From positions 463,532 through 527,531 of the forward strand of contig OZ241331.1 of NCBI GenBank assembly GCA_965200005.1: a DNA stretch of 64,000 bases, in the 5' to 3' direction. Under the pieces are notes generated by a model, which was not told where the DNA came from, did not search any database, and saw only the letters and a program-made list of their open reading frames with translations. Each line of letters starts with the position of its first letter. The stretch's first letter is position 1. The DNA is from Acidimicrobiales bacterium. Lineage in GTDB: Bacteria; Actinomycetota; Acidimicrobiia; Acidimicrobiales; Aldehydirespiratoraceae. Positions 1-64,000 of the stretch are shown here, piece by piece. The position numbers and the translations under genes are program-made.

Positions 1-358
1 TGAGAGAACCACCACCGCTATTGCCGAGAAGCACGATCGTTTCGGCGCCTCGCTCCCGCAACCAGTGCACGCCGGTACCAATGTCAATGAGCGCCCTCTC
101 AAGCAGGAAGTACGGCTCAGCACCCCGGTAGCGAGTGTTCCAACCAAGAAAACCGAACCCTCGCTTCGCAAGCGGCTCCGCCAGATAGTGCTCGCTGAAG
201 TCGATGTTGTAGTGGGTAGCAATCAGCGCCACTCGAGGCGTTGACCCTTCGAGGTGGTGGTACAGCCCCTGGCAAGGGTGCCCTCCCGGGCCCGAGCGAG
301 CCGATCCCGGACTAGCTAGCCCCACAAACTCCTTGACAATCCGCCCAGCTCCCACCAC
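1..358 (-). CDS. alpha/beta-hydrolase-fold protein, N-terminal part only (gene continues past the left edge)
   Basis: Manual minus-strand translation is open from a TGA at 365-367 to nt 2. It reads ...HYNIDFSEHYLAEPLAKRGFGFLGWNTRYRG...ETIVLLGNSGGGSL, ending in a G-x-S-x-G nucleophile elbow. GTG start candidates at 358 and 355. Absent from the ORF track because there is no stop in the window. Confidence 0.45.
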   Translation of the reverse strand, partial: MVGAGRIVKEFVGLASPGSARSGPGGHPCQGLYHHLEGSTPRVALIATHYNIDFSEHYLAEPLAKRGFGFLGWNTRYRGAEPYFLLERALIDIGTGVHWLRERGAETIVLLGNSGGGSL

Positions 359-489
359 AGAACTTCACGCTCCTCTCAAGTGCTCTAGCCACACTCGTAC
401 ACCTGCTTACACCTGCTCACACCCGCCGACACCTGTTCACACGCTGCTCATGAAACCACGGCCACTAGCGCAGCAGTAGGTTTGAAGGC

Positions 490-1284
490 ATGGCACAAAC
501 GCTTGAACGACAGGGTGCCGTAACCCGCTCCGGTGGTGCCGAGCGGGTGCCGCCCCTAAGGAGGCGGCGACGAGAACTGCCGTGGCCGCTGAACATCTAC
601 CAGACTGCCGTCGGCAAGAAGTATGTGATGGCCATTACGGGCCTCGGATTGCTCGGCTTCGTAGTCGTACACATGATCGGCAACCTTCACCTCTACGAAG
701 GCCCCACTCAAATCAATGAATACGCCGAAGCTTTGCGGGATCTCGGCGGTCACCTCGTGCCACGCACACTCATCTTGTGGGTGCTGCGAGTGGGGCTTTT
801 GGCCATGTTCGTGCTGCACATTCACAGCGCCTGGTCTCTCAAGGAAGTAAGTAGGCGCAGCAGCCCTAAAGCGAATTGGGTTAGCGGCAACAAGAAATAC
901 GCCGGTGGGCAAGACTACGCGGCAGTCAATTTCGCAAGCCGCACAATGCGTTGGACGGGCCCCATAATCGGCTTGTATGTGCTGTTCCACCTCGCAGATC
1001 TCACCTGGGGCTGGTGGCTCGGCGACAACTACATACGCGGCGACGTATACCACAATGTCGTTGAGTCACTCTCATCAATTCCGGTTGCTCTCATCTACAT
1101 CGTCGCCAACGTCGCCTTGTCGATTCACATTTACCACGGCCTGTTCTCGGGGTTTCAGTCACTCGGAGTCAACAATCCCAAGTTCAATCACTTACGCCGC
1201 GCGCTCGCCACGATCGTTGCCGGAGTGATCTGTGTCGGCAACCTCAGCTTTCCGATCATGGTGCAAGGGGGATTGATCTCATGA
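490..1284 (+). CDS. sdhC: succinate dehydrogenase / fumarate reductase cytochrome b subunit (b558 family)
   Basis: 264 aa polytopic membrane protein with conserved His residues in the TM helices. ATGA-coupled to the flavoprotein subunit gene immediately downstream. Confidence 0.8.
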
Positions 1285-3200
1285 CCACCCTGGATGCCCG
1301 GATTCCCGAAGGTTCGCTCAACGAGAAGTGGGACAATCACAAGTTCTCAATCAAGCTAGTAAACCCCGCCAACAAGCGTCGGTTCAAGATAATTGTTGTG
1401 GGCACCGGCCTAGCGGGAGCATCAGCAGCCGCTTCACTCGCCGAACTCGGCTACCGAGTCGACGCTTTCACGTTTCACGACTCGCCACGACGTGCTCACT
1501 CAATTGCCGCTCAAGGCGGCATTAATGCAGCCAAGAATTACCGCAACGATGGTGACTCAATCTTCCGCCTGTTCTACGACACGATCAAGGGCGGCGATTA
1601 CCGTTCCCGGGAAGCCAACGTCTACCGGCTCGCTCAGGTGTCGCTGAACATCATTGATCAATGCGCCGCTCAAGGTGTCCCGTTCGCACGTGAATACGGC
1701 GGACTCTTAGCCAACCGGTCATTTGGAGGCGCCCAAGTAAGCCGCACTTTCTATGCCCGAGGCCAGACAGGTCAGCAATTGCTTCTAGGAGCATATCAGG
1801 CACTAGCTGCTCAGATCGCCGCAGGCGGGGTCACGCTGTACAACCGTTGCGAGATGCTTGACGTTGTTGTCAAGGATCAACAGGTTTGTGGGATCATCAC
1901 ACGGGACTTGCTCACTGGAGAGATACAGGCTCACAGTGGTCATGCTGTTGTGTTGGCAACCGGCGGCTACGGCAACGTCTATTACCTGTCAACAAACGCG
2001 ATGAACTGCAATGTCACCGCAGCGTGGCGTGCGCATCGCCGGGGAGCGGCCTTCGCGAACCCGTGTTACACCCAGATCCACCCCACCTGTATCCCAGCAA
2101 GTGATGAGTTCCAATCGAAGCTGACACTCATGTCGGAGTCGTTGCGCAACGACGGTCGTATCTGGGTTCCGAGGGATTCGGATGACAGCCGCTCAGCAGA
2201 CCAGATCGGTGAAGCCGATCGCTATTACTTCCTAGAAGAGAAGTATCCGGCGTTCGGCAATCTGGTGCCTCGAGATGTTGCTTCACGCAACGTGAAGGCT
2301 GCTGTTGATCAGGGGCTCGGAGTCGGGCCTTTGCGCAACGGGGTGTATCTAGATCTGTCTGATGTGATCGTGCGTGACGGTGTACAAGTAGTGCGTGAGA
2401 AGTACGGGAATCTCTTCGATATGTATGAACGGATTACCGGGGAAGACCCGTATCGCACTCCCATGCGTATCTATCCCGCGACCCACTACACAATGGGCGG
2501 TGTTTGGGTTGACTACAACTTGATGACCAGCTTGAAGGGCCTATATGCGCTTGGTGAGTGCAACTTCTCTGATCATGGCGCTAACCGACTCGGTGCATCA
2601 GCTCTGATGCAGGGGCTGGCGGACGGCTATTTCGTGTTGCCATACACGATCGGGGATTACCTTGCGACCCTGCTCGGAACTTCGGTTGTCCCAACCGATG
2701 ATCCGGTATTCCGCAAAGCCGTGGCGGAAGTTGATGATCGCACCCGCAGTTGGCTTGCGAAACGTGGCACCAAGTCGGTCGACTACTACCACCGTGAACT
2801 CGGCAAGCTCGTTTGGGATTACTGCGGTATGGCTCGCAACCGCACCGGTCTTGAGAAGGCGCTAAGCGAGCTTCCAGCTTTGCGTGAAGAGTTCCGATCC
2901 AACGTGAAGGTTTTGGGTTCGGCCGACACGGTGAATCAGTCACTTGAACAAGTAAACCGGGTCGATGACTTCATGGAGTTGGCTGAACTGAAGGTGCGAG
3001 ACGCTCTGCATCGTGAAGAGTCCTGCGGTGGACATTTCCGTGAGGAACACCAAACCTCAGAAGGCGAGGCATTACGTGATGACGACAACTTCGCATACGT
3101 CGCAGCATGGCAATGGCGGGGCAGCGATCAGCCCCAAGAACTCATCAAGGAACCCCTTGAGTTCGAGAACGTCCACCTCTCTCAGAGGAGTTACAAGTGA
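1281..3200 (+). CDS. sdhA: succinate dehydrogenase / fumarate reductase flavoprotein subunit
   Basis: FAD fold [10 protein letters not shown], covalent-FAD His motif [15 protein letters not shown], 639 aa. Operon position between the cytochrome b and Fe-S subunits. Confidence 0.95.
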
Positions 3201-4003
3201 ACGCAGGTGGCAACAGCCAAGTCGGGGGGCATGCCTCGAAGATCCGGCTCAAGCTACGAATCTGGCGCCAGAACGGACCCGACGCTCCCGGTGGGTTCCT
3301 TGATGTCGACGCGCATGACATACCTGTAGATGCATCGTTTCTTGAGATGCTCGACATTGTTAACGAACACCTCATTAACGACGACATTGAACCCGTGGTG
3401 TTTGCCCACGATTGCCGTGAAGGTATCTGTGGAACCTGTGGCGTGGTGATCAACGGGCGCGCTCACGGCCCCGCAAAGGCAACCGCAACTTGTCAGTTAC
3501 ATATGCGCAAGTTCAGCGACGGTGACGAGATCACAATTGAGCCGTTCCGGGCCGCCTCGTTCCCCATCATCAAAGATTTGATGGTCGACCGGCGTGCCTT
3601 CGACCGCATCATCGAATCGGGCGGATACATAACAGCACCCACTGGAACCGCTCCCGATGCCAACGAGATTCCAGTCCCGAAAGACGTTGCGGACTTTGCC
3701 ATGGACGCAGCCGCATGTATCGGCTGTGGTGCATGCGTGGCGGCGTGCCCCAACTCGGCTGCACAACTCTTTACGGCTGCCAAGCTCAGCCATCTCAATG
3801 TGTTGCCTCAGGGTCAGCCAGAGCGCTGGCGTCGCGCCGAGTCAATGGTTGAAACGATGGAGATGTACTTCGGGTCATGCACCAATCACGGCGAATGTCA
3901 CGAGGCGTGTCCTAAAGAGATCAGTCTCGACTTCATCGCACTGTTGAACCGTGACTACGTCAAGGCGAAGATCAAGAACCGTCGCCTCGCTTCACAGACT
4001 TAG
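3197..4003 (+). CDS. sdhB: succinate dehydrogenase / fumarate reductase iron-sulfur subunit
   Basis: 2Fe-2S motif [10 protein letters not shown], 4Fe-4S motif [12 protein letters not shown] and a C-terminal CxxxCP. GTGA overlap with sdhA. Confidence 0.95.
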
Positions 4004-4057
4004 CCTCTAGCTAACCCGGCAAACTCACCAGTTGTCTGGTTCTGGCGCGCCCTCGGT

Positions 4058-5056
4058 GTGACTGACACCCCTTCTCCCGGGCATCTTTCAGGCGCTCACG
4101 AAAAGCCCTCACGGCGCTCTCGAGGCGTGACGGTGGGCGTCGGTGTGGCAAGAGGCATCGCCATGGGTGCAGCAGATGTGGTTCCGGGCGTCTCGGGCGG
4201 AACGGTCGCGATTGTGCTCGGTATCTACGAGCGCTTACTCGCCGCTATCCAGTTGATGACAACCGCGGTGATGGCCCTCATACGGGGTCGCTTGAGAGAC
4301 AGTCGTCTCAGGTTGGCTGAGGTGGACTGGTGGTTCTTGCTCCCACTATTTGGTGGAATCGTTGTCACCGTACTGTCTGGTGCTTCGGTGATCGAAACTC
4401 AACTTGAAGAACGACCCGAAGTCATGGCTGGATTGTTCTGTGGGTTGGTCGGGGCATCTGGAGTGTTGTCTTGCCGACTGTTTGATTGGAGCAGGCCTCA
4501 CAGGATCGCCGTTATGACCCTTTCGACCGCGCTCACATTTGCGTTCCTCGGCTTCCAGTCAGCTCCAGTCGTCAACCCGTCACCACTAGTGCTCTTTGGA
4601 GCTGCTGCGGTTGCAGTGTGCGCAATGATCTTGCCCGGTGTAAGTGGTTCGTTCTTGTTGCTGATGCTCGGCATGTACGGAGCGGTGATTCAGATCATCA
4701 CCGACACTCGGTACCTCGATGGCACTGTGTTCATACTGGGTGCGGCTTTGGGGCTCGGATTGTTCTCGACTCTGCTCTCAAAGCTGTTGAAGCGTGCCCG
4801 AGACACAGTTATGGCGGTGATGGTCGGGCTCATGTTCGGATCGCTGCGAGTGCTGTGGCCCTGGCCCCACGGTGTCGGTGTGATCAGCAGAGAACACGAC
4901 CAGGTTGTATCCGGGATCGGGCTTGACTGGCCAGCAGCCAGCGAGTGGTTTGCGCCAACTGTCGCAGCCGCAGTTGGGGTTGTTGTCGTGGTGTGGCTGC
5001 GTCACATTGTCCAAAACGGCATGGCAATCCAGCCGGTTTCAACACCTAAGCCATGA
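4058..5056 (+). CDS. DUF368-family membrane protein (polyprenyl-phosphate transporter family)
   Basis: Duplicated signature VVPGVSGGTVAIVLGIYE and ILPGVSGSFLLLMLGMY in a multi-TM protein. GTG start. Confidence 0.8.
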   Translation: MTDTPSPGHLSGAHEKPSRRSRGVTVGVGVARGIAMGAADVVPGVSGGTVAIVLGIYERLLAAIQLMTTAVMALIRGRLRDSRLRLAEVDWWFLLPLFGGIVVTVLSGASVIETQLEERPEVMAGLFCGLVGASGVLSCRLFDWSRPHRIAVMTLSTALTFAFLGFQSAPVVNPSPLVLFGAAAVAVCAMILPGVSGSFLLLMLGMYGAVIQIITDTRYLDGTVFILGAALGLGLFSTLLSKLLKRARDTVMAVMVGLMFGSLRVLWPWPHGVGVISREHDQVVSGIGLDWPAASEWFAPTVAAAVGVVVVVWLRHIVQNGMAIQPVSTPKP

Positions 5057-5684
5057 TGGTTGAAGGGTCAACGGACTCCAGTGTTTGCGGCTCACCGACA
5101 CTCAGGGCGAGCAGTAGCACCTGAGCGTTGAACTCGACACAGATCGACCGATCAGCAGCCTGTTCTGGAGATTCACCAATAGCTAGCAGGCCGTGATTCT
5201 GCCAGACAACGCCATAGCTATTTCCCATTACTTCGAGCATCTCCACTGCAAACGACTCGCTACGAGTCGGCCGAAACGCCATGATGGGTACTGTGCCGTT
5301 ACCCGATACAAGACCGGTGGTTGTGACCGGCACAATGTCACGTCCGAGCGCACCTAGCGCATTCACGTGCGGCGGCTCGGTGTGAAGCACTGCATCGACA
5401 TCAGGGCGCTGGGCATACACGGTCAGATGGACGACACTGTCCGAGGATGGCTCACGATTGCCACCAATTCGACGACCGGAGGCATCGAGGATTACAAGGT
5501 CGTCGACTGTCATCAAGTTGTACGGGAACGATGTGGGTGTGATCACAATGTTGCCGGTGCGTGGATCACGAGCACTGAGATTGCCCTGATTAGCGGACAC
5601 GAGCGAAGTGCCATCAACCCGCTTCATGGTGCTAACCAGTCGCTGTCGTAGCTCAACTGAGACCAAGTCATCAACTCTGCTCAT
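5046..5684 (-). CDS. class II aldolase/adducin-domain protein
   Basis: GNLSARD..., metal-binding His region VHLTVY...VLHTEPPH and NHGLLAIG. The internal ATG at 5684 gives a 212 aa product typical of the family; the ORF is open back to 5771. Confidence 0.7.
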   Translation of the reverse strand: MSRVDDLVSVELRQRLVSTMKRVDGTSLVSANQGNLSARDPRTGNIVITPTSFPYNLMTVDDLVILDASGRRIGGNREPSSDSVVHLTVYAQRPDVDAVLHTEPPHVNALGALGRDIVPVTTTGLVSGNGTVPIMAFRPTRSESFAVEMLEVMGNSYGVVWQNHGLLAIGESPEQAADRSICVEFNAQVLLLALSVGEPQTLESVDPSTIMA

Positions 5685-5854
5685 CCGCGCCACCACCGGT
5701 CGACAGTCCCTCCAGATAACCAACGACGCTACAAGCTGCCTCGTCAACCTAACTCTGTGGTTTGGCCTCAAGGTTGGTGCTGTTGTACGTTGCCATCGTT
5801 GAGCCGATACCGCTCAAACAGGACTGACACAAACTGACACAAGGGGAAACCAGG

Positions 5855-7009
5855 ATGCGACGGGTCGATGCGGAGGTGGTCGATGCTTACTTCGACCCGG
5901 AGCGCTGCTGCAATCAAGGAAGTCTCGTTCGCCTAGACAACGGAGAGTTGCTGCTCGGCTATAACGAGGAGCGGGGCAAGGTACATGCTGACAGCGGCCG
6001 CGCCTGCGCAATCAAGTCGTCGGACGGGGCAAAGAGTTGGGATCCTGCAACCCGTGTGATTGCCGCCCCTTATACCGACTATTCGGGTAACTGGGACTGT
6101 GCTTTTGCCCAGATCAGCGACGGAACATTGGTCATGCACACCCGTGTTTGTGGCTTCATATCGTCGCCGACAGCCGTGGCAAACCGCATTGACGAGCAAG
6201 CCATGTACAGCAGTCACTCGTCCGTTAAACGTCAGACCGGCTACGCCGTCTATAAGTCTGACGACAACGGCAGTAGCTGGTACGGCCCATTTCCTGTTAG
6301 CACATACCCGATAGCCGACTCAGGTTCCGCCCATTACCTCGCAGGCGGTACGGGTTCAGGCCACGTTGTGGAATTGCCAGATGGTGGTCTGTTGATGCCA
6401 CTCGAGGGGACACTCAGCGCTGACGGCTACGAGAGCGGCGGCGGGCTGTCACGGGAGACATCCCGCTGTTTTGTCTTGCGATCTGACGACCGTGGCAGCA
6501 GCTGGGAACACTGGGGAACCATGGCTTATGACCCCGCCTCGATCATCAACTTCCAGGAACCGTCTCTGACACGCATGTCAAACGGTCGGCTGGTTTCGAT
6601 GCTCCGAGTTCTGTTCCGCCCGTCCCGTTACGACTATCAATGGGTTACCCACTCCGAAGACGATGGCGTGACCTGGGCACCACCTCAGCGGACCCGTCTA
6701 TGGGGGTATCCGGCAGATCTGATCCAACTCCAAGATGGCCGTGTGCTAAGCGTGTACAGCTACCGGGCTCAGCCGATGGGGATAAGGGGATGCACCTCTG
6801 AAGATGGCATCAACTGGGATCCCGGCGACGAGTTCATCATCACCGATTGCCACACTCCGACACGTGAACAGCACCGTCAGTACTGGCACATCGGGTATCC
6901 GACAGTCGTGCAGCTGGACGACGGCACGATCGTGACCGCCTACCACGAGTACACGACCGGTGACGAGCCAATCCAGTACATGAGGAGTGCCCGCTTCAGG
7001 CTCGATTGA
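5855..7009 (+). CDS. BNR/Asp-box repeat (sialidase-fold) protein, no signal peptide
   Basis: Five Asp-box motifs (SSDGAKSW, SDDNGSSW, SDDRGSSW, SEDDGVTW, SEDGINW) spaced as in a 6-bladed propeller. AAGGGGA Shine-Dalgarno sequence before the ATG. Confidence 0.75.
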   Translation: MRRVDAEVVDAYFDPERCCNQGSLVRLDNGELLLGYNEERGKVHADSGRACAIKSSDGAKSWDPATRVIAAPYTDYSGNWDCAFAQISDGTLVMHTRVCGFISSPTAVANRIDEQAMYSSHSSVKRQTGYAVYKSDDNGSSWYGPFPVSTYPIADSGSAHYLAGGTGSGHVVELPDGGLLMPLEGTLSADGYESGGGLSRETSRCFVLRSDDRGSSWEHWGTMAYDPASIINFQEPSLTRMSNGRLVSMLRVLFRPSRYDYQWVTHSEDDGVTWAPPQRTRLWGYPADLIQLQDGRVLSVYSYRAQPMGIRGCTSEDGINWDPGDEFIITDCHTPTREQHRQYWHIGYPTVVQLDDGTIVTAYHEYTTGDEPIQYMRSARFRLD

Positions 7010-7994
7010 GAGTCCAGTCCTGGCACCATCGACAAGCCCGAGGCTGCTGATCGCCGTCGACGCGTTTATCGACAAGCACATCAAGTACCTGGCTAGAGCC
7101 GTGCCAAGCTGGACAGTCTGCGATCGGCTCCCCCAGGACGCACCGGCGGCTACCTACGAACACGCCATGGCAGGTGCCGAAGCCATGATCGGGTGGCCTG
7201 AACCTGCGTTGTTGGCCAAGAGTCCCATCAAACTGCTGCTGCTACCGAGCGTCGGCTACGAAGAGTACGTCACTGAGGAGATACGAGCCCGCAATCTCAC
7301 GATCTGTAATGTCGGCAGCGTTTATTCACAAGGAGTAGCCGAACATTGCGTTGCCATGATGATGGCATTGGCTCGCCGCCTTCCCGAATACACCTCTGCC
7401 AAGAGTCACCGACTGTGGCGACACCTTCACAGACATCAACGATTGTCGGGGGCAACCGTTTGTGTTGTGGGCATGGGCTCGCTGGGATCCGCGATCGCGG
7501 GGCGCTGCGCAGCGCTGGGAATGCAAGTGACTGGTGTCCGACAACACCCGCGCCGACCAAGCCCACCGGCATCAGAAGTGTTTGGGTCGGACGATCTAGC
7601 CACTGCCGTCACTGGAGCAGACTTTGTAGTTGGCGCGCTACCGGGGGGCACCAGCACGGAGAGGCTCATCAGTGCTGAGGTGTTCGCAGCGATGAAGATC
7701 GGGGCCTTCTTTTGCAATGTCGGTCGGGGCAGCTCGGTTGACGAGCATGCTCTGGTCGATCGATTGCTTGACGGATCGCTCGCCGGTGCCGGTCTTGACG
7801 TATTCGCTGAGGAACCACTGCCTCATAACAGTCCGCTGTGGGATCTTCCCACTGTGATCGTGACACCGCACATCGCCGGCTACACGTGGGACTACGCGGA
7901 CGAGCTGTGCGCGGAATTCTCCGCCAACCTGACCCGATATGACAAAGGCGAACGTCTCCACAACAGAGTCGAACTCTCACGGGGCGCTCGCTGA
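6987..7994 (+). CDS. D-isomer-specific 2-hydroxyacid dehydrogenase family protein
   Basis: NAD fold VCVVGMGSLGSAIAGR, catalytic-region motifs NVGRGSSVD and TPHIAG. The exact start is uncertain. Confidence 0.8.
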   Translation: MPASGSIESPVLAPSTSPRLLIAVDAFIDKHIKYLARAVPSWTVCDRLPQDAPAATYEHAMAGAEAMIGWPEPALLAKSPIKLLLLPSVGYEEYVTEEIRARNLTICNVGSVYSQGVAEHCVAMMMALARRLPEYTSAKSHRLWRHLHRHQRLSGATVCVVGMGSLGSAIAGRCAALGMQVTGVRQHPRRPSPPASEVFGSDDLATAVTGADFVVGALPGGTSTERLISAEVFAAMKIGAFFCNVGRGSSVDEHALVDRLLDGSLAGAGLDVFAEEPLPHNSPLWDLPTVIVTPHIAGYTWDYADELCAEFSANLTRYDKGERLHNRVELSRGAR

Positions 7995-8085
7995 GACATG
8001 CAACGCTCGCCTACACCCCCTGGCCTTTCGACACCCCTTGCGAGGATCAGACTCCTCGACGAGTGGGGCTGAAGTTGCAAGACCC

Positions 8086-9210
8086 ATGAAGATCACGGGA
8101 TTGGTCACGAGGGTGCTGGCCCTAGATGCGGCACCGTGGTATGGCGACAGTCCAATACCGCACAATGTGCCGCCCGTGTGGCACTTCCCGCTGAGTTGTG
8201 TCAGCACCGATGAGGGGATTGATGGCTACACGATGGGTTATGGCGCTAACGGGGAAGGAGTCGGAAGCGCGCATCAACTCCATGACGTTTACCTGAGGGC
8301 AATCCTGGGAAGAGATCCTCGCCGCACCGAAGAGTTGTGGCAGGAACTGATGAGACTCAACCGACACCTGTATCCGATGACCGATGGCTTGCTGGGGATG
8401 CTTGACGTTGCTTTCTGGGATATTCGAACCAAAGCCGCGGCACTGCCGATTGCTGAGATGTTGGGTCTGTTCCGCACCAGCATCCCCGCATATCGAACCG
8501 GATCGCACTGGAACTTGACACCTGAAGACACCTTCACCGAGGCACGTTCTGTAAAGCAACGCGGCTACCAGGGCTACAAATTGACGCTCTATGAGGGCCC
8601 CGCTGCCGACATACCGAGGCTGCGCGCTGCACGGCAATCCGTCGGTGACGACTTCCCACTAATGCTTGACGCTGTCAGCGAATACAGCTTCACGCAGGCG
8701 CGCCAAGTTGGTCAAGAACTTGACAACTTAGGGTTCCACTGGTTTGAGGAGCCGGTCCCCGATCGCAACATTGCCACACTCGGTCGGCTGTCATCACAGT
8801 TAAGAACGCCAATCCTGGCAACCGAAACAGTATCCGTGCGCGAGTTGCCCCAGTACTTAACTCCGCGAGTGATTGACCTGGCACGCGGTGATGTATTCGT
8901 CAAGGCTGGCATCACGGGACTCCGCAAGGCGCTCGCCTTGTGTGAACTCGTTGGCATGAACTTAGAGATCCACGCCCTTCACTCGCCGTTACTCGACATA
9001 GCAAACCTGCATGTGGCATGTTCCGTGCGCAACTGCGAGTTCTTCGAGTTACATCACCCGATGTTCCGATTTGCCCTCAAGGGCAACCCCTTAGACATTG
9101 ACCACAACGGAGAACTGCACCTTCCGGAGGCACCCGGATTAGGCGTGCAACTCGATTGGGACTGGATCGACAACCACACAGTCCTCGAACTCTCGGGTCT
9201 TTACTCATGA
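8086..9210 (+). CDS. enolase-superfamily enzyme (mandelate racemase / muconate lactonizing family)
   Basis: N-terminal capping domain starting MKITGL..., then DVAFWDI, LMLDA, WFEEP and TE motifs of the metal-binding barrel. ATG at 8086; the ORF is open from 7939. Confidence 0.8.
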   Translation: MKITGLVTRVLALDAAPWYGDSPIPHNVPPVWHFPLSCVSTDEGIDGYTMGYGANGEGVGSAHQLHDVYLRAILGRDPRRTEELWQELMRLNRHLYPMTDGLLGMLDVAFWDIRTKAAALPIAEMLGLFRTSIPAYRTGSHWNLTPEDTFTEARSVKQRGYQGYKLTLYEGPAADIPRLRAARQSVGDDFPLMLDAVSEYSFTQARQVGQELDNLGFHWFEEPVPDRNIATLGRLSSQLRTPILATETVSVRELPQYLTPRVIDLARGDVFVKAGITGLRKALALCELVGMNLEIHALHSPLLDIANLHVACSVRNCEFFELHHPMFRFALKGNPLDIDHNGELHLPEAPGLGVQLDWDWIDNHTVLELSGLYS

Positions 9211-10043
9211 GAACGAACAACGCCAACTCCCGCCCAAAGTTTGCATTGACTGCTACCGAGATTGAGCGGTTTCACAGCGATGGAGTGCTTGGCCCCTTTC
9301 GCATGGTTAGCCCCGAACACATGGCAGAGATGCGTGAACAGATCATCAGGGACATCATCATCCCGGGGAGTCATGATGACGATCCTCACTTGCACTATCA
9401 CGATCGCCATCTCGATCACGCAGCGGTTTGCCGTCTATGCCGTCGACCCGAGTTAGTGGAGAGGATCGCCGCACTAATCGGTCCTGACCTGTTGATCTGG
9501 CGTAGCAACTTCCAGCTCAAGCAGCCCCTTGACGAGGCTTCTGGTGACGAGAGGCGCTATGTAGAAGTGCCATGGCATTCCGACGCCGCCTACTTTGATC
9601 TCCGACCCCCAGTGCTCGTCTCCGCCTGGATTGCCATTACTGAGGCGACCATGGCCAACGGTTGCCTCCAGGTGGTAGCGGGATCACACCTCCGCACCTA
9701 TCACCACGATGTGGACGCGACTCTCACTTCATTTCATCAGTCGGTTCCGGTCAATGCAATCGACCCGGACGCGGTTCGAAGTCTTGAAATGGAGCCGGGT
9801 GAGTTTGTGCTTTTCGACGGGAACATACTGCACGGGTCCGGACCCAACCTGACTGGTCACCAACGCATTGCGCTTTCGCCACGAATCACAGTCCCGTTTG
9901 TGCGAGTGACAGGCAACCCCCTATACGCGGGTAGGGACCGTTCTCGGCACGCGCCCGATGAACCACGCGAGGTCGTGATCATGCGCGGCCACGACTACAC
10001 GGGCCGCCACCATGTCGTCAAATGGCCTTGCTCTGCCGATTAG
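9207..10043 (+). CDS. phytanoyl-CoA dioxygenase (PhyH) family Fe(II)/2-oxoglutarate oxygenase
   Basis: FHSDGVLGPF start region, WHSD (HxD iron ligands) and distal HGSGPN. The ATG at 9207 overlaps the upstream stop (ATGA). Confidence 0.75.
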   Translation: MRTNNANSRPKFALTATEIERFHSDGVLGPFRMVSPEHMAEMREQIIRDIIIPGSHDDDPHLHYHDRHLDHAAVCRLCRRPELVERIAALIGPDLLIWRSNFQLKQPLDEASGDERRYVEVPWHSDAAYFDLRPPVLVSAWIAITEATMANGCLQVVAGSHLRTYHHDVDATLTSFHQSVPVNAIDPDAVRSLEMEPGEFVLFDGNILHGSGPNLTGHQRIALSPRITVPFVRVTGNPLYAGRDRSRHAPDEPREVVIMRGHDYTGRHHVVKWPCSAD

Positions 10044-10090
10044 GGCACATAAGTGCAAACCGAGAGGCGATTGATCGACGAAGTCGTCCC

Positions 10091-11071
10091 TCAAGTTGTG
10101 GTTGTGCCAACGTCGACAACGTTTGGTGTGCCGATTGCGTGCAACATGGCGCGGGCACGGTCACGGTAGAGATCCCGGATGTCGCGAGTCGGTGGACGGC
10201 TACGACTTGACGGCAGCCCTACTAGCTCCATGCACAACTTGTCGAGGTGTCCGTCACCGCTGGTGTAGCTCTCCATCTCGGCCCACATTCGCATGAATGG
10301 CAAGACCACTTTCACCAGTTCGTGTTGTGCCTCTACGTAGCGATGATCATTAAGCATCTGCCACATTTTCACGCCCCAATCAGGCCAGAAGTTGCAGATG
10401 TGAATTTCGATACCACGAGCGCCAAGCATGTGACTGGTAGCGAAACGCAACTGGTTGTCAATGATGCAGAAGCGGTCGGAGTAGTCAGCGACCACACCTT
10501 CAAACTCCATGAAACCGCTGTCAGGCATCGACCACTTGAGCCCTACGACTGTGGGAAGTGCAGCGAGACGCTCAATCAAAGCATTGGAGATCTCGAGGCT
10601 TGTCCAATGCGTGTTGTAGACAACTAAGCCAACGTCGGAGACAGCGGTAGCAGCTTCGACATGTTCGAGAAAGTCATCGTCGGTGTGAGCGAAATAGAAA
10701 GGCGGTGAGATCTGCATGTACTCCGCACCGATCTCCGCCGCAGCACGGGCAAGCCGCACGAGTTCGTTCGTGCTAGTGGTCTGGCCGCCCATGACCACCG
10801 GTACCCGACCATCGGCCGCCTCAACAACCACAGCCGTAACCGCAACCCGCTCATCGAAGGTCATGGTCGAGAAGTCGCCGGCCGCACCGCAAGCCAACAA
10901 CACCCCGTTACCGGTCGTAATCCCACCGTCGATGAGGAACCGCACATGCTGGCGGACGGCTTCAAGGTCAACCGACAGAGCGTCGTCGTCTCGAAACATA
11001 GTGGGAACGGTTACGTAGCAACCCTGCAAACGCTCACGAAGTTCATTCTTGACGGTCACCTGATCCTCCAT
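10091..11071 (-). CDS. dihydrodipicolinate synthase / N-acetylneuraminate lyase family (DapA-like) enzyme
   Basis: TIM-barrel family pattern TVPTMF...GGITTGNGVLLACGAAGDF...VVMGG...ISPPFY. 326 aa. Confidence 0.8.
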   Translation of the reverse strand: MEDQVTVKNELRERLQGCYVTVPTMFRDDDALSVDLEAVRQHVRFLIDGGITTGNGVLLACGAAGDFSTMTFDERVAVTAVVVEAADGRVPVVMGGQTTSTNELVRLARAAAEIGAEYMQISPPFYFAHTDDDFLEHVEAATAVSDVGLVVYNTHWTSLEISNALIERLAALPTVVGLKWSMPDSGFMEFEGVVADYSDRFCIIDNQLRFATSHMLGARGIEIHICNFWPDWGVKMWQMLNDHRYVEAQHELVKVVLPFMRMWAEMESYTSGDGHLDKLCMELVGLPSSRSRPPTRDIRDLYRDRARAMLHAIGTPNVVDVGTTTT

Positions 11072-11083
11072 CCGACCACCACG

Positions 11084-12148
11084 TCAACCAATCCCAGCTC
11101 CACCAGCCGCCGCAGTTCCCGTGACACTTGGTTGCGTCGGCCGATGTTGCAGAACTAATCGCTTTCGAGCATTGAGATGGCACAGCACGTCGTGAGTGTC
11201 ACTGTCTGCGAGCCGGGGCGGATCCTCGCTCTCGCATAATCCCGCAACCCGGTGCCGACATCGGGGCTCGAAGGCACACCCTTGATCCGGTGCCGTCCCC
11301 ACAGTCGATGCGTCCTCTGCTAACACGGACGCTCGGTTGCTACGACCAGGAATCGAATCCAACAACAGTGCCGTGTAGGGATGATGCGGAGGCGTGAAGA
11401 TCTCCTCGACTGTGCCCGACTCCACCACGCGGCCGTGATACAGCACCACCACACGATCAGCTAGCCAGCGCACAACGGCAAGGTCGTGTGCAATGAACAG
11501 GTAAGCAACACCACTGCGGGCTTGCAGTTCGCGCAGCAACTCCAAGATGTTGTCCTGCACCGACACATCAAGAGCCGAGAGGATCTCATCGCAGAGGATC
11601 AACTTCGGTTCGGCAGCCAAGGCTTGAGCGATGGCTACCCGCTGTGCCTCACCTCCGCTGAGCTGCGGTGGGTACCGGTTGATGTAGTCGGGATCGAGAT
11701 GAACGCTCGCTAGCAACTCAACCATGCGATCACGTTTGGCGGCCTTACCTAGATCGAAGAACACATCAAGTACGCGACCAAGGTTGTAGCGGATCTTGCG
11801 TCTGGGATTCAGTGACGAAGCTGGGTTCTGGAACACGTACTGGATGTGACGCAGCATCTCAGGCGTGCGTCGCTGCAGCCCGACCGTGATGTCGGCACCA
11901 TCAAATCGAAGGCTGCCTCGCTGCGGTGCAATAAGTCCGGCAATTGATCGGGCGAGTGTGGTCTTTCCGCTACCACTCTCGCCGACGAGCGCGACCGTTT
12001 CACCCGAGTTGATAGTGAACGAGGCGTCACGCACCGCAGGAGACGGATCAACCACACGACTTCGCCGCAGCTGCGCCAGCCTCGCGCGCAACCGCCGCCG
12101 CTGCTGGTACGAGATCTCGACGTCTTGTACTTCCAGCAGCGCTGTCAT
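11084..12148 (-). CDS. ABC transporter ATP-binding protein (Dpp/Opp F-type)
   Basis: Walker A GESGSGKTT, signature LSGGEAQR, Walker B LILCDE and the C-terminal oligopeptide-type extension. Confidence 0.9.
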   Translation of the reverse strand: MTALLEVQDVEISYQQRRRLRARLAQLRRSRVVDPSPAVRDASFTINSGETVALVGESGSGKTTLARSIAGLIAPQRGSLRFDGADITVGLQRRTPEMLRHIQYVFQNPASSLNPRRKIRYNLGRVLDVFFDLGKAAKRDRMVELLASVHLDPDYINRYPPQLSGGEAQRVAIAQALAAEPKLILCDEILSALDVSVQDNILELLRELQARSGVAYLFIAHDLAVVRWLADRVVVLYHGRVVESGTVEEIFTPPHHPYTALLLDSIPGRSNRASVLAEDASTVGTAPDQGCAFEPRCRHRVAGLCESEDPPRLADSDTHDVLCHLNARKRLVLQHRPTQPSVTGTAAAGGAGIG

Positions 12149-13182
12149 GGCGCAGCACCTACATGAGCCGCGGCCGCATCAACAGTACCAGGATTGCTCT
12201 CAACTAGAGCATCGATGTCGCCAGCCCGCCAGCAAGCAACCTCCTGAGAGGGCCTGATTGACATCAACTCTTGGGGATCCGTGTAGCACTCAGCGAGGGC
12301 GTAGGGACATCGAGGTGCGAACCCGCAACCTTCAGGAAGTTCGTCTCGCCGCAGTAGCCCGCGCAGTTTCTGCGTCGCCGACGGCACAGCATCAACACGG
12401 GGTACAGCGGCGATGAGACCGCGCGTGTATGGATGCATAGGTCGGTTGAACAGGTCATCTGTGTGAGCAGTCTCAACCAACTGACCGGCATACATAACTG
12501 CCACCCGGTCACAGATCTGCTCGAGCACACCAAGGTTGTGACTCACATACAGAGCGCTCATGCCGCTGCTGGCTTTGATCCGGGTCAATAGGTCAAGTAG
12601 CCGTGCCTGGGTAGTCACATCAAGCGCGGTAGTCGGCTCATCCAACACGAGCAGGTCGGGGCTACAAGCAATAGCAATAGCGATCACGACTCGCTGCTGC
12701 TGCCCCCCGCTGAGTTGGTGCGGGTAACGCCGGGCGAGTCGTGAAGGCTCCGGCAACCCAACGTCAGAAAAGATCTCGACAGTGCGCTCAACAGCATCGC
12801 TACCGGAGCACACATTGTGACTCTCAAGCGTCTCCACCACCTGACGACCGACCCGCATCGACGGAGTGAGAGTGCTGGACGGATTCTGTGGAACAAGCGA
12901 AATACGCGCACCCCGAATTGGCTGCATCTGACGATCCGAGAGACCCAGCAACTGTCGCCCATCGAAATTCACTTGTCCGGCAGCGACTCGGCTACCTGCC
13001 TTGTTGTAACCGAATAGAGCTAGCGCCGTGGTGGTCTTGCCACAGCCAGATTCTCCTGCGAGACCAAGAGTTTCACCACGACCGATTTCAAATGACACGT
13101 CTTTGACAACGCTCACCCAACGGTCGTCATTGCGGTAATCAACCGTGAGTCCCCGAACCCTCACCAAAGGTTCAACCATCAA
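12145..13182 (-). CDS. ABC transporter ATP-binding protein (Dpp/Opp D-type)
   Basis: Walker [10 protein letters not shown], signature LSGGQQQR, Walker B LLVLDEPT. 4-nt overlaps with both neighbouring genes. Confidence 0.9.
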
Positions 13183-14123
13183 CCGGAGCCTCGTCTACCA
13201 GACACACCGAGTATGTCGCTGATCTCTTCAGTCACCAAGCTCAAAGCCACCACGAGCGAAGCCAACGCCACCGCCGGTCCGAGCACCATCCACCGTGAAG
13301 AACTGAGAAACTTGCGTCCTTCGTTGATCATCAATCCCCATTCGGGTGACGGTGGTGCCGCAGCAAATCCGAGGAAGCTCAACGCACCAATAAAGAACAC
13401 TGCGTAACCGGTGCGCAGCGAGAACTCCACCAACACGTTTCCCAGCACGTTCGGCAATATCTCTCGTCTTGCAATCGAAATGGACGACTCACCGCGAAGT
13501 TTCGCTTTGGTGACGAAGTCTTCTGTCACGACTCCCAATGCCGCAGCCCTAACAGTGATTGTGACCGGCCAAGTGAAGAAGAAAGCGACGGTCAGGATGA
13601 TGACGAGATTGTTGGTCTCAACAGATCCAAGGATCAAGAGTGTGAGGATCAACCCGGGCAACGCCAACATGATGTCGACGCCGCGCATCCCGATCTCATC
13701 TGCCCAGCCCCGCTTGTATGCCAGCAAGATTCCGATCGTGGAACCAGCCACAATTGCGAGACTAGAAGCTGCAAGGCCTTGGATTAGCACGATCCTTTCT
13801 CCGCGCACGACACGACTGAACACATCCCGCCCGAAGTTGTCGGTGCCGAACCAGTGATCCCAAGACGGACCCATAAAAGGCTCACCGGTGAGCATCTTGT
13901 CGTGTTCAAACGGTGCCCACCACGGCCCGGTGACCGCCACAAACACGTGCAAAGCCAAAACGCCCAGGAGTAACACGAACACAGGTCGCTCACGAGCTAG
14001 CCGTGCCAGCCGACGCAGACGCGACGGCCTCAACCGACCTGAGTTGCTAGTGGGTCTAGTGGGTAACGCATCACGTGCCGCCACTTCGCTCATGAGCCCT
14101 TCAGAGGTAGCGGATGAATCCAT
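13179..14123 (-). CDS. ABC transporter permease (DppC/OppC-type)
   Basis: Six-TM BPD-transporter permease pattern. Sits in the operon between the permease and ATPase genes. Confidence 0.85.
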   Translation of the reverse strand: MDSSATSEGLMSEVAARDALPTRPTSNSGRLRPSRLRRLARLARERPVFVLLLGVLALHVFVAVTGPWWAPFEHDKMLTGEPFMGPSWDHWFGTDNFGRDVFSRVVRGERIVLIQGLAASSLAIVAGSTIGILLAYKRGWADEIGMRGVDIMLALPGLILTLLILGSVETNNLVIILTVAFFFTWPVTITVRAAALGVVTEDFVTKAKLRGESSISIARREILPNVLGNVLVEFSLRTGYAVFFIGALSFLGFAAAPPSPEWGLMINEGRKFLSSSRWMVLGPAVALASLVVALSLVTEEISDILGVSGRRGSG

Positions 14124-15112
14124 TATCCGGTGCGCAAACGCGGGTTGAGAGCGGCGGACACTAGATCAGCACCTAGATTGCAGAGTATGTACACACTGGC
14201 GAGGATCATCGTTGAGGCCAGGATCACTGGTGTGTCAAGCAGTCGCAGCGCATCAAGCAAGAGCGTCCCGATGCCGGGATACGTGAACACAACCTCCACC
14301 AGCACCACACCTCCGACTAGCCAGACAACATTGATCACCGTGGCGCGCAAAGCCGGCCCCACAGCACTCGGCAGTGCATGCAACAGCAATACTCGCCGGC
14401 GCGGCAGACCCTTGAGAGTTGCAAACTGCACATAGTCAGAGTTCAACACTGCCAGCAAGCTGGCTTGCATCTGTCGAACCGCAAAACCAGTCATAGCGAG
14501 AGTCAGCGTCACCGATGGCAAAGTCATCATCTTGAGTTGCTCGCCAAACGACTCGGCCTGATCGACAAGCGATAGCGCAGGGAACCATTCAAGTGTCACT
14601 GCAAACAGCACAAGCAGGAAGATGGCGATCACAAAGTCAGGCACTGCACAGCCCAATATCAGCAACGTCGACAGCCCCGCAGCAAAGGCACGCTCGCGAT
14701 ACACCGCAGTGACAATCCCCGTGACGAGACTCAATGGCACATACATGAGCAGCGCCAGACCAGCCAACTGCAACGTATTGGTCAAACGCGGGGCGATGAT
14801 GTCTGTGACACTCCGGTTGATTCGACCTGCAGGTGCCCCCTCGGTTTTGGGTCTCGCAGCCACCAGCGATTCGCCCCAATCACCTTGCACGAAGCCACCG
14901 ACCCAGGTCGTATAACGCTCAAGCGCAGGAGAGTCAAGGTTCATCTGCTCACGGAAACTTGCTACTCGCTCTGGCGTGGCCTCCCGTCCAAGCATGCGAG
15001 TAGCTGCGTCACCCGGTAACAGCTCAACGGCCCAAAAGGTGATTAGCGACACCGCGAACAGCGCGACGACCGCAAGTGTCAGCCGCTGCGCCGAAACGCG
15101 GACGAAATGCAC
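14123..15112 (-). CDS. ABC transporter permease (DppB/OppB-type)
   Basis: N-terminal RLTLAVVALFAVSLITF, typical of OppB/DppB, plus the EAA-loop region. 1-nt overlap with the next gene. Confidence 0.85.
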   Translation of the reverse strand: MHFVRVSAQRLTLAVVALFAVSLITFWAVELLPGDAATRMLGREATPERVASFREQMNLDSPALERYTTWVGGFVQGDWGESLVAARPKTEGAPAGRINRSVTDIIAPRLTNTLQLAGLALLMYVPLSLVTGIVTAVYRERAFAAGLSTLLILGCAVPDFVIAIFLLVLFAVTLEWFPALSLVDQAESFGEQLKMMTLPSVTLTLAMTGFAVRQMQASLLAVLNSDYVQFATLKGLPRRRVLLLHALPSAVGPALRATVINVVWLVGGVVLVEVVFTYPGIGTLLLDALRLLDTPVILASTMILASVYILCNLGADLVSAALNPRLRTG

Positions 15113-15157
15113 CGATGAAGTTTGTCAGGTTGCGACGGCCATGACCGCCGTCACTGA

Positions 15158-15176
15158 ACGCCTAACGCTTAGGCGT
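15158..15176 (-). terminator. intercistronic hairpin between the binding-protein and permease genes
   Basis: ACGCCTAA-cgc-TTAGGCGT inverted repeat (8-bp arms), just after the SBP stop and before the permease start at 15112. No clear U-tract, so it may attenuate or stabilise rather than terminate. Confidence 0.35.
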
Positions 15177-15201
15177 CTGCTTTGCTTAGGCGTCTGCTTT
15201 G
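15168..15201. repeat. perfect 17-bp tandem duplication spanning the SBP stop codon
   Basis: cttaggcgtctgctttg occurs at 15168-15184 and again at 15185-15201. The second copy contains the TAA stop (15186-15188, minus strand). Confidence 0.9.
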
Positions 15202-16883
15202 TCGATGGTGTAGTAGGCGCCTCGGGGCTGCCAGCCAGTCACACCGCTGCGCACTGCACTGCTGAGACCAAACATGTCGGGCACGAAGTGGCCACCTTCA
15301 TCAATGATCTGTTGCTGCAGTCGTCCATAAATCTCGGTTCGCACCGCTTCATCAGTCGTTGATCGCGCGGCTGCAAGATCGGCATCAAACTGCTCACTCG
15401 CCCAGTGCGTCTCATTCCAGTCTGCATCGGACTTGTACCACAGACCTAGGCCATGATCCACAGTTCGAACGTTCCAGCCAGTCATAGCGAACGGCGCAGT
15501 GAGCCACTGATCACCCCAGTAAGTGTCTGCCGGCGTCACGTTCAACTCCAGATTGATTCCCACTTCACCAAGCTGCTGTTGCCAGACCTGAGTCCATTCA
15601 ATCCAGTCCTCCATAGCCGCAAGAGTGAGCGTCAGATCAATACCATTCGGGTAGCCGGCACGGTTCAAGTGTTCCCTGGCCATATCCAGGTTGTGCTCAC
15701 GTGATCCAGCAAGACCGAAGCGGATCAACGACGGCAGGGGAATGTCGTTCATCAGATGTGCCCTGCCACCATAAACGAGGTCGTTGTGCTGCTGCCGATT
15801 GGTTGCATACTTCATCGCGAGACGCAGATCGTTGTTATCAAACGGCGGCGTATCGATCTGGCAGTAAGCCACCGATGAAGAACCGATCGGGTTCGTTACG
15901 ACTGAAATCTCGGGGTGTGAATCAAGATCGTCCAGCGCAGTTGATGGGGCCCGAGAGAGGATGTCAACCTGACCGCCCCTGATAGCCGCAAGCATCGCTT
16001 CCGTCTCAGGGATGGTGATCACCTCAAAGTAATCAACCTTCGGCAAGCCGGGCTGCCAGTAATTCTCGTTCCGCTCAAAGACAGTGCTGATCTCGCCTGG
16101 GATGAACTCATCAATCTTGAACGCTCCAGTACCGAGGCTCTGAGCGGCTAGATCGGCGTTAGTCGCACCTTCTGGCACGATCCTCGTGTGGGAGTTTGTG
16201 ATAGCCGCAGGCCAGTCAACGTTGGGCTCGGTAAGCCGCATTACCACCGTTTGGTCATCACGAGCGAAGACTCCATCCGGCTCAAGACCAGGCAGGTTGC
16301 CCGCTCCTGGTGATGCCACATCGGGGTCAAGCAGTCGCTGATACGTGTAGACCACGTCAGCGGCAACAAAGGGTTTGCCGTCGTGGAACGTGATCCCTTC
16401 ACGCAACTTGAAGACCCACTCCGTGCCGTCTGCGTTGGCTTCCCAGGACTCTGCAAGGTGCGGTGTCGGGGTGAGGTTCTCGTCGGCACGAACCAGTTGC
16501 TCGGCAACAAGAGTCTGGAACAAGCCATCAGTCGATGATGTTCGGTACGCGGGATCAAGCGTGTCAGCCGATGTTGCAGCGGCGTGATAGCCGAAGCGCA
16601 GTGTCTTGGGCTCTCTTGGCGCTTCAGTGGTGGTGGTAGTTGCAGGCGCTCCCGCTTCGGTGGTCGGTGTCGGTGCGATCATGGTCGTAGTCGCTGGAGC
16701 GATCGTTGTGGTTGATGCCGGTGCTGCCTCGGTAGTTGGAGTTGCCGCCGTTGTTGTTGTCGGAGTCGCAGAGTCACCGTCGTCGCCGCAGGCAGCGAGC
16801 AACACCGCGCCACCTGCAAGAAGATTGAACTGCCGTCGGCTCAGTTTGTGCTTGACACGTCCTTGATCTTGTTGTTCCGACAT
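15186..16883 (-). CDS. ABC transporter substrate-binding lipoprotein, family 5 (peptide/nickel/oligosaccharide type)
   Basis: RRQFNLLAGGAVLLAAC signal/lipobox, a Thr/Pro/Ala-rich linker, then the family-5 SBP body. The ATG at 16883 is preceded by AGGAGGGA; the ORF is open to 16922. Confidence 0.85.
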   Translation of the reverse strand: MSEQQDQGRVKHKLSRRQFNLLAGGAVLLAACGDDGDSATPTTTTAATPTTEAAPASTTTIAPATTTMIAPTPTTEAGAPATTTTTEAPREPKTLRFGYHAAATSADTLDPAYRTSSTDGLFQTLVAEQLVRADENLTPTPHLAESWEANADGTEWVFKLREGITFHDGKPFVAADVVYTYQRLLDPDVASPGAGNLPGLEPDGVFARDDQTVVMRLTEPNVDWPAAITNSHTRIVPEGATNADLAAQSLGTGAFKIDEFIPGEISTVFERNENYWQPGLPKVDYFEVITIPETEAMLAAIRGGQVDILSRAPSTALDDLDSHPEISVVTNPIGSSSVAYCQIDTPPFDNNDLRLAMKYATNRQQHNDLVYGGRAHLMNDIPLPSLIRFGLAGSREHNLDMAREHLNRAGYPNGIDLTLTLAAMEDWIEWTQVWQQQLGEVGINLELNVTPADTYWGDQWLTAPFAMTGWNVRTVDHGLGLWYKSDADWNETHWASEQFDADLAAARSTTDEAVRTEIYGRLQQQIIDEGGHFVPDMFGLSSAVRSGVTGWQPRGAYYTIDKADA

Positions 16884-16995
16884 TTGTCCCTCCTGACGTT
16901 TATCGGATCGGCGGCAGATCACTCCGGGTTGAATGCCGGTCCACGCCGCTTGACAAGTTCCCCCGAACTCCGGTCATGAACCGTGAAACGCCCCG

Positions 16996-18009
16996 ATGCA
17001 CTGTTTTCCCGCTTATCGGTCATACTATGGATTCAAGGCAAGGCAGGCCAAAGCGAGCGTTCAGCCTGTCGACCCATTCGAACTGTCGGAGGAGACTGTG
17101 CAGGCCCAGGAGATCGTTGAGCGTTACACACATGATGGCTATGTGGTTGTTGACGACCTCTTCAATGACAATGATCTTGATCCAATGCGTGATTTCATCT
17201 CATGTGCTGTTGATACGTATAGTCACCAACAGTTTGCGAACGGGCGATTGAATTCTTTACATGACGATGAGCCGTTTGAACGCCGATATGCGGCCATCTG
17301 TGAAGAGTTGGAATTCTCCCCTCGAGACTGGTCATTTGGGACGTTTGGGCCCGAGTTCTACGGCTTGTATACCCACCCCGAGATCGTTCGTGTTGTGAGT
17401 CTCCTGCTGGGTGACGAGGTGACAGTGGTTTCTAGTCCGTCACTGCGTACGAAGCTTCCGGGTAGCACGATCACTGCGTTTTCCTGGCACCAAGACAGCC
17501 ACTATTTCGATCAGGCGGAAGTGGGCAACGTCGTCAAACGCACGCAGAACTTGCACATGGTGAGTGTCTGGTTGCCTCTTGTTGACGCCACGGTCGATAA
17601 CGGCTGTTGCTGGGTGATTCCGGGAAGTCATCGATGGGGGTTGTTGGATGCTGCGCGTGGAGATGACCGCAACGTACGTATTAGTGAGCAAGTAGAGGAG
17701 CGCGGTACGCCCGTGCCGGTTCCACTGCGGCCCGGTGGTGCGTTCTTCTTTTCAAACCTGTGTGTTCACGCAAGCACAGTTAACACAACCCAGTTCTGTC
17801 GTTGGAGTATTGACTTCCGATACATCCCGACTCCAACAAGTGCAGCTCTCGATGCCCGCCAGCGCAGTCAGGCAGAGTTCGTAGAGCGTGGTTCCCTCAA
17901 CGCTGGAGACGTGCCGTTTGTGGTTCTCCCCGAGAATGAGCGACCTACGTGGGATGAGTGGCAAGCCAGCGTCCATGAGCATCGCCGTACACGTATGGCT
18001 GCATCATGA
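16996..18009 (+). CDS. phytanoyl-CoA dioxygenase (PhyH) family oxygenase, second copy
   Basis: YTHDGYVVVDDLF, WHQDSHY (HxD), PGSHRWG and distal HAS. The start is uncertain. Confidence 0.7.
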   Translation: MHCFPAYRSYYGFKARQAKASVQPVDPFELSEETVQAQEIVERYTHDGYVVVDDLFNDNDLDPMRDFISCAVDTYSHQQFANGRLNSLHDDEPFERRYAAICEELEFSPRDWSFGTFGPEFYGLYTHPEIVRVVSLLLGDEVTVVSSPSLRTKLPGSTITAFSWHQDSHYFDQAEVGNVVKRTQNLHMVSVWLPLVDATVDNGCCWVIPGSHRWGLLDAARGDDRNVRISEQVEERGTPVPVPLRPGGAFFFSNLCVHASTVNTTQFCRWSIDFRYIPTPTSAALDARQRSQAEFVERGSLNAGDVPFVVLPENERPTWDEWQASVHEHRRTRMAAS

Positions 18010-18200
18010 CTCTCCTAGGACCAACTTCGGTGTGCTCTTGGTGAAAGTGTGTGGCTGTCAGAGCCTCAGTCGTAGAGGAGCAGGAAGCGATGTGTGACTC
18101 ATCAGTAACTGAGTTGGGGTGCGGCTATTGGGCTTCTTCCGGTAGTGCCGGATCAATAGCCAACAGCAACCGGACGAGCCGCAATGACTGCTGCGTAGTG

Positions 18201-20567
18201 CTAGCGGAGGGGTTGGGTGGTGTTGAAGTGGTCGATGGCTTGTTGGATTATCTCGCTGGGTTCCCAGTCGTAGTAGGCGACTATCTGGTCCCGGGCTCTA
18301 GTCATGGCAACAAACAGCTTCGAGATCTGTAACTCGCGATATTCGGATGCTTCATCGGGGGTCTGTCGCCGGTGGGACTTCGGGAACTTGTTCTTTGTCA
18401 GTTGTGGCAGTATCACGACCTTGAACTCAAGGCCTTTAGCCCGGTTGTAGGTACCGACCTTCACTGCACTACTTGTCACGCCCGTGTAATTCTCTAACGA
18501 TTGCGTCGCCACGCCCCGTTGTCGAAGTTTCTTCTCTATCGCGTTCACGTCCGCTCTGGAGGGGGCGAGTATTGCGATGTCACCGCTTCCGTAGGTGTCC
18601 GTTCCTTCGTTGAGTGCGTTGATTCGCTTGGCCATGTCATCGATCTGAGCGTCGAGTCCCACCGCCTTGATAAGCAACGGCACAGGGCCCTGACGATTCG
18701 CTGTGGTTGTTTCACTGGATCGTTGAAACGTCTCACCAAGGTCGTGAACTTCGACGTTGCCCGTCGCAGCTAATGCCGCAGAGACAATCTGGTTCGTGTT
18801 GCGATAGTTCTCCGTGAGCACTGTTGTGCGACCACGCACCTCAACACCCGCCTGGCGCAAAGTGAATCCGCCTGGGTAGATGCGCTGAGCACCGTCGCCG
18901 ATGATCAGCAACCCGTCGGGCCGGTCATGATCGAAGTCGGGGGCGTTCACGAGCCCTCGCAACATCTGCAAGCCCGCAAGGGTCAGATCCTGGGCCTCGT
19001 CAACGATGACCGCGGAGTACCTCGGTGCGTGCAACGTTCGCACAAACTTGAGAGCCCTAGTGATGACGTCAAAGAAGTCCATGACACCGAGATGTTGCAT
19101 CTCGGTGTCCCAAGCATTCATGAGGTTCCACAACTGCTCCCGCTGACGAGAACGCATCGGAACCCTCCTGCCAACACGGGAGACAGCCTGGTACTCATCA
19201 AGAGACTCAAGGGCACGACTCTTTACGACACGCTGGATCTCCTCTCGTAGGTAGAATTTGGAAAGGTTTGAGACACCGAGCGGTGTCCCCGGTACTACGA
19301 CTTGGTCATACGCATTGTCGAAGGCGCGGTTGACTTCCTTAGTCACGATGCGCGGCCTAAATCCCGACTCACTGCATAGACGCCATGCCAGCTTGTCAAC
19401 GTTGATGAACTCGACCTCTGAGGTGTGTGCTCCAGGCAAACGCTTCAAGAGTGCCTCAAACACGGGAGGCAGGGTCTTTATGTAGGTCGTGAACAGCACG
19501 GGCACTGCTGGCGAACTCTCAGCGCCAAACAACTGAGATTTGCGCTGTTGCCTTGCCTCGTAATTGCGTTTGGCAAGACGAGCAGCGCGATGAAGACCAA
19601 CGACTGTCTTGCCAGTGCCGGCTCCACCTCGCACCCGTGCCGGGCCGTTGTAGTTGCGCTTCACGGCAGCCTGCTGGTCTGGATGCAAGAAGATCATCCA
19701 ATCCTCAATTGGACGCCCAATCACATCAGCGAGGAACTCCGGTTCCACCCGCGTGAACTGCGGCGCAACCTTCGGATCCACGAGCATCTGCCCCAGCAAC
19801 CGCTCCTCTTCAGTAACAGTGATCTGGCTCTCGGGGATATGCGCCGAGCTAACATCCGAGGCGTTCCCGGACGGCGAGCGATCCGCAATTGAGCTTGACT
19901 CGTCTGGATCCGTGACTGGAGGTTCAACGTCACCAGACTCGTCGGCATCGGACTCTTCAACGGTGGACTCATTCGAAGACTGTCCATCGGGACTACCGTA
20001 AGCGATGAGGTTGAAAGCAGAGTCGAAGTAACGGCCTAGCTCTATGTCCAAACGGAGCAGTTCATCTTCGGTGTTTAGCTTGCGCAAGTGCGACACAATG
20101 AAGGACGGAAACCAGACTGCCAGTTCATCGTCTTCCCATGCCATGAAGAGACGGCCGGCCTCCTCATGACGCGACTCCTCGTGGCGAAACTCGTTGTCCC
20201 GTTCCTGCTGCTCTTCGAATGGAAGTTCTTCAAGGACCACTTTGTGCTGATCGGGCTCAAGTCGTACCTGCATGCGTCGCGCTCGCTCGTAGATCTTGTG
20301 AGTTCCGTAGAGCAACAGCACGATCGTGCGATCGAAAATCTGCCAAACGACACGTCGATTAGATGATCGACCCGCTACATCCGAAGCGAATATTTGCCGA
20401 CCCTTTGTCGAGTTGGCGATGTTGTGTGTTGAGAGCTTGGGACTGTGAAATGGCCGAGTCTCGATCTCAGCGACTGTTTCCCAAAGTCGCGCCGCGAATC
20501 TGGGTTCGTCAGGAAACGACTTGATGCAGTCCCTGAATGAATCTGCCCACGTGACCCTGTAAATCAT
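18201..20567 (-). CDS. fusion protein: N-terminal RelE/ParE-like toxin-fold domain plus SF1 UvrD-type helicase
   Basis: aa 1-98 (IYRVTW...RRVVWQIFDRTIVLLLYGTHKIYE) follow the RelE/ParE pattern. An acidic/Ser-rich linker follows. Helicase motifs: Walker A GGAGTGKT, motif II VIVDEAQDL, ENYRNT and C-terminal KGLEFKVVILP. Confidence 0.65.
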   Translation of the reverse strand: MIYRVTWADSFRDCIKSFPDEPRFAARLWETVAEIETRPFHSPKLSTHNIANSTKGRQIFASDVAGRSSNRRVVWQIFDRTIVLLLYGTHKIYERARRMQVRLEPDQHKVVLEELPFEEQQERDNEFRHEESRHEEAGRLFMAWEDDELAVWFPSFIVSHLRKLNTEDELLRLDIELGRYFDSAFNLIAYGSPDGQSSNESTVEESDADESGDVEPPVTDPDESSSIADRSPSGNASDVSSAHIPESQITVTEEERLLGQMLVDPKVAPQFTRVEPEFLADVIGRPIEDWMIFLHPDQQAAVKRNYNGPARVRGGAGTGKTVVGLHRAARLAKRNYEARQQRKSQLFGAESSPAVPVLFTTYIKTLPPVFEALLKRLPGAHTSEVEFINVDKLAWRLCSESGFRPRIVTKEVNRAFDNAYDQVVVPGTPLGVSNLSKFYLREEIQRVVKSRALESLDEYQAVSRVGRRVPMRSRQREQLWNLMNAWDTEMQHLGVMDFFDVITRALKFVRTLHAPRYSAVIVDEAQDLTLAGLQMLRGLVNAPDFDHDRPDGLLIIGDGAQRIYPGGFTLRQAGVEVRGRTTVLTENYRNTNQIVSAALAATGNVEVHDLGETFQRSSETTTANRQGPVPLLIKAVGLDAQIDDMAKRINALNEGTDTYGSGDIAILAPSRADVNAIEKKLRQRGVATQSLENYTGVTSSAVKVGTYNRAKGLEFKVVILPQLTKNKFPKSHRRQTPDEASEYRELQISKLFVAMTRARDQIVAYYDWEPSEIIQQAIDHFNTTQPLR

Positions 20568-20766
20568 GTCAATAGCTTTGAGTCAAGAGTCAAAGTCGCA
20601 CCATGGAATCCACGTGGCCCATAATCTGGCACAGCACACCAAGTTAGCGGCAACAGTCAATGAAAATCGCCACGTTTGTCGGGGGCATATACTTGGTGAA
20701 TCCTTCTTTGGCTTGTGTTCAGTAGTTGGTCTCGTAATTTGGTAGCAGTTGAGAATCAGTTCTGGT

Positions 20767-21129
20767 TTAGGTGCTCACGTAAGTCTCGAAGCGTGCTCCG
20801 AGTCGCAACATGTCGTTCGGGTCGGCGGTGAGAATGAACGTGCCCAACTTCTCGGCGACCACCGCTAAGTGTGCGTCCACTACGTCGGACGTGCCAGTTC
20901 TAGCCAAGCGTGTACCAACTGCCCGCGAATCGTCAAGAGAATGAACCTCGAAGTGTCGCAAAGCTCGAATCAGGTTGACCTGACGAGCAGGGTGTCTCCA
21001 GACCTGTGCCAACACGGGATGTGTGGTGTGTAGTTCGCCTCCGCGTTTGGCAGCCACCTTGATTAGTGCCCAGAGTCGGGAGTTCAGATTCTCGGCGTCA
21101 ACTATGAAGGGTCCCGCATCCACGATCAC
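20767..21129 (-). CDS. vapC: PIN-domain ribonuclease toxin (VapC-like)
   Basis: 120 aa with the N-terminal acidic motif IVDAGPFIV and distal Asp residues (SDVVDAHL, LTADPND). The GTG start overlaps the stop of the upstream reading frame (GTGA). Confidence 0.7.
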   Translation of the reverse strand: MIVDAGPFIVDAENLNSRLWALIKVAAKRGGELHTTHPVLAQVWRHPARQVNLIRALRHFEVHSLDDSRAVGTRLARTGTSDVVDAHLAVVAEKLGTFILTADPNDMLRLGARFETYVST

Positions 21130-21370
21130 CGGCCGATGCCTTGCCGGTCAAGGACCGCATTAGCCCAGTCAACATGCTCCGCGTCGATTGGGCCTTCATC
21201 AGCCTCCCATTCGGCGATCAAATCAAGGAGCGCGGGCTGCGGCGACGCCGCCTCACTTCAGCTAGCAACGACCGCTTAATGGCGAGTCGTTTCGTACCGT
21301 CAATGGCAACTAGCTCATCGAGGGCGGCTTGCATTTCGTCGTCAAGGGTGATGGTCGTCTTGGTAGCCAT
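21126..21370 (-). pseudogene. vapB: ribbon-helix-helix antitoxin (VapB-like), apparently frameshifted
   Basis: From the ATG at 21370 the frame reads MATKTTITLDDEMQAALDELVAIDGTKRLAIKRSLLAEV, then runs into RRRRRSPRSLI* (stop at 21218). A second frame, open from about 21257, reads SEAASPQPALLDLIAEWEADEGPIDAEHVDWANAVLDRQGIGR* and ends in a GTGA overlap with vapC. Confidence 0.55.
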
Positions 21371-21440
21371 AGGTACACCCTATAGGAGCCGTAACCATAC
21401 GGCTACAAGTACGTATCTACACGCCAACCGGACGTAGTGG

Positions 21441-22565
21441 CTAGAGGTGTTTGGCGGCCTCGGAGAGGGGGAGGAGTTGGGCGGTGGGGGTCATTAACTC
21501 GCCGTGGGTTAGGAAGAACCTGAATAGGACGGTGCCTATTCGGCGGCCTTCGGTATCGAGCCAGTTTGGGGTTCCGGGATTGGTGGCTGAGATGACGAGC
21601 GTGAAGTTGCCGTCGTCGTCTGCGGTTGCCTGGGCACGGTTCAGGGAAGTTTGCCGGTTGGCGTAATCGAGGGTTTGCATGTGACGGTTCCACAGACAGA
21701 CATTGCCGAAACGACACTCAGGCCAGGCTGCCTTCACGACCAGCGCCTCATCTGCACCAACCATGAACGGCGCCATGCAATAGGCAGCATCAAAGGCTGC
21801 CAGACCGATGGTGCCTGGAGGCCCTGGCGGTGGGAACACATTGGGGACTCTCGACAGCCACGGGATCGGCCGACCTTGCTCCGACAGTGGCCGGCCAACC
21901 GTTATCCGCCGCAACAGAGTGTTCACACGGTGGATGCCCTCGGCCACGCTGCTATCGGTTGGCCGGTGCGGTGGCTCGCCCGCCCCATCAATCACATCAA
22001 TCTTCATGACCGGCTGCAGCGCCGAGTCTTTGCCAGCCGACTTCGGGTTCTCGAAGTAGTGACGTGTCGTCAGTGACCCAGCGCCTTCAGGCAAGCCGAT
22101 CCAGTTCCGATCACGCTGCTTGCCACCCACGAACAGCTCGAAACGGCCTTCGTCATCAATGTCAAACGAGTCATCGTTGATAATGCCAAGCACTTCGTTT
22201 TCTAGAGCGCCCCAGTCGGTGCCCGACTCGATCGTTATCGAGACATACACCGCGCCACGGGTTTCGCCACGCACCCGGTAGCTGTAATCGGCAGACACTG
22301 GCGTATCGAAATAGATCGCATCGGGATTGTCACCCATGATCTTGCGACTCGGATTGGCGATACGGCGGAAGCCCGGTGCCGCGGGATTACGCTCAAACAA
22401 TCCAACAAGGCCCCACTGAAGCGTGTGCATGACTGCCCGGTAAGCGTCAACTCTGTCTTCAACGGTGTGGAAGTTCCACTCTGGGGACACCCACCGCTCA
22501 TCAACATCCGCTAGCAGGTCAACAAGCTCACTAAAGGCCTGATGCGACTGCGTGTCATCCTTCAC
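21441..22565 (-). CDS. DUF1214-domain protein
   Basis: The C-terminal 374 codons of the 798-aa ORF. The GTG at 22565 gives (M)KDDTQSHQAFSELVDLLADVDERWVSPEW...DNPDAIYFDTPV..., as in standalone DUF1214 proteins. It overlaps the stop of the upstream gene by 11 nt. Confidence 0.65.
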   Translation of the reverse strand: MKDDTQSHQAFSELVDLLADVDERWVSPEWNFHTVEDRVDAYRAVMHTLQWGLVGLFERNPAAPGFRRIANPSRKIMGDNPDAIYFDTPVSADYSYRVRGETRGAVYVSITIESGTDWGALENEVLGIINDDSFDIDDEGRFELFVGGKQRDRNWIGLPEGAGSLTTRHYFENPKSAGKDSALQPVMKIDVIDGAGEPPHRPTDSSVAEGIHRVNTLLRRITVGRPLSEQGRPIPWLSRVPNVFPPPGPPGTIGLAAFDAAYCMAPFMVGADEALVVKAAWPECRFGNVCLWNRHMQTLDYANRQTSLNRAQATADDDGNFTLVISATNPGTPNWLDTEGRRIGTVLFRFFLTHGELMTPTAQLLPLSEAAKHL

Positions 22566-23837
22566 GTGCCACTCCGAAGTGTTCGATGTATGGGGCCATC
22601 TCGGCACGCAAAGACTCCGCCGTGAAGCCCCACTCTTCGGGCGTATAGCGATGCACGCCGAATTTGCCCTTGGGTTTGTGGGCAAGATAACTGAGCACCG
22701 CCGCTGCGTGATCGTCTGTGAACGGGCGGCCCATCTGCTCATACGCCCGTGACATCGTCGCCACCGGATCTCGTAGCAGTTCGGAGAAATGGATATCAAC
22801 AAACCGCTCAGAGGCACAACGTTGCGGCTCCGTAGCTTTATCGAGCCGTTGAGGCCAGCCGAGAACGTCGCCAAGACAGACGCCGCTACAGCATCGACAT
22901 CCACTTCATCGGTGCGCATCCACTGGATCATGGCTGAAATACTGACCGTGGATGGCATGGTCTTGACCGGGTCGCGGTGTGTCTGTATCACCCATGCGTC
23001 GGGGAAGGCAGCGAAGAGCAGCGGTAGAAGCATCAAGTGAGCGGGCGTCTTGAGAAGCCAGTTTCTGGATTTGCCGTTGGAGGAGCCGCTAGACGTGGCC
23101 CCAGCAACATGTTGCAAAACTTGCAGGAACGCACGCTCATAAGCGTAGTTGACCGCGGGATCCTGTCGCCAACCATCGAACCGAGCGATCATGGACCAGT
23201 GAAAGCCACAGAAGCTGCCCTGGGTGAGGGTCACACACTCAACGGGAAGGTCTGAGCGGAGCTCGTGCAGTGCCAGGAACTCAGGCTGCACATCAGCCCA
23301 GAACTCCTGCTCGCACTCGCTTAGAGCAAACGCATCTACCGAATCACCGTCGTTGATCCTCAGGGGGTGCAGGGCCTCGGCAGCGGTCGGTGCTCGCAGG
23401 GTCGGATCAAGGGCAAGCAACTCGAACAGGATCGAAGTACCCGACCGGGCAGGGCCAGTGACAATTACAGGCGCAACGACAGGCGACTCAAGGATGCTTG
23501 GCTCATCGTCAACTCGCCGAGTTAGACACAGCCGGGTTATCAGCGAACGCAGCAGCTCCTGTTTAGTCATGAGCCTGCCGCGCACATGCATCGAACTCAC
23601 ATCGATCGCTGAGACAAGAGTCCGGAAGCGCTCCTGCCAGTGCGGATCACCGAGGTCGCCGGTTGGTAATCCACCAAAGGGCCCAGCTGCGATTCGCAGC
23701 ATGTCGTGTGCATCGATCGGTACGAGTGACCGGCTCGACCCCCCAATCGAGGTGGCCATTAGATTGAGCCGCCGTACCCAGTCGGGCCGCTCGAGACGCT
23801 GAGTCATCGGCGCCAGGGGCTTAGAGGTTCCACTCAC
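22555..23837 (-). pseudogene. sulfotransferase-family protein with an apparent single frameshift
   Basis: The PAPS-binding loop GPARSGTSIL and RDPVKT lie in the frame starting at 23837. The expected C-terminus ERFVDIHFSELLRDPVATMSRAYEQMGRPF...YIEHFGVAREG* lies in another frame (the 69-aa ORF 22555-22764 and upstream). The switch is near 22850-22862. Confidence 0.6.
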
Positions 23838-23886
23838 GCGAGCGCCACGCTATCAACATCAAGATCGCTGACACCAGGACTTTTTT

Positions 23887-24765
23887 GTGAAATTCACGAC
23901 GATACGGGCGAGCACCCTGTGGCCACTGGCGTCGGTCGCTCTCGGATCCGCACTCATCGGCACGATCGGTACAGCGGCAGCTATAGGGCCTGACTCGCTC
24001 ACTGCCATCACGATCGGTGCCTGGCGGGCACTGATCGGCGCAGTTGGGCTAGTCGTCGTGTCGACGATCATCGGTCAAGCTCCCTGGAAGTACCCACTTC
24101 ATCCACGCTGGCTCGCCCTTGCGGGAGCAGGGGTTGCCGGAAGTCAGATCTGTTTCTTTGAGGTGGTCACCCGTACGGGGGTCGCAGTCGGAACACTGGT
24201 TGCGATCGGCACAGGCCCGGTCGCAGCTGGCGTGCTTGACTGGCTCGCTTACCGCAGACGGCCTCGACCGATGTGGTTGGCTGGTGTAGCGACGGCCATC
24301 GTCGGGGTCGCACTGCTCTCGGCTGGAGCTGCACACGTAGTGGCGAGCGGACTTGTATTTGGAGTGCTAGCTGGCTGTGCCATCTCGCTGTTCGGCTTCA
24401 GCGCTCAGGGCTTGATGCGTGACCGTCCACTGCTCCCAGCAATGACAACAGTCGTTGGCTCGGGTGCCGTGTTGCTATTGCCGGTTGCCCTGACGTCGGC
24501 AGACGTGGCTCTCGGCTCCTCAGCATCGGTCGTCACCGTCGTCTATCTCGGTCTGGCAACTATGACCGGGGCGCAGACTCTCTGGGGCGCTGGACTTCAG
24601 AGACTCAGCCTCAGCGTTGTGTTGGCCGTCACGCTGCTCGAACCGGCCGTAGCCGCCACCCTGGCAGTCGTCGTGCTAGACGAACCCGTAACAGTCGGCC
24701 TTCTCGCGGGCGTCTGCCTCGTAATCGTCGGAGTCGGTGTGAGTAGCTGGAACCCAGACAGATGA
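23887..24765 (+). CDS. EamA/DMT-family transporter
   Basis: About 10 TM helices with two EamA-like halves. 292 aa. Confidence 0.8.
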   Translation: MKFTTIRASTLWPLASVALGSALIGTIGTAAAIGPDSLTAITIGAWRALIGAVGLVVVSTIIGQAPWKYPLHPRWLALAGAGVAGSQICFFEVVTRTGVAVGTLVAIGTGPVAAGVLDWLAYRRRPRPMWLAGVATAIVGVALLSAGAAHVVASGLVFGVLAGCAISLFGFSAQGLMRDRPLLPAMTTVVGSGAVLLLPVALTSADVALGSSASVVTVVYLGLATMTGAQTLWGAGLQRLSLSVVLAVTLLEPAVAATLAVVVLDEPVTVGLLAGVCLVIVGVGVSSWNPDR

Positions 24766-24802
24766 GCGCCTGCTAGTCGACCGGGATCTCCGCTGGGCGG
24801 CG

Positions 24803-25105
24803 CTAGTCGACCGCGATCGTTACGTCTATCTCCATTACTTCGGGATCGCACCGGCCGAGTGTGACCTGTTCGTTGATGCGCATCGCCATGAGTTCCATAT
24901 TGTGCAGCGCTGCTTGGAGCCACTCTCGGGTGTACCCGCCTTGCATCGGCATTGTGTGACACTCATGGATACGATCGAGGCAGTGCTCGACTGCGTCCCG
25001 GATTTCGGGTTTGCAGTGATGCAACCCGGCTGCGTAGGGCGCTCCGAACTCGCGGAACACGTCAGCAGCGATCATGTTCACAGTGAGTGGTGGCATCGCA
25101 GCCAT
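24803..25105 (-). CDS. hypothetical Cys/His-rich small protein
   Basis: 100-aa ORF with non-degenerate composition (HHC, HC, HECH clusters). I do not recognise a family. Confidence 0.35.
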   Translation of the reverse strand: MAAMPPLTVNMIAADVFREFGAPYAAGLHHCKPEIRDAVEHCLDRIHECHTMPMQGGYTREWLQAALHNMELMAMRINEQVTLGRCDPEVMEIDVTIAVD

Positions 25106-25256
25106 CTAGGACACCTGCCTTTTGAGGCAATCGCTAAAGGTTGTCACACTCAATGTACCCGCCACGGCTGGCCTCCTCGCGGGCCCCTGCCGAATGGTCA
25201 TCGGAGCAAGCGTTAGCTCAGCTGGCGACGGTTGACTTCTGCACGGAGCGACCCTG

Positions 25257-25829
25257 TCAGACTGCTTCGGATGGAGCGGCTGGGAGAGCCCTAATCTCTG
25301 TGCCCTCCAGGCGAGCGACACGCTCTCGTGTGCGAGCGAGATCTTCACCTACCTTCTCGAACTGCTGCTGGGTCTGTCGGTAGTTAGCCAACGTGATTTG
25401 CTTCAGTTCAGCAATGGCAACGCAAAGGTGCCTGAGGGTGACCCTGCTCTCCGTGGACTCATTGCGGAGTTCTGTGATGTCCTCGTGAATCTTGGCGAAC
25501 TCCTGCTTGTTCTCAGCAGCAAGATCCTTGATACTGCCCGCCGTATCAGAACGCAGCCTCTCAATGTCCCCGTGCGTCTTCGCGAACTCCGCCTTCACCT
25601 CACCAAACTGCTCCTTAGTCTCGGTAGCGAGTTGATTGAGGCCGTTGGCCATGTCGCTGCGGATCTGGCTGTTGTTCTCCGATAGGCGCTGCTCAAGTTG
25701 AGTCGTCTGGTGCTCCATGAGACGAGTCACTTCCTCACGAGACTTGCGGATCTCCCGATAAAGGTACCAGAAGCCCACCAAGATAGCTGAGAACACCGCA
25801 ACAGTTACTTCCACGATCGAATCATCCAT
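25257..25829 (-). CDS. hypothetical membrane-anchored coiled-coil protein
   Basis: One N-terminal TM helix (VTVAVFSAILVGFWYLY), then about 150 aa of heptad-like sequence. Two related segments: KEQFGEVKAEFAKTHGDIERLRSD and NKQEFAKIHEDITELRNE. Confidence 0.5.
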   Translation of the reverse strand: MDDSIVEVTVAVFSAILVGFWYLYREIRKSREEVTRLMEHQTTQLEQRLSENNSQIRSDMANGLNQLATETKEQFGEVKAEFAKTHGDIERLRSDTAGSIKDLAAENKQEFAKIHEDITELRNESTESRVTLRHLCVAIAELKQITLANYRQTQQQFEKVGEDLARTRERVARLEGTEIRALPAAPSEAV

Positions 25830-25867
25830 GCCGGAGTTCTACCACGCTGAACGACAGGACACAACTC

Positions 25868-25886
25868 GATAATGCATGTCATTATC
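25868..25886. promoter_or_regulatory. palindrome upstream of the HicB-like ORF (possible operator)
   Basis: GATAATG-catgt-CATTATC, perfect 7-bp arms, in an AT-rich stretch 14 nt upstream of the ORF start at 25900. Confidence 0.3.
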
Positions 25887-25899
25887 TGACATATAGGAC

Positions 25900-26400
25900 T
25901 TGACATCCTCCGCCCACAACGGTGCATTCCTTCTTCGATCCAACGACCAGGTGCGCATGACCCACTCGAGCTCCGCGCTCGTTGTGGATGGCGTGAGATG
26001 GAACGGAGCTCTCGACTGGGTCTTCCCGGATGAGAACGCCGACCCGGCAGCGCGTACCAGTTGGGATGTCTTGAGAGACTTCGTCGACTTGTGGGCCGAG
26101 ATTGCTGTGCGTCATGCGCACTGTCGAGACGTAACAGACCCCGATGGCGTCACCGCTACGGTCGCTGGAATTGACGGCCCACGGGGCTTCGGCACCTCCA
26201 ACTCAGAGGCGTTGGATGATCTTCGGTCAGCGTTGACCGGCTGGGCTCTCCGCAAACTAGAAGAGGGTGACGATGCCATCCCCAGCATGGAAGGCCTTCA
26301 TCTAGGCATCCCAAAGGTGACCGCAGGCTCGAGCCAATCAGCCGACGCAAGCGAGTCAAGCCGCTCCGAGCTTGGAGGGGGAAGGTGCATACCGTTGTGA
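25900..26400 (+). CDS. hypothetical protein with a HicB-like (UPF0150) antitoxin-fold segment
   Basis: The segment VTATVAGIDGPRGFGTSNSEALDDLRSALTGWALRKLEEGDDAIP matches the HicB pattern (x-V-x-x-PG-x-x-G-x-T-x-E-A-L-x-x-L-x-E-A-L-x-x-W). The start is uncertain (alternative ATG at 25957). No HicA partner seen. Confidence 0.4.
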   Translation: MTSSAHNGAFLLRSNDQVRMTHSSSALVVDGVRWNGALDWVFPDENADPAARTSWDVLRDFVDLWAEIAVRHAHCRDVTDPDGVTATVAGIDGPRGFGTSNSEALDDLRSALTGWALRKLEEGDDAIPSMEGLHLGIPKVTAGSSQSADASESSRSELGGGRCIPL

Positions 26401-26822
26401 TTACTTAGGTGTCGTCTTGAGGTTGTGACACGTGCCATCCGAGGTTTCGTAGGGTGGAGGCTGCTGCAGAGGGGCTGCGTCGCATTGCCGCTCTCAACTG
26501 GATGTCCCGGTATCGCTGCCGCGCTGTGTTGAGGGTTTGTTGCCATGAGGGCCGGGGTTTAACGAGCCTCTCCAGGATGCAGAGGTTGCCACTTGCGGAT
26601 TTGGATCGTGGCTGTTAGCGATGAATGCGTCGTAGCCGAGACCCGGCGGGCGCTTTGGCGCGGATCAGGCGTAGTTGATGACTAGCGGCGACGAATTTGT
26701 GTAAGCGGCGGCTGGGAGCCGCTCGGGGCGGGCCAGACGTGACACGTGACTCTCCTCGACTATGAGGTGAAACACGGTTCTGGACGAGTCGCTGTCGAGG
26801 GGTTCGGCCGCGACTCGTGACC

Positions 26823-26872
26823 GTTGGCTTGAAACGTGGCAAGCCAACTGCTGGGGGCCGGTTGGGGCCCCC
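26823..26872 (-). terminator. two adjacent GC-rich hairpins downstream of the SLH gene
   Basis: GTTGGCTTG-n8-CAAGCCAAC (26823-26848) and GGGGGCC-n6-GGCCCCC (26853-26872), 30-80 nt after the stop at 26904. No U-tract. Confidence 0.4.
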
Positions 26873-26903
26873 ACGGGGGGTTGGGCGGTGTTGTTGGGGG
26901 GCG

Positions 26904-29264
26904 TTAGCAGTTGGAGCTGGGGTAGATGAGGAGCTTCCATACGGCTGTGTCGGCGGGATCTCGGTAGTCGTAGGACTCCCAAGACAGCGACAGCAGTGGA
27001 AGTATGGGTAGCGGAGTGGGGGTGTTGATGTCGCCCGACTCGATGAAGTTGCTGGTCTCGATACCCGAACGGACTCGCTGGCACGCTCGCCGCTCTTCCA
27101 ACGCCTTGACCATCTCCTCCTCAAACTTGGCCAACGTCACGGGTGAACCGTCGAGGAAAAACTGGTCGTTGTCGTCGTAGTTGACTAGTTGCGGTGTGGT
27201 GTCAACGGCGGATGACGACGCAAGCATGTCAACCACAATCGCTCCATCGTCGGGGTCACTGAACGACACATTCGGCTCGTTGATGTCCTGCGATGGCCTA
27301 GCCAGTTCAACCCAGTACGCCGTCGTGCTCGCAAAGAGGTCATCGTTACGGCTTGTGGTACCCCTGTCGTGCGACAGGCTCAAGGCCTCCATGCCGGCAG
27401 GACCCTTGTACTCATACGGGATCGAAGCAATGCCGTCATCACCCGTGACGCCATTACCAACTACCTCGTCCGCGTAGCCACTGGTCAACTCAACATTGGC
27501 ACCAACTAGCGGATCACCGTATTGATCACGGAGTACTGCATGAACAGTATTGACCTGTGCTTCGCCACCACGCGGCGCAAGTCCGTAGCTGTCGACAACA
27601 GCATCCATGTATTGCGCTCGAGGTGTCTCGTCCGTGAACACGACGTTCGAATACCAACTGGTGATGTAACGAGAGACCCCATCCTCAGTTCTCAACTGGG
27701 TTGAGAATGCGCTAGCACCTGGAACCAGGCTGTCGTTGCCGAGGTAGTTCCGCGCCTCACGGGAGACTTCGAGCCGCACAACCATCCCGTTGCCACGGCG
27801 TCTCGGATCGGGATCGACGGTAGACACCGCAATCTCCAAACTGCCGTCTCGAGCGGCCCGCAGCACCTCGGTGGTTTCGGAGATCGGAGGCGGTATGGCG
27901 TTCTTGCCTCGGTATAGCCGCTTCGTGATGGTGTAGTCGATCGCTGAACGTCCCGGGCCGACATCCACTTCGACATCATCAGCTCGAGTGCCTCGCAACT
28001 GAAGCGTAAAGGTGACCGTGCTACCAAAGCGGGACACGACAGCACCCTCGGGGCGATCATCTGTGATCTTGGCGAAACCGATCTCCTCGACGACTAAGTT
28101 TGACAGCGTCACCTCAACGCTCTGAAGATCGGTATCCGAAAACACAGTACGACCCCGAGGACCTGTCCACGAGTACACCGTTATGCCACTACGCACATCC
28201 TGTGGACTAAGCCGATTAAGTAGGTAATCTCCGTCAGCTCCTGTCAGTGGGTCATTGCTGTCGATTGCGCAGGTCCTCGTGCCTAGCAGCCGGAACGTCT
28301 GATTGGTACACGTCCCATTGGACCGAAACGCTGTGTGCCGTGTGTCCGTTTCAACGAAAAACACATCAACCGGAGCGTTCGAGACTGGGGCGAAGTCGTC
28401 ATCACGAACGGAGACCACCACGTCAGGGCCCGAGGCCTGAACTGTCACACCGGCGGGTCGCAGCGTAGAGTGTCCGAGTGCACGAATTATGAACGTAGCC
28501 ATCTGGCCTCGAGTAACCGACCCACTTCCGTTGAACACTGTTCCATCCCGAACACCCTTCGTTATGCCGAGCTCATACGCCGCGCTGATCCCGTGATTCT
28601 CTGCGGTCGTGTGGGTGCGTATCGCATCTTGGAACGCATCATCCGGTGGTGATTTCATCGGACCCAGGAGGAAGACACCGTTTCGCTTCTCGACATCATC
28701 TGATGCCAAAGCAACCATGTTCGACAGGAACATCGCCATGTCAGCCCGTGTCACGGTTCCGGACGGATCAAAGGACGACTCCGACCTGGGAGTCATCACG
28801 CCGTTGCTTACGACTTGATGCACTGCATCCTGGACCTCAACACTCCAGCCTGACGTATCATCAAACGTTCTGCGTACCCCGAAGTCATCTGTAGCACGCA
28901 CTGGTGCGCTGATCTCGGCAACGTTCATCGCACGTGACAAGAACACCGCCATCTGCCAGCGGGGCACGAACTGCCCAGGTGAAAACGTTGAGCCATCCCC
29001 GGTGCCAACGGTAATTCCGTAATACGCCATACAGTTGATTGACTCTTCAAAGGTGTGGCCGTCGGGCACATCTGTGAAGCCACGATCTGCAATGGCATCA
29101 CCAAGGCATGCTGTGAACTCAGCTGGGAAGTCAGGCTCGGAATAGGCATCGATCGCTAGAGAAGGCTCAACGTTCGCGACGATGAGGATCGCCGCAGCGA
29201 TGATGACTGTTGAGGCTGTGGCTAGGAGCTTTCGACCGAAGCCATGCTTGGTAGGTGCGCTCAT
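26904..29264 (-). CDS. secreted cell-surface protein with three N-terminal SLH domains
   Basis: Signal peptide MSAPTKHGFGRKLLATASTVIIAAAILIVANVEPSLA. Three SLH repeats: FTDVPDGHTFEESINCMAYYGIT, FDDTSGWSVEVQDAV..., and ...ISAAYELGITKG...VTRGQMATFIIRAL. The ATG at 29264 is preceded by GGAGGTG; the ORF is open to 29318. Confidence 0.85.
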   Translation of the reverse strand: MSAPTKHGFGRKLLATASTVIIAAAILIVANVEPSLAIDAYSEPDFPAEFTACLGDAIADRGFTDVPDGHTFEESINCMAYYGITVGTGDGSTFSPGQFVPRWQMAVFLSRAMNVAEISAPVRATDDFGVRRTFDDTSGWSVEVQDAVHQVVSNGVMTPRSESSFDPSGTVTRADMAMFLSNMVALASDDVEKRNGVFLLGPMKSPPDDAFQDAIRTHTTAENHGISAAYELGITKGVRDGTVFNGSGSVTRGQMATFIIRALGHSTLRPAGVTVQASGPDVVVSVRDDDFAPVSNAPVDVFFVETDTRHTAFRSNGTCTNQTFRLLGTRTCAIDSNDPLTGADGDYLLNRLSPQDVRSGITVYSWTGPRGRTVFSDTDLQSVEVTLSNLVVEEIGFAKITDDRPEGAVVSRFGSTVTFTLQLRGTRADDVEVDVGPGRSAIDYTITKRLYRGKNAIPPPISETTEVLRAARDGSLEIAVSTVDPDPRRRGNGMVVRLEVSREARNYLGNDSLVPGASAFSTQLRTEDGVSRYITSWYSNVVFTDETPRAQYMDAVVDSYGLAPRGGEAQVNTVHAVLRDQYGDPLVGANVELTSGYADEVVGNGVTGDDGIASIPYEYKGPAGMEALSLSHDRGTTSRNDDLFASTTAYWVELARPSQDINEPNVSFSDPDDGAIVVDMLASSSAVDTTPQLVNYDDNDQFFLDGSPVTLAKFEEEMVKALEERRACQRVRSGIETSNFIESGDINTPTPLPILPLLSLSWESYDYRDPADTAVWKLLIYPSSNC

Positions 29265-29409
29265 GTTCACCTCCGAAATGAATTGGCTGGCCCTGTTGCC
29301 GCCGATTGTACGTGACACCTATCTGATCCTACGTTGCGAGGCGACCTGCCGTCAGCCTTAGGAACATCGTATGTACGCGACGACTCTCGACGTTACAGCC
29401 AGAACGCGT

Positions 29410-29439
29410 GGAAGCCCCGGCGCTCTAGCCGGGGCTTCC
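29410..29439 (-). terminator. strong hairpin downstream of the second SLH gene
   Basis: GGAAGCCCCGGC-gctcta-GCCGGGGCTTCC, perfect 12-bp arms, about 70 nt after the stop at 29506. Confidence 0.55.
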
Positions 29440-29505
29440 ACTGAGTTGGGAATCAAGTAGCTAGAAGCTTCTAGCCAATCTCACTTATCTGGATTAGCTT
29501 TGCAA

Positions 29506-31797
29506 TCAGCCTGCTGGAGCTGGAGCTGGGGTGTAGGTGAAGACCGCCACGTCCGACCGATCGTCAGCTTCATAGCTTGCCCACTCAACAGTGCCCTTCT
29601 TCATGGCGGCCAAGTCGGTCGTAATGAGCCTTTCGAAGTCATCAATTGAGATGGCATCGTCGTCACTACCATCACGGAACTGGTCGTTGCTGTCGTAGAT
29701 CGCTCGGACTGGCCGCACGTTATTGTTCGCGCCCGATGTGTCCTTATTCAAGATAACTGCGTTGCGATCAGTGTCAATCGTGAGCAATCCGCCCATCTCC
29801 GAGCCGTCCATCGCATCTTCAACCCAGTAAACATGTGCCCTACCACACGGTTGGGTTCCTCCGTCAATGGGATTTTTGTCAATGTCTTGTTCACAGGGAC
29901 CTGTGCCGTACTTGGCTGTCAGCATCTCCGCATGGCCCATGCCAGAACCTTCGTGGGTATATGAGATTCGCACTGTTCCGTCGCGGCCAGTGACACGCTC
30001 ACGTGAAGGAACCTTGCTCTTTCCACTCTGGTTTGACGAAAGCCTGACCTCCACTCCGGACATCGCAGCGCCGTACTGATCAAGGACAGACACGGTAGCT
30101 GTGACTCCGGCCCCAGATGTCGGGCCGGGATCAGTGTGGTAGCTGCCGACATCAACTGACACGGTCGTCACGTCCGGTTCCTCATCGGAGAAGAACACCT
30201 GACCCATAATTTTGGCCTGAACATCCTCCCCCATTGTGGGTGTGATCTCATACGACACTGCTGAAGTATCAGATCCGGTAGTTGCCGGGTATGCGGAACT
30301 TGGGTTCGGGTCACTGGCCGTGAGAGGAATACTCGCTGCACCAGAAGCGTCCAGCGCCAGTTCTATGGTCTCCTGGCTGTAGACACTGTCCATCTTTGGG
30401 TCATCGCCGGCATGCAACTTGACCACAACAGACAACGACCAATCTCCGGCACCGACACCAGTAGCAGCGCCTTTCGCGTCAATTAGCTGGATATTTAGGT
30501 GAACTGTTGATCCGTACCGGGCCTTTTGGGCATCCTTGGCTAGATCAGTTGAGTCTCTCACCATCACACCTGGACTCGGTACCGCTTCCTTCGTCAGTTC
30601 CATCTCAAAGGCTGCGGTATCTGTGGAACTGAACTTTGCACCGGCAGCTCCCGACCACACCCAAACAGTGACACCGCTATCGCCGATCGTCGCAGGGCCC
30701 GACAGGCTGACATCGCCGTTAGCTCCAGTGGCTTTGTCATCCTTATCGATTTCGCATACGTTCGTCTCTAGCTCTAGCGCCATCACGTGTCCGCAGGTAC
30801 CGTCATCCCTGAAGGCACGGCTCATCTGGGCGTTGTCAACCCAGAAGCCGTCAATAGCTGCGTTGGTAACGGGCGCAAGGTTGGCGTCTCGAACCGACAC
30901 AACGATGTCGCTGCCATAGGCCTGAGCGGTGACACCTGCTGGGCGCAGGCCAGTGTGATCCATCGCTCGGGTGATGAATGCAGCCATCTGGCCACGTGTC
31001 ACCGAACCACTTGGATCAAACGAGGTGCCGTCACCGACGCCACTGGTGATGCCGAGTTCATAGGCCACGCTGACCGCACGATCAATGTGTGCGGGATAGC
31101 CCATACGAACGTCATCAAAGGAGTCATTAGGAGCCTCGGAAGTTGTTCCGGTGCCCAGCCTGAAGAGACCGCTCCTATCTGTGCTCACCTCGGTGGAAGC
31201 CTTGTCAACGAGGGCCACCAAGGCAACTGCCATGTCGACACGAGACATTGCGTCGTCGGGATAGAAGTGGGAGTTGTCGCCTGACATGACACCGGCCTTG
31301 ACGACGTTGTCAATCTCATGACCGATCCATGAAGCGACACTGCCGAGGTCACTGAAACCAGCGGCTGACATATGCATGTCGTCCATGTCGCCTGACATGT
31401 CGTCCATGCCCATTTCGTCCATCATGTCCATGTCGTATTCGGCACCGATGTCGACACCCATCAAGCGAGCGGCACGAGCCAAGAACACTGCCATCTGCCA
31501 GCGTGAGACTGTGTCGTTCGGTGAGAAGGTTGAACCGTCGCCAGTGCCCTTTGAGATTCCGTAATAGGCCAAGCAGTCGATGGCGTGTGCGAACTCGTCG
31601 CCGTCCATCACATCGCTAAAGCCCTGGCTCTCAGCGGCTGCCCCAAGACATGCCGTTGACGATGCCGGCCTGTCCGGCTTGGACTTGTCGTCGATCGCCG
31701 CCGCCGGAGACGCCCCGACAGCGAAGAGCGAGGCAATCAAGGCGCCTACGGCGAGCACAGCCCAACCTAAGCGCCGCTTCTTCACTAGTTGGGGCAT
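29506..31797 (-). CDS. secreted cell-surface protein with three N-terminal SLH domains (paralogue of 26904-29264)
   Basis: From the ATG at 31797: MPQLVKKRRLGWAVLAVGALIASLFAVGASPAAA signal, then SLH repeats (FSDVMDGDEFAHAIDCLAYYGIS...). Collinear similarity to the neighbouring gene. In-frame upstream starts exist at 31827 (GTG) and 31848 (ATG). Confidence 0.85.
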   Translation of the reverse strand: MPQLVKKRRLGWAVLAVGALIASLFAVGASPAAAIDDKSKPDRPASSTACLGAAAESQGFSDVMDGDEFAHAIDCLAYYGISKGTGDGSTFSPNDTVSRWQMAVFLARAARLMGVDIGAEYDMDMMDEMGMDDMSGDMDDMHMSAAGFSDLGSVASWIGHEIDNVVKAGVMSGDNSHFYPDDAMSRVDMAVALVALVDKASTEVSTDRSGLFRLGTGTTSEAPNDSFDDVRMGYPAHIDRAVSVAYELGITSGVGDGTSFDPSGSVTRGQMAAFITRAMDHTGLRPAGVTAQAYGSDIVVSVRDANLAPVTNAAIDGFWVDNAQMSRAFRDDGTCGHVMALELETNVCEIDKDDKATGANGDVSLSGPATIGDSGVTVWVWSGAAGAKFSSTDTAAFEMELTKEAVPSPGVMVRDSTDLAKDAQKARYGSTVHLNIQLIDAKGAATGVGAGDWSLSVVVKLHAGDDPKMDSVYSQETIELALDASGAASIPLTASDPNPSSAYPATTGSDTSAVSYEITPTMGEDVQAKIMGQVFFSDEEPDVTTVSVDVGSYHTDPGPTSGAGVTATVSVLDQYGAAMSGVEVRLSSNQSGKSKVPSRERVTGRDGTVRISYTHEGSGMGHAEMLTAKYGTGPCEQDIDKNPIDGGTQPCGRAHVYWVEDAMDGSEMGGLLTIDTDRNAVILNKDTSGANNNVRPVRAIYDSNDQFRDGSDDDAISIDDFERLITTDLAAMKKGTVEWASYEADDRSDVAVFTYTPAPAPAG

Positions 31798-31862
31798 CGG
31801 CCCCTCCTTTGCTTGTACCTGGGGCACAGGCCCCTCCGAATGGGGCATGCGCCCCTCCTTTC
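31789..31862 (-). promoter_or_regulatory. three tandem Shine-Dalgarno + start-codon modules, each able to fold into a small GC hairpin
   Basis: Minus strand: AAGGAGGGGCGCATGCCCCA, TCGGAGGGGCCTGTGCCCCA and AAGGAGGGGCCGATGCCCCA. The starts at 31848, 31827 and 31797 are all in frame. Each unit contains GGGGC-n4-GCCCC. Confidence 0.45.
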
Positions 31863-32252
31863 TTCTATACCTGGATTCCCACGTGTGCCAAGTTCGGCCC
31901 GATCGGAACTGCGCACAATACACGCTTGGACCGAGCGAGATCAGCCGTGAGCACGCTAGTTACGACGCTCATCTGCTAAACCCCCCTCGGACCGCGATCC
32001 TAAGCGTCGCGGAGACGCTAACACGCGGGTCGCTCCCGTCACAGGTGAGGAGTGTAGCACGCGCACTTGGGCCGACACGTTTATTCACTACGTGCGTCGG
32101 CCGCCTTGACGGCAATTTCCGTCGTCGCAAGCACGAGTGGCTGTTGCGTCTGCCATGCACTGGCGGCGTGACTATCAACAGTTTCACCACGGACGGAGAG
32201 GATAACGCAGTCATTGGGTACGACAGGGTATTGAGGTAAGGGTGAGATCTGC

Positions 32253-32792
32253 GTGAACTGTTGGCTGATGTTGGCTGATCTAGCCTCGTGGCTTGTGGCG
32301 GGTGACACGGTGCGGCTGGCGACTGTTGAGGACGCAGATGCCATACGGCGGATTTACAACCACGAGGTGTTGCATACGACCCATACGTTCGACATTGAGC
32401 CTCGTTCGCATGCCGATCAGGTGGCTTGGTTGCGTGAACGGGAGGGGGCGTTTGCTGTGATCGTGTCGCTGACTGGTGGGATTGTTTCGGGGTTTGCGTC
32501 TTTGAGTCCGTACCGGCCTCGGGCTGCTTATCGGACGTCGGTTGAGTCGAGCGTGTACGTGGATGCGAGCCAGCGAGGGCGTGGCCTGGGGAAGCTGCTC
32601 ATGGTGGAACTGGTTTCTTTGGCTGCTGCACGGGGCTTTCATGCGATGTTTGCTCGCATTTCGGGCGGGCATGAGGCGTCGATCCGACTGCATCGAGGCG
32701 TTGGTTTTGTTGAGGTGGGCGTGGAGCGTGAGGTCGGCCGCAAGTTCGGCACGTGGCTCGACATCGTCGTGATGCAGCGCATGCTCGCCTAA
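32253..32792 (+). CDS. GNAT N-acetyltransferase (phosphinothricin/MSO acetyltransferase-like)
   Basis: VRLATVEDADAIRRIYNHEVLHTTHTFD start region and acetyl-CoA motif QRGRGLGKLL. The true start is probably internal to the ORF. Confidence 0.8.
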   Translation: MNCWLMLADLASWLVAGDTVRLATVEDADAIRRIYNHEVLHTTHTFDIEPRSHADQVAWLREREGAFAVIVSLTGGIVSGFASLSPYRPRAAYRTSVESSVYVDASQRGRGLGKLLMVELVSLAAARGFHAMFARISGGHEASIRLHRGVGFVEVGVEREVGRKFGTWLDIVVMQRMLA

Positions 32793-32819
32793 GCGCTGAG
32801 TCCACCCGGCCGCCAACGA

Positions 32820-32864
32820 AATTTGTGGCTCTATGTGTCTCTGAGACACAAAATCACACAAATT
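32820..32864 (+). terminator. nested inverted repeats downstream of the GNAT gene
   Basis: Outer arms AATTTGTG/CACAAATT (32820-27 and 32857-64). Inner arms TGTGTCT-ctg-AGACACA (32834-32850). Followed by TTCGGTTTCT. Confidence 0.3.
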
Positions 32865-32969
32865 CGGTTTCTCCGGGGCCTGGATCGGCTCAGTGGAGCA
32901 TGCGGCCACGTGTCAACGACGAGGTGGCCCGGTTGAGTGGGGGCGTCAGGGTTGGTGCAATGGGGCGCG

Positions 32970-33051
32970 TGGGCCGGGGAGGATTCGAACCTCCGTAGGC
33001 TGAGCCGACGGGTTTACAGCCCGTTCCCTTTGGCCGCTCGGGCACCGACCC
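32970..33051 (-). tRNA. tRNA-Tyr (anticodon GTA)
   Basis: Hand-folded cloverleaf. Acceptor GGGTCGG/CCGGCCC (one G-U pair), D-arm CCCGAGCGGCCAAAGGG, anticodon stem-loop ACGGG-CTGTAAA-CCCGT, long variable arm CGGCTCAGCCTAC, T-arm GGAGGTTCGAATCCTCC. CCA is not encoded. Confidence 0.85.
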
Positions 33052-33244
33052 GCGTAGCCCGCAATGCTACCGGCCCCGACATCATCACCACCGCACCCCC
33101 CCGAGTTCACACTGAGGTTTGCGCTGCGGAGCGTCACGTGTCGCAGCACTTCCCCGAAATGTCGGCTTCCTACCTATGCAGCTATCCGTGTCATTCGCTC
33201 CTCGCACACGGGCCGCATTGTGACAATGGACGCAGCTCAAGGCC

Positions 33245-33331
33245 AGATACGGAAAGAATCCTGCTATTCAAGGGCGAGATCTTTCCGCACTTGCTACTCG
33301 CAGCCGCCCAACGGAACGATCGTGGGCTATT
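33245..33331 (+). repeat. copy A of an ~87-bp direct repeat flanking the abiE module
   Basis: AGATACGGAAAGAATCCTGCTATTC...TCTTTCCG...GCTACTCGCAGCC...AACGGAACGATCGTGGGCTATT. Roughly 75-80% identical by eye to 35284-35369, in the same orientation. Confidence 0.8.
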
Positions 33332-33487
33332 GAACGATCGTGGCCAGCAGCTAGACATTGGCCTTTAGCAACGGCTCTCGGAGCTGAGATCCGGGACAGT
33401 TCTGTCGGCTTTGGTGTGCGACGCTGGCGGCCCTCAGCGAGTGCCGGATGCACGGCCGCAGTTGTCCGACAAGCAGTCGTACGGTTG

Positions 33488-34492
33488 CTAGGCAGCGTCA
33501 AGGTCACGTATTGCCTTCATTGAATCGGCAAAGTCCGGGAGAGGTGCCCCGGAGGGCAGATAGTCGGGCATTTCGGTCTCGTATGCAACTCGTAAGGCTT
33601 CATACGCAAGCGAACCCGGGCGAAACAGGTCTGTGCTGCCATAGCCGCTAGCGGGTCGCGGCTCGTGATGACGGCCGCTCGGCACCATCATCTGTACAGC
33701 GAGTTCAGGAATGCGATTCCGTGTCTCGTCTGCGTATTTGGAACGTGCAATGGCGGCAAGGTCAAACACGTCGCGGACGCGAAATGCGAGCCGCCGGCCT
33801 CTGCTGCCTTCGACAACTGCTCGTCGATGCAGCGCGTCAAGCTTGTTTACGGCCGTTATCGGCACCACGACCACAGGCAGGCTGAATCCCCCTAGCTCTG
33901 GATGCTCTGATTGAAGCTCGGGCAGGCACCGAGCGATTATGGACTGCACCGGTCTCCACTCCGTCATGGAGCCACTCAAATCGGGGGGCTGGTTCACTCC
34001 ATCGAGCTTGAACCTTCGACCATCAGGAGTCACTATCTGTGAGATACGGATGTCGCCAGACCCAGCGCTTGAACGAGTGCCTCCGACCTCTTCAGTTACC
34101 CATGTCGCGACACGTTGACGCGCTTTCTTTAGTGCCTTCCTTGATACCTGTTCGCTCGCCGCGTAGAGGAAATAGTCAACATCGGACGAGAATCGCTCTG
34201 CCAGTTGCCAAGCAGCGGTTAGCGATGTGCCTCCTGCAAACCCCCAGTGCCCAACGACGGCCCCAAGCGGAGTAGTGCCCTGGCGCTCGGCCCGCCTTAC
34301 ATCGGCGGGTGAGGGGCCTAGACGGATCTGGTCATCACCGGCGAGTTCGCGAGCGATGCCATATAGCCCTCGAATCAACCAATAGTCATCGTTGACAAGC
34401 TCTCGTTCGTATCCACTGCTGCTGGCGACCTCGATGAGTACTGGGTCGAAGTTGCCGGACTCGGTAAGTGGGTTCGGCCTCTGAGCTTTCAC
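33488..34492 (-). CDS. abiEii: AbiEii/AbiGii-family nucleotidyltransferase toxin
   Basis: Family motif GGTSLTAAWQLAERFSSDVDY. The GTG at 34492 overlaps the upstream stop (GTGA); the ORF is open to 34525. Confidence 0.75.
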   Translation of the reverse strand: MKAQRPNPLTESGNFDPVLIEVASSSGYERELVNDDYWLIRGLYGIARELAGDDQIRLGPSPADVRRAERQGTTPLGAVVGHWGFAGGTSLTAAWQLAERFSSDVDYFLYAASEQVSRKALKKARQRVATWVTEEVGGTRSSAGSGDIRISQIVTPDGRRFKLDGVNQPPDLSGSMTEWRPVQSIIARCLPELQSEHPELGGFSLPVVVVPITAVNKLDALHRRAVVEGSRGRRLAFRVRDVFDLAAIARSKYADETRNRIPELAVQMMVPSGRHHEPRPASGYGSTDLFRPGSLAYEALRVAYETEMPDYLPSGAPLPDFADSMKAIRDLDAA

Positions 34493-35199
34493 CGATCGGA
34501 AGGTCTCGCACGGAGCGCCGCACATACATCTGCTAGGCGCTCATCAAGTGGCGCTAGCGAAATGGGACCGAGCGACCGGAGTTTCTGTTCGAGATGGCGT
34601 GGCTCTTCGCGGTCGATGACAGCTTCAATTGCATCAGGGCGGAGCGTCATGTGTGTCGGCATTCTCCCTACACGTATGTCGAGACTCAAGCACATCAAGA
34701 TGTACTCCCATGAAAAATCATCACTACCTAACCACTGTTTGACCGCTTCGATCAAGCTTACCTCTTCCCATGTGAGGTTCAGTCGGTGTTTGGCCGACGA
34801 GTATTCCCAACGCAAGTGTGTGATTGAGGAGTCAACGGGTTCGGTTCGCAGTGCAGTAATGCGGTACACGGCTGGAATCTGCGTTGTCCATCCGAAGGCA
34901 CGTAACGCCGTTGAACCTGCCAAGCCGCCGCCGGGTCCGGCGATCCACCCAAGCGCTTGTGACAAGCAACGAGTCGAGGCTCCGATCGTGCAATAGGCAT
35001 TGGGGCGTAGACGCTTCCAATAGATGCCGCTGCTGACACGCTCAAGCAACGGCTCCGAGCCACGGGAGAGCTTGTGCAACAACTCGGTTCGGGGCTCGGG
35101 CTTGCCGGGCACATCGTCAGCCCGGAACAGAGTGTCAGCCTCAAGCTGTTGCACCCAACTGCGTGCTGACGTCATGTCGGTGAAGTTAGCTGTTTGCAC
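34489..35199 (-). CDS. abiEi: AbiEi-family antitoxin / transcriptional regulator
   Basis: N-terminal wHTH-like segment ...LLHKLSRGSEPLLERVSSGIYWK and GLAGSTALRAFGWTTQIP. Translationally coupled to the AbiEii gene. Confidence 0.65.
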   Translation of the reverse strand: MQTANFTDMTSARSWVQQLEADTLFRADDVPGKPEPRTELLHKLSRGSEPLLERVSSGIYWKRLRPNAYCTIGASTRCLSQALGWIAGPGGGLAGSTALRAFGWTTQIPAVYRITALRTEPVDSSITHLRWEYSSAKHRLNLTWEEVSLIEAVKQWLGSDDFSWEYILMCLSLDIRVGRMPTHMTLRPDAIEAVIDREEPRHLEQKLRSLGPISLAPLDERLADVCAALRARPSDR

Positions 35200-35283
35200 G
35201 CCGCGAGGCTATTGACGCGTGTTGCCGGATTAGCCGTCGATGGCGGTCGCGTTGGATCACGACAGTCAGAATGATTTGCGGCT

Positions 35284-35369
35284 AGATACGGAAAGATTCT
35301 TACTATTCGAGGTACGATTCTTTCCGTACTGGCTATTCGCAGCCAGGTAACGGAACGATTGTGGCTATT
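35284..35369 (+). repeat. copy B of the ~87-bp direct repeat, in the abiEi / fic divergent intergenic region
   Basis: AGATACGGAAAGATTCTTACTATTC...TCTTTCCG...GCTATTCGCAGCC...AACGGAACGATTGTGGCTATT. See copy A. Confidence 0.8.
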
Positions 35370-35400
35370 CGGCCTGGGTAACGCCACCCGAAAGGTAGAC

Positions 35401-36738
35401 ATGGGGCGACACGTAACAGCTAAAGGACTCATGCTCTCCGAGGGCACATTCGGAGCCAAGACATATCGCGCATATGTGCCGCATCCGCTCATGCCACACG
35501 TGCCATTCCAAGACCCAGACCCGCACGCCTCCTATAGCGCTGCTCTAGCAATCAAGAGTGTCACACTGCCCGTGTCCACCGATGCGTCGCTGTTGTGGGG
35601 GTTAGCTCAACACGAGAGCATTCAATCAAGTCGCTTAGAGCAGATTCGGGCACCAGGAGTTGCGACTGGTCACGCCGCTTGGCTAGCCCAAATGGGCATA
35701 ACGCAGCTTGATCCTGACGACGCTCGCGTACTGGGAAATCTGAGAATGATGCGTCACGCGGAACGGCTCGGGAAGTCGATCCATGAAGGTGCCAGGATCA
35801 CCGTAGAGGACGTCTTGACCCTTCACGAACGCCTGTTCGACAAGACTCCAGATCGTGTCTTGGGAGGTGAGCTGCGTGACTCGCCGATCTGGATCGGCCC
35901 ACCCGGCACTGACATCTCCCACGCAAGCTATGTGGCTCCCCCACCTGAACTCGTGCCTGACCTGTTGGATGATCTCATCAGCTACATCAACACGGATACC
36001 GACGATCCGCCATTGCGCGCTGCCATAGTTCACGCGCAATTCGAAACGATCCACCCATTTGAAGACGGAAACGGACGCGCGGGAAGAGCTTTAATTCACG
36101 TCGTTCTCAGAGGCTCAGGTCTCGCCAAGTGCGTGCTACCGATAAGCGCGGCTCTTGCCCGTGACGTGAGCCGCTACCACCGCGCACTGAACGCCTATCG
36201 GTATGTCGGCTCACCGACCGGTCTTCAACGCGTAGATGCGTTACGACCATGGATGCGATGTTTCGCGGATGCTTGCATTAGCGCTTCCGCAGAAGGAACT
36301 CGCTTTGGTGATCGTCTTAGCGAAATCACAGACAGTTGGGAGATGCGACTACGTCCACAGCGGGGCTCGGACTTGAGTAAGGCGCTGATCCTGCTGCGAC
36401 GTTTTCCTCTTGTTGACAGGGCAACACTCACACGCCAAGCCAACATTGAGCCACGTAACGCACGCATGCTGTTGAGGAAACTGAGTAGCGCAGGGGTGCT
36501 TCGCAGGCTGGGGATGGAAACACGCGGGGGCAGATTCGAAGCCCACGAAATCGTGTCCGCTTACAAAGACGCCCAGCAGGGACGGTTTGCGTTGGCCCGT
36601 AATACCGATCGTTGGGTTGCCTCAACATCTCAGACATCAACCCCTGCTGACGGTCGTTGCACTCAAGTAGGGCCGCGCTCCCACAAGCAGTGTGTGCTGC
36701 GGGGTGGGCATCGGGGGCAGCATCGGTACTCGCGTTGA
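35401..36738 (+). CDS. Fic-family protein (AMPylase-type fold) with a Fic_N-type N-terminus and a C-terminal wHTH-like region
   Basis: Canonical Fic motif HPFEDGNGRAGRALIHVVL. N-terminal YRAYVPHPL, typical of Fic_N. The ATG at 35401 is preceded by GAAAGG; the ORF is open from 35359. Confidence 0.85.
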   Translation: MGRHVTAKGLMLSEGTFGAKTYRAYVPHPLMPHVPFQDPDPHASYSAALAIKSVTLPVSTDASLLWGLAQHESIQSSRLEQIRAPGVATGHAAWLAQMGITQLDPDDARVLGNLRMMRHAERLGKSIHEGARITVEDVLTLHERLFDKTPDRVLGGELRDSPIWIGPPGTDISHASYVAPPPELVPDLLDDLISYINTDTDDPPLRAAIVHAQFETIHPFEDGNGRAGRALIHVVLRGSGLAKCVLPISAALARDVSRYHRALNAYRYVGSPTGLQRVDALRPWMRCFADACISASAEGTRFGDRLSEITDSWEMRLRPQRGSDLSKALILLRRFPLVDRATLTRQANIEPRNARMLLRKLSSAGVLRRLGMETRGGRFEAHEIVSAYKDAQQGRFALARNTDRWVASTSQTSTPADGRCTQVGPRSHKQCVLRGGHRGQHRYSR

Positions 36739-36810
36739 TGGTGGGGCGAGTTGGGGGATTTGGTGGGTAGTTTCGGGCGGACGTGCGGGGCTCTCTGAGG
36801 TGGATGGCGG

Positions 36811-37300
36811 ATGCCGAGTTTTGACATTGTTAGCCGGCTTGACATGCAAGAGATCCGTAATGCTGTTGACCAGGCGGGTCGGGAAGTTGCGACTCGTTTT
36901 GACTTCCGTGGAACCAAATTCGTCGATCAATCTTGGCGATGGGGCGATTGTGTTGAACTCGTCGACCCGGGATCGGTTAGCGGCTGTACGTCAGGTGCTT
37001 GAGGAGAAACTGGTGCGTAGAAAGGTGTCGCTCAAGACGCTCGACTACGGCAAGGTGCAAGAGGCGGCTGGTGCCAGAGCGCGTCAGGTCGTGGCGCTGC
37101 GTGCTGGCATCTCGAGCGACAACGCTCGTGAACTGCACAAGATGATCAAGGGGCTGCGAATCAAGGGCGTGCAGTCGTCAACGCAGGGCGATCAACTGCG
37201 AGTGCAATCGAAGAAGCGTGATTCCCTACAAGCTGTGATTGCCGCGCTTAAAGAGTCGGACTACCACTTGCCGTTGGAGTACGTGAACTATCGCCGCTAG
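36811..37300 (+). pseudogene. yajQ: YajQ-family (UPF0234) nucleotide-binding protein with a single frameshift
   Basis: The N-terminus [36 protein letters not shown] is in one frame (63-aa ORF). The remainder, [15 protein letters not shown]...QGDQLRVQSKKRDSLQAVIAALKESDYHLPLEYVNYRR*, is in the +1 frame. The span is 490 nt, which is 163 codons plus 1 nt. The switch is at the A3T2 run, about 36916-36920. Confidence 0.75.
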
Positions 37301-37313
37301 CAGCGGCCTTCGC

Positions 37314-38180
37314 CTACGACCAGTAGCTGGGGTTTTCTAGGCGCTTGATGCGCTCTGAGGTGGGCGGGTGCGTGCTGAACAACTTGCCAAAGCCGCCACC
37401 GCTGGAGCCTCGGGCCTGAGCCTTGAGCGGGTCGATGATGTAGTTGGACGCCTGGCTTGGGTTAACGCCGGAGGGAATCCGCTGCGAATACACCTCAAGG
37501 CGGTTCAGGGCACGGGCTAGCGGCCGACCATCGCCGATGAGCTTCGCAGCCGAAGCGTCGGCTTGGAACTCGCGACTGCGGCTGATGGCGGCCTGGATGA
37601 GCGTGGCAGCTATCGGTGCCAGGATTGCGAAGATCAGTTGGCCAAAGACGTTGCCGCCGCCCTCGTTGTCACGGCCGCCGGCGAACATCGCACCCCACAT
37701 CGCCATGTTGGCAACGAATGTGACCGCCATGCCGATGGCGGCGGCGACCGAACCGATCAAGATGTCACGGTTGCGAATGTGAGCAAGTTCGTGGGCTAGC
37801 ACGCCACGAATCTCGTCCCAGCCCATGGCCTGCACCAGGCCGGCTGTAATGCAGACGGCTGCGTTGTTGGGATTGCGACCGGTTGCGAAGGCATTGGGCT
37901 GCAGGTTCGGCGACATGTACAGCTTCGGCATTGGCATCTGGGCGCGAGCGCACAAGTCCTCCATGATGGCGTGGTAACGAGGCATCTCGGATCGGGAGAC
38001 TGGCTTGGCTTTTGCCGATGCGATAGCCAGCTTGTGGCTGAACCAGTAGGAACCTCCGGCCATTAGGAGGCCGAGCACCAAGCCGATCACCAGGCCGCTC
38101 TGCCCGAACTGGCCCCCGATCACGACACAAAGCCCGCCTAGCAGTGCGAGCAGTGTGAAAGTCTTCGCCGCATTAAACAT
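37314..38180 (-). CDS. htpX: M48-family zinc metalloprotease HtpX
   Basis: [10 protein letters not shown] (HExxH) and four TM segments. The ATG at 38180 is preceded by GGAGGTG and gives 288 aa; the 434-aa ORF extension upstream looks non-coding. Confidence 0.85.
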
Positions 38181-38309
38181 CTGACACCTCCGCTGTACGC
38201 ATTCGCAGTGAACCTCAAAACTAGGCGCCATATAGGTAAGTGGCGCGTTAAGGCTGTCGTCGGCAGTAACGCTACTGATGCCGTCGGTGGTGGCAGATAG
38301 TTTTATGCG

Positions 38310-39740
38310 GTGCTGAGACGTACCAAGATCGTCGCAACCATTGGGCCTGCTAGTCACGACGACTCCACGTTGCGTGAGATGATCCGTGAGGGTCTTGATG
38401 TGGCTCGGATCAATCTGGCCCACTGCAGTCTCGAAGAGGCCATAGCGCGTTACCACCGACTCCGTGCGCTTGGCCGGGAGGCCGGGAGGCCTGTGGGGAT
38501 ACTGGTTGATCTGCCTGGGCCCAAGGTGCGTGCGGGTTCGTTCGGCGAGCAGGGGGCAGAACTTGCTGGCGGTTCCACGGTCGAGTTGCGGGTCGGCAAC
38601 ACCCGCTCCGATAGCCAAACAATTGAGGTGGACTATGACGACTTGATCACCGATCTGCAGGTTGGTGATCGGGTGATGCTCGGTGATGGTGCTTTGCGAC
38701 TAGAGGTACTTGACAAGTCTGGCGACGCGCTTCGTGCAACTGTGACCCATGGCGGAAAGGTCAGCGGGCGGCCCGGGCTCCACATTTCGTCTGACCGGCT
38801 GCGCATGTCGACGCCGACCCGGGAGGACTTCCGGGCGCTCGACGCCTTTATTGAGCTTGGCGTGGACATGGTGGCTGTTTCATTTGTGAGGTCGGCGCAT
38901 GACATTCGTCGTGTTGGTGCCGAGCCGCATCCTCGGGGGCCGCTGGTGATCGCCAAGATCGAGACTCAGGCTGCGATCGACAACCTGGCGGGGATTATCG
39001 AGGCGGCCGGAGCAGTGATGGTGGCTCGGGGTGATCTCGGTAACGAGTGCAGCCTTGAGGAGTTGCCCCATCTGCAGAAGCGGATTATCCAGCAGTGCAT
39101 TGCTGGCGGGCGGCCTGTGATTACTGCGACGCAGATGCTTGAGTCGATGATTAGCAACCCGGCGCCTACCCGAGCTGAGGCGTCTGATGTGGCAAATGCG
39201 GTTTTTGATGGGTCGTCGGCAGTGATGTTGTCGGGCGAGACGGCCATCGGTGACGATCCGGTGAACGTAATTCGGACTATGAGCCGGATAGCGCAGAGGG
39301 CCGATGAGGAGTTTGATCACGAACTCTGGGCGGAGCGGCTTGCTGAGTTGCGCATGACGGATCGGGCTCGCAGTGCTGCCTCGGTGACGGATGCCATGAC
39401 GATGGCTGCGTGGCGGGCCACCACAGAACTCGGGATCAAGACGATCTTGGCGATCTCGGGGACAGGATTTACTGTGCGTTCGATGGCGCGGTTCCGGCCG
39501 CAAGCTCAGGTGCTGGGCATGTCGCACAACCCTGCGACGGTCGGACAGTTGACGCTTAGCTGGGGCACGATGCCGCTGCTGGTTGAAGACCGGGGCTCAA
39601 ATGATGAGATGGTGCGGCAAGCGGTGCGGGTGGCCCGCGAGACTGGTCGAGTGCGTCACGGTGAGCTCGTGGCAGTACTTGCAGGGTCGGACAATCGCTC
39701 ACGCAGCGCCAACGTGTTACGCCTCGAACGAGTCCGCTAA
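38310..39740 (+). CDS. pyk: pyruvate kinase
   Basis: [15 protein letters not shown] start, MVARGDLG, and a 476-aa three-domain layout. Confidence 0.95.
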
Positions 39741-39876
39741 CCCAGACCCGCTGACGCAACTCCGTAGTCGTTGCGCTGTCAATTCGCAGATTGAATATGC
39801 ATGAATTCACTCGATCTGAACTTTGAATAACTATAAGCTCAGCCAAGAGCTGTACAGGTTGAAGGGAGCGCAACTC

Positions 39877-40440
39877 ATGACTGGAGTTGAGACAAGACCT
39901 CGCTCGTTACGAGACCCACGAGGGCCGAAGCGTGGCTTTTGGTATGGAGTCGCTCTGATCTTCGACTTCACGGGCAGCCTCAGTCGGCGCAGCCCGCAAC
40001 TGCCAGATAGTGATCTGCTCGCTAGAGACGGTCAGGCAATAGCGCAGGACTATCGGCGGGCTGTACGAAAGACCGCGCCGACGCTGAACAGAGAAGCCGC
40101 AGCCGTTGGCGATGCACTTGTAGGGCCGTGGCCTTCACCCGGTGTTTTGGCTTCGCTCGCGCGAACCGAGCCGGATCTGATTGATCAACTCATCAAGAAC
40201 GCAAGAGAAGAACGTGACCGCAAGCACCAACTGGATAGGCATGACGTCACGAGCGAGTGGTTGGGTCTCTGTACAGGCTTCGTCGTGGCAGTACTTGGGT
40301 TATTGGTTTCCACCTTGCTGGTGCTGGAAGGCCATGACTGGGCCGGGGTTGCGTTGGGGTCAGTTGTCCTGGTGTCTTTGGCCGCAGTTCTTGTGATCGT
40401 CGGCCATGTGACTCATCGTGATGGGGGCAAGCCGATCTAG
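39877..40440 (+). CDS. DUF2335-like membrane protein
   Basis: Soluble N-terminal part, a helix with EERDRKHQL, then two C-terminal TM helices. The ATG at 39877 follows GAAGGGAG; the ORF is open from 39823. Confidence 0.45.
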   Translation: MTGVETRPRSLRDPRGPKRGFWYGVALIFDFTGSLSRRSPQLPDSDLLARDGQAIAQDYRRAVRKTAPTLNREAAAVGDALVGPWPSPGVLASLARTEPDLIDQLIKNAREERDRKHQLDRHDVTSEWLGLCTGFVVAVLGLLVSTLLVLEGHDWAGVALGSVVLVSLAAVLVIVGHVTHRDGGKPI

Positions 40441-40499
40441 CGAATGAGCGCGGGGGTTGATAGTTCGACTGCTAACAGTGTCAACGACACTCAGCCAGG

Positions 40500-40994
40500 T
40501 TAGGGGTCGTAGTAGCCGGAGTGGATGTAGAGGGCTGTTACTCCTTCTGCGCGGTACATGTCGATGACTCGCTCATCGTCGTCGATGGCTACAACGACGT
40601 CATGGCCTGCTGCTCGGAGGCGATTGAGTTCGTAGCGCTTGAAAGTGGCTGATGGCCCCTGAGAGCCGCGGCCACGGCGTGGACGCAAAATCAATAGATC
40701 GTGACGGACTTCGTTCGCCGCTAGCCAGTCTTTGGTGACGCCGGTCAAGTAGCCGGGGCGTGCTGTCAGGATTGCAACGGTGTGGTCATCGTCTACTGAG
40801 GCTGTTAGCGCTAGTCCCGAGTCGATCGGCGGATCCTGAGCGGACGCCCAGTAGAAGCCCTTCCAATCCTTGTGGGTGCCTCGCAGGAAGTGCTGACGAT
40901 GTGATGCGTCCGAGATGACGCCGTCAAGGTCGAACACGACCATCGGCCCACGTTGCAAGGGTTTGGTTTCGTAGTGCCAGTTCGACGGCGTCAC
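40500..40994 (-). CDS. HAD-superfamily phosphatase-like protein
   Basis: DxDG nucleophile motif VVFDLDGVISD, later TAR and IDDD motifs. 164 aa. Confidence 0.6.
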   Translation of the reverse strand: MTPSNWHYETKPLQRGPMVVFDLDGVISDASHRQHFLRGTHKDWKGFYWASAQDPPIDSGLALTASVDDDHTVAILTARPGYLTGVTKDWLAANEVRHDLLILRPRRGRGSQGPSATFKRYELNRLRAAGHDVVVAIDDDERVIDMYRAEGVTALYIHSGYYDP

Positions 40995-41009
40995 CTCAGG
41001 GATTGCGAT

Positions 41010-43001
41010 CTAGTCCTCGGACTCTTCGGCGGCACGGTTGCGGATCTCGGCGACCACTCCGGGATCCGCAAGGGTGGTCGTGTCACCCAAGTCACGTCCA
41101 TCGGCAACGTCACGCAGCAAGCGGCGCATGATCTTGCCTGAGCGAGTCTTGGGTAGATCTGGCACCAAGAACACTGCCTTGGGCCTTGCGATCGGGCCGA
41201 GTTTCTTAGCCACGTGCTGGCGGATCTCCTCACGCAATACGTCAGACGCAGTGGCGCTGCCGACCAGGATCACGTAACCGACAATTGCCTGACCTGTTAC
41301 GTCGTCGGTCGCACCAACCACGGCGGCCTCGGCTACCGAAGCATGGTCGACGAGGGCCGACTCAACCTCGGTTGTGGAAATCCGGTGACCCGAGATGTTC
41401 ATCACATCATCGACACGCCCCAGCAGCCACAAATAGCCATCGTCATCAATACGAGCACCGTCACCGGCGAAGTACCGGCCCTCATAGGTTGACCAGTAGG
41501 TGTCGTGGTAGCGCTGAGGATCGCCCCAGATGCCACGCAGCATTGACGGCCAAGGCCGGGTAATCGTCAAATACCCGCCACCGCTAGCTACGGGCGACCC
41601 TGAGTCATCCACCACTTCAGCGAAGATTCCCGGCAATGGCTGGGTCGCCGAACCGGGCTTGGTTGTGGTGACACCGGGCAGTGGCGTGATCATGTGGCCG
41701 CCAGTCTCGGTCTGCCACCAGGTATCAACGATCGGGCAGCGTCGCGTCCCGATGTGGCGGTGATACCACATCCACGCCTCAGGGTTGATCGGCTCGCCCA
41801 CCGTGCCAAGCACGCGCAAACTGGAGAGATCCCTGCCTGATGGCCACTGCTCACCCCACTTCATGAAAGTACGGATGGCGGTCGGCGCGGTGTAGAGCTG
41901 CGTTACGCCGTATCGCTCGACGATGTCCCAGAGGCGATCTTTGGCCCATTCGGCACGCCTGCCCGAGCGATTCTCGGGGAGCGGCGTGTCGGGGGTGCCC
42001 TCATACATAACGGACGTGGCACCGTTGGCAAGGGGGCCATAGACGATGTAGCTGTGCCCTGTTACCCAGCCGATGTCGGCGGCGCACCAGTAGATGTCGG
42101 TGTCACTACGGAGGTCGAAGACGTACTTGTGGGTGAAGCTGACCTGGGTCAGGTAGCCGCCGGTTGTGTGCATGAGCCCTTTGGGCTTGGCGGTGGTGCC
42201 CGACGTGTACAGCAGGTAGAGCAGTTGCTCGGCGTCCATGGGCTCGGCCGGGCAATCCGGTGCGGCCTCGGCCATAAGATCATGCCACCACAGGTCACGA
42301 CCCTCAACCATGACCGGGTCGGTGCCGCAGCGGTCGACGACAATCACATGCTCGACCGAGGGTGCGCCGGCGGCTAGGGCCAGATCGACGTTGGGTTTCA
42401 GGGCAGAAGGGGCGCCTCGGCGGTAACCCGCATCGGCGGTAACGACTAGGCGAGCCTCGGCGTCGGTGCAGCGATCGGTAATGGCGTCGGGTGAGAAGCC
42501 GCCGAATATCACCGAGTGGGCAACGCCTATGCGAGCGCAGGCAAGCATGGTCACGGGCAACTCAGGGATCATCGGCATGTAGACCGCTATGCGGTCGCCC
42601 TTGCGAAGCCCCAGCTGTAGCAACACGTTGGCGAATCGTTTGACGTCGTTGAGCAGTTCGGCGTAGGTGATTACCCGGGTGTCGCCAGGTTCGCCCTCCC
42701 AGTAGAAGGCCACCTTGTCTCCCCTACCGGCTTCTGCATGGCGGTCGAGGCAGTTGTGGCTGACGTTGAGGCTGCCACCGACAAACCACTGGGCGAAGGG
42801 CAGATCCCATTGCAGGGTGGTGTGAAAGTCCGTGTCCCAGTCGAGCAGCGACCGGGCTTGGCGTGCCCAGAACGCTTCGTAGTCGGCCGCTGCCTCCTCA
42901 TAGAGCCCACGATCGGCGATCTGGGCGGCGGCTACGAAATCCTGAGGAGGCGGGAACCGCCGATCCTCGCTCTCATACACCTCAATCGAGCCTGCTGACA
43001 T
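41010..43001 (-). CDS. acs: acetyl-CoA synthetase
   Basis: AMP-binding motif [19 protein letters not shown], and C-terminal [14 protein letters not shown]. 663 aa. Confidence 0.95.
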
Positions 43002-43136
43002 AGCGACTCTCCTGTTCGTCGTAATCTCGGTTGTTCTTGGTTTGGTTTAGTTGGTTGCGGCCGGCCTTGTTTGCCGACTGTGTTGCGCTGGCGGGTTGTG
43101 GCTGCTTGGCGGTTGCCTGACCCTCTTATCTCTCGG

Positions 43137-44966
43137 TTATCTCTGCCCGGCTCGCACCGTGTAGGTGTCTCGCCCCGAACGCAGGACGGTGCCGGGCTTG
43201 GTGCCGGTAGCTGCACCGTCTACAACGGTGGTGGTGCCGTTGACTATGACCCGCCGTACCCCTGTTGCCTCGCTCCAGAGGCGTTTCGCGCCGGCGGGCA
43301 GGTCATCGACCAGTTGAGGCTCGGTCGCACCAACCTCGTTCGGGTCGAAGACAACGATGTCGGCAAAGTAGCCCTCGGCTATCCGGCCCCTGTCGCGTAG
43401 TCCAAAGAGCTGCGCAGGAGCATCGGTCAGATGTTGGACGGCGTCCTCCACGGAGGTCAACTGTCGGCCGTGCAGACAATCGTCGATCCAGGCTGTCGGG
43501 TAGCAGGCACCCGCCATCCGGTCGAGATGGGCCCCTGCGTCGCTACCACCGATCATCACAGCGGGATGTTGCCAGGCGTTGGCTCGAAGCCTCCAACTCT
43601 CGGCGTCGTTATCGGTCGGAGCCGGCCACAACACGGTTCGCAGGTCGTCTTGTATGCAAATGTCAACCAGACAGAAGAAGTCACGCTGGCCACGCTCTCG
43701 AGCCATATCACCAATACGTCGGCCCTTAAAGCCTTCGTTCTGTGGCGAGTAAGTGTCACCTATTACATAGTCGGCCCAGCCGGTGAGACGGCTGAACACA
43801 CCTGCTTCGGGGCGAGCGGCGTCGTTCTCAAGACCTATCAGGGTGGCTCGATCCTTAAGTTTGGCGATCCGTTCACGTACCTCCAAGCCAAAGATGTCAC
43901 CCCATCCGGGCAACATGTGCAGAGCGCAGAACGTGCCGAGGCTCATGTTCATGCCGACGAGGATCGGCATCGTCAGCGCAACCACGGTGGCACCGTTGGC
44001 CGCAGCCCTCTCGCAGGCCGTGATCTGGTTGCGATAGTCGTCGGGTCGGGCCGAGTCGATCGTCAAGACGTTCCAGTTGATTGGCCGGTCGGCTTTAACC
44101 GACATCTGGGTCATCAAGTCGACCTCGGCGTCGCTGAAGCCCTTCATGCAACCGTCGGCCACCCACTCCAGAGTCGTTCCTTCGTGGCTGCCTGTCTCAC
44201 GGCACAACTCGAGCACTTCGGCCTCGGATGCCCAACGACTCGGGACAGGATTGCCGTCCCAATCGTTGTGGGTATAGCTGCGACCTGTCGAGAACCCGAG
44301 GCCACCAGCCGCAAGCGACTCCGCAAGCAAGCCTCGCATCAAAGCGATCTGATCGTCGTTGGCAATGTGTCCGACAGAGTCCTCTTTCATTACTGCTCTG
44401 CGCAGAGCGCAATGTCCGACCATGAAGGCAATGTTGACTCCGACGCCGCGACTCTCAACGGCATGGAGATAGTCGGCGAAGGTGTGCCAACTCCATGGCA
44501 CGCCCGTTTCGAGAGCGTCCAGGGACATGCCCTCAACCTTGACCATCATCCTCTTGAGGTACTCGGCGTCGGTGTCGCTATCGAGCGGTGCTAACGAGAA
44601 ACCACAGTTACCACCCACCGCCGTCGTTACACCGAAGAGGTTCGAGGGTGTGGCCCAGGGATCCCAGAAGATCTGAGCGTCGTAGTGCGTGTGAGGATCG
44701 ATGAACCCGGGGCAGACGACGAGCCCGTCTGCGTGTATCTGTTCGTGGGCCCGTGATGCGAGCGTGCCCCGCTCCGCGATGGCGGCGATGCGTTGCCCGG
44801 AGATGGCGATGTCGGCTTGCCGGGACGGTGCGCCGGTGCCGTCGATCAGAGTTCCGCCGGTGATCACCGTGTCGAACATTGGTGTACCTGCCAGTAGCGG
44901 TTCCTGCTCATTGGTAGGGAGGGTAGCTACAGTCGCCGCCATGAGGCTCCTGCGCAGTAAGTCCAA
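43137..44966 (-). CDS. N-acyl-D-amino-acid deacylase (D-aminoacylase) family amidohydrolase
   Basis: [17 protein letters not shown]...DIAISGQRI, metal motif [11 protein letters not shown]-terminal barrel segment. An alternative start at ATG 44879 is possible. Confidence 0.8.
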
Positions 44967-44967
44967 G

Positions 44968-45597
44968 ATGCCCGACTCAGCCAGAGCGCTGCCGGGGCGT
45001 GACCGGCCGATGCCGGTGCAGACCTACGGCCATCTCGTGCTCGGCACACCGCTTGAGCCGCCATTCCCGGACGGGTGCGAGCGGGCCATGTTTGGCATGG
45101 GCTGTTTCTGGGGTGTCGAGCGGATCTTCTGGCAGATCTCGGGGGTGTATACGACTGCTGTGGGCTACTCGGGTGGCTCCACGCCCAACCCCACATACCG
45201 GGAGGTGTGTAGCGGGCTAACTGGGCACAACGAGGTTGTGCTGGTTGTGTTTAGTCCTGGTGAGGTTTCGTATGAGCGGCTGCTGAAATCGTTCTGGGAG
45301 ATGCATGATCCGACCCAGGGGATGCGTCAGGGCAACGACATGGGAACGCAGTACCGCAGTGGCATCTATACGTACTCTGAAGCTCAGCGGGAGACGGCGG
45401 TTAGGTCTCGGGATCAGTACCAGGAGGCGCTTGCGAAACGGCGATACGGCAGGATCACGACCGAGATTGTTGAGGCTGGTGCGTTCTACTACGCCGAGGA
45501 GTACCACCAGCAGTACCTGGTGCGTAACCCAGGCGGCTACTGCAACCATGGTTTCTGCCAGGTGTCATACGAACCCGCCGCCGCGGCAACCGGTTAG
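44968..45597 (+). CDS. msrA: peptide-methionine (S)-S-oxide reductase
   Basis: [11 protein letters not shown] and the catalytic GMGCFWGVE. 209 aa from ATG 44968 (alternative ATG 44941). The longer 298-aa ORF is antisense read-through into the neighbouring gene. Confidence 0.9.
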
Positions 45598-45783
45598 ACG
45601 CGAGCCGGGGCCGACCGTAGGCCTGTTTGGCCGGCCAGCAGATTACCCACCCGCTCCCCTGGGCTAGCGAGACTCTCGTGGCAGAGCGGATCGGGGTGAG
45701 CCGGTAAGTTCACGCCCACGAACCAGACGACCACTACTCGCGCCAGCCGTGCTAAACGCGCTCGGCGGATCGGCTCGGCGGCC

Positions 45784-46680
45784 ATGGTCATATCCGGCTT
45801 CGGCTTCGGAAGCACCGGCGCGATCTCTCGCAGCATTGATGTTGGTGCGTGGGAGATGGCGAGTTGGCGGGGACTTGTGGGTGGCGCTGCTGTGCTCTGC
45901 TATGTCTTCGCTCGAGGGCTGCTGAAGCGACCCTCCACGACTCGGCCGACCGTCGGTGCAACTCTCGGGCCACAAGGCTTGCTGCTTGCTGCCCTGACCG
46001 CGGCCTCAATGATCCTTTACATCGACGCTTTGCAGAAGACCGAGGTGGCGAACGTCACGGTGATCACAGCAACAGTGCCGTTCATGGCGGCCGCGCTGGC
46101 ATGGCTGGTGCTGCGGGAGCGTCTTCGGCGGGCGACAGTGATTGCCGCATTCGTGTCTCTTGCCGGGGTGACCCTCACGGTGATGGGCAATCTGGGGCCG
46201 GGTGACCTGGCCGGCAATGTGCGGGCATTAGCTCTGGCGTTAACCCTTGCGACCTTGATTGTCTTGATCCGACGTTTCAAGCGAGCCGACTCCGTTCTTG
46301 CAGTCGCATCGTCCGGGCCGCTGCTGTTTGCTGTCGTGCTGGTTGCCTCTGCGTTGTTCGGAGTCGCCTCGCCGCTTGACATCGACTATGCGGAGTTGCC
46401 GATGCTGTTGTTCTTTGGTCTGGTGTTTGGTGTGTCGGTTGTGTTGTGGACTGAGGGTGTGCGGCTGATCCCGGCCGCTGAAGCAGGGCTGCTGGCATCT
46501 AGCGAGACGCCGTTTTCGATCCTGTTGGCTTGGGTCGTGCTAGCGGAAGCGCCACCGCTGGTGACTGTTGTGGGAGGGATGCTCGTGCTTGGCGCTGTGC
46601 TGGCTCATGCTGGTGCCGATCTGGCATATGACAGGGTGAGTCGTCCCTGGATCAGACCGCGCAGCCGACCGCGTCTGTAA
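45784..46680 (+). CDS. EamA/DMT-family transporter
   Basis: About 10 predicted TM helices in two EamA halves. Confidence 0.75.
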   Translation: MVISGFGFGSTGAISRSIDVGAWEMASWRGLVGGAAVLCYVFARGLLKRPSTTRPTVGATLGPQGLLLAALTAASMILYIDALQKTEVANVTVITATVPFMAAALAWLVLRERLRRATVIAAFVSLAGVTLTVMGNLGPGDLAGNVRALALALTLATLIVLIRRFKRADSVLAVASSGPLLFAVVLVASALFGVASPLDIDYAELPMLLFFGLVFGVSVVLWTEGVRLIPAAEAGLLASSETPFSILLAWVVLAEAPPLVTVVGGMLVLGAVLAHAGADLAYDRVSRPWIRPRSRPRL

Positions 46681-46831
46681 CGCTCCGGCAGGTTTGTGGA
46701 TGTCCCGCCTTGTTGAGAACTCAAGGGGTTCGTGCGGGACTCACCCGTCTGCACCCTGCACCGATGAGGCGGTCGATGTCACACCCTGCTGGCAATGTTT
46801 TGAGTTGTGAGTGTGTCGCGAGTTCCGTCCG

Positions 46832-47365
46832 TTAGCTCTTCTCGACTGCAGAGGGGCGGTAGAAGATGAGCAGTTGCGCGAGGCCGCCGCCGACGCCGAC
46901 GAAGATGGCGATCCACATGCCGGCCCAGCCGTTGAGATCGTCGTTGATGTCCATGACAGCGTCAACCGAGATGTCGCCCGGGCCGGTGATGGCGCACACC
47001 AAGCTCATGGCAGCGATGAAGGCCACGTACTCCCAGCCCTCTTTGGTGATCATGAAGCCCTTGTCGCGATGCACCGTCCAGAAAGCGACGATCATCAGGG
47101 CAATCAGTCCAGCCGCAGCGAGTTGCGTCAACAGGCCGATTACGAGCAGTGCGCCGACGCCCATCTCGGTGAACGAAGCGAGTCTGGCGTGCAACCCGCC
47201 GGGACGCATCCCGATCGAGTGGAACCAGCGTGCTGTGCCAGAGAGGCCTCCGCCGGAGAAGGCCTTTTTGTAGCCATGAACGAAGATCATCAACCCAAGT
47301 GCAAGCCGCAAGATCAAGAAAGCGAGGTCGAGTTCGTCGGATCCGGAGTAAAGGTCTGCAGTCAT
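46832..47365 (-). CDS. DoxX-family membrane protein
   Basis: LAFLILRLALGLMIFVHGYKK, typical DoxX first helix. Four TM segments, 177 aa. Confidence 0.8.
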   Translation of the reverse strand: MTADLYSGSDELDLAFLILRLALGLMIFVHGYKKAFSGGGLSGTARWFHSIGMRPGGLHARLASFTEMGVGALLVIGLLTQLAAAGLIALMIVAFWTVHRDKGFMITKEGWEYVAFIAAMSLVCAITGPGDISVDAVMDINDDLNGWAGMWIAIFVGVGGGLAQLLIFYRPSAVEKS

Positions 47366-47422
47366 GGGACGCGAGTGTAGGCAAGCTGATCTGTGAGCGA
47401 AAGCAGGTTTGAGGCTGGCGAC

Positions 47423-48730
47423 ATGGCCAATGTTGTGGTCGCTTCTGTGGCCAGGACGGCTGTGCGTCCAGTTGAAGCAGAGTTAGCGAAGTGGCATCCT
47501 GTGGTACTTGGGGCAGCGATTGGGCGTGAAGCTCTGGCTCGAGCGCAACTCATCGGGGCGGATCTCGACGAGGTGGTCGTGGGTTGTGCCGACCCGGTGG
47601 GTGCTTGTGGCGCCAACGTGGCTCGTGCCATTTCGCTTGCGGCGGGCTGGCCGCTGCGTGTCGGTGGACATGTCATCGACCGGGGCACCAGTAGTGGTCT
47701 TGTGGCGTTGCAGGTGGCGAAAGCGTCGATCCGGTTGGGCCAAGCGAGGACGGTGATGGTGATCGGGTTGGGGCTGTGTTCTGTGGTGCCGCCTGGAGCT
47801 GCGGCTGTTGGGCGTGGCTATGGCTCACCTTGGGTAGGGGTCGCCAAGAGGTTCGCCAAACGAGGGGGTCTGCTGCCGTTACCGCGCTTGTCTGAGAATG
47901 CTGCTCGGGCGATCGGGATTGGCCGTGAAGACTTGGAGGAAGCTGCGCGTACCTCTTGTGCTAGGCGTTCCGCGGCTGGTGTCAGCACCGCTATCACAGG
48001 TGTGGCGGCTAGGCCGGGTAGCGGGTCGCCACCCTCGGTGGTGCGAGGTGACGTTGTTCTTGAGGATTTTGTGCGTGATCTATCCGATGCCGCTGCGTTG
48101 CCACCGATGTTTGATGATGACGGTTTGCTTACGGCCGCGACGCTTGCTCCTCCGGCGGATGCCATCGCAGCAACGGTCCTGACGTCTAAGCCGTTAGCAG
48201 CGCCGCTGGGGACGGTGCTTGGAGTGGGTCGCAGTGTGGCGGATCCGTTCGACCCGAATAGTGGACTGGCCGCCGCGGTTGGTATGTCGCTAGCCCAAGC
48301 CGGGTTGTCCTTGAATGAGATCGATCGGGTTGATGTGGTTGAAAGCGATGCGGCCGCCGGGCTGTTGGCAGCACAAGCGCTAGGAATTGATGCTGATGAC
48401 CTCAACCCTGCGGGTGGCGCATTAGCTACCGGCAACGCTGGCCCAGCCGAAGAGCTACGACTTCTGACCGACAGCCTTCGAGGTTTCGGCCTTGATGCCG
48501 ACGGCGTGGCGAAGTTCGGCCTTGACATCCGTCCCGATGGCGACATCCGTCCCGATGGCGACATCCGTCCCGATGGCGACGACGTAGGCAATACGTGTAT
48601 GGGCCAGGACACGGGCGAATCAAGCCCAGTGAGTCGTGATGACAGCGCTGGTGTCAAAACCGGACTGGTACTAGCAGTTAGCACCGGATCGACGGGATCG
48701 GCAGCAGTCATATGCTGCAAGTCGTCTTGA
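47423..48730 (+). CDS. thiolase-fold protein lacking the canonical catalytic residues, with a repeat-containing insertion
   Basis: Thiolase-like N-terminus MANVVVASVARTAV. The nucleophile position reads RGTSSGL (expected CxSG). The C-terminal NPAGGALATGN replaces GH, and STGSTG replaces CxGGG. A DIRPDG x3 insert precedes the last strand. Confidence 0.6.
   Translation: MANVVVASVARTAVRPVEAELAKWHPVVLGAAIGREALARAQLIGADLDEVVVGCADPVGACGANVARAISLAAGWPLRVGGHVIDRGTSSGLVALQVAKASIRLGQARTVMVIGLGLCSVVPPGAAAVGRGYGSPWVGVAKRFAKRGGLLPLPRLSENAARAIGIGREDLEEAARTSCARRSAAGVSTAITGVAARPGSGSPPSVVRGDVVLEDFVRDLSDAAALPPMFDDDGLLTAATLAPPADAIAATVLTSKPLAAPLGTVLGVGRSVADPFDPNSGLAAAVGMSLAQAGLSLNEIDRVDVVESDAAAGLLAAQALGIDADDLNPAGGALATGNAGPAEELRLLTDSLRGFGLDADGVAKFGLDIRPDGDIRPDGDIRPDGDDVGNTCMGQDTGESSPVSRDDSAGVKTGLVLAVSTGSTGSAAVICCKSS
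48524..48577 (+). repeat. perfect 18-bp x3 tandem repeat inside the thiolase-like CDS
   Basis: gacatccgtcccgatggc at 48524-41, 48542-59 and 48560-77, encoding DIRPDG three times in frame. Confidence 0.95.
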
Positions 48731-49101
48731 GCACAAACGGAAGCAAGCCCGCAAGGGGCACCCAGCGCAGACGGTTCAACGCCACAAGGGCCTTCAACAT
48801 CGGGCTAGCAGTGGTTGCTATTGGTGGGGTCGTAGCTGGTGCTCTGCTCGCCGAGGTCGGCCGTACTGTGATCGCGGTCGTGGTTGCCTACATCGTGTTG
48901 CGAGTCGGTTTTGGTGTGTTGCGGGGTTTAGCTCAACCTCAGCCTGAACCGCCCGAACCTGGGACATTGCGCAAAGTCAAGATTGAGTACCGCTGCAGCA
49001 TTTGCGGGGCCGAGGTGCGCATGACGGTCGCGCCCGACGAAGACCCCGATCCGCCGCGTCACTGTCAGGACGAGATGGACCTCGTCGCCCCTATCGAATG
49101 A
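48712..49101 (+). CDS. hypothetical membrane protein with a C-terminal zinc-ribbon-like motif
   Basis: Two TM helices, then CSICGAEV...HCQDEM (CxxC...HC). Overlaps the previous gene by 19 nt. Confidence 0.4.
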   Translation: MLQVVLSTNGSKPARGTQRRRFNATRAFNIGLAVVAIGGVVAGALLAEVGRTVIAVVVAYIVLRVGFGVLRGLAQPQPEPPEPGTLRKVKIEYRCSICGAEVRMTVAPDEDPDPPRHCQDEMDLVAPIE

Positions 49102-49244
49102 GCTGCCCCTTAGGTATGCCGAGTTGTCCACACCTGTGGATAACTCTGGGGGAAATTACAAGCACGTCATCAAATCGGATCAGTCTGACAAATGCCCACA
49201 AGGAACAATCGGGCGTTGTCGACTGACGCGATAGCCGACGAAAG

Positions 49245-49526
49245 CTACCGGAACTTTGTCGCTGTCATGATCCCCGAGAGGATGAATCCGAGCCCTACCA
49301 GCAGCACGACATTTGAAGTCTCCCAGAACACTGCGACGTAGTTGACGATGATCGTCGCCATGCCCAGGCCCAGCAGGCTGAACATCAGGATTGGCACCCA
49401 GATCGGGCTGGGAGGTGCTTGATCGAACCCTGTATGGGTTGCTCGATCTGCAACGTAGTTCTGAGGTCTGGTGCCCTTGGCGGTAACACGCCCGCCAGAC
49501 ACCCGTCGCTTTACCGGCCGTGGCAC
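49245..49526 (-). CDS. crgA: cell division protein CrgA
   Basis: Basic N-terminus VPRPVKRRVSGGR. Two TM helices (PIWVPILMFSLLGLGMATIIVNYV and NVVLLVGLGFILSGIMTATKFR), as in actinobacterial CrgA. Start chosen at the GTG at 49526; the ORF is open to 49559. Confidence 0.6.
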   Translation of the reverse strand: MPRPVKRRVSGGRVTAKGTRPQNYVADRATHTGFDQAPPSPIWVPILMFSLLGLGMATIIVNYVAVFWETSNVVLLVGLGFILSGIMTATKFR

Positions 49527-49620
49527 GAACCAAAAGGATAGACGCCGCTGCGCCACCACGGCAGCACCGGCTCGGGTCGCTCACGAAACGTGTCGGCTGA
49601 GACGCGTCGCCTGAGGCGTC

Positions 49621-50184
49621 TCAGCCGAAGTTCTCCCAGTAGCGCGACGGAACCGGCCCAAGCTGGCTCTGATATTTGGAACCCAGGTGACCGGTGCCGT
49701 AAGGCTGCTCCGCAGGTGTGGTCATCAGATGGAAGCTGATCTGGCCGATTCGCATTCCCGGGTAAAGCGTAATTGGCAGGTTCGCGACGTTGGAGAGCTC
49801 GAGCGTCAGCTGGCCGTCAAAGCCGGCGTCGACAAATCCGGCCGTCGAATGGATCAGCAAGCCGAGTCGTCCCAGCGATGACTTGCCTTCAAGGCGTCCC
49901 ACCAGATTGTCGGGCAGGGCTACCCGCTCCAGCGTGCTGCCCAGCACGAACTCGCCCGGATGCAAGATGAATGGATCGTTCTCGGCCGCTTCGGTGAGCG
50001 TGGTGAGCTCGGAGAGGTCTTGTTTCACGTCGATGAAGCCGAGTGTGTGATTGCGGAAAACACGGAAGAAGCGGGACAGGCGCAGGTCGACCGACGACGG
50101 TTGAATGCTGTGATCGCCGAGAGGTTCGATGATGACCTGGCCGGAGGTGAGGGCTTCCCGGATTGAGCGGTCCGACAGGATCAC
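49621..50184 (-). CDS. dcd: dCTP deaminase
   Basis: MILSDRSIREAL..., SVDLRL, and GFVDAGFDGQLTLEL, the active-site region. Confidence 0.9.
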   Translation of the reverse strand: MILSDRSIREALTSGQVIIEPLGDHSIQPSSVDLRLSRFFRVFRNHTLGFIDVKQDLSELTTLTEAAENDPFILHPGEFVLGSTLERVALPDNLVGRLEGKSSLGRLGLLIHSTAGFVDAGFDGQLTLELSNVANLPITLYPGMRIGQISFHLMTTPAEQPYGTGHLGSKYQSQLGPVPSRYWENFG

Positions 50185-50241
50185 GGGGGCACGTTAGCTT
50201 TTAGCTATGGAGTCTGACGGCGCAAGAGGAGTGATGCAGGC

Positions 50242-51030
50242 GTGCTGATCGTCATCTCACCCGCAAAGTCGCTTGACTATGATTCGCCGCTTCCCATGAA
50301 ACGGCATTCAATGCCTCGAATGCTTGATGAGGCGATGCCACTGGTGGAAGCGATGCGCCGCAAGTCGCCCGATGAACTCTCGGCGATGATGGGCATCTCT
50401 TCGAGTCTGGCGGAGCTCAACTTCGAGCGGTTTGCTGACTGGCAGACACCGTTCACGCCTCGTGATGCTCGGCCTGCGCTGCTTACGTTCAGCGGTGATG
50501 TGTATCGGGGGATGGACGCTGCGGCGACATTTGATACGCGCGACTACACGCATGCACAGAAGGTGTTGCGCATCCTTTCGGGGTTATATGGAGTACTGCG
50601 GCCGCTTGATCTGATGCAGCCTTACCGGTTAGAGATGGGATCAAAGCTCGTGACGGAGCGAGGCAACAGTCTCTATGCGTATTGGGGTGGGCGTATTACC
50701 TCTTTGCTGAATGCCGATCTTGCTGCGAGCCCCGGGCCTGCAATGGTTGTGAACCTGGCGTCTCACGAATACTTCCGTTCGGTGGACGTGAACAAGCTTG
50801 AGGGGCGCATCATCACACCCTGGTTCCTGGACAGCCGCAACGGGGCTGAACCGAAGGTGATCTCGTTCTTTGCAAAGCGTGCGAGGGGCGCGATGGCGGG
50901 GTGGATCATCCGCAACCGGGTGAAGTCGATGCGAGGCTTGCGTGGTTTCGACGGTCTCGACTACCGGTTCGATCCCTCTCGCTCTGTGCTAGCCAAGCCT
51001 GTATTCGTCCGCCACTACACAACCAGTTAG
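50242..51030 (+). CDS. yaaA: peroxide stress protein YaaA (DUF328)
   Basis: MLIVISPAKSLDY start and the LSGLYGVLRPLDLMQPYRLEM motif. Confidence 0.9.
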   Translation: MLIVISPAKSLDYDSPLPMKRHSMPRMLDEAMPLVEAMRRKSPDELSAMMGISSSLAELNFERFADWQTPFTPRDARPALLTFSGDVYRGMDAAATFDTRDYTHAQKVLRILSGLYGVLRPLDLMQPYRLEMGSKLVTERGNSLYAYWGGRITSLLNADLAASPGPAMVVNLASHEYFRSVDVNKLEGRIITPWFLDSRNGAEPKVISFFAKRARGAMAGWIIRNRVKSMRGLRGFDGLDYRFDPSRSVLAKPVFVRHYTTS

Positions 51031-51184
51031 TCAGCTAGTCAAGCGGAGCTGGTTGCAGCTCGCCGTGGCTAGGTCAACCTCGTAAGTCTTCCGGCAGTTG
51101 TGGCGCGCATGTCCGCTCGGGTCGCTCTAGTGAGTTGATCGGGTGACAAGCGTGACCCTGAACACTCCGAGTCGCTAAGCAAAG

Positions 51185-51706
51185 TCAGGCTTGCGACTCG
51201 TCCGGCGACTCTGACTCGCCAAAGAAATCCGCGGCGCCTGCTGTCTCTTGGTCGACGGTTACGTCACGTAGGTGGGTTGCGAGAGACCACTCGTGACCGA
51301 ACGGGTCCCGTACTTTGGCGAACCGGTCACCCCAGAACATCTCGGCGGGCTCCATGAGCGGCTCGGCGCCCGCTTCGACCGCTCTGACAAAGGCAGCATC
51401 ACAATCAACAACGAAGCGGTGAAGCGTGACGGACGTGCCGCCAAGCCCTAGCGGTGATGTCTCTTTGCCCTCGTTCATCTCGGGAAACTCATCACCGAGG
51501 AACACGAGAGAACCGCCGACTTCGAACTCTGCATGAACGACCCGGCCGTCGGGTGCATAGGCACGACGTTGCTCAACCGCACCGAAAGCTCGCTCATAGA
51601 AGTCGAGAGCTTGTTCCGCACCCCGTACGGCGAGATATGGCACAACGTGATCGCAGTTTGGCGGGATCGGATCGACTCCAGTGTCGGTCTGGTTTTGTGA
51701 GGTCAC
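51185..51706 (-). CDS. VOC (glyoxalase/bleomycin-resistance) family protein, PhnB-like
   Basis: VPYLAVRGAEQALDFYERAFGA and FWGDRFAKVRDPFGHEWSL. Confidence 0.8.
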   Translation of the reverse strand: MTSQNQTDTGVDPIPPNCDHVVPYLAVRGAEQALDFYERAFGAVEQRRAYAPDGRVVHAEFEVGGSLVFLGDEFPEMNEGKETSPLGLGGTSVTLHRFVVDCDAAFVRAVEAGAEPLMEPAEMFWGDRFAKVRDPFGHEWSLATHLRDVTVDQETAGAADFFGESESPDESQA

Positions 51707-51774
51707 CTGAGTGTTGCGTCTCCCTCCCCGCGCCGCTGCGCGCTCAGGGCCGCTGCGGTACGATCTGAGCCCCC

Positions 51775-51848
51775 GCGGATGTAGTTCAATGGTAGAACAT
51801 CAGCTTCCCAAGCTGAGAATGCGAGTTCGATTCTCGTCATCCGCTCCA
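51775..51848 (+). tRNA. tRNA-Gly (anticodon CCC)
   Basis: Hand-folded. Acceptor GCGGATG/CATCCGC, D-arm GTTC-AATGGTA-GAAC, anticodon stem-loop TCAGC-TTCCCAA-GCTGA, T-arm GCGAG-TTCGATT-CTCGT, encoded CCA. Confidence 0.9.
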
Positions 51849-51906
51849 AGGCTCCAGCCCTCTGGGTCCGCCAAAGCTGACATAACGGGTTGAAGGCCGG
51901 GAACTT

Positions 51907-52266
51907 CTAGCGCGCCGCAATCCGCGCACGCTCACGAACCTTGTCACGCAGTCGGCTACGGACTTCCGAGTGGAGGTCCATGTTGACGGTCGGCCCCACT
52001 TCAAGCGATGCAGCAAGACCATATCGAACTGGCTCTTTCAACTTGCCGTCAGCACGACAGTCGACGTTGATCGACAGCTCCGAACCACTGGCAAATCCAG
52101 TTGCTTGCTTTCCTTCGAAGACCTGATGCTGAACAGTTCCCTTCTTCACAGCATTGTGGTCGGCCTCGGTCGGCTTGACACCGATGACATCCTTGGACGG
52201 CATAAACCACAAACGAGCTATTCGATATTTCTGCGAATAGACGTTCACCGGGGACAGCCAACCCAA
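51907..52266 (-). pseudogene. probable out-of-frame C-terminal fragment of the S8 peptidase gene (otherwise a small hypothetical ORF)
   Basis: It has only a TTG start with no Shine-Dalgarno sequence and overlaps the 502-aa ORF by 22 nt in another frame. The sequence ...ITLGWLSPVNVYSQKYRIARLWF...GTVQHQVFEGKQA...INVDCRADG...YGLAASLEV reads like a beta-rich terminal domain, not an independent gene. Confidence 0.4.
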
Positions 52267-53753
52267 CGTGATCCTTGAGACTGACGTTCCCGGTCACCTC
52301 CAACTGCATCTAGGTCAAGTCTCGGACGACCGTCCGCGTTTCCTCCGCTGACAACGATCACGATGTTGTAGAGGTCAGCCAACCAGTCGAGAAGCCTCGC
52401 GAGCGGGCTGAGCCGACGAACGAATTGCCGTGCCGGGTCACCGAGGGCGAGACACACGATGCGCACGCTCGGTGACGCAGCCTCACCGCCGCCGGTGCGC
52501 TCAAAGACCCTGCGGAAGGCTTGATGGATGAGATCTACAAGCAACTGATCTGGCGGAGCTATCTCGTTCCGGATCAAGTCGGAGTGCGGCACAAAGATGG
52601 GACGGACGTAGATCGGCTGTGATAGAGCCACACCCGGGTTCGATAGGTCTCCGTGAGCTATCAACGAGGCCATCGCTGTTCCGTGATGCCGTTGGTCAAG
52701 CGCATACTTCGATGCGTGATCGTCAGGGTCATCGATGATCAATCGGTTGGCCAGTGCGGCGTGGTTCGACATTGGAACCCCGTCGAACAGAGCGATCCGC
52801 GGAGGACCGGAGGGGATTGCCCTATCAAACGTCAGCGCGGCCTTATGATCCGGCTCGGATGCGGAGAATGTCATGGGCCGGAAGGGGCTCACGAACATAA
52901 CTCGATCCGTTGTCAGCAATTCAATAGCCTGCGGACCATCTGCAAGAACCTGCTGAACCCGAGACATCGGAATGTCGGCGAGCAGGCCGTGGTAGGCGAC
53001 TTCTTGGCATTGATATGTGGCAATGACCGCCCCGCCTAAGCGTTGGATGATCGATGAAACTTCGTCTTCTGCGGCGCGTTGTTGCCGGTCGTCCCGTCGA
53101 TGCCACAACTCGACTTCAACCCGGCTTGTTCTTTGCTCACCGAACTCTCGGACGTGCTCAGTCCACCGATCGAGAAGATCCGTCTCACGTACCCGATCTT
53201 CGGGGCCCCATCTTCGAACCGACCGCAGTAGTCCAAAGACATCTTTGAGCGGGCCCAATCCCCACGGCAACTTTGCCGACGGATCCTGCTGCCAAAGCTC
53301 AAACAGCCGTAAGAGCTCTGTTACGGCCCGCGCGTTCGTCATCACCATGTAGAGCGACTGGGGAACCGACTTGGCGGAACGCTCACCGTCTGAGGCATAG
53401 AAGAAGTCGTCATCCGGAACGACCTCTTCCTCTTCAAGGTCAACGAGGAAGTCCAGGCCATCTAGGAGCTTCACCGCTCTCCGGAAGCCATCTACGGTGC
53501 CTGCGAGGTCGAAGACTGCAACGAGCTCTGGGGCTGATGCGGTAGTCGTGTCACCGAGCTGCGCTCTGCCTTGTTCGAGTGCAGTACGTAGCAATCGAAA
53601 CTGAGGTGTCAGACGAGCGCCCTGTCTTGACGCACTTGGACTTCGGACAGGTGGGCGGTAACCCGAAGGTGTTTTTGGGATGTCGCTCGACTGCGACGGC
53701 GGGAAAGCTAGTACCGGTCGGATGATGTTTAGGAGTGGGCTTGAGTCCGCCAT
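52245..53753 (-). CDS. S8 (subtilase) family peptidase, IetS-like, truncated before the catalytic Ser
   Basis: About 330 aa of N-terminal region, then the S8 motifs in order: Asp (IALFDGV), His (HHGTAMASLIAHG), CLALG, SGGN. The ORF stops 30 codons after SGGN and has no GTSxAxP. Confidence 0.6.
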   Translation of the reverse strand: MADSSPLLNIIRPVLAFPPSQSSDIPKTPSGYRPPVRSPSASRQGARLTPQFRLLRTALEQGRAQLGDTTTASAPELVAVFDLAGTVDGFRRAVKLLDGLDFLVDLEEEEVVPDDDFFYASDGERSAKSVPQSLYMVMTNARAVTELLRLFELWQQDPSAKLPWGLGPLKDVFGLLRSVRRWGPEDRVRETDLLDRWTEHVREFGEQRTSRVEVELWHRRDDRQQRAAEDEVSSIIQRLGGAVIATYQCQEVAYHGLLADIPMSRVQQVLADGPQAIELLTTDRVMFVSPFRPMTFSASEPDHKAALTFDRAIPSGPPRIALFDGVPMSNHAALANRLIIDDPDDHASKYALDQRHHGTAMASLIAHGDLSNPGVALSQPIYVRPIFVPHSDLIRNEIAPPDQLLVDLIHQAFRRVFERTGGGEAASPSVRIVCLALGDPARQFVRRLSPLARLLDWLADLYNIVIVVSGGNADGRPRLDLDAVGGDRERQSQGSRWVGCPR

Positions 53754-54691
53754 TGTTCAACTCTGGAGCGAGCAAAATCTACTGCATCACCACCGGGAAG
53801 ATTGAGGACGACTCGGCGTCGGATGTCGACTGCGACCTGTTCAATTTCGGCGTAGCTCGCGCCGTGGAGTTTGTCTGCCAGCGTGCGTGGCGCAAAGCCA
53901 AGGTCACCACCGAGGCGTGACTTCAGTCGCTCAAGAAACCTGGTTGCTTCGAATCTTGTTGGTGCTTGGAGATCGAGCCGCAACTGGAACCTCCGCCATG
54001 CTGCCCGATCAAGGAGTTCAGAGTGATTGGTTGAGCAAATCACGACGACATGCGCAGGCAGCCGGTCAATCTGCAAGAGCAGCGTAGACACGACCCTCTT
54101 GATCTCGCCCGTCTCGTGAACATCTGAACGCTCCTTGGCGATGACATCGAACTCATCAAAGAAGAGGACGCAACGTCTGGTTCGTGCGAACTCAAACACT
54201 GCATCAAGCCGAGACGCAGTCTCGCCCAAGAAGCTCGACACGATGCCTTCGTAGCGAACCACGTAGAAGGGCAGCATCGTCTCAGTGGCGACAGCCTCGG
54301 CAAGGGTGGTCTTGCCATTCCCTGGCGGGCCATCGAGAAGCACACGATTGCGAGGCTCAAGTCCGTAACTCCGCAGGAGATCGACGCGCCTGTGTTCTTC
54401 GATCAACTCTTCGATAGCCGTGCGGACGATGGGCTTGAGTTGCACCGACTCAAGCCGGCGCTCGGGCACTACATCGAGCACCAACCCGTTGACTGCAGAG
54501 GATGCCTCGTCGCGCGCCAGCAGATCCGGCGATCCGACTGTAGTGATGAGTTGCGCAAGCCGATCGGCGACGAGGTGGTGCTGCTTCGCTCTCTCCTCGG
54601 CAATGATCGCCTCGACAAGCGCTCGGAAACGTTGTCTGTTGCCTCTGCGTTCGGCTTCAACCAGATCAATCAACAAGTCAGCACGAGTCAT
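53729..54691 (-). CDS. AAA+ ATPase (classical AAA clade), IetA-like
   Basis: Walker A GPPGNGKTT, Walker B VLFFDEFD, sensor-1 ICSTN, second region of homology with RR. Overlaps the peptidase gene by 25 nt. Confidence 0.8.
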   Translation of the reverse strand: MTRADLLIDLVEAERRGNRQRFRALVEAIIAEERAKQHHLVADRLAQLITTVGSPDLLARDEASSAVNGLVLDVVPERRLESVQLKPIVRTAIEELIEEHRRVDLLRSYGLEPRNRVLLDGPPGNGKTTLAEAVATETMLPFYVVRYEGIVSSFLGETASRLDAVFEFARTRRCVLFFDEFDVIAKERSDVHETGEIKRVVSTLLLQIDRLPAHVVVICSTNHSELLDRAAWRRFQLRLDLQAPTRFEATRFLERLKSRLGGDLGFAPRTLADKLHGASYAEIEQVAVDIRRRVVLNLPGGDAVDFARSRVEQWRTQAHS

Positions 54692-54764
54692 TCCTATTCA
54701 CCCCCTCCACCCGTTCGCCTACTGTAGAAGGCACAAAACAAGCCGACGTGGTCGACTACGACGG

Positions 54765-55814
54765 TTAGGTGGGGGTTTGGTTTTGGTCTAGGCGGATGAC
54801 TCTTTGGTCGGTTACTACTGCTGTGATCAAGCTGGCTGGGGTTACGTCGAAGGCTGGGTTGGCGGCGTCTGTTCCTTGCGGGGTGGTGGACACGCCGCCT
54901 ACTGAGACCACCTCTTCGGAGCCTCGATCTTCGATCTTGATTGAGTTGCCGTTAGGGGTGCCCTCATCGACGGTTGACTCGGGCGCTACCACTATGAAGG
55001 GCACTCCCGCATGCTGGGATCCGAGAGCTAGCGAGAACGTCCCGATCTTGTTGGCGGTGTCACCGTTGGCGGCGATGCGGTCTGCACCGGTGAGCACCAC
55101 ATCGGCTGCGCCCCGGGCCAGCATGAACGGCCCCGCCGAGTCGACGATCAGACGATGTGATGCGCCCATGCGGCCCAATTCCCAGGCAGTTAAGCGGGCG
55201 CCTTGAAGTAGAGGTCTGGTCTCGAGCGCCAGCGCCTCTGCGAGTTGGCCTCGCTCATGAAGCGTCTGAATGACTGCAAGCGCCGTGCCACGCTCCACGG
55301 CCGCTAGTCCACCTGTGTTACAGATCGTCATAGCCCGTACGGGTCTGTGCCCGACCAACTCAAGCACTAGGTCAGCACCCCGGGCGCCCATGTCATGAGA
55401 GGCTTGCAACTCCTCGTCACGGATCACACGAGCCTCATCGAGAACTGCCTCAAAACCATCGGGGATCTTTGCCGCGGAGCGCTCGACCATTTTGGCCAGG
55501 TTCACGGCGGTGGGTCGGGCTTGGTGTAGGGACTTGATCTCAGCTTCGAGAGCAACCGCATCGTCTCCGCAGTTGCGCAGCGCCAATGCTACGCCGAATG
55601 CTCCGGCGACCCCGATCGCAGGCGCACCTCGCACGGACAACCGCTGGATTGCGGCGACAAGGTCATCCACGGTCTCAATCTGCAGCACCCGCAACTCGCT
55701 CGGGAGCGCCGTTTGGTCGACCATCTCGATTAGGCCGTCACGGCCACCAACCCAGTCAAGAGTCCGTATCGCTGACCCGGGGCCGCTCGGTTCGTTTCGG
55801 CCGCCATCGCTCAC
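54765..55814 (-). CDS. mtnA: S-methyl-5-thioribose-1-phosphate isomerase
   Basis: eIF-2B/MtnA pattern LIEMVDQTALP...VRGAPAIGVAGAFG...ANKIGT. The GTG at 55814 gives 349 aa; the 428-aa ORF extension looks non-coding. Confidence 0.85.
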   Translation of the reverse strand: MSDGGRNEPSGPGSAIRTLDWVGGRDGLIEMVDQTALPSELRVLQIETVDDLVAAIQRLSVRGAPAIGVAGAFGVALALRNCGDDAVALEAEIKSLHQARPTAVNLAKMVERSAAKIPDGFEAVLDEARVIRDEELQASHDMGARGADLVLELVGHRPVRAMTICNTGGLAAVERGTALAVIQTLHERGQLAEALALETRPLLQGARLTAWELGRMGASHRLIVDSAGPFMLARGAADVVLTGADRIAANGDTANKIGTFSLALGSQHAGVPFIVVAPESTVDEGTPNGNSIKIEDRGSEEVVSVGGVSTTPQGTDAANPAFDVTPASLITAVVTDQRVIRLDQNQTPT

Positions 55815-55893
55815 AGGTAGGCAGGCTAGTTGAACATCCTGCGCATCCCGTCTGGGCGCTCGGGCCCCGAGTAGTACATTCGAATCTGTCAGT

Positions 55894-55920
55894 TGTCTCA
55901 ACTGTCTCAACTGTCTCAAC
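55894..55920. repeat. perfect 9-bp x3 tandem repeat in the mtnA / ydeI-like divergent intergenic region
   Basis: tgtctcaac at 55894-902, 55903-911 and 55912-920, immediately upstream of the GGGGGAGG Shine-Dalgarno sequence of the + strand gene. Confidence 0.9.
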
Positions 55921-55935
55921 GGGGGAGGCGTAGTG

Positions 55936-56604
55936 ATGGGGCAAGTCCCCGGGCTTGATCTGGTCGAAGAGTTACAGAACCGTCTTGACAATGATCCAGA
56001 ACTGCGAGCTGCTTTTGAGGCGCTGACTCCTGGACGGCAACGTGGATACAACTACTACTTCTCCACGGCCAAAATGGCGAAGACTCGTGAGGCACGCATC
56101 GACAAGTATGTGGCCAAGATCCTGGATGGCAAGGGTCTGCGAGATCCAAGCGGCACCTCGAGCAAGAAGGATTGGAGCGCTAAGTCAGCGCCTGGTGGCA
56201 AACCGAGACTGCTCTCAGGCGGGAACCCTCAAATTGCCAAAGCCGATGGCGATGCTCCCGTACAGGCATATATCGCGGCGATGCCCGGTTGGAAACACGA
56301 TGTGGGTCGCGAATTGGACAAACTGATCGAGAAGGCCGTGCCGGATGTACGTAAAGCTGTCAGATGGAACTCACCGTTCTATGGAGTTGAAGGCAACGGG
56401 TGGTTCGTCAGCTACCACTGCATCACAAAATACGTGAAAGTCTCGTTCTTCGCGGGCAACATGCTGGAGCCCGAGCCGCCAGTCACCTCCAGGCACGAAG
56501 AGGTGCGGTACTTCCACATCTTCAAAAACGACAAAATTGACGAGTCGCTCGTGATGAGCTGGATGAAACAGGCCGCCGCACTGCCCGGCTGGAACGGCTT
56601 CTAG
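55936..56604 (+). CDS. YdeI/OmpD-associated domain plus DUF1801 (YdhG-like) domain protein
   Basis: The N-terminal DPELRAAFEALTPGRQRGYNYYFSTAKMAKTREARI is YdeI-like. The C-terminal AYIAAMPGWKHDVGRELDKLI...WNSPFYG...ITKYVKVSFF is DUF1801-like. An adjacent GTG at 55933 is also possible. Confidence 0.65.
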   Translation: MGQVPGLDLVEELQNRLDNDPELRAAFEALTPGRQRGYNYYFSTAKMAKTREARIDKYVAKILDGKGLRDPSGTSSKKDWSAKSAPGGKPRLLSGGNPQIAKADGDAPVQAYIAAMPGWKHDVGRELDKLIEKAVPDVRKAVRWNSPFYGVEGNGWFVSYHCITKYVKVSFFAGNMLEPEPPVTSRHEEVRYFHIFKNDKIDESLVMSWMKQAAALPGWNGF

Positions 56605-56716
56605 GACGGTACCGGCGTCCTTAGCCACATTTTAAGGTGATTCCCGAACGGGCACATCGGGTGAATTGATGTTCCTCGAAACGGTCGTAGCTCAAATCCG
56701 TGCCTGTGGCGCGGCG

Positions 56717-58378
56717 CTATGGGTCAGTGGGTTTGGTTGGACATGAGTCGATCGTTTCGCACAGGACGCTAATGGAGACGTGCCCTTCGACGCATTGGTC
56801 TAACTCTGTATCGCATATCTCGTAATCGAACTCATCGACATCTGGATGTCCCGGAGCTGTGTATTCGATCTGCTGCTTGCCCTCAGTACGAACCACACGG
56901 ACTGTGCCCAACTCGGGTTCAGTGGCGATCTGTAACTCTCGCTCGTAGATCTCAATATCTTCTGCGGAGCGATCATTGGCAAGCACATCCAAGATCACCG
57001 TGTCACCCAGCACAACGGTGTACTCATCATCGAGTGGAGCCATTCCTGCCCTGCTGTCAACGCGGATCACTGTCACATGAACTCTCGCTTCTTGATTTTT
57101 TGGCCCTTGGACAATTGCCGTGATTTTGTGCGTTCCTAAGCTCAGATCTGGAACATTAGCAACCATGTTCGCATTCCTACTTAAGATCCCATCAATGCTG
57201 CTACTCCAGATAACATTGCCGGGAGGAAAGTTCTGCCAAACGCCAGGTTCAATATTAAAGTAGCCGTCTACGTAGGCTGCTATCGAATAGAGCCCATCTG
57301 GCAGAATCACTCCATCTGCTAACCCACGAATTGATATTCTTGGTGGCTCCAGCGGACCAGTATAGGGATCATCCACTATCAGCGATTCGTCTCTAGTGCG
57401 GATAGCTGGATGAGATATGGAACCAAATGACAGCAACTGGTCCTTCGTTAGCGTTATGTGTCGAGCCAAATCTGTCCGATCCCAAATCTCGAAGCGCGAA
57501 TATTCGGGTGGATCAGTTATTTCGACTTTCCAGGAATGCATTCGATTGTCCGGGAAACTTGGATTACACCAGACGTAGTCCCGACACATTCTGAATCTCG
57601 GTGGTCTCGCGTAGAGTTGTTTGGGGTGCTCAATACGATTAGGTCGTTCACTGTTCTCGGGGTAGGCAATATCTTTCATTGTCGTGTCCCACTCAGGATC
57701 AAATCTTACAGTTCTAAGTACGACACTGTCATCACTCAGCAGCCTCAGCTCAAGATCGCCTGTATCCGACTCAACATGTCGAGGACGAGTCGATGTTCGA
57801 TTCTGATAGATATGGCTTACCGTTGCGTCTGCGTATCCAGGGAATCCATCAGACAGAACTGCATACCCCACATGGGTTACAAACCATAGTTCTTCCACAG
57901 TCACTTTTCCGAAGAACACATCAAATCGTTCGCCGGCTCGCAAGACCGGATTAACAGTGACATCATCGAGTGAAGTAGAGTCGGAAGCGTCACTCTGTTC
58001 CAACTCTTCGCTCTCTTCTTGAGAAACCTCAATAACTTCGCTGGTAGTACTACCGTCAGTTGCCGTTACCTGCGATGAACCAACAGCACCTAGTGGAAGG
58101 TCGTCACTCGACTCCCGATCATCGACACCAGTAGGCGTCGTCTCTGACTTGGGAGTGAACTCTTCGCCTGCATCACTCAGATCGACAGGAACACCCCCAG
58201 ACCGGCTACAAGCAACGGCCCACAAAAGCACTGCTAGAACAACGAACCGCCCGCATCGTGAGCCGACTAGCAAGTGTCTTCCGAACCACCACACCACGTG
58301 TGTCAACCCCCGTCCGTCTCGTCGATAGATCAGTCCGGAACCAGCAATTTCAGGCTCATTTAGTCCCCGACCAACCAA
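56717..58378 (-). CDS. secreted/lipoprotein paralogue of the central module of the metzincin-RTX protein
   Basis: Hydrophobic signal ...FVVLAVLLWAVACS. Collinear similarity to 58439-60724 (CRDYVWCNPSFPDNRMHSWKV vs CRDVPWCNPTRPENRRHNWLV; NVIWSSSIDG vs NVTWSSSIDG; LDVLANDRS vs FDVLANDLS). Visibly low GC. Confidence 0.7.
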   Translation of the reverse strand: MVGRGLNEPEIAGSGLIYRRDGRGLTHVVWWFGRHLLVGSRCGRFVVLAVLLWAVACSRSGGVPVDLSDAGEEFTPKSETTPTGVDDRESSDDLPLGAVGSSQVTATDGSTTSEVIEVSQEESEELEQSDASDSTSLDDVTVNPVLRAGERFDVFFGKVTVEELWFVTHVGYAVLSDGFPGYADATVSHIYQNRTSTRPRHVESDTGDLELRLLSDDSVVLRTVRFDPEWDTTMKDIAYPENSERPNRIEHPKQLYARPPRFRMCRDYVWCNPSFPDNRMHSWKVEITDPPEYSRFEIWDRTDLARHITLTKDQLLSFGSISHPAIRTRDESLIVDDPYTGPLEPPRISIRGLADGVILPDGLYSIAAYVDGYFNIEPGVWQNFPPGNVIWSSSIDGILSRNANMVANVPDLSLGTHKITAIVQGPKNQEARVHVTVIRVDSRAGMAPLDDEYTVVLGDTVILDVLANDRSAEDIEIYERELQIATEPELGTVRVVRTEGKQQIEYTAPGHPDVDEFDYEICDTELDQCVEGHVSISVLCETIDSCPTKPTDP

Positions 58379-58438
58379 GGTCGTGACAGCGAGACCGCAG
58401 CTCCATCAGGAAACCCACAGCGTAGGAGTCCAGGTTTA

Positions 58439-60724
58439 CTAACCCCTCGGTCCTGGGCCGGGTCCAGGATTCGGCGGTGGAAACCCTACAGGACCCTCAC
58501 AACTGCTCACGAACTCCGCATCGCACCTATCAAATCCGTTGCCACCGTCAACGGTGTCAGTACCGCCATCGCCAATGAGTACATCATTGTCGCTATCGCC
58601 GAATAGCTTGTCGTGACCTGAGCCACCACGGATCGTGTCCGCTCCAGCACCACCGTGAAGCGTGTCAACACCGCCATCACCATTAACGGTGTCGTCTCCG
58701 GCGCCACCGTAAATGGTGTCATCGCCGTCATTCCCATGAATGGTGTCGTTGCCGTCGCCACCGTAGATGATGTCATCGCCACCACTCCCGTAAATGACAT
58801 CATTTCCGCCCAGACCACAGATGATGTCAGCTCCATTTGTGCCACGAAGACCGTCCTTCTTATCCGTGCCGATCATCGTGCATCCACTCACGGCTACAGT
58901 TACTTGACCCTCAACGCATGCATTCGTAGCGGCGTCACAGACCCGATAGGTAAAGGAGTCCTCACCCGAGAGGACAACTCCTGCTGTGTACTCAATCTGC
59001 TTCTTGCTGTTGCGTTCCACGATACGGGCAGTTCCGCGAGTCGGCGCAGAAGATATAGTCAAACTCTTGCTATAGATATTGCTGCCACGAAGTGACAGAT
59101 CATTGGCAAGCACATCAAACGTGTAGCTCTTATCCATTTCAGCTGAGTAGCTGTCGTCAATTGGAATGAGCCCGGCAGCACTATCAACTCGATAGATCTT
59201 CACTGAGGAGCTGCCTTTGCGTCCGTCAGGACCTGTCGCCGTTGCTGTGATCGTGTGTACCCCGTGACTTAAGTCACTCGCCGCAATCACCAAGTCTGCG
59301 TGAGTACCCAATGATCCGTCAATGCTGCTTGACCAAGTCACATTACTTGGTTCTATGCTCTGCTTTGTCTCTTCGGCAACAGACGCCCACGCCTCGACAG
59401 TTGCCGCCACGGAGTACATACCATCCCAGACAATCATGCCTTCTTCAATGCCGCTGATCGTGACGTCCGGAAGTGTCAATACCGAAGTGTCCGCAGCCAA
59501 TTCTGCTACGCTCAACTCTGCATAGTTCTTGACACGAACACTAGAGTGCTGAATCTTCTCGGATTTGAGCAAAGTCTTTCCATCCCAGATCTCAAACTGG
59601 GAGTACTCCCGAGGGTCTACAATCGCTACCAGCCAATTGTGACGCCTGTTCTCTGGACGTGTCGGGTTGCACCACGGCACATCCCGGCAGTCACTCGACG
59701 ACATCGAAACAGCGATACCATCGAGTGGCATTGGTATTGTGGTGTCCCAGATAGGGCTAAATCGTTCGGAGGATATTGTTTCTCCATCTTCGGAAATCAG
59801 TCGAAGTTCAAGGTGTCCGGTGGAGTAAGTGGGGACATCTACACTTGCAGCTGTTTGATTCTGATCAAGGTAGTCCAGCGTAGCTTCCACTACTTTGCCT
59901 TGATCATCTACTACGACAGACCCATAAAACAAGTCGTATGTGCGCAATTCTCTATCATCTGATAGACCCCCGATCGGAGGCGGTGACCACTCATTGACGG
60001 AGTTTATCACCGTAAGAAAGTCCGTGTACGTAGCTGCACTCACCCATCTTCGCTGTGAGCTTCCGGTTTTGTTACAATAGCTCATTAACGCGAATACGTC
60101 ATCCGGATTGACGATCGCCATCGATTCAAAATTCTGAAGAATGTCGCCCGAGAATATGCTATAGAGACCTTCATATAGCAGTCTCATGTCGATGCCCCAC
60201 ACCTCGGTGTCTGGGACAATGTGGCCAAGCCGATCGGTCTCAAATCCGAGATGCGCCCACTCCTTTCCTCCTATATTGCGAATGTATGGATGTGGGTCAC
60301 CTGTCTCCGGTATCTCACCCTCTTCGACTGTTTCACACAACGTGTGTCCGTCATCATCCAGCGAGTGTCCCTGTCCAAGCACATGGCCAAATTCATGTGA
60401 ACCTCGATTTCTAGCGTGGCCCGATTCAAACTTATAGTCAACATCACTTGTATACCAGACGGCAACAGAGGTTGGAATGGAGCTGGGGTTAGACGGACGC
60501 GTCGCCAGTCCCGCCGTGTCATCCGGTGGATTCCCTGAAAGAACGCCAAGGTAGACCTCACCCTTGCCGCTCGTGACTAGGCTTCGTAGATCCTTGAGTA
60601 TTCCATGTGCATCACTTACGCTGGGCTTCTCGACATCCGTTAGACCAGTTGTATCTATGCCCTTCTCTTCAAATCCAGGATCATCTAGGGTTACCGTCAC
60701 GCCTATATGTTGGGCAGGGAACAT
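58439..60724 (-). CDS. metzincin-type zinc metalloprotease domain plus Ig/cadherin-like modules plus RTX calcium-binding repeats (distal part of a split gene)
   Basis: HEFGHVLGQGH matches HExxHxxGxxH. The C-terminal GGxGxD nonapeptide array runs GGNDVIYGSGGDDIIYGGDGNDTIHGNDGDDTIYGGAGDDTVNG.... There is no signal peptide at its own N-terminus. Confidence 0.75.
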   Translation of the reverse strand: MFPAQHIGVTVTLDDPGFEEKGIDTTGLTDVEKPSVSDAHGILKDLRSLVTSGKGEVYLGVLSGNPPDDTAGLATRPSNPSSIPTSVAVWYTSDVDYKFESGHARNRGSHEFGHVLGQGHSLDDDGHTLCETVEEGEIPETGDPHPYIRNIGGKEWAHLGFETDRLGHIVPDTEVWGIDMRLLYEGLYSIFSGDILQNFESMAIVNPDDVFALMSYCNKTGSSQRRWVSAATYTDFLTVINSVNEWSPPPIGGLSDDRELRTYDLFYGSVVVDDQGKVVEATLDYLDQNQTAASVDVPTYSTGHLELRLISEDGETISSERFSPIWDTTIPMPLDGIAVSMSSSDCRDVPWCNPTRPENRRHNWLVAIVDPREYSQFEIWDGKTLLKSEKIQHSSVRVKNYAELSVAELAADTSVLTLPDVTISGIEEGMIVWDGMYSVAATVEAWASVAEETKQSIEPSNVTWSSSIDGSLGTHADLVIAASDLSHGVHTITATATGPDGRKGSSSVKIYRVDSAAGLIPIDDSYSAEMDKSYTFDVLANDLSLRGSNIYSKSLTISSAPTRGTARIVERNSKKQIEYTAGVVLSGEDSFTYRVCDAATNACVEGQVTVAVSGCTMIGTDKKDGLRGTNGADIICGLGGNDVIYGSGGDDIIYGGDGNDTIHGNDGDDTIYGGAGDDTVNGDGGVDTLHGGAGADTIRGGSGHDKLFGDSDNDVLIGDGGTDTVDGGNGFDRCDAEFVSSCEGPVGFPPPNPGPGPGPRG

Positions 60725-60844
60725 GGATCTAATGCGTGCAGCCTGCTCATCAAGTTCAGCCTCTGTCGGTGTGCTTGCACTGTTCAGCGTCTGCAGTCCT
60801 ATGAGATTGATATGTGGAATGTAGGTTGTGGTGAATGCGACATT

Positions 60845-61927
60845 TTACGAGCACGTATTGGTGGGAACTGATGCCTCAGTACAGACTACATCCTGACCGG
60901 GAAGCCTCAACTCTAATGTGACATTGTCTCCGTGGAGGTACGCCTCCGGCAGTAGAAAGTTGATTGCAGAGTGAAACTTATGTCGTCTCGATTCTCCGTT
61001 GTGGTCTACATTAACGATCGGATCGACTGGAACAGTATTGTCGTTAAGCACTCCCTTTCCGGTATACGGTAAGACTGTCCCTACATCTTGTTGTCCAGGA
61101 CGTTTGATGTATAGTTGAGCGTAAATGGTGGCCTCAGTAACGCTGCTACTCTTGGGTTCCACGAACGCGCGCACTACAGTTCGGTTTCCGGCGATTAACG
61201 GGATGGAACTAGTTTCACCAGGTACTAGACCGTCCCAGGTTTGTATGACCTGATTGACCTCTAGGGCAACCACTCGAAGTGAGGGGTTCATGTTGCCTTT
61301 GTAGAGGATGCCTGATGTTGTTGCCTTGAGTCGAGCGAGGTTGCCGCCAATACCGAGAGTGGCTTCTACTTCACCGTCAAAGACGTAGTGGTCACTGTCG
61401 TCAAAGTGTTCGATTCGGTCGCAACCGTTCGCCGTTGATCTGATCCAGTTGTTCCACTTGGTGTATGTGAGAGTGATGCCCCCACCTGCACAGTCCTTCC
61501 CCACGACTGTGATCGAATCGCCCTTGAAGTCTTCTTGCTGAAAGTGGACTCCGATGATCCTGTCGGGCTGCGACGAGGACGCTGTGGCACGGGTCAGGCC
61601 GCCCACATGATCCATCACCTTGTCGTAATCGTCAAAGCAGGTTGACGTCGTACTGGCGCTTAGCGCCGTAACGCTGTTGCTCTGTGGAAGCCTTAGAACG
61701 CAGTGCTCGGGGGAGTCATCGGGTACGGCCTCAGGAGAGGCCACGGCTGCGAACGACTCCCCGGATTCTTCATCCGCACTCGGCGCCACCGTTGGTGACA
61801 GGACTGTCGCCGTGAGGACAATTGCTACAAACCGTGTGATCACTTGATTGGTCCTGACGTGGCCAGCTTGCTCCGAGCGGGTTCTGAATATGTCAGACAT
61901 TTGCGAGCTTGTCAACTGCATCGGCAT
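60845..61927 (-). CDS. signal-peptide-bearing N-terminal part of the split metzincin-RTX gene
   Basis: TM/signal segment VITRFVAIVLTATVLSPTVAPSA. It ends at a TAA that is in frame with the downstream ORF (120 stop-free nt between them). Confidence 0.65.
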   Translation of the reverse strand: MPMQLTSSQMSDIFRTRSEQAGHVRTNQVITRFVAIVLTATVLSPTVAPSADEESGESFAAVASPEAVPDDSPEHCVLRLPQSNSVTALSASTTSTCFDDYDKVMDHVGGLTRATASSSQPDRIIGVHFQQEDFKGDSITVVGKDCAGGGITLTYTKWNNWIRSTANGCDRIEHFDDSDHYVFDGEVEATLGIGGNLARLKATTSGILYKGNMNPSLRVVALEVNQVIQTWDGLVPGETSSIPLIAGNRTVVRAFVEPKSSSVTEATIYAQLYIKRPGQQDVGTVLPYTGKGVLNDNTVPVDPIVNVDHNGESRRHKFHSAINFLLPEAYLHGDNVTLELRLPGQDVVCTEASVPTNTCS

Positions 61928-62274
61928 GTGTCGAGCTACATTCGAGGTGAGCAGGGATCTTTTCGAAGACGCACAGGATTATGTGGAGAGTCATGACGGG
62001 CAGAGGGAGCGCCTGAGTGTGCTTCTCGTCACCGCATGATTAAGAGAACACAAGATCGCGCGGATGATGTCGCCGACTCGCATCACTGGCTACGACGCGC
62101 ACCTCTGAGCCAAGACTCTCCACCAACCCCAATTTCGCAACCCCTTTGACGGATAAGGGAGCCAAGCCACTGCCTTTCTCAGTTGCGGTAGGTATCGGTG
62201 TCAGCCGATCGGTAAGTCTCGCCGCGAAGCTCGCAGACCAGAGTGGTAACTCTCGGCCATAGGGTTGTCGTGTA

Positions 62275-63621
62275 ATGGATCGGTATCTGTGCGATGTGGT
62301 TGCGCCTATGGGTGGTGCGGCCCGGCACGGTGCCGGCTTGAAGCGGTCTGAACCGATTGTTGACGGTGTTGTTGATGTTGGGAGCGATGGGCGGATTGCT
62401 TGGTGCGGGGCTGCTTCGGAGGCACCCGATCTGACTGGTGCCGGGATCACTGAGCATCGGATTCGTGGCATTTTGATGCCTGGGTTGATCAACGCTCACT
62501 GTCACACACCGATGGTGTTGTTGCGGGGTGCTGGTGAAGGTTTACCGGTCGACCGGTGGCTGCATGAAGTGATGTGGCCTCGAGAAGCCAAACTCACACC
62601 AGACGATGTGCGTGCCGGCATGCGGCTCGGTGCCGCCGAGTTGTTATGTAATGGCATCACGACCTCGGTTGAGATGTACTTCAGCGGACAGACACTCGCC
62701 GAAGGTGCACAACAAGCGGGTTTACGATGCCTGGTGACACCCGGGGTGATCGAAGCATCTGAACTAGGTGGGCTGGGCGCCTGGCAAGATCAACTCGACG
62801 AGATGGTTGCACTACATCAACGGTGGGCTAACAGCAGCCAGATCTATGTAGGCATCGGCGCCCATGCCGCCTACTCGCTGTCACGAGAGTGTCTCGCCGG
62901 AGTAGCGGAGTGTGCAGCCGAGACAGGCATGCCCATCCACATTCACGTGGCAGAACAGGAGTGGGAGGACGCCGCGGTACGGGAGCGATCTGGTGGACTG
63001 GGCGCTCCCCGGTATCTTGAGTCGCTGGGACTGCTCGAAGGCAGGACGATCGCGGCTCACGGCGTGTGGCTCTCCGGTGACGACATTGAGTTGCTCGCCC
63101 GCAACGACACCGCCGTGGTTCACTGCCCCTGCTCAAATGCCAAACACGCATCGGGGGTTGCACCAGTTATGGACATGAGAGCCGCTGGTTTGACGGTTGC
63201 AATCGGCACCGATGGACCCGCTTCGCATCACCGGCTCGACCTCTTCGAGGAGATGCGCACCGCCATCAGGTTCGCGAGAATCCGTTCCTGCCGTGCGGAG
63301 ACGCTCACCGCATCCGAGACTCTCGCTATGGCGACTGCGGAGGCTGCTACCGCAATCGGTCGAGAATCTGATCTTGGTCGACTTGCTCCGGGATATTGGG
63401 CAGACATGGTTGCCTTATCGGCTGACTCTCCTGCGCTCAATCCTGTGATCGAGGGAGAGGATGACCCGCTATCTCGCATTGTCTGGTCGGGATCAACTGA
63501 AGCTGTCTCGGCGGTTTGGGTCGCGGGACGCAAGGTGGTCGAAGCCGGTGAGGTCCTGACGGTTGACATGGCCAAGACACTCGCAGACACAACACAGCGC
63601 TCAAAGCGTTTAGCAAGCTGA
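62275..63621 (+). CDS. mtaD: 5-methylthioadenosine/S-adenosylhomocysteine deaminase family amidohydrolase
   Basis: GLINAHCHTPMVLLRG metal motif, HVAE, and a distal GTDG. 448 aa; the start is uncertain. Confidence 0.8.
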   Translation: MDRYLCDVVAPMGGAARHGAGLKRSEPIVDGVVDVGSDGRIAWCGAASEAPDLTGAGITEHRIRGILMPGLINAHCHTPMVLLRGAGEGLPVDRWLHEVMWPREAKLTPDDVRAGMRLGAAELLCNGITTSVEMYFSGQTLAEGAQQAGLRCLVTPGVIEASELGGLGAWQDQLDEMVALHQRWANSSQIYVGIGAHAAYSLSRECLAGVAECAAETGMPIHIHVAEQEWEDAAVRERSGGLGAPRYLESLGLLEGRTIAAHGVWLSGDDIELLARNDTAVVHCPCSNAKHASGVAPVMDMRAAGLTVAIGTDGPASHHRLDLFEEMRTAIRFARIRSCRAETLTASETLAMATAEAATAIGRESDLGRLAPGYWADMVALSADSPALNPVIEGEDDPLSRIVWSGSTEAVSAVWVAGRKVVEAGEVLTVDMAKTLADTTQRSKRLAS

Positions 63622-63712
63622 CCGTCTGCGCATCTCACTGCCTGGTTTGTTCGAGCCCGATCGGTGGATTGCGTGAGCGCGATCGGCTCGGAAGTGATCA
63701 AAAGTTGCGCGG

Positions 63713-64000
63713 ATGCGAGCTAGCGAGGTCGTAGAACTTCTCGACCTTGTGCCACTTGAGGGCGAGGGTGGGATGTGGGCTCAGAGCTTTCGCGACGCCA
63801 ACTCGTCGGTGATCTACTACTTGATGACACCAGGTGATTTCTCAGCGCTGCATCGCCTGAGTTCACCTGAGCTTTGGCATCACTACTGCGGCGCGCCGGT
63901 ACAGATGTTGTTGCTTAAACCCTCGGGATTGGCTGAGCATCCGGTGTTGGGGCCTGATCTTGCGGCGGGTCAACGTCCAGTGGTGGTAGCCGAAACGGGA
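63713..64000 (+). CDS. cupin-fold DUF985 protein, N-terminal part (runs off the right edge)
   Basis: Manual translation from the ATG at 63713 gives MRASEVVELLDLVPLEGEGGMWAQSFRD...IYYLMTPGDFSALHRLSSPELWHHYCGAPVQMLLL...LGPDLAAGQRPVVV. This matches the DUF985 pattern (L-x-P-H-P-E-G-G..., S-x-x-H-R-L-x-x-x-E-x-W). Confidence 0.6.
   Translation, partial: MRASEVVELLDLVPLEGEGGMWAQSFRDANSSVIYYLMTPGDFSALHRLSSPELWHHYCGAPVQMLLLKPSGLAEHPVLGPDLAAGQRPVVVAETG

Follow-up and report, generated by a model that had tools for sequence, protein, structure and literature searches.

An orphan ArmD-family protein with a RelE-fold N-terminal module and a UvrD/GajB-like helicase in an Acidimicrobiales genome

Domain architecture and membership of the ArmD family

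The locus studied here raises the question of whether a RelE-like toxin fold, joined to a helicase and lacking an antitoxin gene, constitutes a new defence architecture or belongs to a system that is already known. The gene in question (18201-20567, minus strand, of the 64-kb window, i.e., the whole stretch of DNA that was analysed) was called as a complete ORF with an ATG start coding for 788 aa, and more than 760 homologues of its product, mostly full length, were recovered. A sequence-only reading of the window had described this product as a fusion of a RelE/ParE-like domain with an SF1 UvrD-type helicase, which was confirmed by the ORF, by Pfam matches for the helicase and, for the N-terminal domain, by AlphaFold2 (AF2) modelling and Foldseek searches.

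The helicase core (aa 293-788; 18204..19691, minus strand) is a UvrD/GajB-like SF1 module according to Pfam, PADLOC and PDB sequence matches. All the motifs from which a complete core had been claimed are present, namely the Walker A motif GGAGTGKT (aa 314-321; 19605-19628, minus strand), the Walker B motif VIVDEAQDL (aa 520-528; 18984-19010, minus strand), ENYRNT (aa 586-591) and KGLEFKVVILP (aa 711-721), and Pfam recognises both UvrD-helicase (aa 295-564, E = 4.5e-13) and UvrD_C (E = 8.9e-18). The PDB sequence matches were UvrD1 and PcrA, and the best PADLOC model was GajB (1.7e-27), alongside a candidate NERD+UvrD system (6.5e-26). GajB, which is reported to sense DNA termini and to hydrolyse (d)ATP/(d)GTP (preprint 10.1101/2023.05.02.539174), shares the UvrD-like SF1 core but has no RelE-fold N-domain. 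Unlike in Gabija, the window gene has no GajA (OLD/TOPRIM nuclease) partner: its flanks code for a PhyH dioxygenase and a PIN/RHH pair, and no GajA-like neighbour was found in the inspected homologue loci. The NERD+UvrD candidate (PADLOC C3a187, from Actinomycetes) belongs to a sister clade that is ~35-41% identical over aa ~270-762 and has an N-terminal region of about equal length (~240 aa); however, that region contains a NERD PD-(D/E)xK-type nuclease domain (PF08378, E = 1e-10), whereas the C3a187 match to the window protein covers aa 510-768 only and Pfam found no NERD domain in it.

The sequence-only reading had not recognised this architecture as a named system. It is in fact that of ArmD, already named as the fourth component of ARMADA type II, an anti-phage system, and described with a RelE-UvrD architecture (PMC12458937; PMC13463889); the window protein is homologous to E. 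coli ArmD along its length. ARMADA consists of the RelE-UvrD protein together with two helicases, one YprA-like (ArmC) and one BrxHII/SNF2-like (ArmA), and a PglX-like methyltransferase (ArmB) (PMC12458937); type II ArmD is carried by E. coli NCTC 12900, ATCC 8739 and EDL933 (z5902) (PMC12458937; PMC13463889). In E. coli, defence requires all four arm genes, and the ArmD substitution K266A, which removes the essential Walker A lysine, abolishes it, while D454N causes a partial loss (PMC12458937). Deletion of armD in EHEC likewise abolishes defence against Bas18 (PMC13463889).

With ArmD of ATCC 8739 as the reference, the helicases are 31% identical over 497 aa (BLASTP, E = 7e-55), and the family N-profile matches the E. 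coli N-terminus with 27 bits over profile positions 23-179, which comprise the RelE-like domain and the helical module. Both proteins have the same order of domains (RelE-like N-domain, hairpin, helical module, GajB/UvrD-like SF1 helicase) and a common signature, P[IL]ExW-x-FLHPxQ, followed by GxAGTGKT. They differ in length (788 versus 704 aa), the window protein having a much longer, acidic linker, and in the putative general base, which is His48 (YafQ-like) in the window protein versus Glu48 in E. coli. Judged by its sequence, the gene is a new orphan copy of the known ArmD architecture, without the usual partner genes (on ORF, Pfam, PADLOC and BLASTP evidence): it has the GajB-like UvrD-family core with intact Walker A and B motifs and an N-terminal RelE-like domain with homology to its counterpart in E. 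coli ArmD, but not the operon with ArmA, ArmB and ArmC in type II order, as phmmer searches with E. coli and Acidimicrobiia queries recovered no ArmA/B/C-like ORF across the 64 kb. 'ArmD-like (orphan)' would accordingly be a better annotation label than 'novel toxin-helicase'.

The N-terminal module and linker

The N-terminal domain (aa 1-98; 20274..20567, minus strand), a predicted endoribonuclease effector of the RelE/YafQ/YoeB fold, was modelled with AF2 as part of aa 1-196, using an alignment of 33 homologues. The model has a mean pLDDT of 90.9 (91-96 over aa 1-98) and the order beta-alpha-alpha-beta-beta-beta-beta, which includes the RelE fold core (beta-alpha-alpha-beta-beta-beta). The top 18 Foldseek matches in the PDB are without exception RelE-superfamily toxins (HP0892/HP0894, RelE of P. 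horikoshii and M. jannaschii, YafQ, YoeB and M. tuberculosis RelK; E = 5e-5 to 2e-3, target TM 0.63-0.80, rmsd 2.4-4.3 Å), with YafQ, YoeB, RelE and HP0892 as the best fold matches (target TM 0.75-0.80). After these came Cami1 (CARF-RelE), ParE and HigB, and in the viral library only small phage RelE-like toxins were matched. The RelE/ParE-type layout earlier proposed for aa 1-98 is thus upheld, and the predicted structure bears out the likeness to RelE/ParE-fold proteins.

Sequence searches of the N-terminal region were null: Pfam gave zero matches for aa 1-120 and aa 1-308 even at E<=10, and nothing significant emerged from Pfam, NCBIfam or PDB sequence searches with these segments and the A2 profile. 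The fold is therefore demonstrable only via structure prediction. No curated toxin family model reached its threshold for the N-domain, divergent and free-standing relatives giving sub-threshold YafQ, YoeB, HigB and ParE matches only, and when the family N-profile was compared by hhalign with E. coli YafQ as a single sequence, the two GTH motifs lined up but the match was not significant. Free-standing proteins of 89-101 aa matched by the N-profile reach E = 1e-6 and 29.1 bits with Pfam YafQ_toxin (cut-off 30) and are also borderline on Pfam YoeB and ParE.

The residues conserved in the N-domain are H48, R67, R72, G88, H90 and Y93. Among 32 non-identical ArmD-like N-domains, R67 is kept in 29, R72 in 31, H90 in 30 and Y93 in 28, and position 48 is occupied by E in 15 of them, by H in 13 and by K in 3. 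In a mapping based on a MAFFT alignment together with the fold matches, H48/R67/R72/H90/Y93 fall on YoeB E46/R59/R65/H83, YafQ H50/H87 and RelE R56/R61/Y87, which we take to be the catalytic residues of these reference toxins; the conserved R/H/Y columns include R62, R68, H88 and Y92 of E. coli ArmD. The N-domain therefore seems to keep the Glu/His-Arg-His-Tyr constellation used by the RelE, YafQ and YoeB RNases, and RNase activity is predicted for it.

With the free-standing RelE-superfamily toxins (YafQ, YoeB, RelE, HP0892/HP0894) the domain shares the fold and, as in YafQ, a C-terminal GTH motif, and its Arg/His/Tyr positions align with their putative catalytic residues. Unlike them, it is no small protein beside a cognate antitoxin and attains no Pfam toxin model threshold; instead, it is fused within a 788-aa chain in which a hairpin, a helical module and finally a helicase of ~500 aa come after it. 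RelE folds used without an antitoxin are also found in Cami1 (CARF-RelE; PDB 8phj/8phb), where the fold is tied covalently to a sensor, and in the RTL domain of CnuH from CoCoNuT (PMC11090510), where an SF1 helicase carries a RelE-like domain. The likeness to Cami1 is by fold and arrangement only, its partner domain CARF being unrelated, and that to CnuH is by arrangement only, its helicase being UPF1-like and its RTL internal rather than N-terminal.

Where canonical RelE toxins end, a conserved segment (aa 99-135; 20163..20273, minus strand) is appended, consisting in the AF2 model of a beta-hairpin (99-104, 109-114; pLDDT 84-94) and a charged helix (117-135). The family conserves its motif RxRxxFDPxxxxVxV, which can also be made out in E. 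coli ArmD, and the segment may serve as a cis-regulatory or connector element. It is followed by a small four-helix module (aa 138-190; 19998..20156, minus strand) of the form LFMAW-x-D-x-EL...G-x-P...LRRLNT-x-DELL, in which W144 and R162 are invariant in the family alignment. Modelled alone, this module yields four helices with a pLDDT of 82; Foldseek found no significant PDB fold match for it, and a helix-hairpin-helix identity was dropped for want of such a match. It aligns to aa ~128-174 of E. coli ArmD and accompanies the RelE-like domain on STAND/TPR proteins.

The acidic/Ser-rich linker, previously put at aa ~190-245, was located by composition at aa 191-247 (19827..19997, minus strand; 15 S, 8 D and 7 E of 57); its length differs widely between homologues. 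Beyond it lies a pre-helicase segment (aa 248-292; 19692..19826, minus strand) that is conserved in the family alignment and ends in the family signature PIEDWMIFLHPDQ (aa 286-298). The counterpart of this signature in E. coli ArmD is PLEKWRVFLHPSQ, and the motif also occurs in the co-retrieved NERD-UvrD clade.

Homologue loci and selection on the orphan copy

Related Acidimicrobiia carry the gene as the first member of a cassette, armD-armC-armA-armB: an armC-like gene lies 0-95 bp downstream in L001, L003, L016, L017, L019 and L021 (in L013 the armC-like ORF is further downstream and apparently interrupted), and the armC-like gene is followed by a DpdE/DrmD-like SNF2 gene and then by a DrmMI-like methyltransferase gene. 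The relatives are thus linked to ArmC-, ArmA- and ArmB-like genes as in ARMADA II, but the order differs from the 'strict' armA-armB-armC-armD published for type II (PMC12458937). PADLOC labels these genes DruE, DpdE/DrmD and DrmMI; assignment of the cassette to Druantia or DISARM was considered and rejected because the ARMADA description fits better. Beyond these cassettes, homologue neighbourhoods recurrently contain GmrSD, type IV restriction genes, IS elements and toxin-antitoxin (TA) modules, so that most homologues are found in variable or defence-related surroundings, in agreement with the suspected anti-phage link. The further suggestion of a single-gene anti-phage logic held only in part: the link to defence stands, but E. 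coli ArmD is one of four essential genes. For the orphan copy a single-gene reading is possible, with autonomous action as a putative property.

About 20 orphan loci were found in Acidimicrobiia, Chloroflexota and other lineages, many of them far diverged yet intact. No conserved alternative partner gene was found across them; the recurrent neighbours are only ArmC/ArmA-like genes, an AAA_14/DUF4143 ATPase (5 loci) and a lineage-specific synteny in Caldilineaceae. On the same helicase chassis, the RelE fold is replaced by the NERD nuclease domain in the Actinomycetes sister clade, and, conversely, the ArmD-type N-module also occurs on STAND NTPase+TPR proteins; both observations amount to effector-like modularity.

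These loci bear on an alternative which we regard as unlikely, namely that the window gene is the leftover of a decayed ARMADA-like cassette, intact yet functionless without ArmA, ArmB and ArmC. It draws on the requirement for all four genes in E. coli (PMC12458937), on the lack of any Arm partner in the window, on L004, L007/L012 and L014, where a fragmented armC lies downstream of an intact armD, and on a rough neighbour-joining tree, in which cassette-linked, decayed and orphan copies are interleaved. Against it stand the intact 788-aa ORF with every helicase motif and all the conserved N-domain residues, the wide spread of diverged yet intact orphans, and the substitution pattern. Relative to the sister strain, dN/dS is 0.28 for a single pair whose partner is a 3x-coverage contig, aa 1-110 show 0 non-synonymous changes in one pair, and the linker of the sister strain (L091) carries a 21-aa insertion that is in frame. 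Judging from this dN/dS and the in-frame linker indel, the window copy appears to be selectively maintained. Taken together, orphans that appear to be under purifying selection beside pseudogenised armC in related genomes, the NERD replacement and the N-module on STAND NTPases suggest a genuine effector role for the N-module and perhaps an independent function for ArmD.

Proposed action, alternatives and genomic surroundings

We consider it moderately probable that the window gene encodes an orphan ArmD-family member acting as a helicase-regulated, predicted RelE-fold endoribonuclease, kept by selection and either autonomous or working with partners outside the 64 kb. The SF1 motor would be both sensor and regulator, engaging nucleic acid made during infection, of which DNA ends or ssDNA, reported for GajB, are examples; by binding and hydrolysing ATP, it could then bring the tethered N-terminal endoribonuclease into position, or set it free, for local RNA cleavage. 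The helicase and/or the hairpin-helix element would hold the toxin fold in check in cis, and for this reason an antitoxin would be unnecessary. In relatives, the protein would work within a cassette of ArmD, ArmC (YprA/DruE-like), ArmA (SNF2) and ArmB (N6-methyltransferase); since ArmA, ArmB and ArmC are absent from the window, this copy would act alone or need partners encoded elsewhere.

A bolder version is tentative and, in our estimation, rather doubtful: orphan ArmDs might be autonomous single-gene immune effectors, with a helicase-gated YafQ/YoeB-type RNase acting without ArmA, ArmB and ArmC, and the RelE fold, hairpin and four-helix N-module might form a portable effector cassette common to SF1 helicases and STAND NTPases. 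Were they autonomous, ARMADA type II would have arisen by recruiting a stand-alone helicase-toxin, or armD would repeatedly escape the cassette and survive alone. ArmD is the least understood ARMADA component, and the compact orphan would offer a simple construct for studying the control of a tethered RelE-type RNase by an SF1 motor where no antitoxin is involved.

Some observations sit uneasily with a helicase-regulated RNase: E. coli ArmD alone is insufficient, and a significant Pfam toxin or hhalign-YafQ match is lacking for the N-domain. A translation-toxin fold is also puzzling in ARMADA II, which is reported to be direct and non-abortive, without metabolic shutdown (PMC12458937), a mode of action that fits poorly with a toxin causing global translation shutoff.

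This last point is likewise what a non-catalytic adaptor would explain, in which the RelE-fold domain docks the ribosome, RNA or a partner, and defence is carried out by the helicase and any ArmC Vsr-type nuclease. Such a role, which we judge improbable, is in keeping with the variation of position 48 among E, H and K and with ArmD mutants having so far addressed the ATPase motifs only; ParE-type members of the fold, moreover, act without RNase chemistry. It has to contend with the retention of Arg72, His90 and Tyr93 in 28-31 of the 32 sequences across very divergent lineages, with the sister clade having a bona fide nuclease domain, NERD, in its stead, and with its N-terminal, effector-type position on STAND NTPases.

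There is very little to commend a non-immune role as a UvrD/HelD-like repair factor or a transcription/translation quality-control factor. NCBIfam finds weak similarity to PcrA, UvrD and HelD/HelR, but every score is far under the family cut-offs; the Caldilineaceae neighbourhood is syntenic across five genomes, and metabolic and transport genes flank the window gene, but the N-module occurs in just 299 of 1.84 billion representative clusters, the homologues are repeatedly linked to the defence and mobile genes listed above, and in E. coli the homologous gene serves in defence.

The immediate surroundings were as first described from the letters: on one flank lie the PhyH dioxygenase gene and a peptide-type ABC transporter, and on the other, directly upstream and on the same strand, the PIN/RHH (VapBC-like) pair (ORF list, Pfam). 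Despite this adjacency, it is scarcely credible that the RelE-fold domain is a classical toxin neutralised in trans by the VapB-like RHH neighbour, or by a small ORF or RNA that escaped annotation, as the RHH gene has a partner of its own in the PIN toxin, the pair is not conserved beside homologues at the inspected loci, the 199-bp upstream spacer (20568..20766, minus strand; a putative promoter region of 46.7% GC) holds no credible same-strand ORF or antitoxin-sized ORF but only TTG-start ORFs of 25-29 aa, sustaining the earlier claim that an antitoxin is absent, and E. coli armD has no adjacent antitoxin gene either (ATCC 8739). The lower-GC patch that had been noted proved marginal: at 55.9% GC the gene is below the window mean (58.0%, sd 2.5% for windows of the same size), at the 14th percentile, but the flanking PhyH gene, at 54.0%, is lower still.

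The RelE-like and helicase halves of an ArmD homologue

The ORF at 18201-20567(-), which starts with ATG, encodes a 788-aa protein in which we found every motif quoted by the sequence-only reading for an SF1 UvrD-type helicase: GGAGTGKT (aa 314-321), VIVDEAQDL (aa 520-528), ENYRNT (aa 586-591), and KGLEFKVVILP (aa 711-721). Pfam likewise assigned UvrD-helicase (aa 295-564) and UvrD_C domains, NCBIfam scores for PcrA, UvrD, and HelD/HelR stayed far below threshold, and PADLOC matched GajB models (1.7e-27) and an 'NERD+UvrD' candidate (6.5e-26) over the helicase core only. Residues 1-308 had zero matches in Pfam or PDB sequences. A database search recovered more than 760 homologues, the best 120 of which are mostly full length (~730-840 aa; 40-52% identity), and a 44-sequence alignment showed that the first ~100 aa rank among the best conserved parts, with P39, V64, R72, G88, and H90 invariant and H48 nearly so. 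The AlphaFold2 model of aa 1-196, built with 33 homologues (mean pLDDT 90.9), comprises a strand (aa 4-7), helices (aa 9-16 and 22-37), strands (aa 47-52, 58-63, 72-78, and 81-88), a short helix (aa 92-97), an extra β-hairpin (aa 99-104 and 109-114), a charged helix (aa 117-135), and a four-helix module (aa 146-190). The RelE/ParE-type fold proposed earlier for aa 1-98 proved correct, since all 18 top matches in a Foldseek search of the PDB with this model are RelE-superfamily toxins (HP0892/HP0894, archaeal RelE, YafQ, YoeB, and M. tuberculosis RelK; E 5e-5 to 2e-3), the best with target TM 0.75-0.80 and rmsd 2.4-3.1 Å over ~90 residues; the CARF-RelE nuclease Cami1, ParE, and HigB rank below them.

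The combination of toxin fold and helicase is not new, and the earlier view that it belongs to no named system does not hold: a RelE-UvrD-type architecture has been described in ArmD of ARMADA type II, a four-protein system in which ArmA is a SNF2/BrxHII-like helicase, ArmB a PglX-like methyltransferase, and ArmC a YprA-like helicase (PMC12458937). Compared with ArmD from the armABCD reference of E. coli ATCC 8739, the helicase half displays 31% identity over 497 aa (E 7e-55) and a common pre-helicase signature (P[IL]ExW-x-FLHPxQ), and the family N-terminal profile matches the ArmD N-terminus with 27 bits over profile positions 23-179, which span the RelE-like domain and the helical module. 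Taken together, the helicase identity and the N-terminal match show that the protein is homologous to ArmD from end to end. Defence by ARMADA type II needs all four arm genes and reportedly works directly, by a non-abortive route; in ArmD, the substitution K266A eliminates protection and D454N weakens it (PMC12458937), and deletion of armD in EHEC EDL933 abolishes it (PMC13463889). The RelE-like domain of ArmD is unmutated in both studies (PMC12458937; PMC13463889).

One alignment combined 32 non-identical ArmD-like N-domains and the RelE, YoeB, and YafQ sequences of E. coli K-12. Positions R67 (29/32; RelE R56, YoeB R59), R72 (31/32; RelE R61, YoeB R65), H90 (30/32; YoeB H83, YafQ H87), and Y93 (28/32; RelE Y87) of the window protein are widely retained, and that of H48 (YoeB E46, YafQ H50) is occupied by E in 15, H in 13, and K in three of the 32. 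The aligned toxin residues have established catalytic roles; the clade of the window protein has the YafQ-like version, 'TH...GTH'. When 1.84 billion representatives were searched exhaustively with the profile, only 299 clusters proved to have the N-module (RelE-like domain, hairpin, and helical module), including free-standing proteins of 89-101 aa with the same motifs, which score 29.1 bits against Pfam YafQ_toxin (cut-off 30) and are just sub-threshold on Pfam YoeB and ParE too. These form a sequence-level bridge from the N-module to classical toxins, and we predict that the RelE-like domain is likely RNase-competent. On balance, we lean towards an ArmD-type motor-plus-effector, in which the GajB-like SF1 ATPase would detect a nucleic-acid cue and then control the tethered YafQ/YoeB-type RNase, itself held in check in cis; such an effector would act on an RNA target and may do so autonomously, and the proposed restraint in cis would explain why no antitoxin is encoded. 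It is possible, though we consider it unlikely, that the RelE-like domain is instead a non-catalytic docking domain, a reading that would agree with the non-abortive protection reported for ARMADA.

Cassettes, decaying loci, and orphan copies

Among the loci carrying relatives, L001, L003, L016, L017, L019, and L021 have a YprA/DruE-like (armC) helicase of 1710-1734 aa (PADLOC DruE3 ~1e-100) encoded 0-95 bp downstream of the armD-like gene; in L013 this helicase is also encoded downstream but is divided between two ORFs, which begin at distances of 154 and 742 bp. The armC-like gene is followed by genes for a ~950-aa SNF2 protein (PADLOC DpdE model, 794-890 bits; DrmD, ~1e-85 to 1e-90) and a DrmMI-like N6-methyltransferase, making this an ARMADA-like gene set. 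Unlike the published 'strict' type II order armA-armB-armC-armD (PMC12458937), the Acidimicrobiia and Gordonia cassettes (L001, L003, L013, L017, and L021; e.g., L017:3689-15857) show armD-armC-armA-armB, that is, armD placed ahead of a type I-like armC-armA-armB. A small unannotated ORF (213-247 aa) occupies the armC/armA interval in L001 and L013.

At L004:10289-11230, L007:11858-15063 (= L012), and L014:13807-16536, armC is in fragments downstream of an intact armD-like gene, and L014 still has an intact ArmA-like SNF2 gene despite the broken armC; these loci seem to capture the cassette in mid-decay, armD having been kept. Many other copies lack an Arm partner within 10 kb and have no alternative partner in common, often lying near a TmtA-like gene, GmrSD, a type IV restriction gene, AAA_14/DUF4143, IS elements, or PIN toxins. 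Two Acidimicrobiia settings are typical defence islands: at L005/L006 (3257-5794 and 405-2485) the orphan adjoins a PLD-DEAD type IV restriction-like gene, a C5 methylase, and DUF6339, and at L002:10437-17766 a TmtA-like giant helicase and GmrSD. In a rough NJ tree of helicase cores, cassette-linked, decayed, and orphan copies are intermixed, which implies that armD has lost its partners, or been transferred alone, on repeated occasions.

Modularity of the N-module and the helicase chassis

A genome scan resolved three tiers on one helicase chassis: close Acidimicrobiia relatives with the N-module of the window protein; other Acidimicrobiia, Caldilineaceae, and further lineages with divergent, profile-detectable RelE-like N-domains; and an Actinomycetes clade whose N-domain is a NERD nuclease domain (PF08378, E 1e-10). 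The whole N-module (RelE fold and helical module) also occurs at the N-terminus of STAND (AAA_16/NACHT)+TPR proteins. In four of these from the representative library (P0171, P0155, P0179, and P0240; 889-907 aa), the RelE fold, hairpin, and 'LFxRWSDxEL...' helical module are joined to an AAA_16/NACHT STAND NTPase with C-terminal TPR repeats, an arrangement resembling that of Avs proteins, here with an effector of the RelE type. An ArmD-like (UvrD) protein, P0233, likewise starts with the N-module and has a DUF429 domain added at its C-terminus. Effector domains of defence proteins usually show such exchange, one nuclease-type domain taking the place of another at the N-terminus of an NTPase. 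NERD-type relatives may join YprA-type cassettes too, because a NERD-clade member in Actinoplanes sp. (L029:14-3612; N-terminus cut by the contig end) has an ArmC/DruE-like helicase fragment 27 bp downstream. The NERD-for-RelE swap on one chassis, the reuse of the N-module on STAND NTPases, the armD-first order in Acidimicrobiia, and the orphan, apparently selectively maintained ArmD copies are all absent from the ARMADA accounts (PMC12458937; PMC13463889).

The orphan copy and its locus

The window copy is of the orphan kind, with no ArmA/B/C-like ORF within the 64-kb window. It is flanked on one side by a PhyH dioxygenase and a peptide ABC transporter, and on the other by a PIN/RHH pair, a sulfotransferase/DUF1214 ORF, and an EamA transporter. 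The 'lower-GC patch' noted earlier is marginal: the gene does lie below the window mean (55.9% vs 58.0%, sd 2.5%), but only at the 14th percentile, and the adjacent PhyH gene is lower still. A sister-strain contig (L091) has the same locus at 96-98% DNA identity, with an intact 809-aa ORF (2225-4655) that the database gene call (P0001) shortens to 711 aa by setting the start too far downstream; relative to the window gene, its acidic linker is longer by 21 aa inserted in frame (LSGDDSEAVSHRSRPGDSLPR), which shows that close strains already differ in linker length. Selective maintenance of the orphan is favoured because, in this single pair with a 3x-coverage partner contig, Nei-Gojobori dN/dS is 0.28 overall and aa 1-110 have zero non-synonymous changes. 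Set beside these values, a functionless relic of a lost cassette seems improbable. A housekeeping helicase is scarcely credible: homologues are repeatedly cassette-linked or, as orphans, often beside defence or mobile genes, in keeping with the anti-phage role suggested by the sequence-only reading. The 199-bp upstream spacer (46.7% GC) has no credible same-strand ORF, as that reading had also reported, and a hidden antitoxin acting in trans is the most remote of the explanations.

Directly upstream on the same strand is a VapBC-like pair, a PIN ORF at 20767-21129(-) (Pfam PIN E 0.0017, below cut-off) and a 50-aa RHH ORF at 21218-21370(-) (E 0.017); the PIN start may be mis-set, since an 88-bp gap separates the two. 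Together with the ArmD-like gene they form a ~3.4 kb islet amid metabolic/transport genes. The 798-aa ORF at 21441-23837(-) joins Sulfotransfer_3 (aa 123-321) to DUF1214 at its C-terminus (aa 708-775) and represents either a fusion of an uncommon kind or a read-through of two genes. Farther along, adjacent ~805-aa ORFs at 26904-29318(-) and 29506-31923(-), both with S-layer homology (SLH) domains, probably encode paralogous cell-envelope proteins unrelated to the ArmD-like gene.
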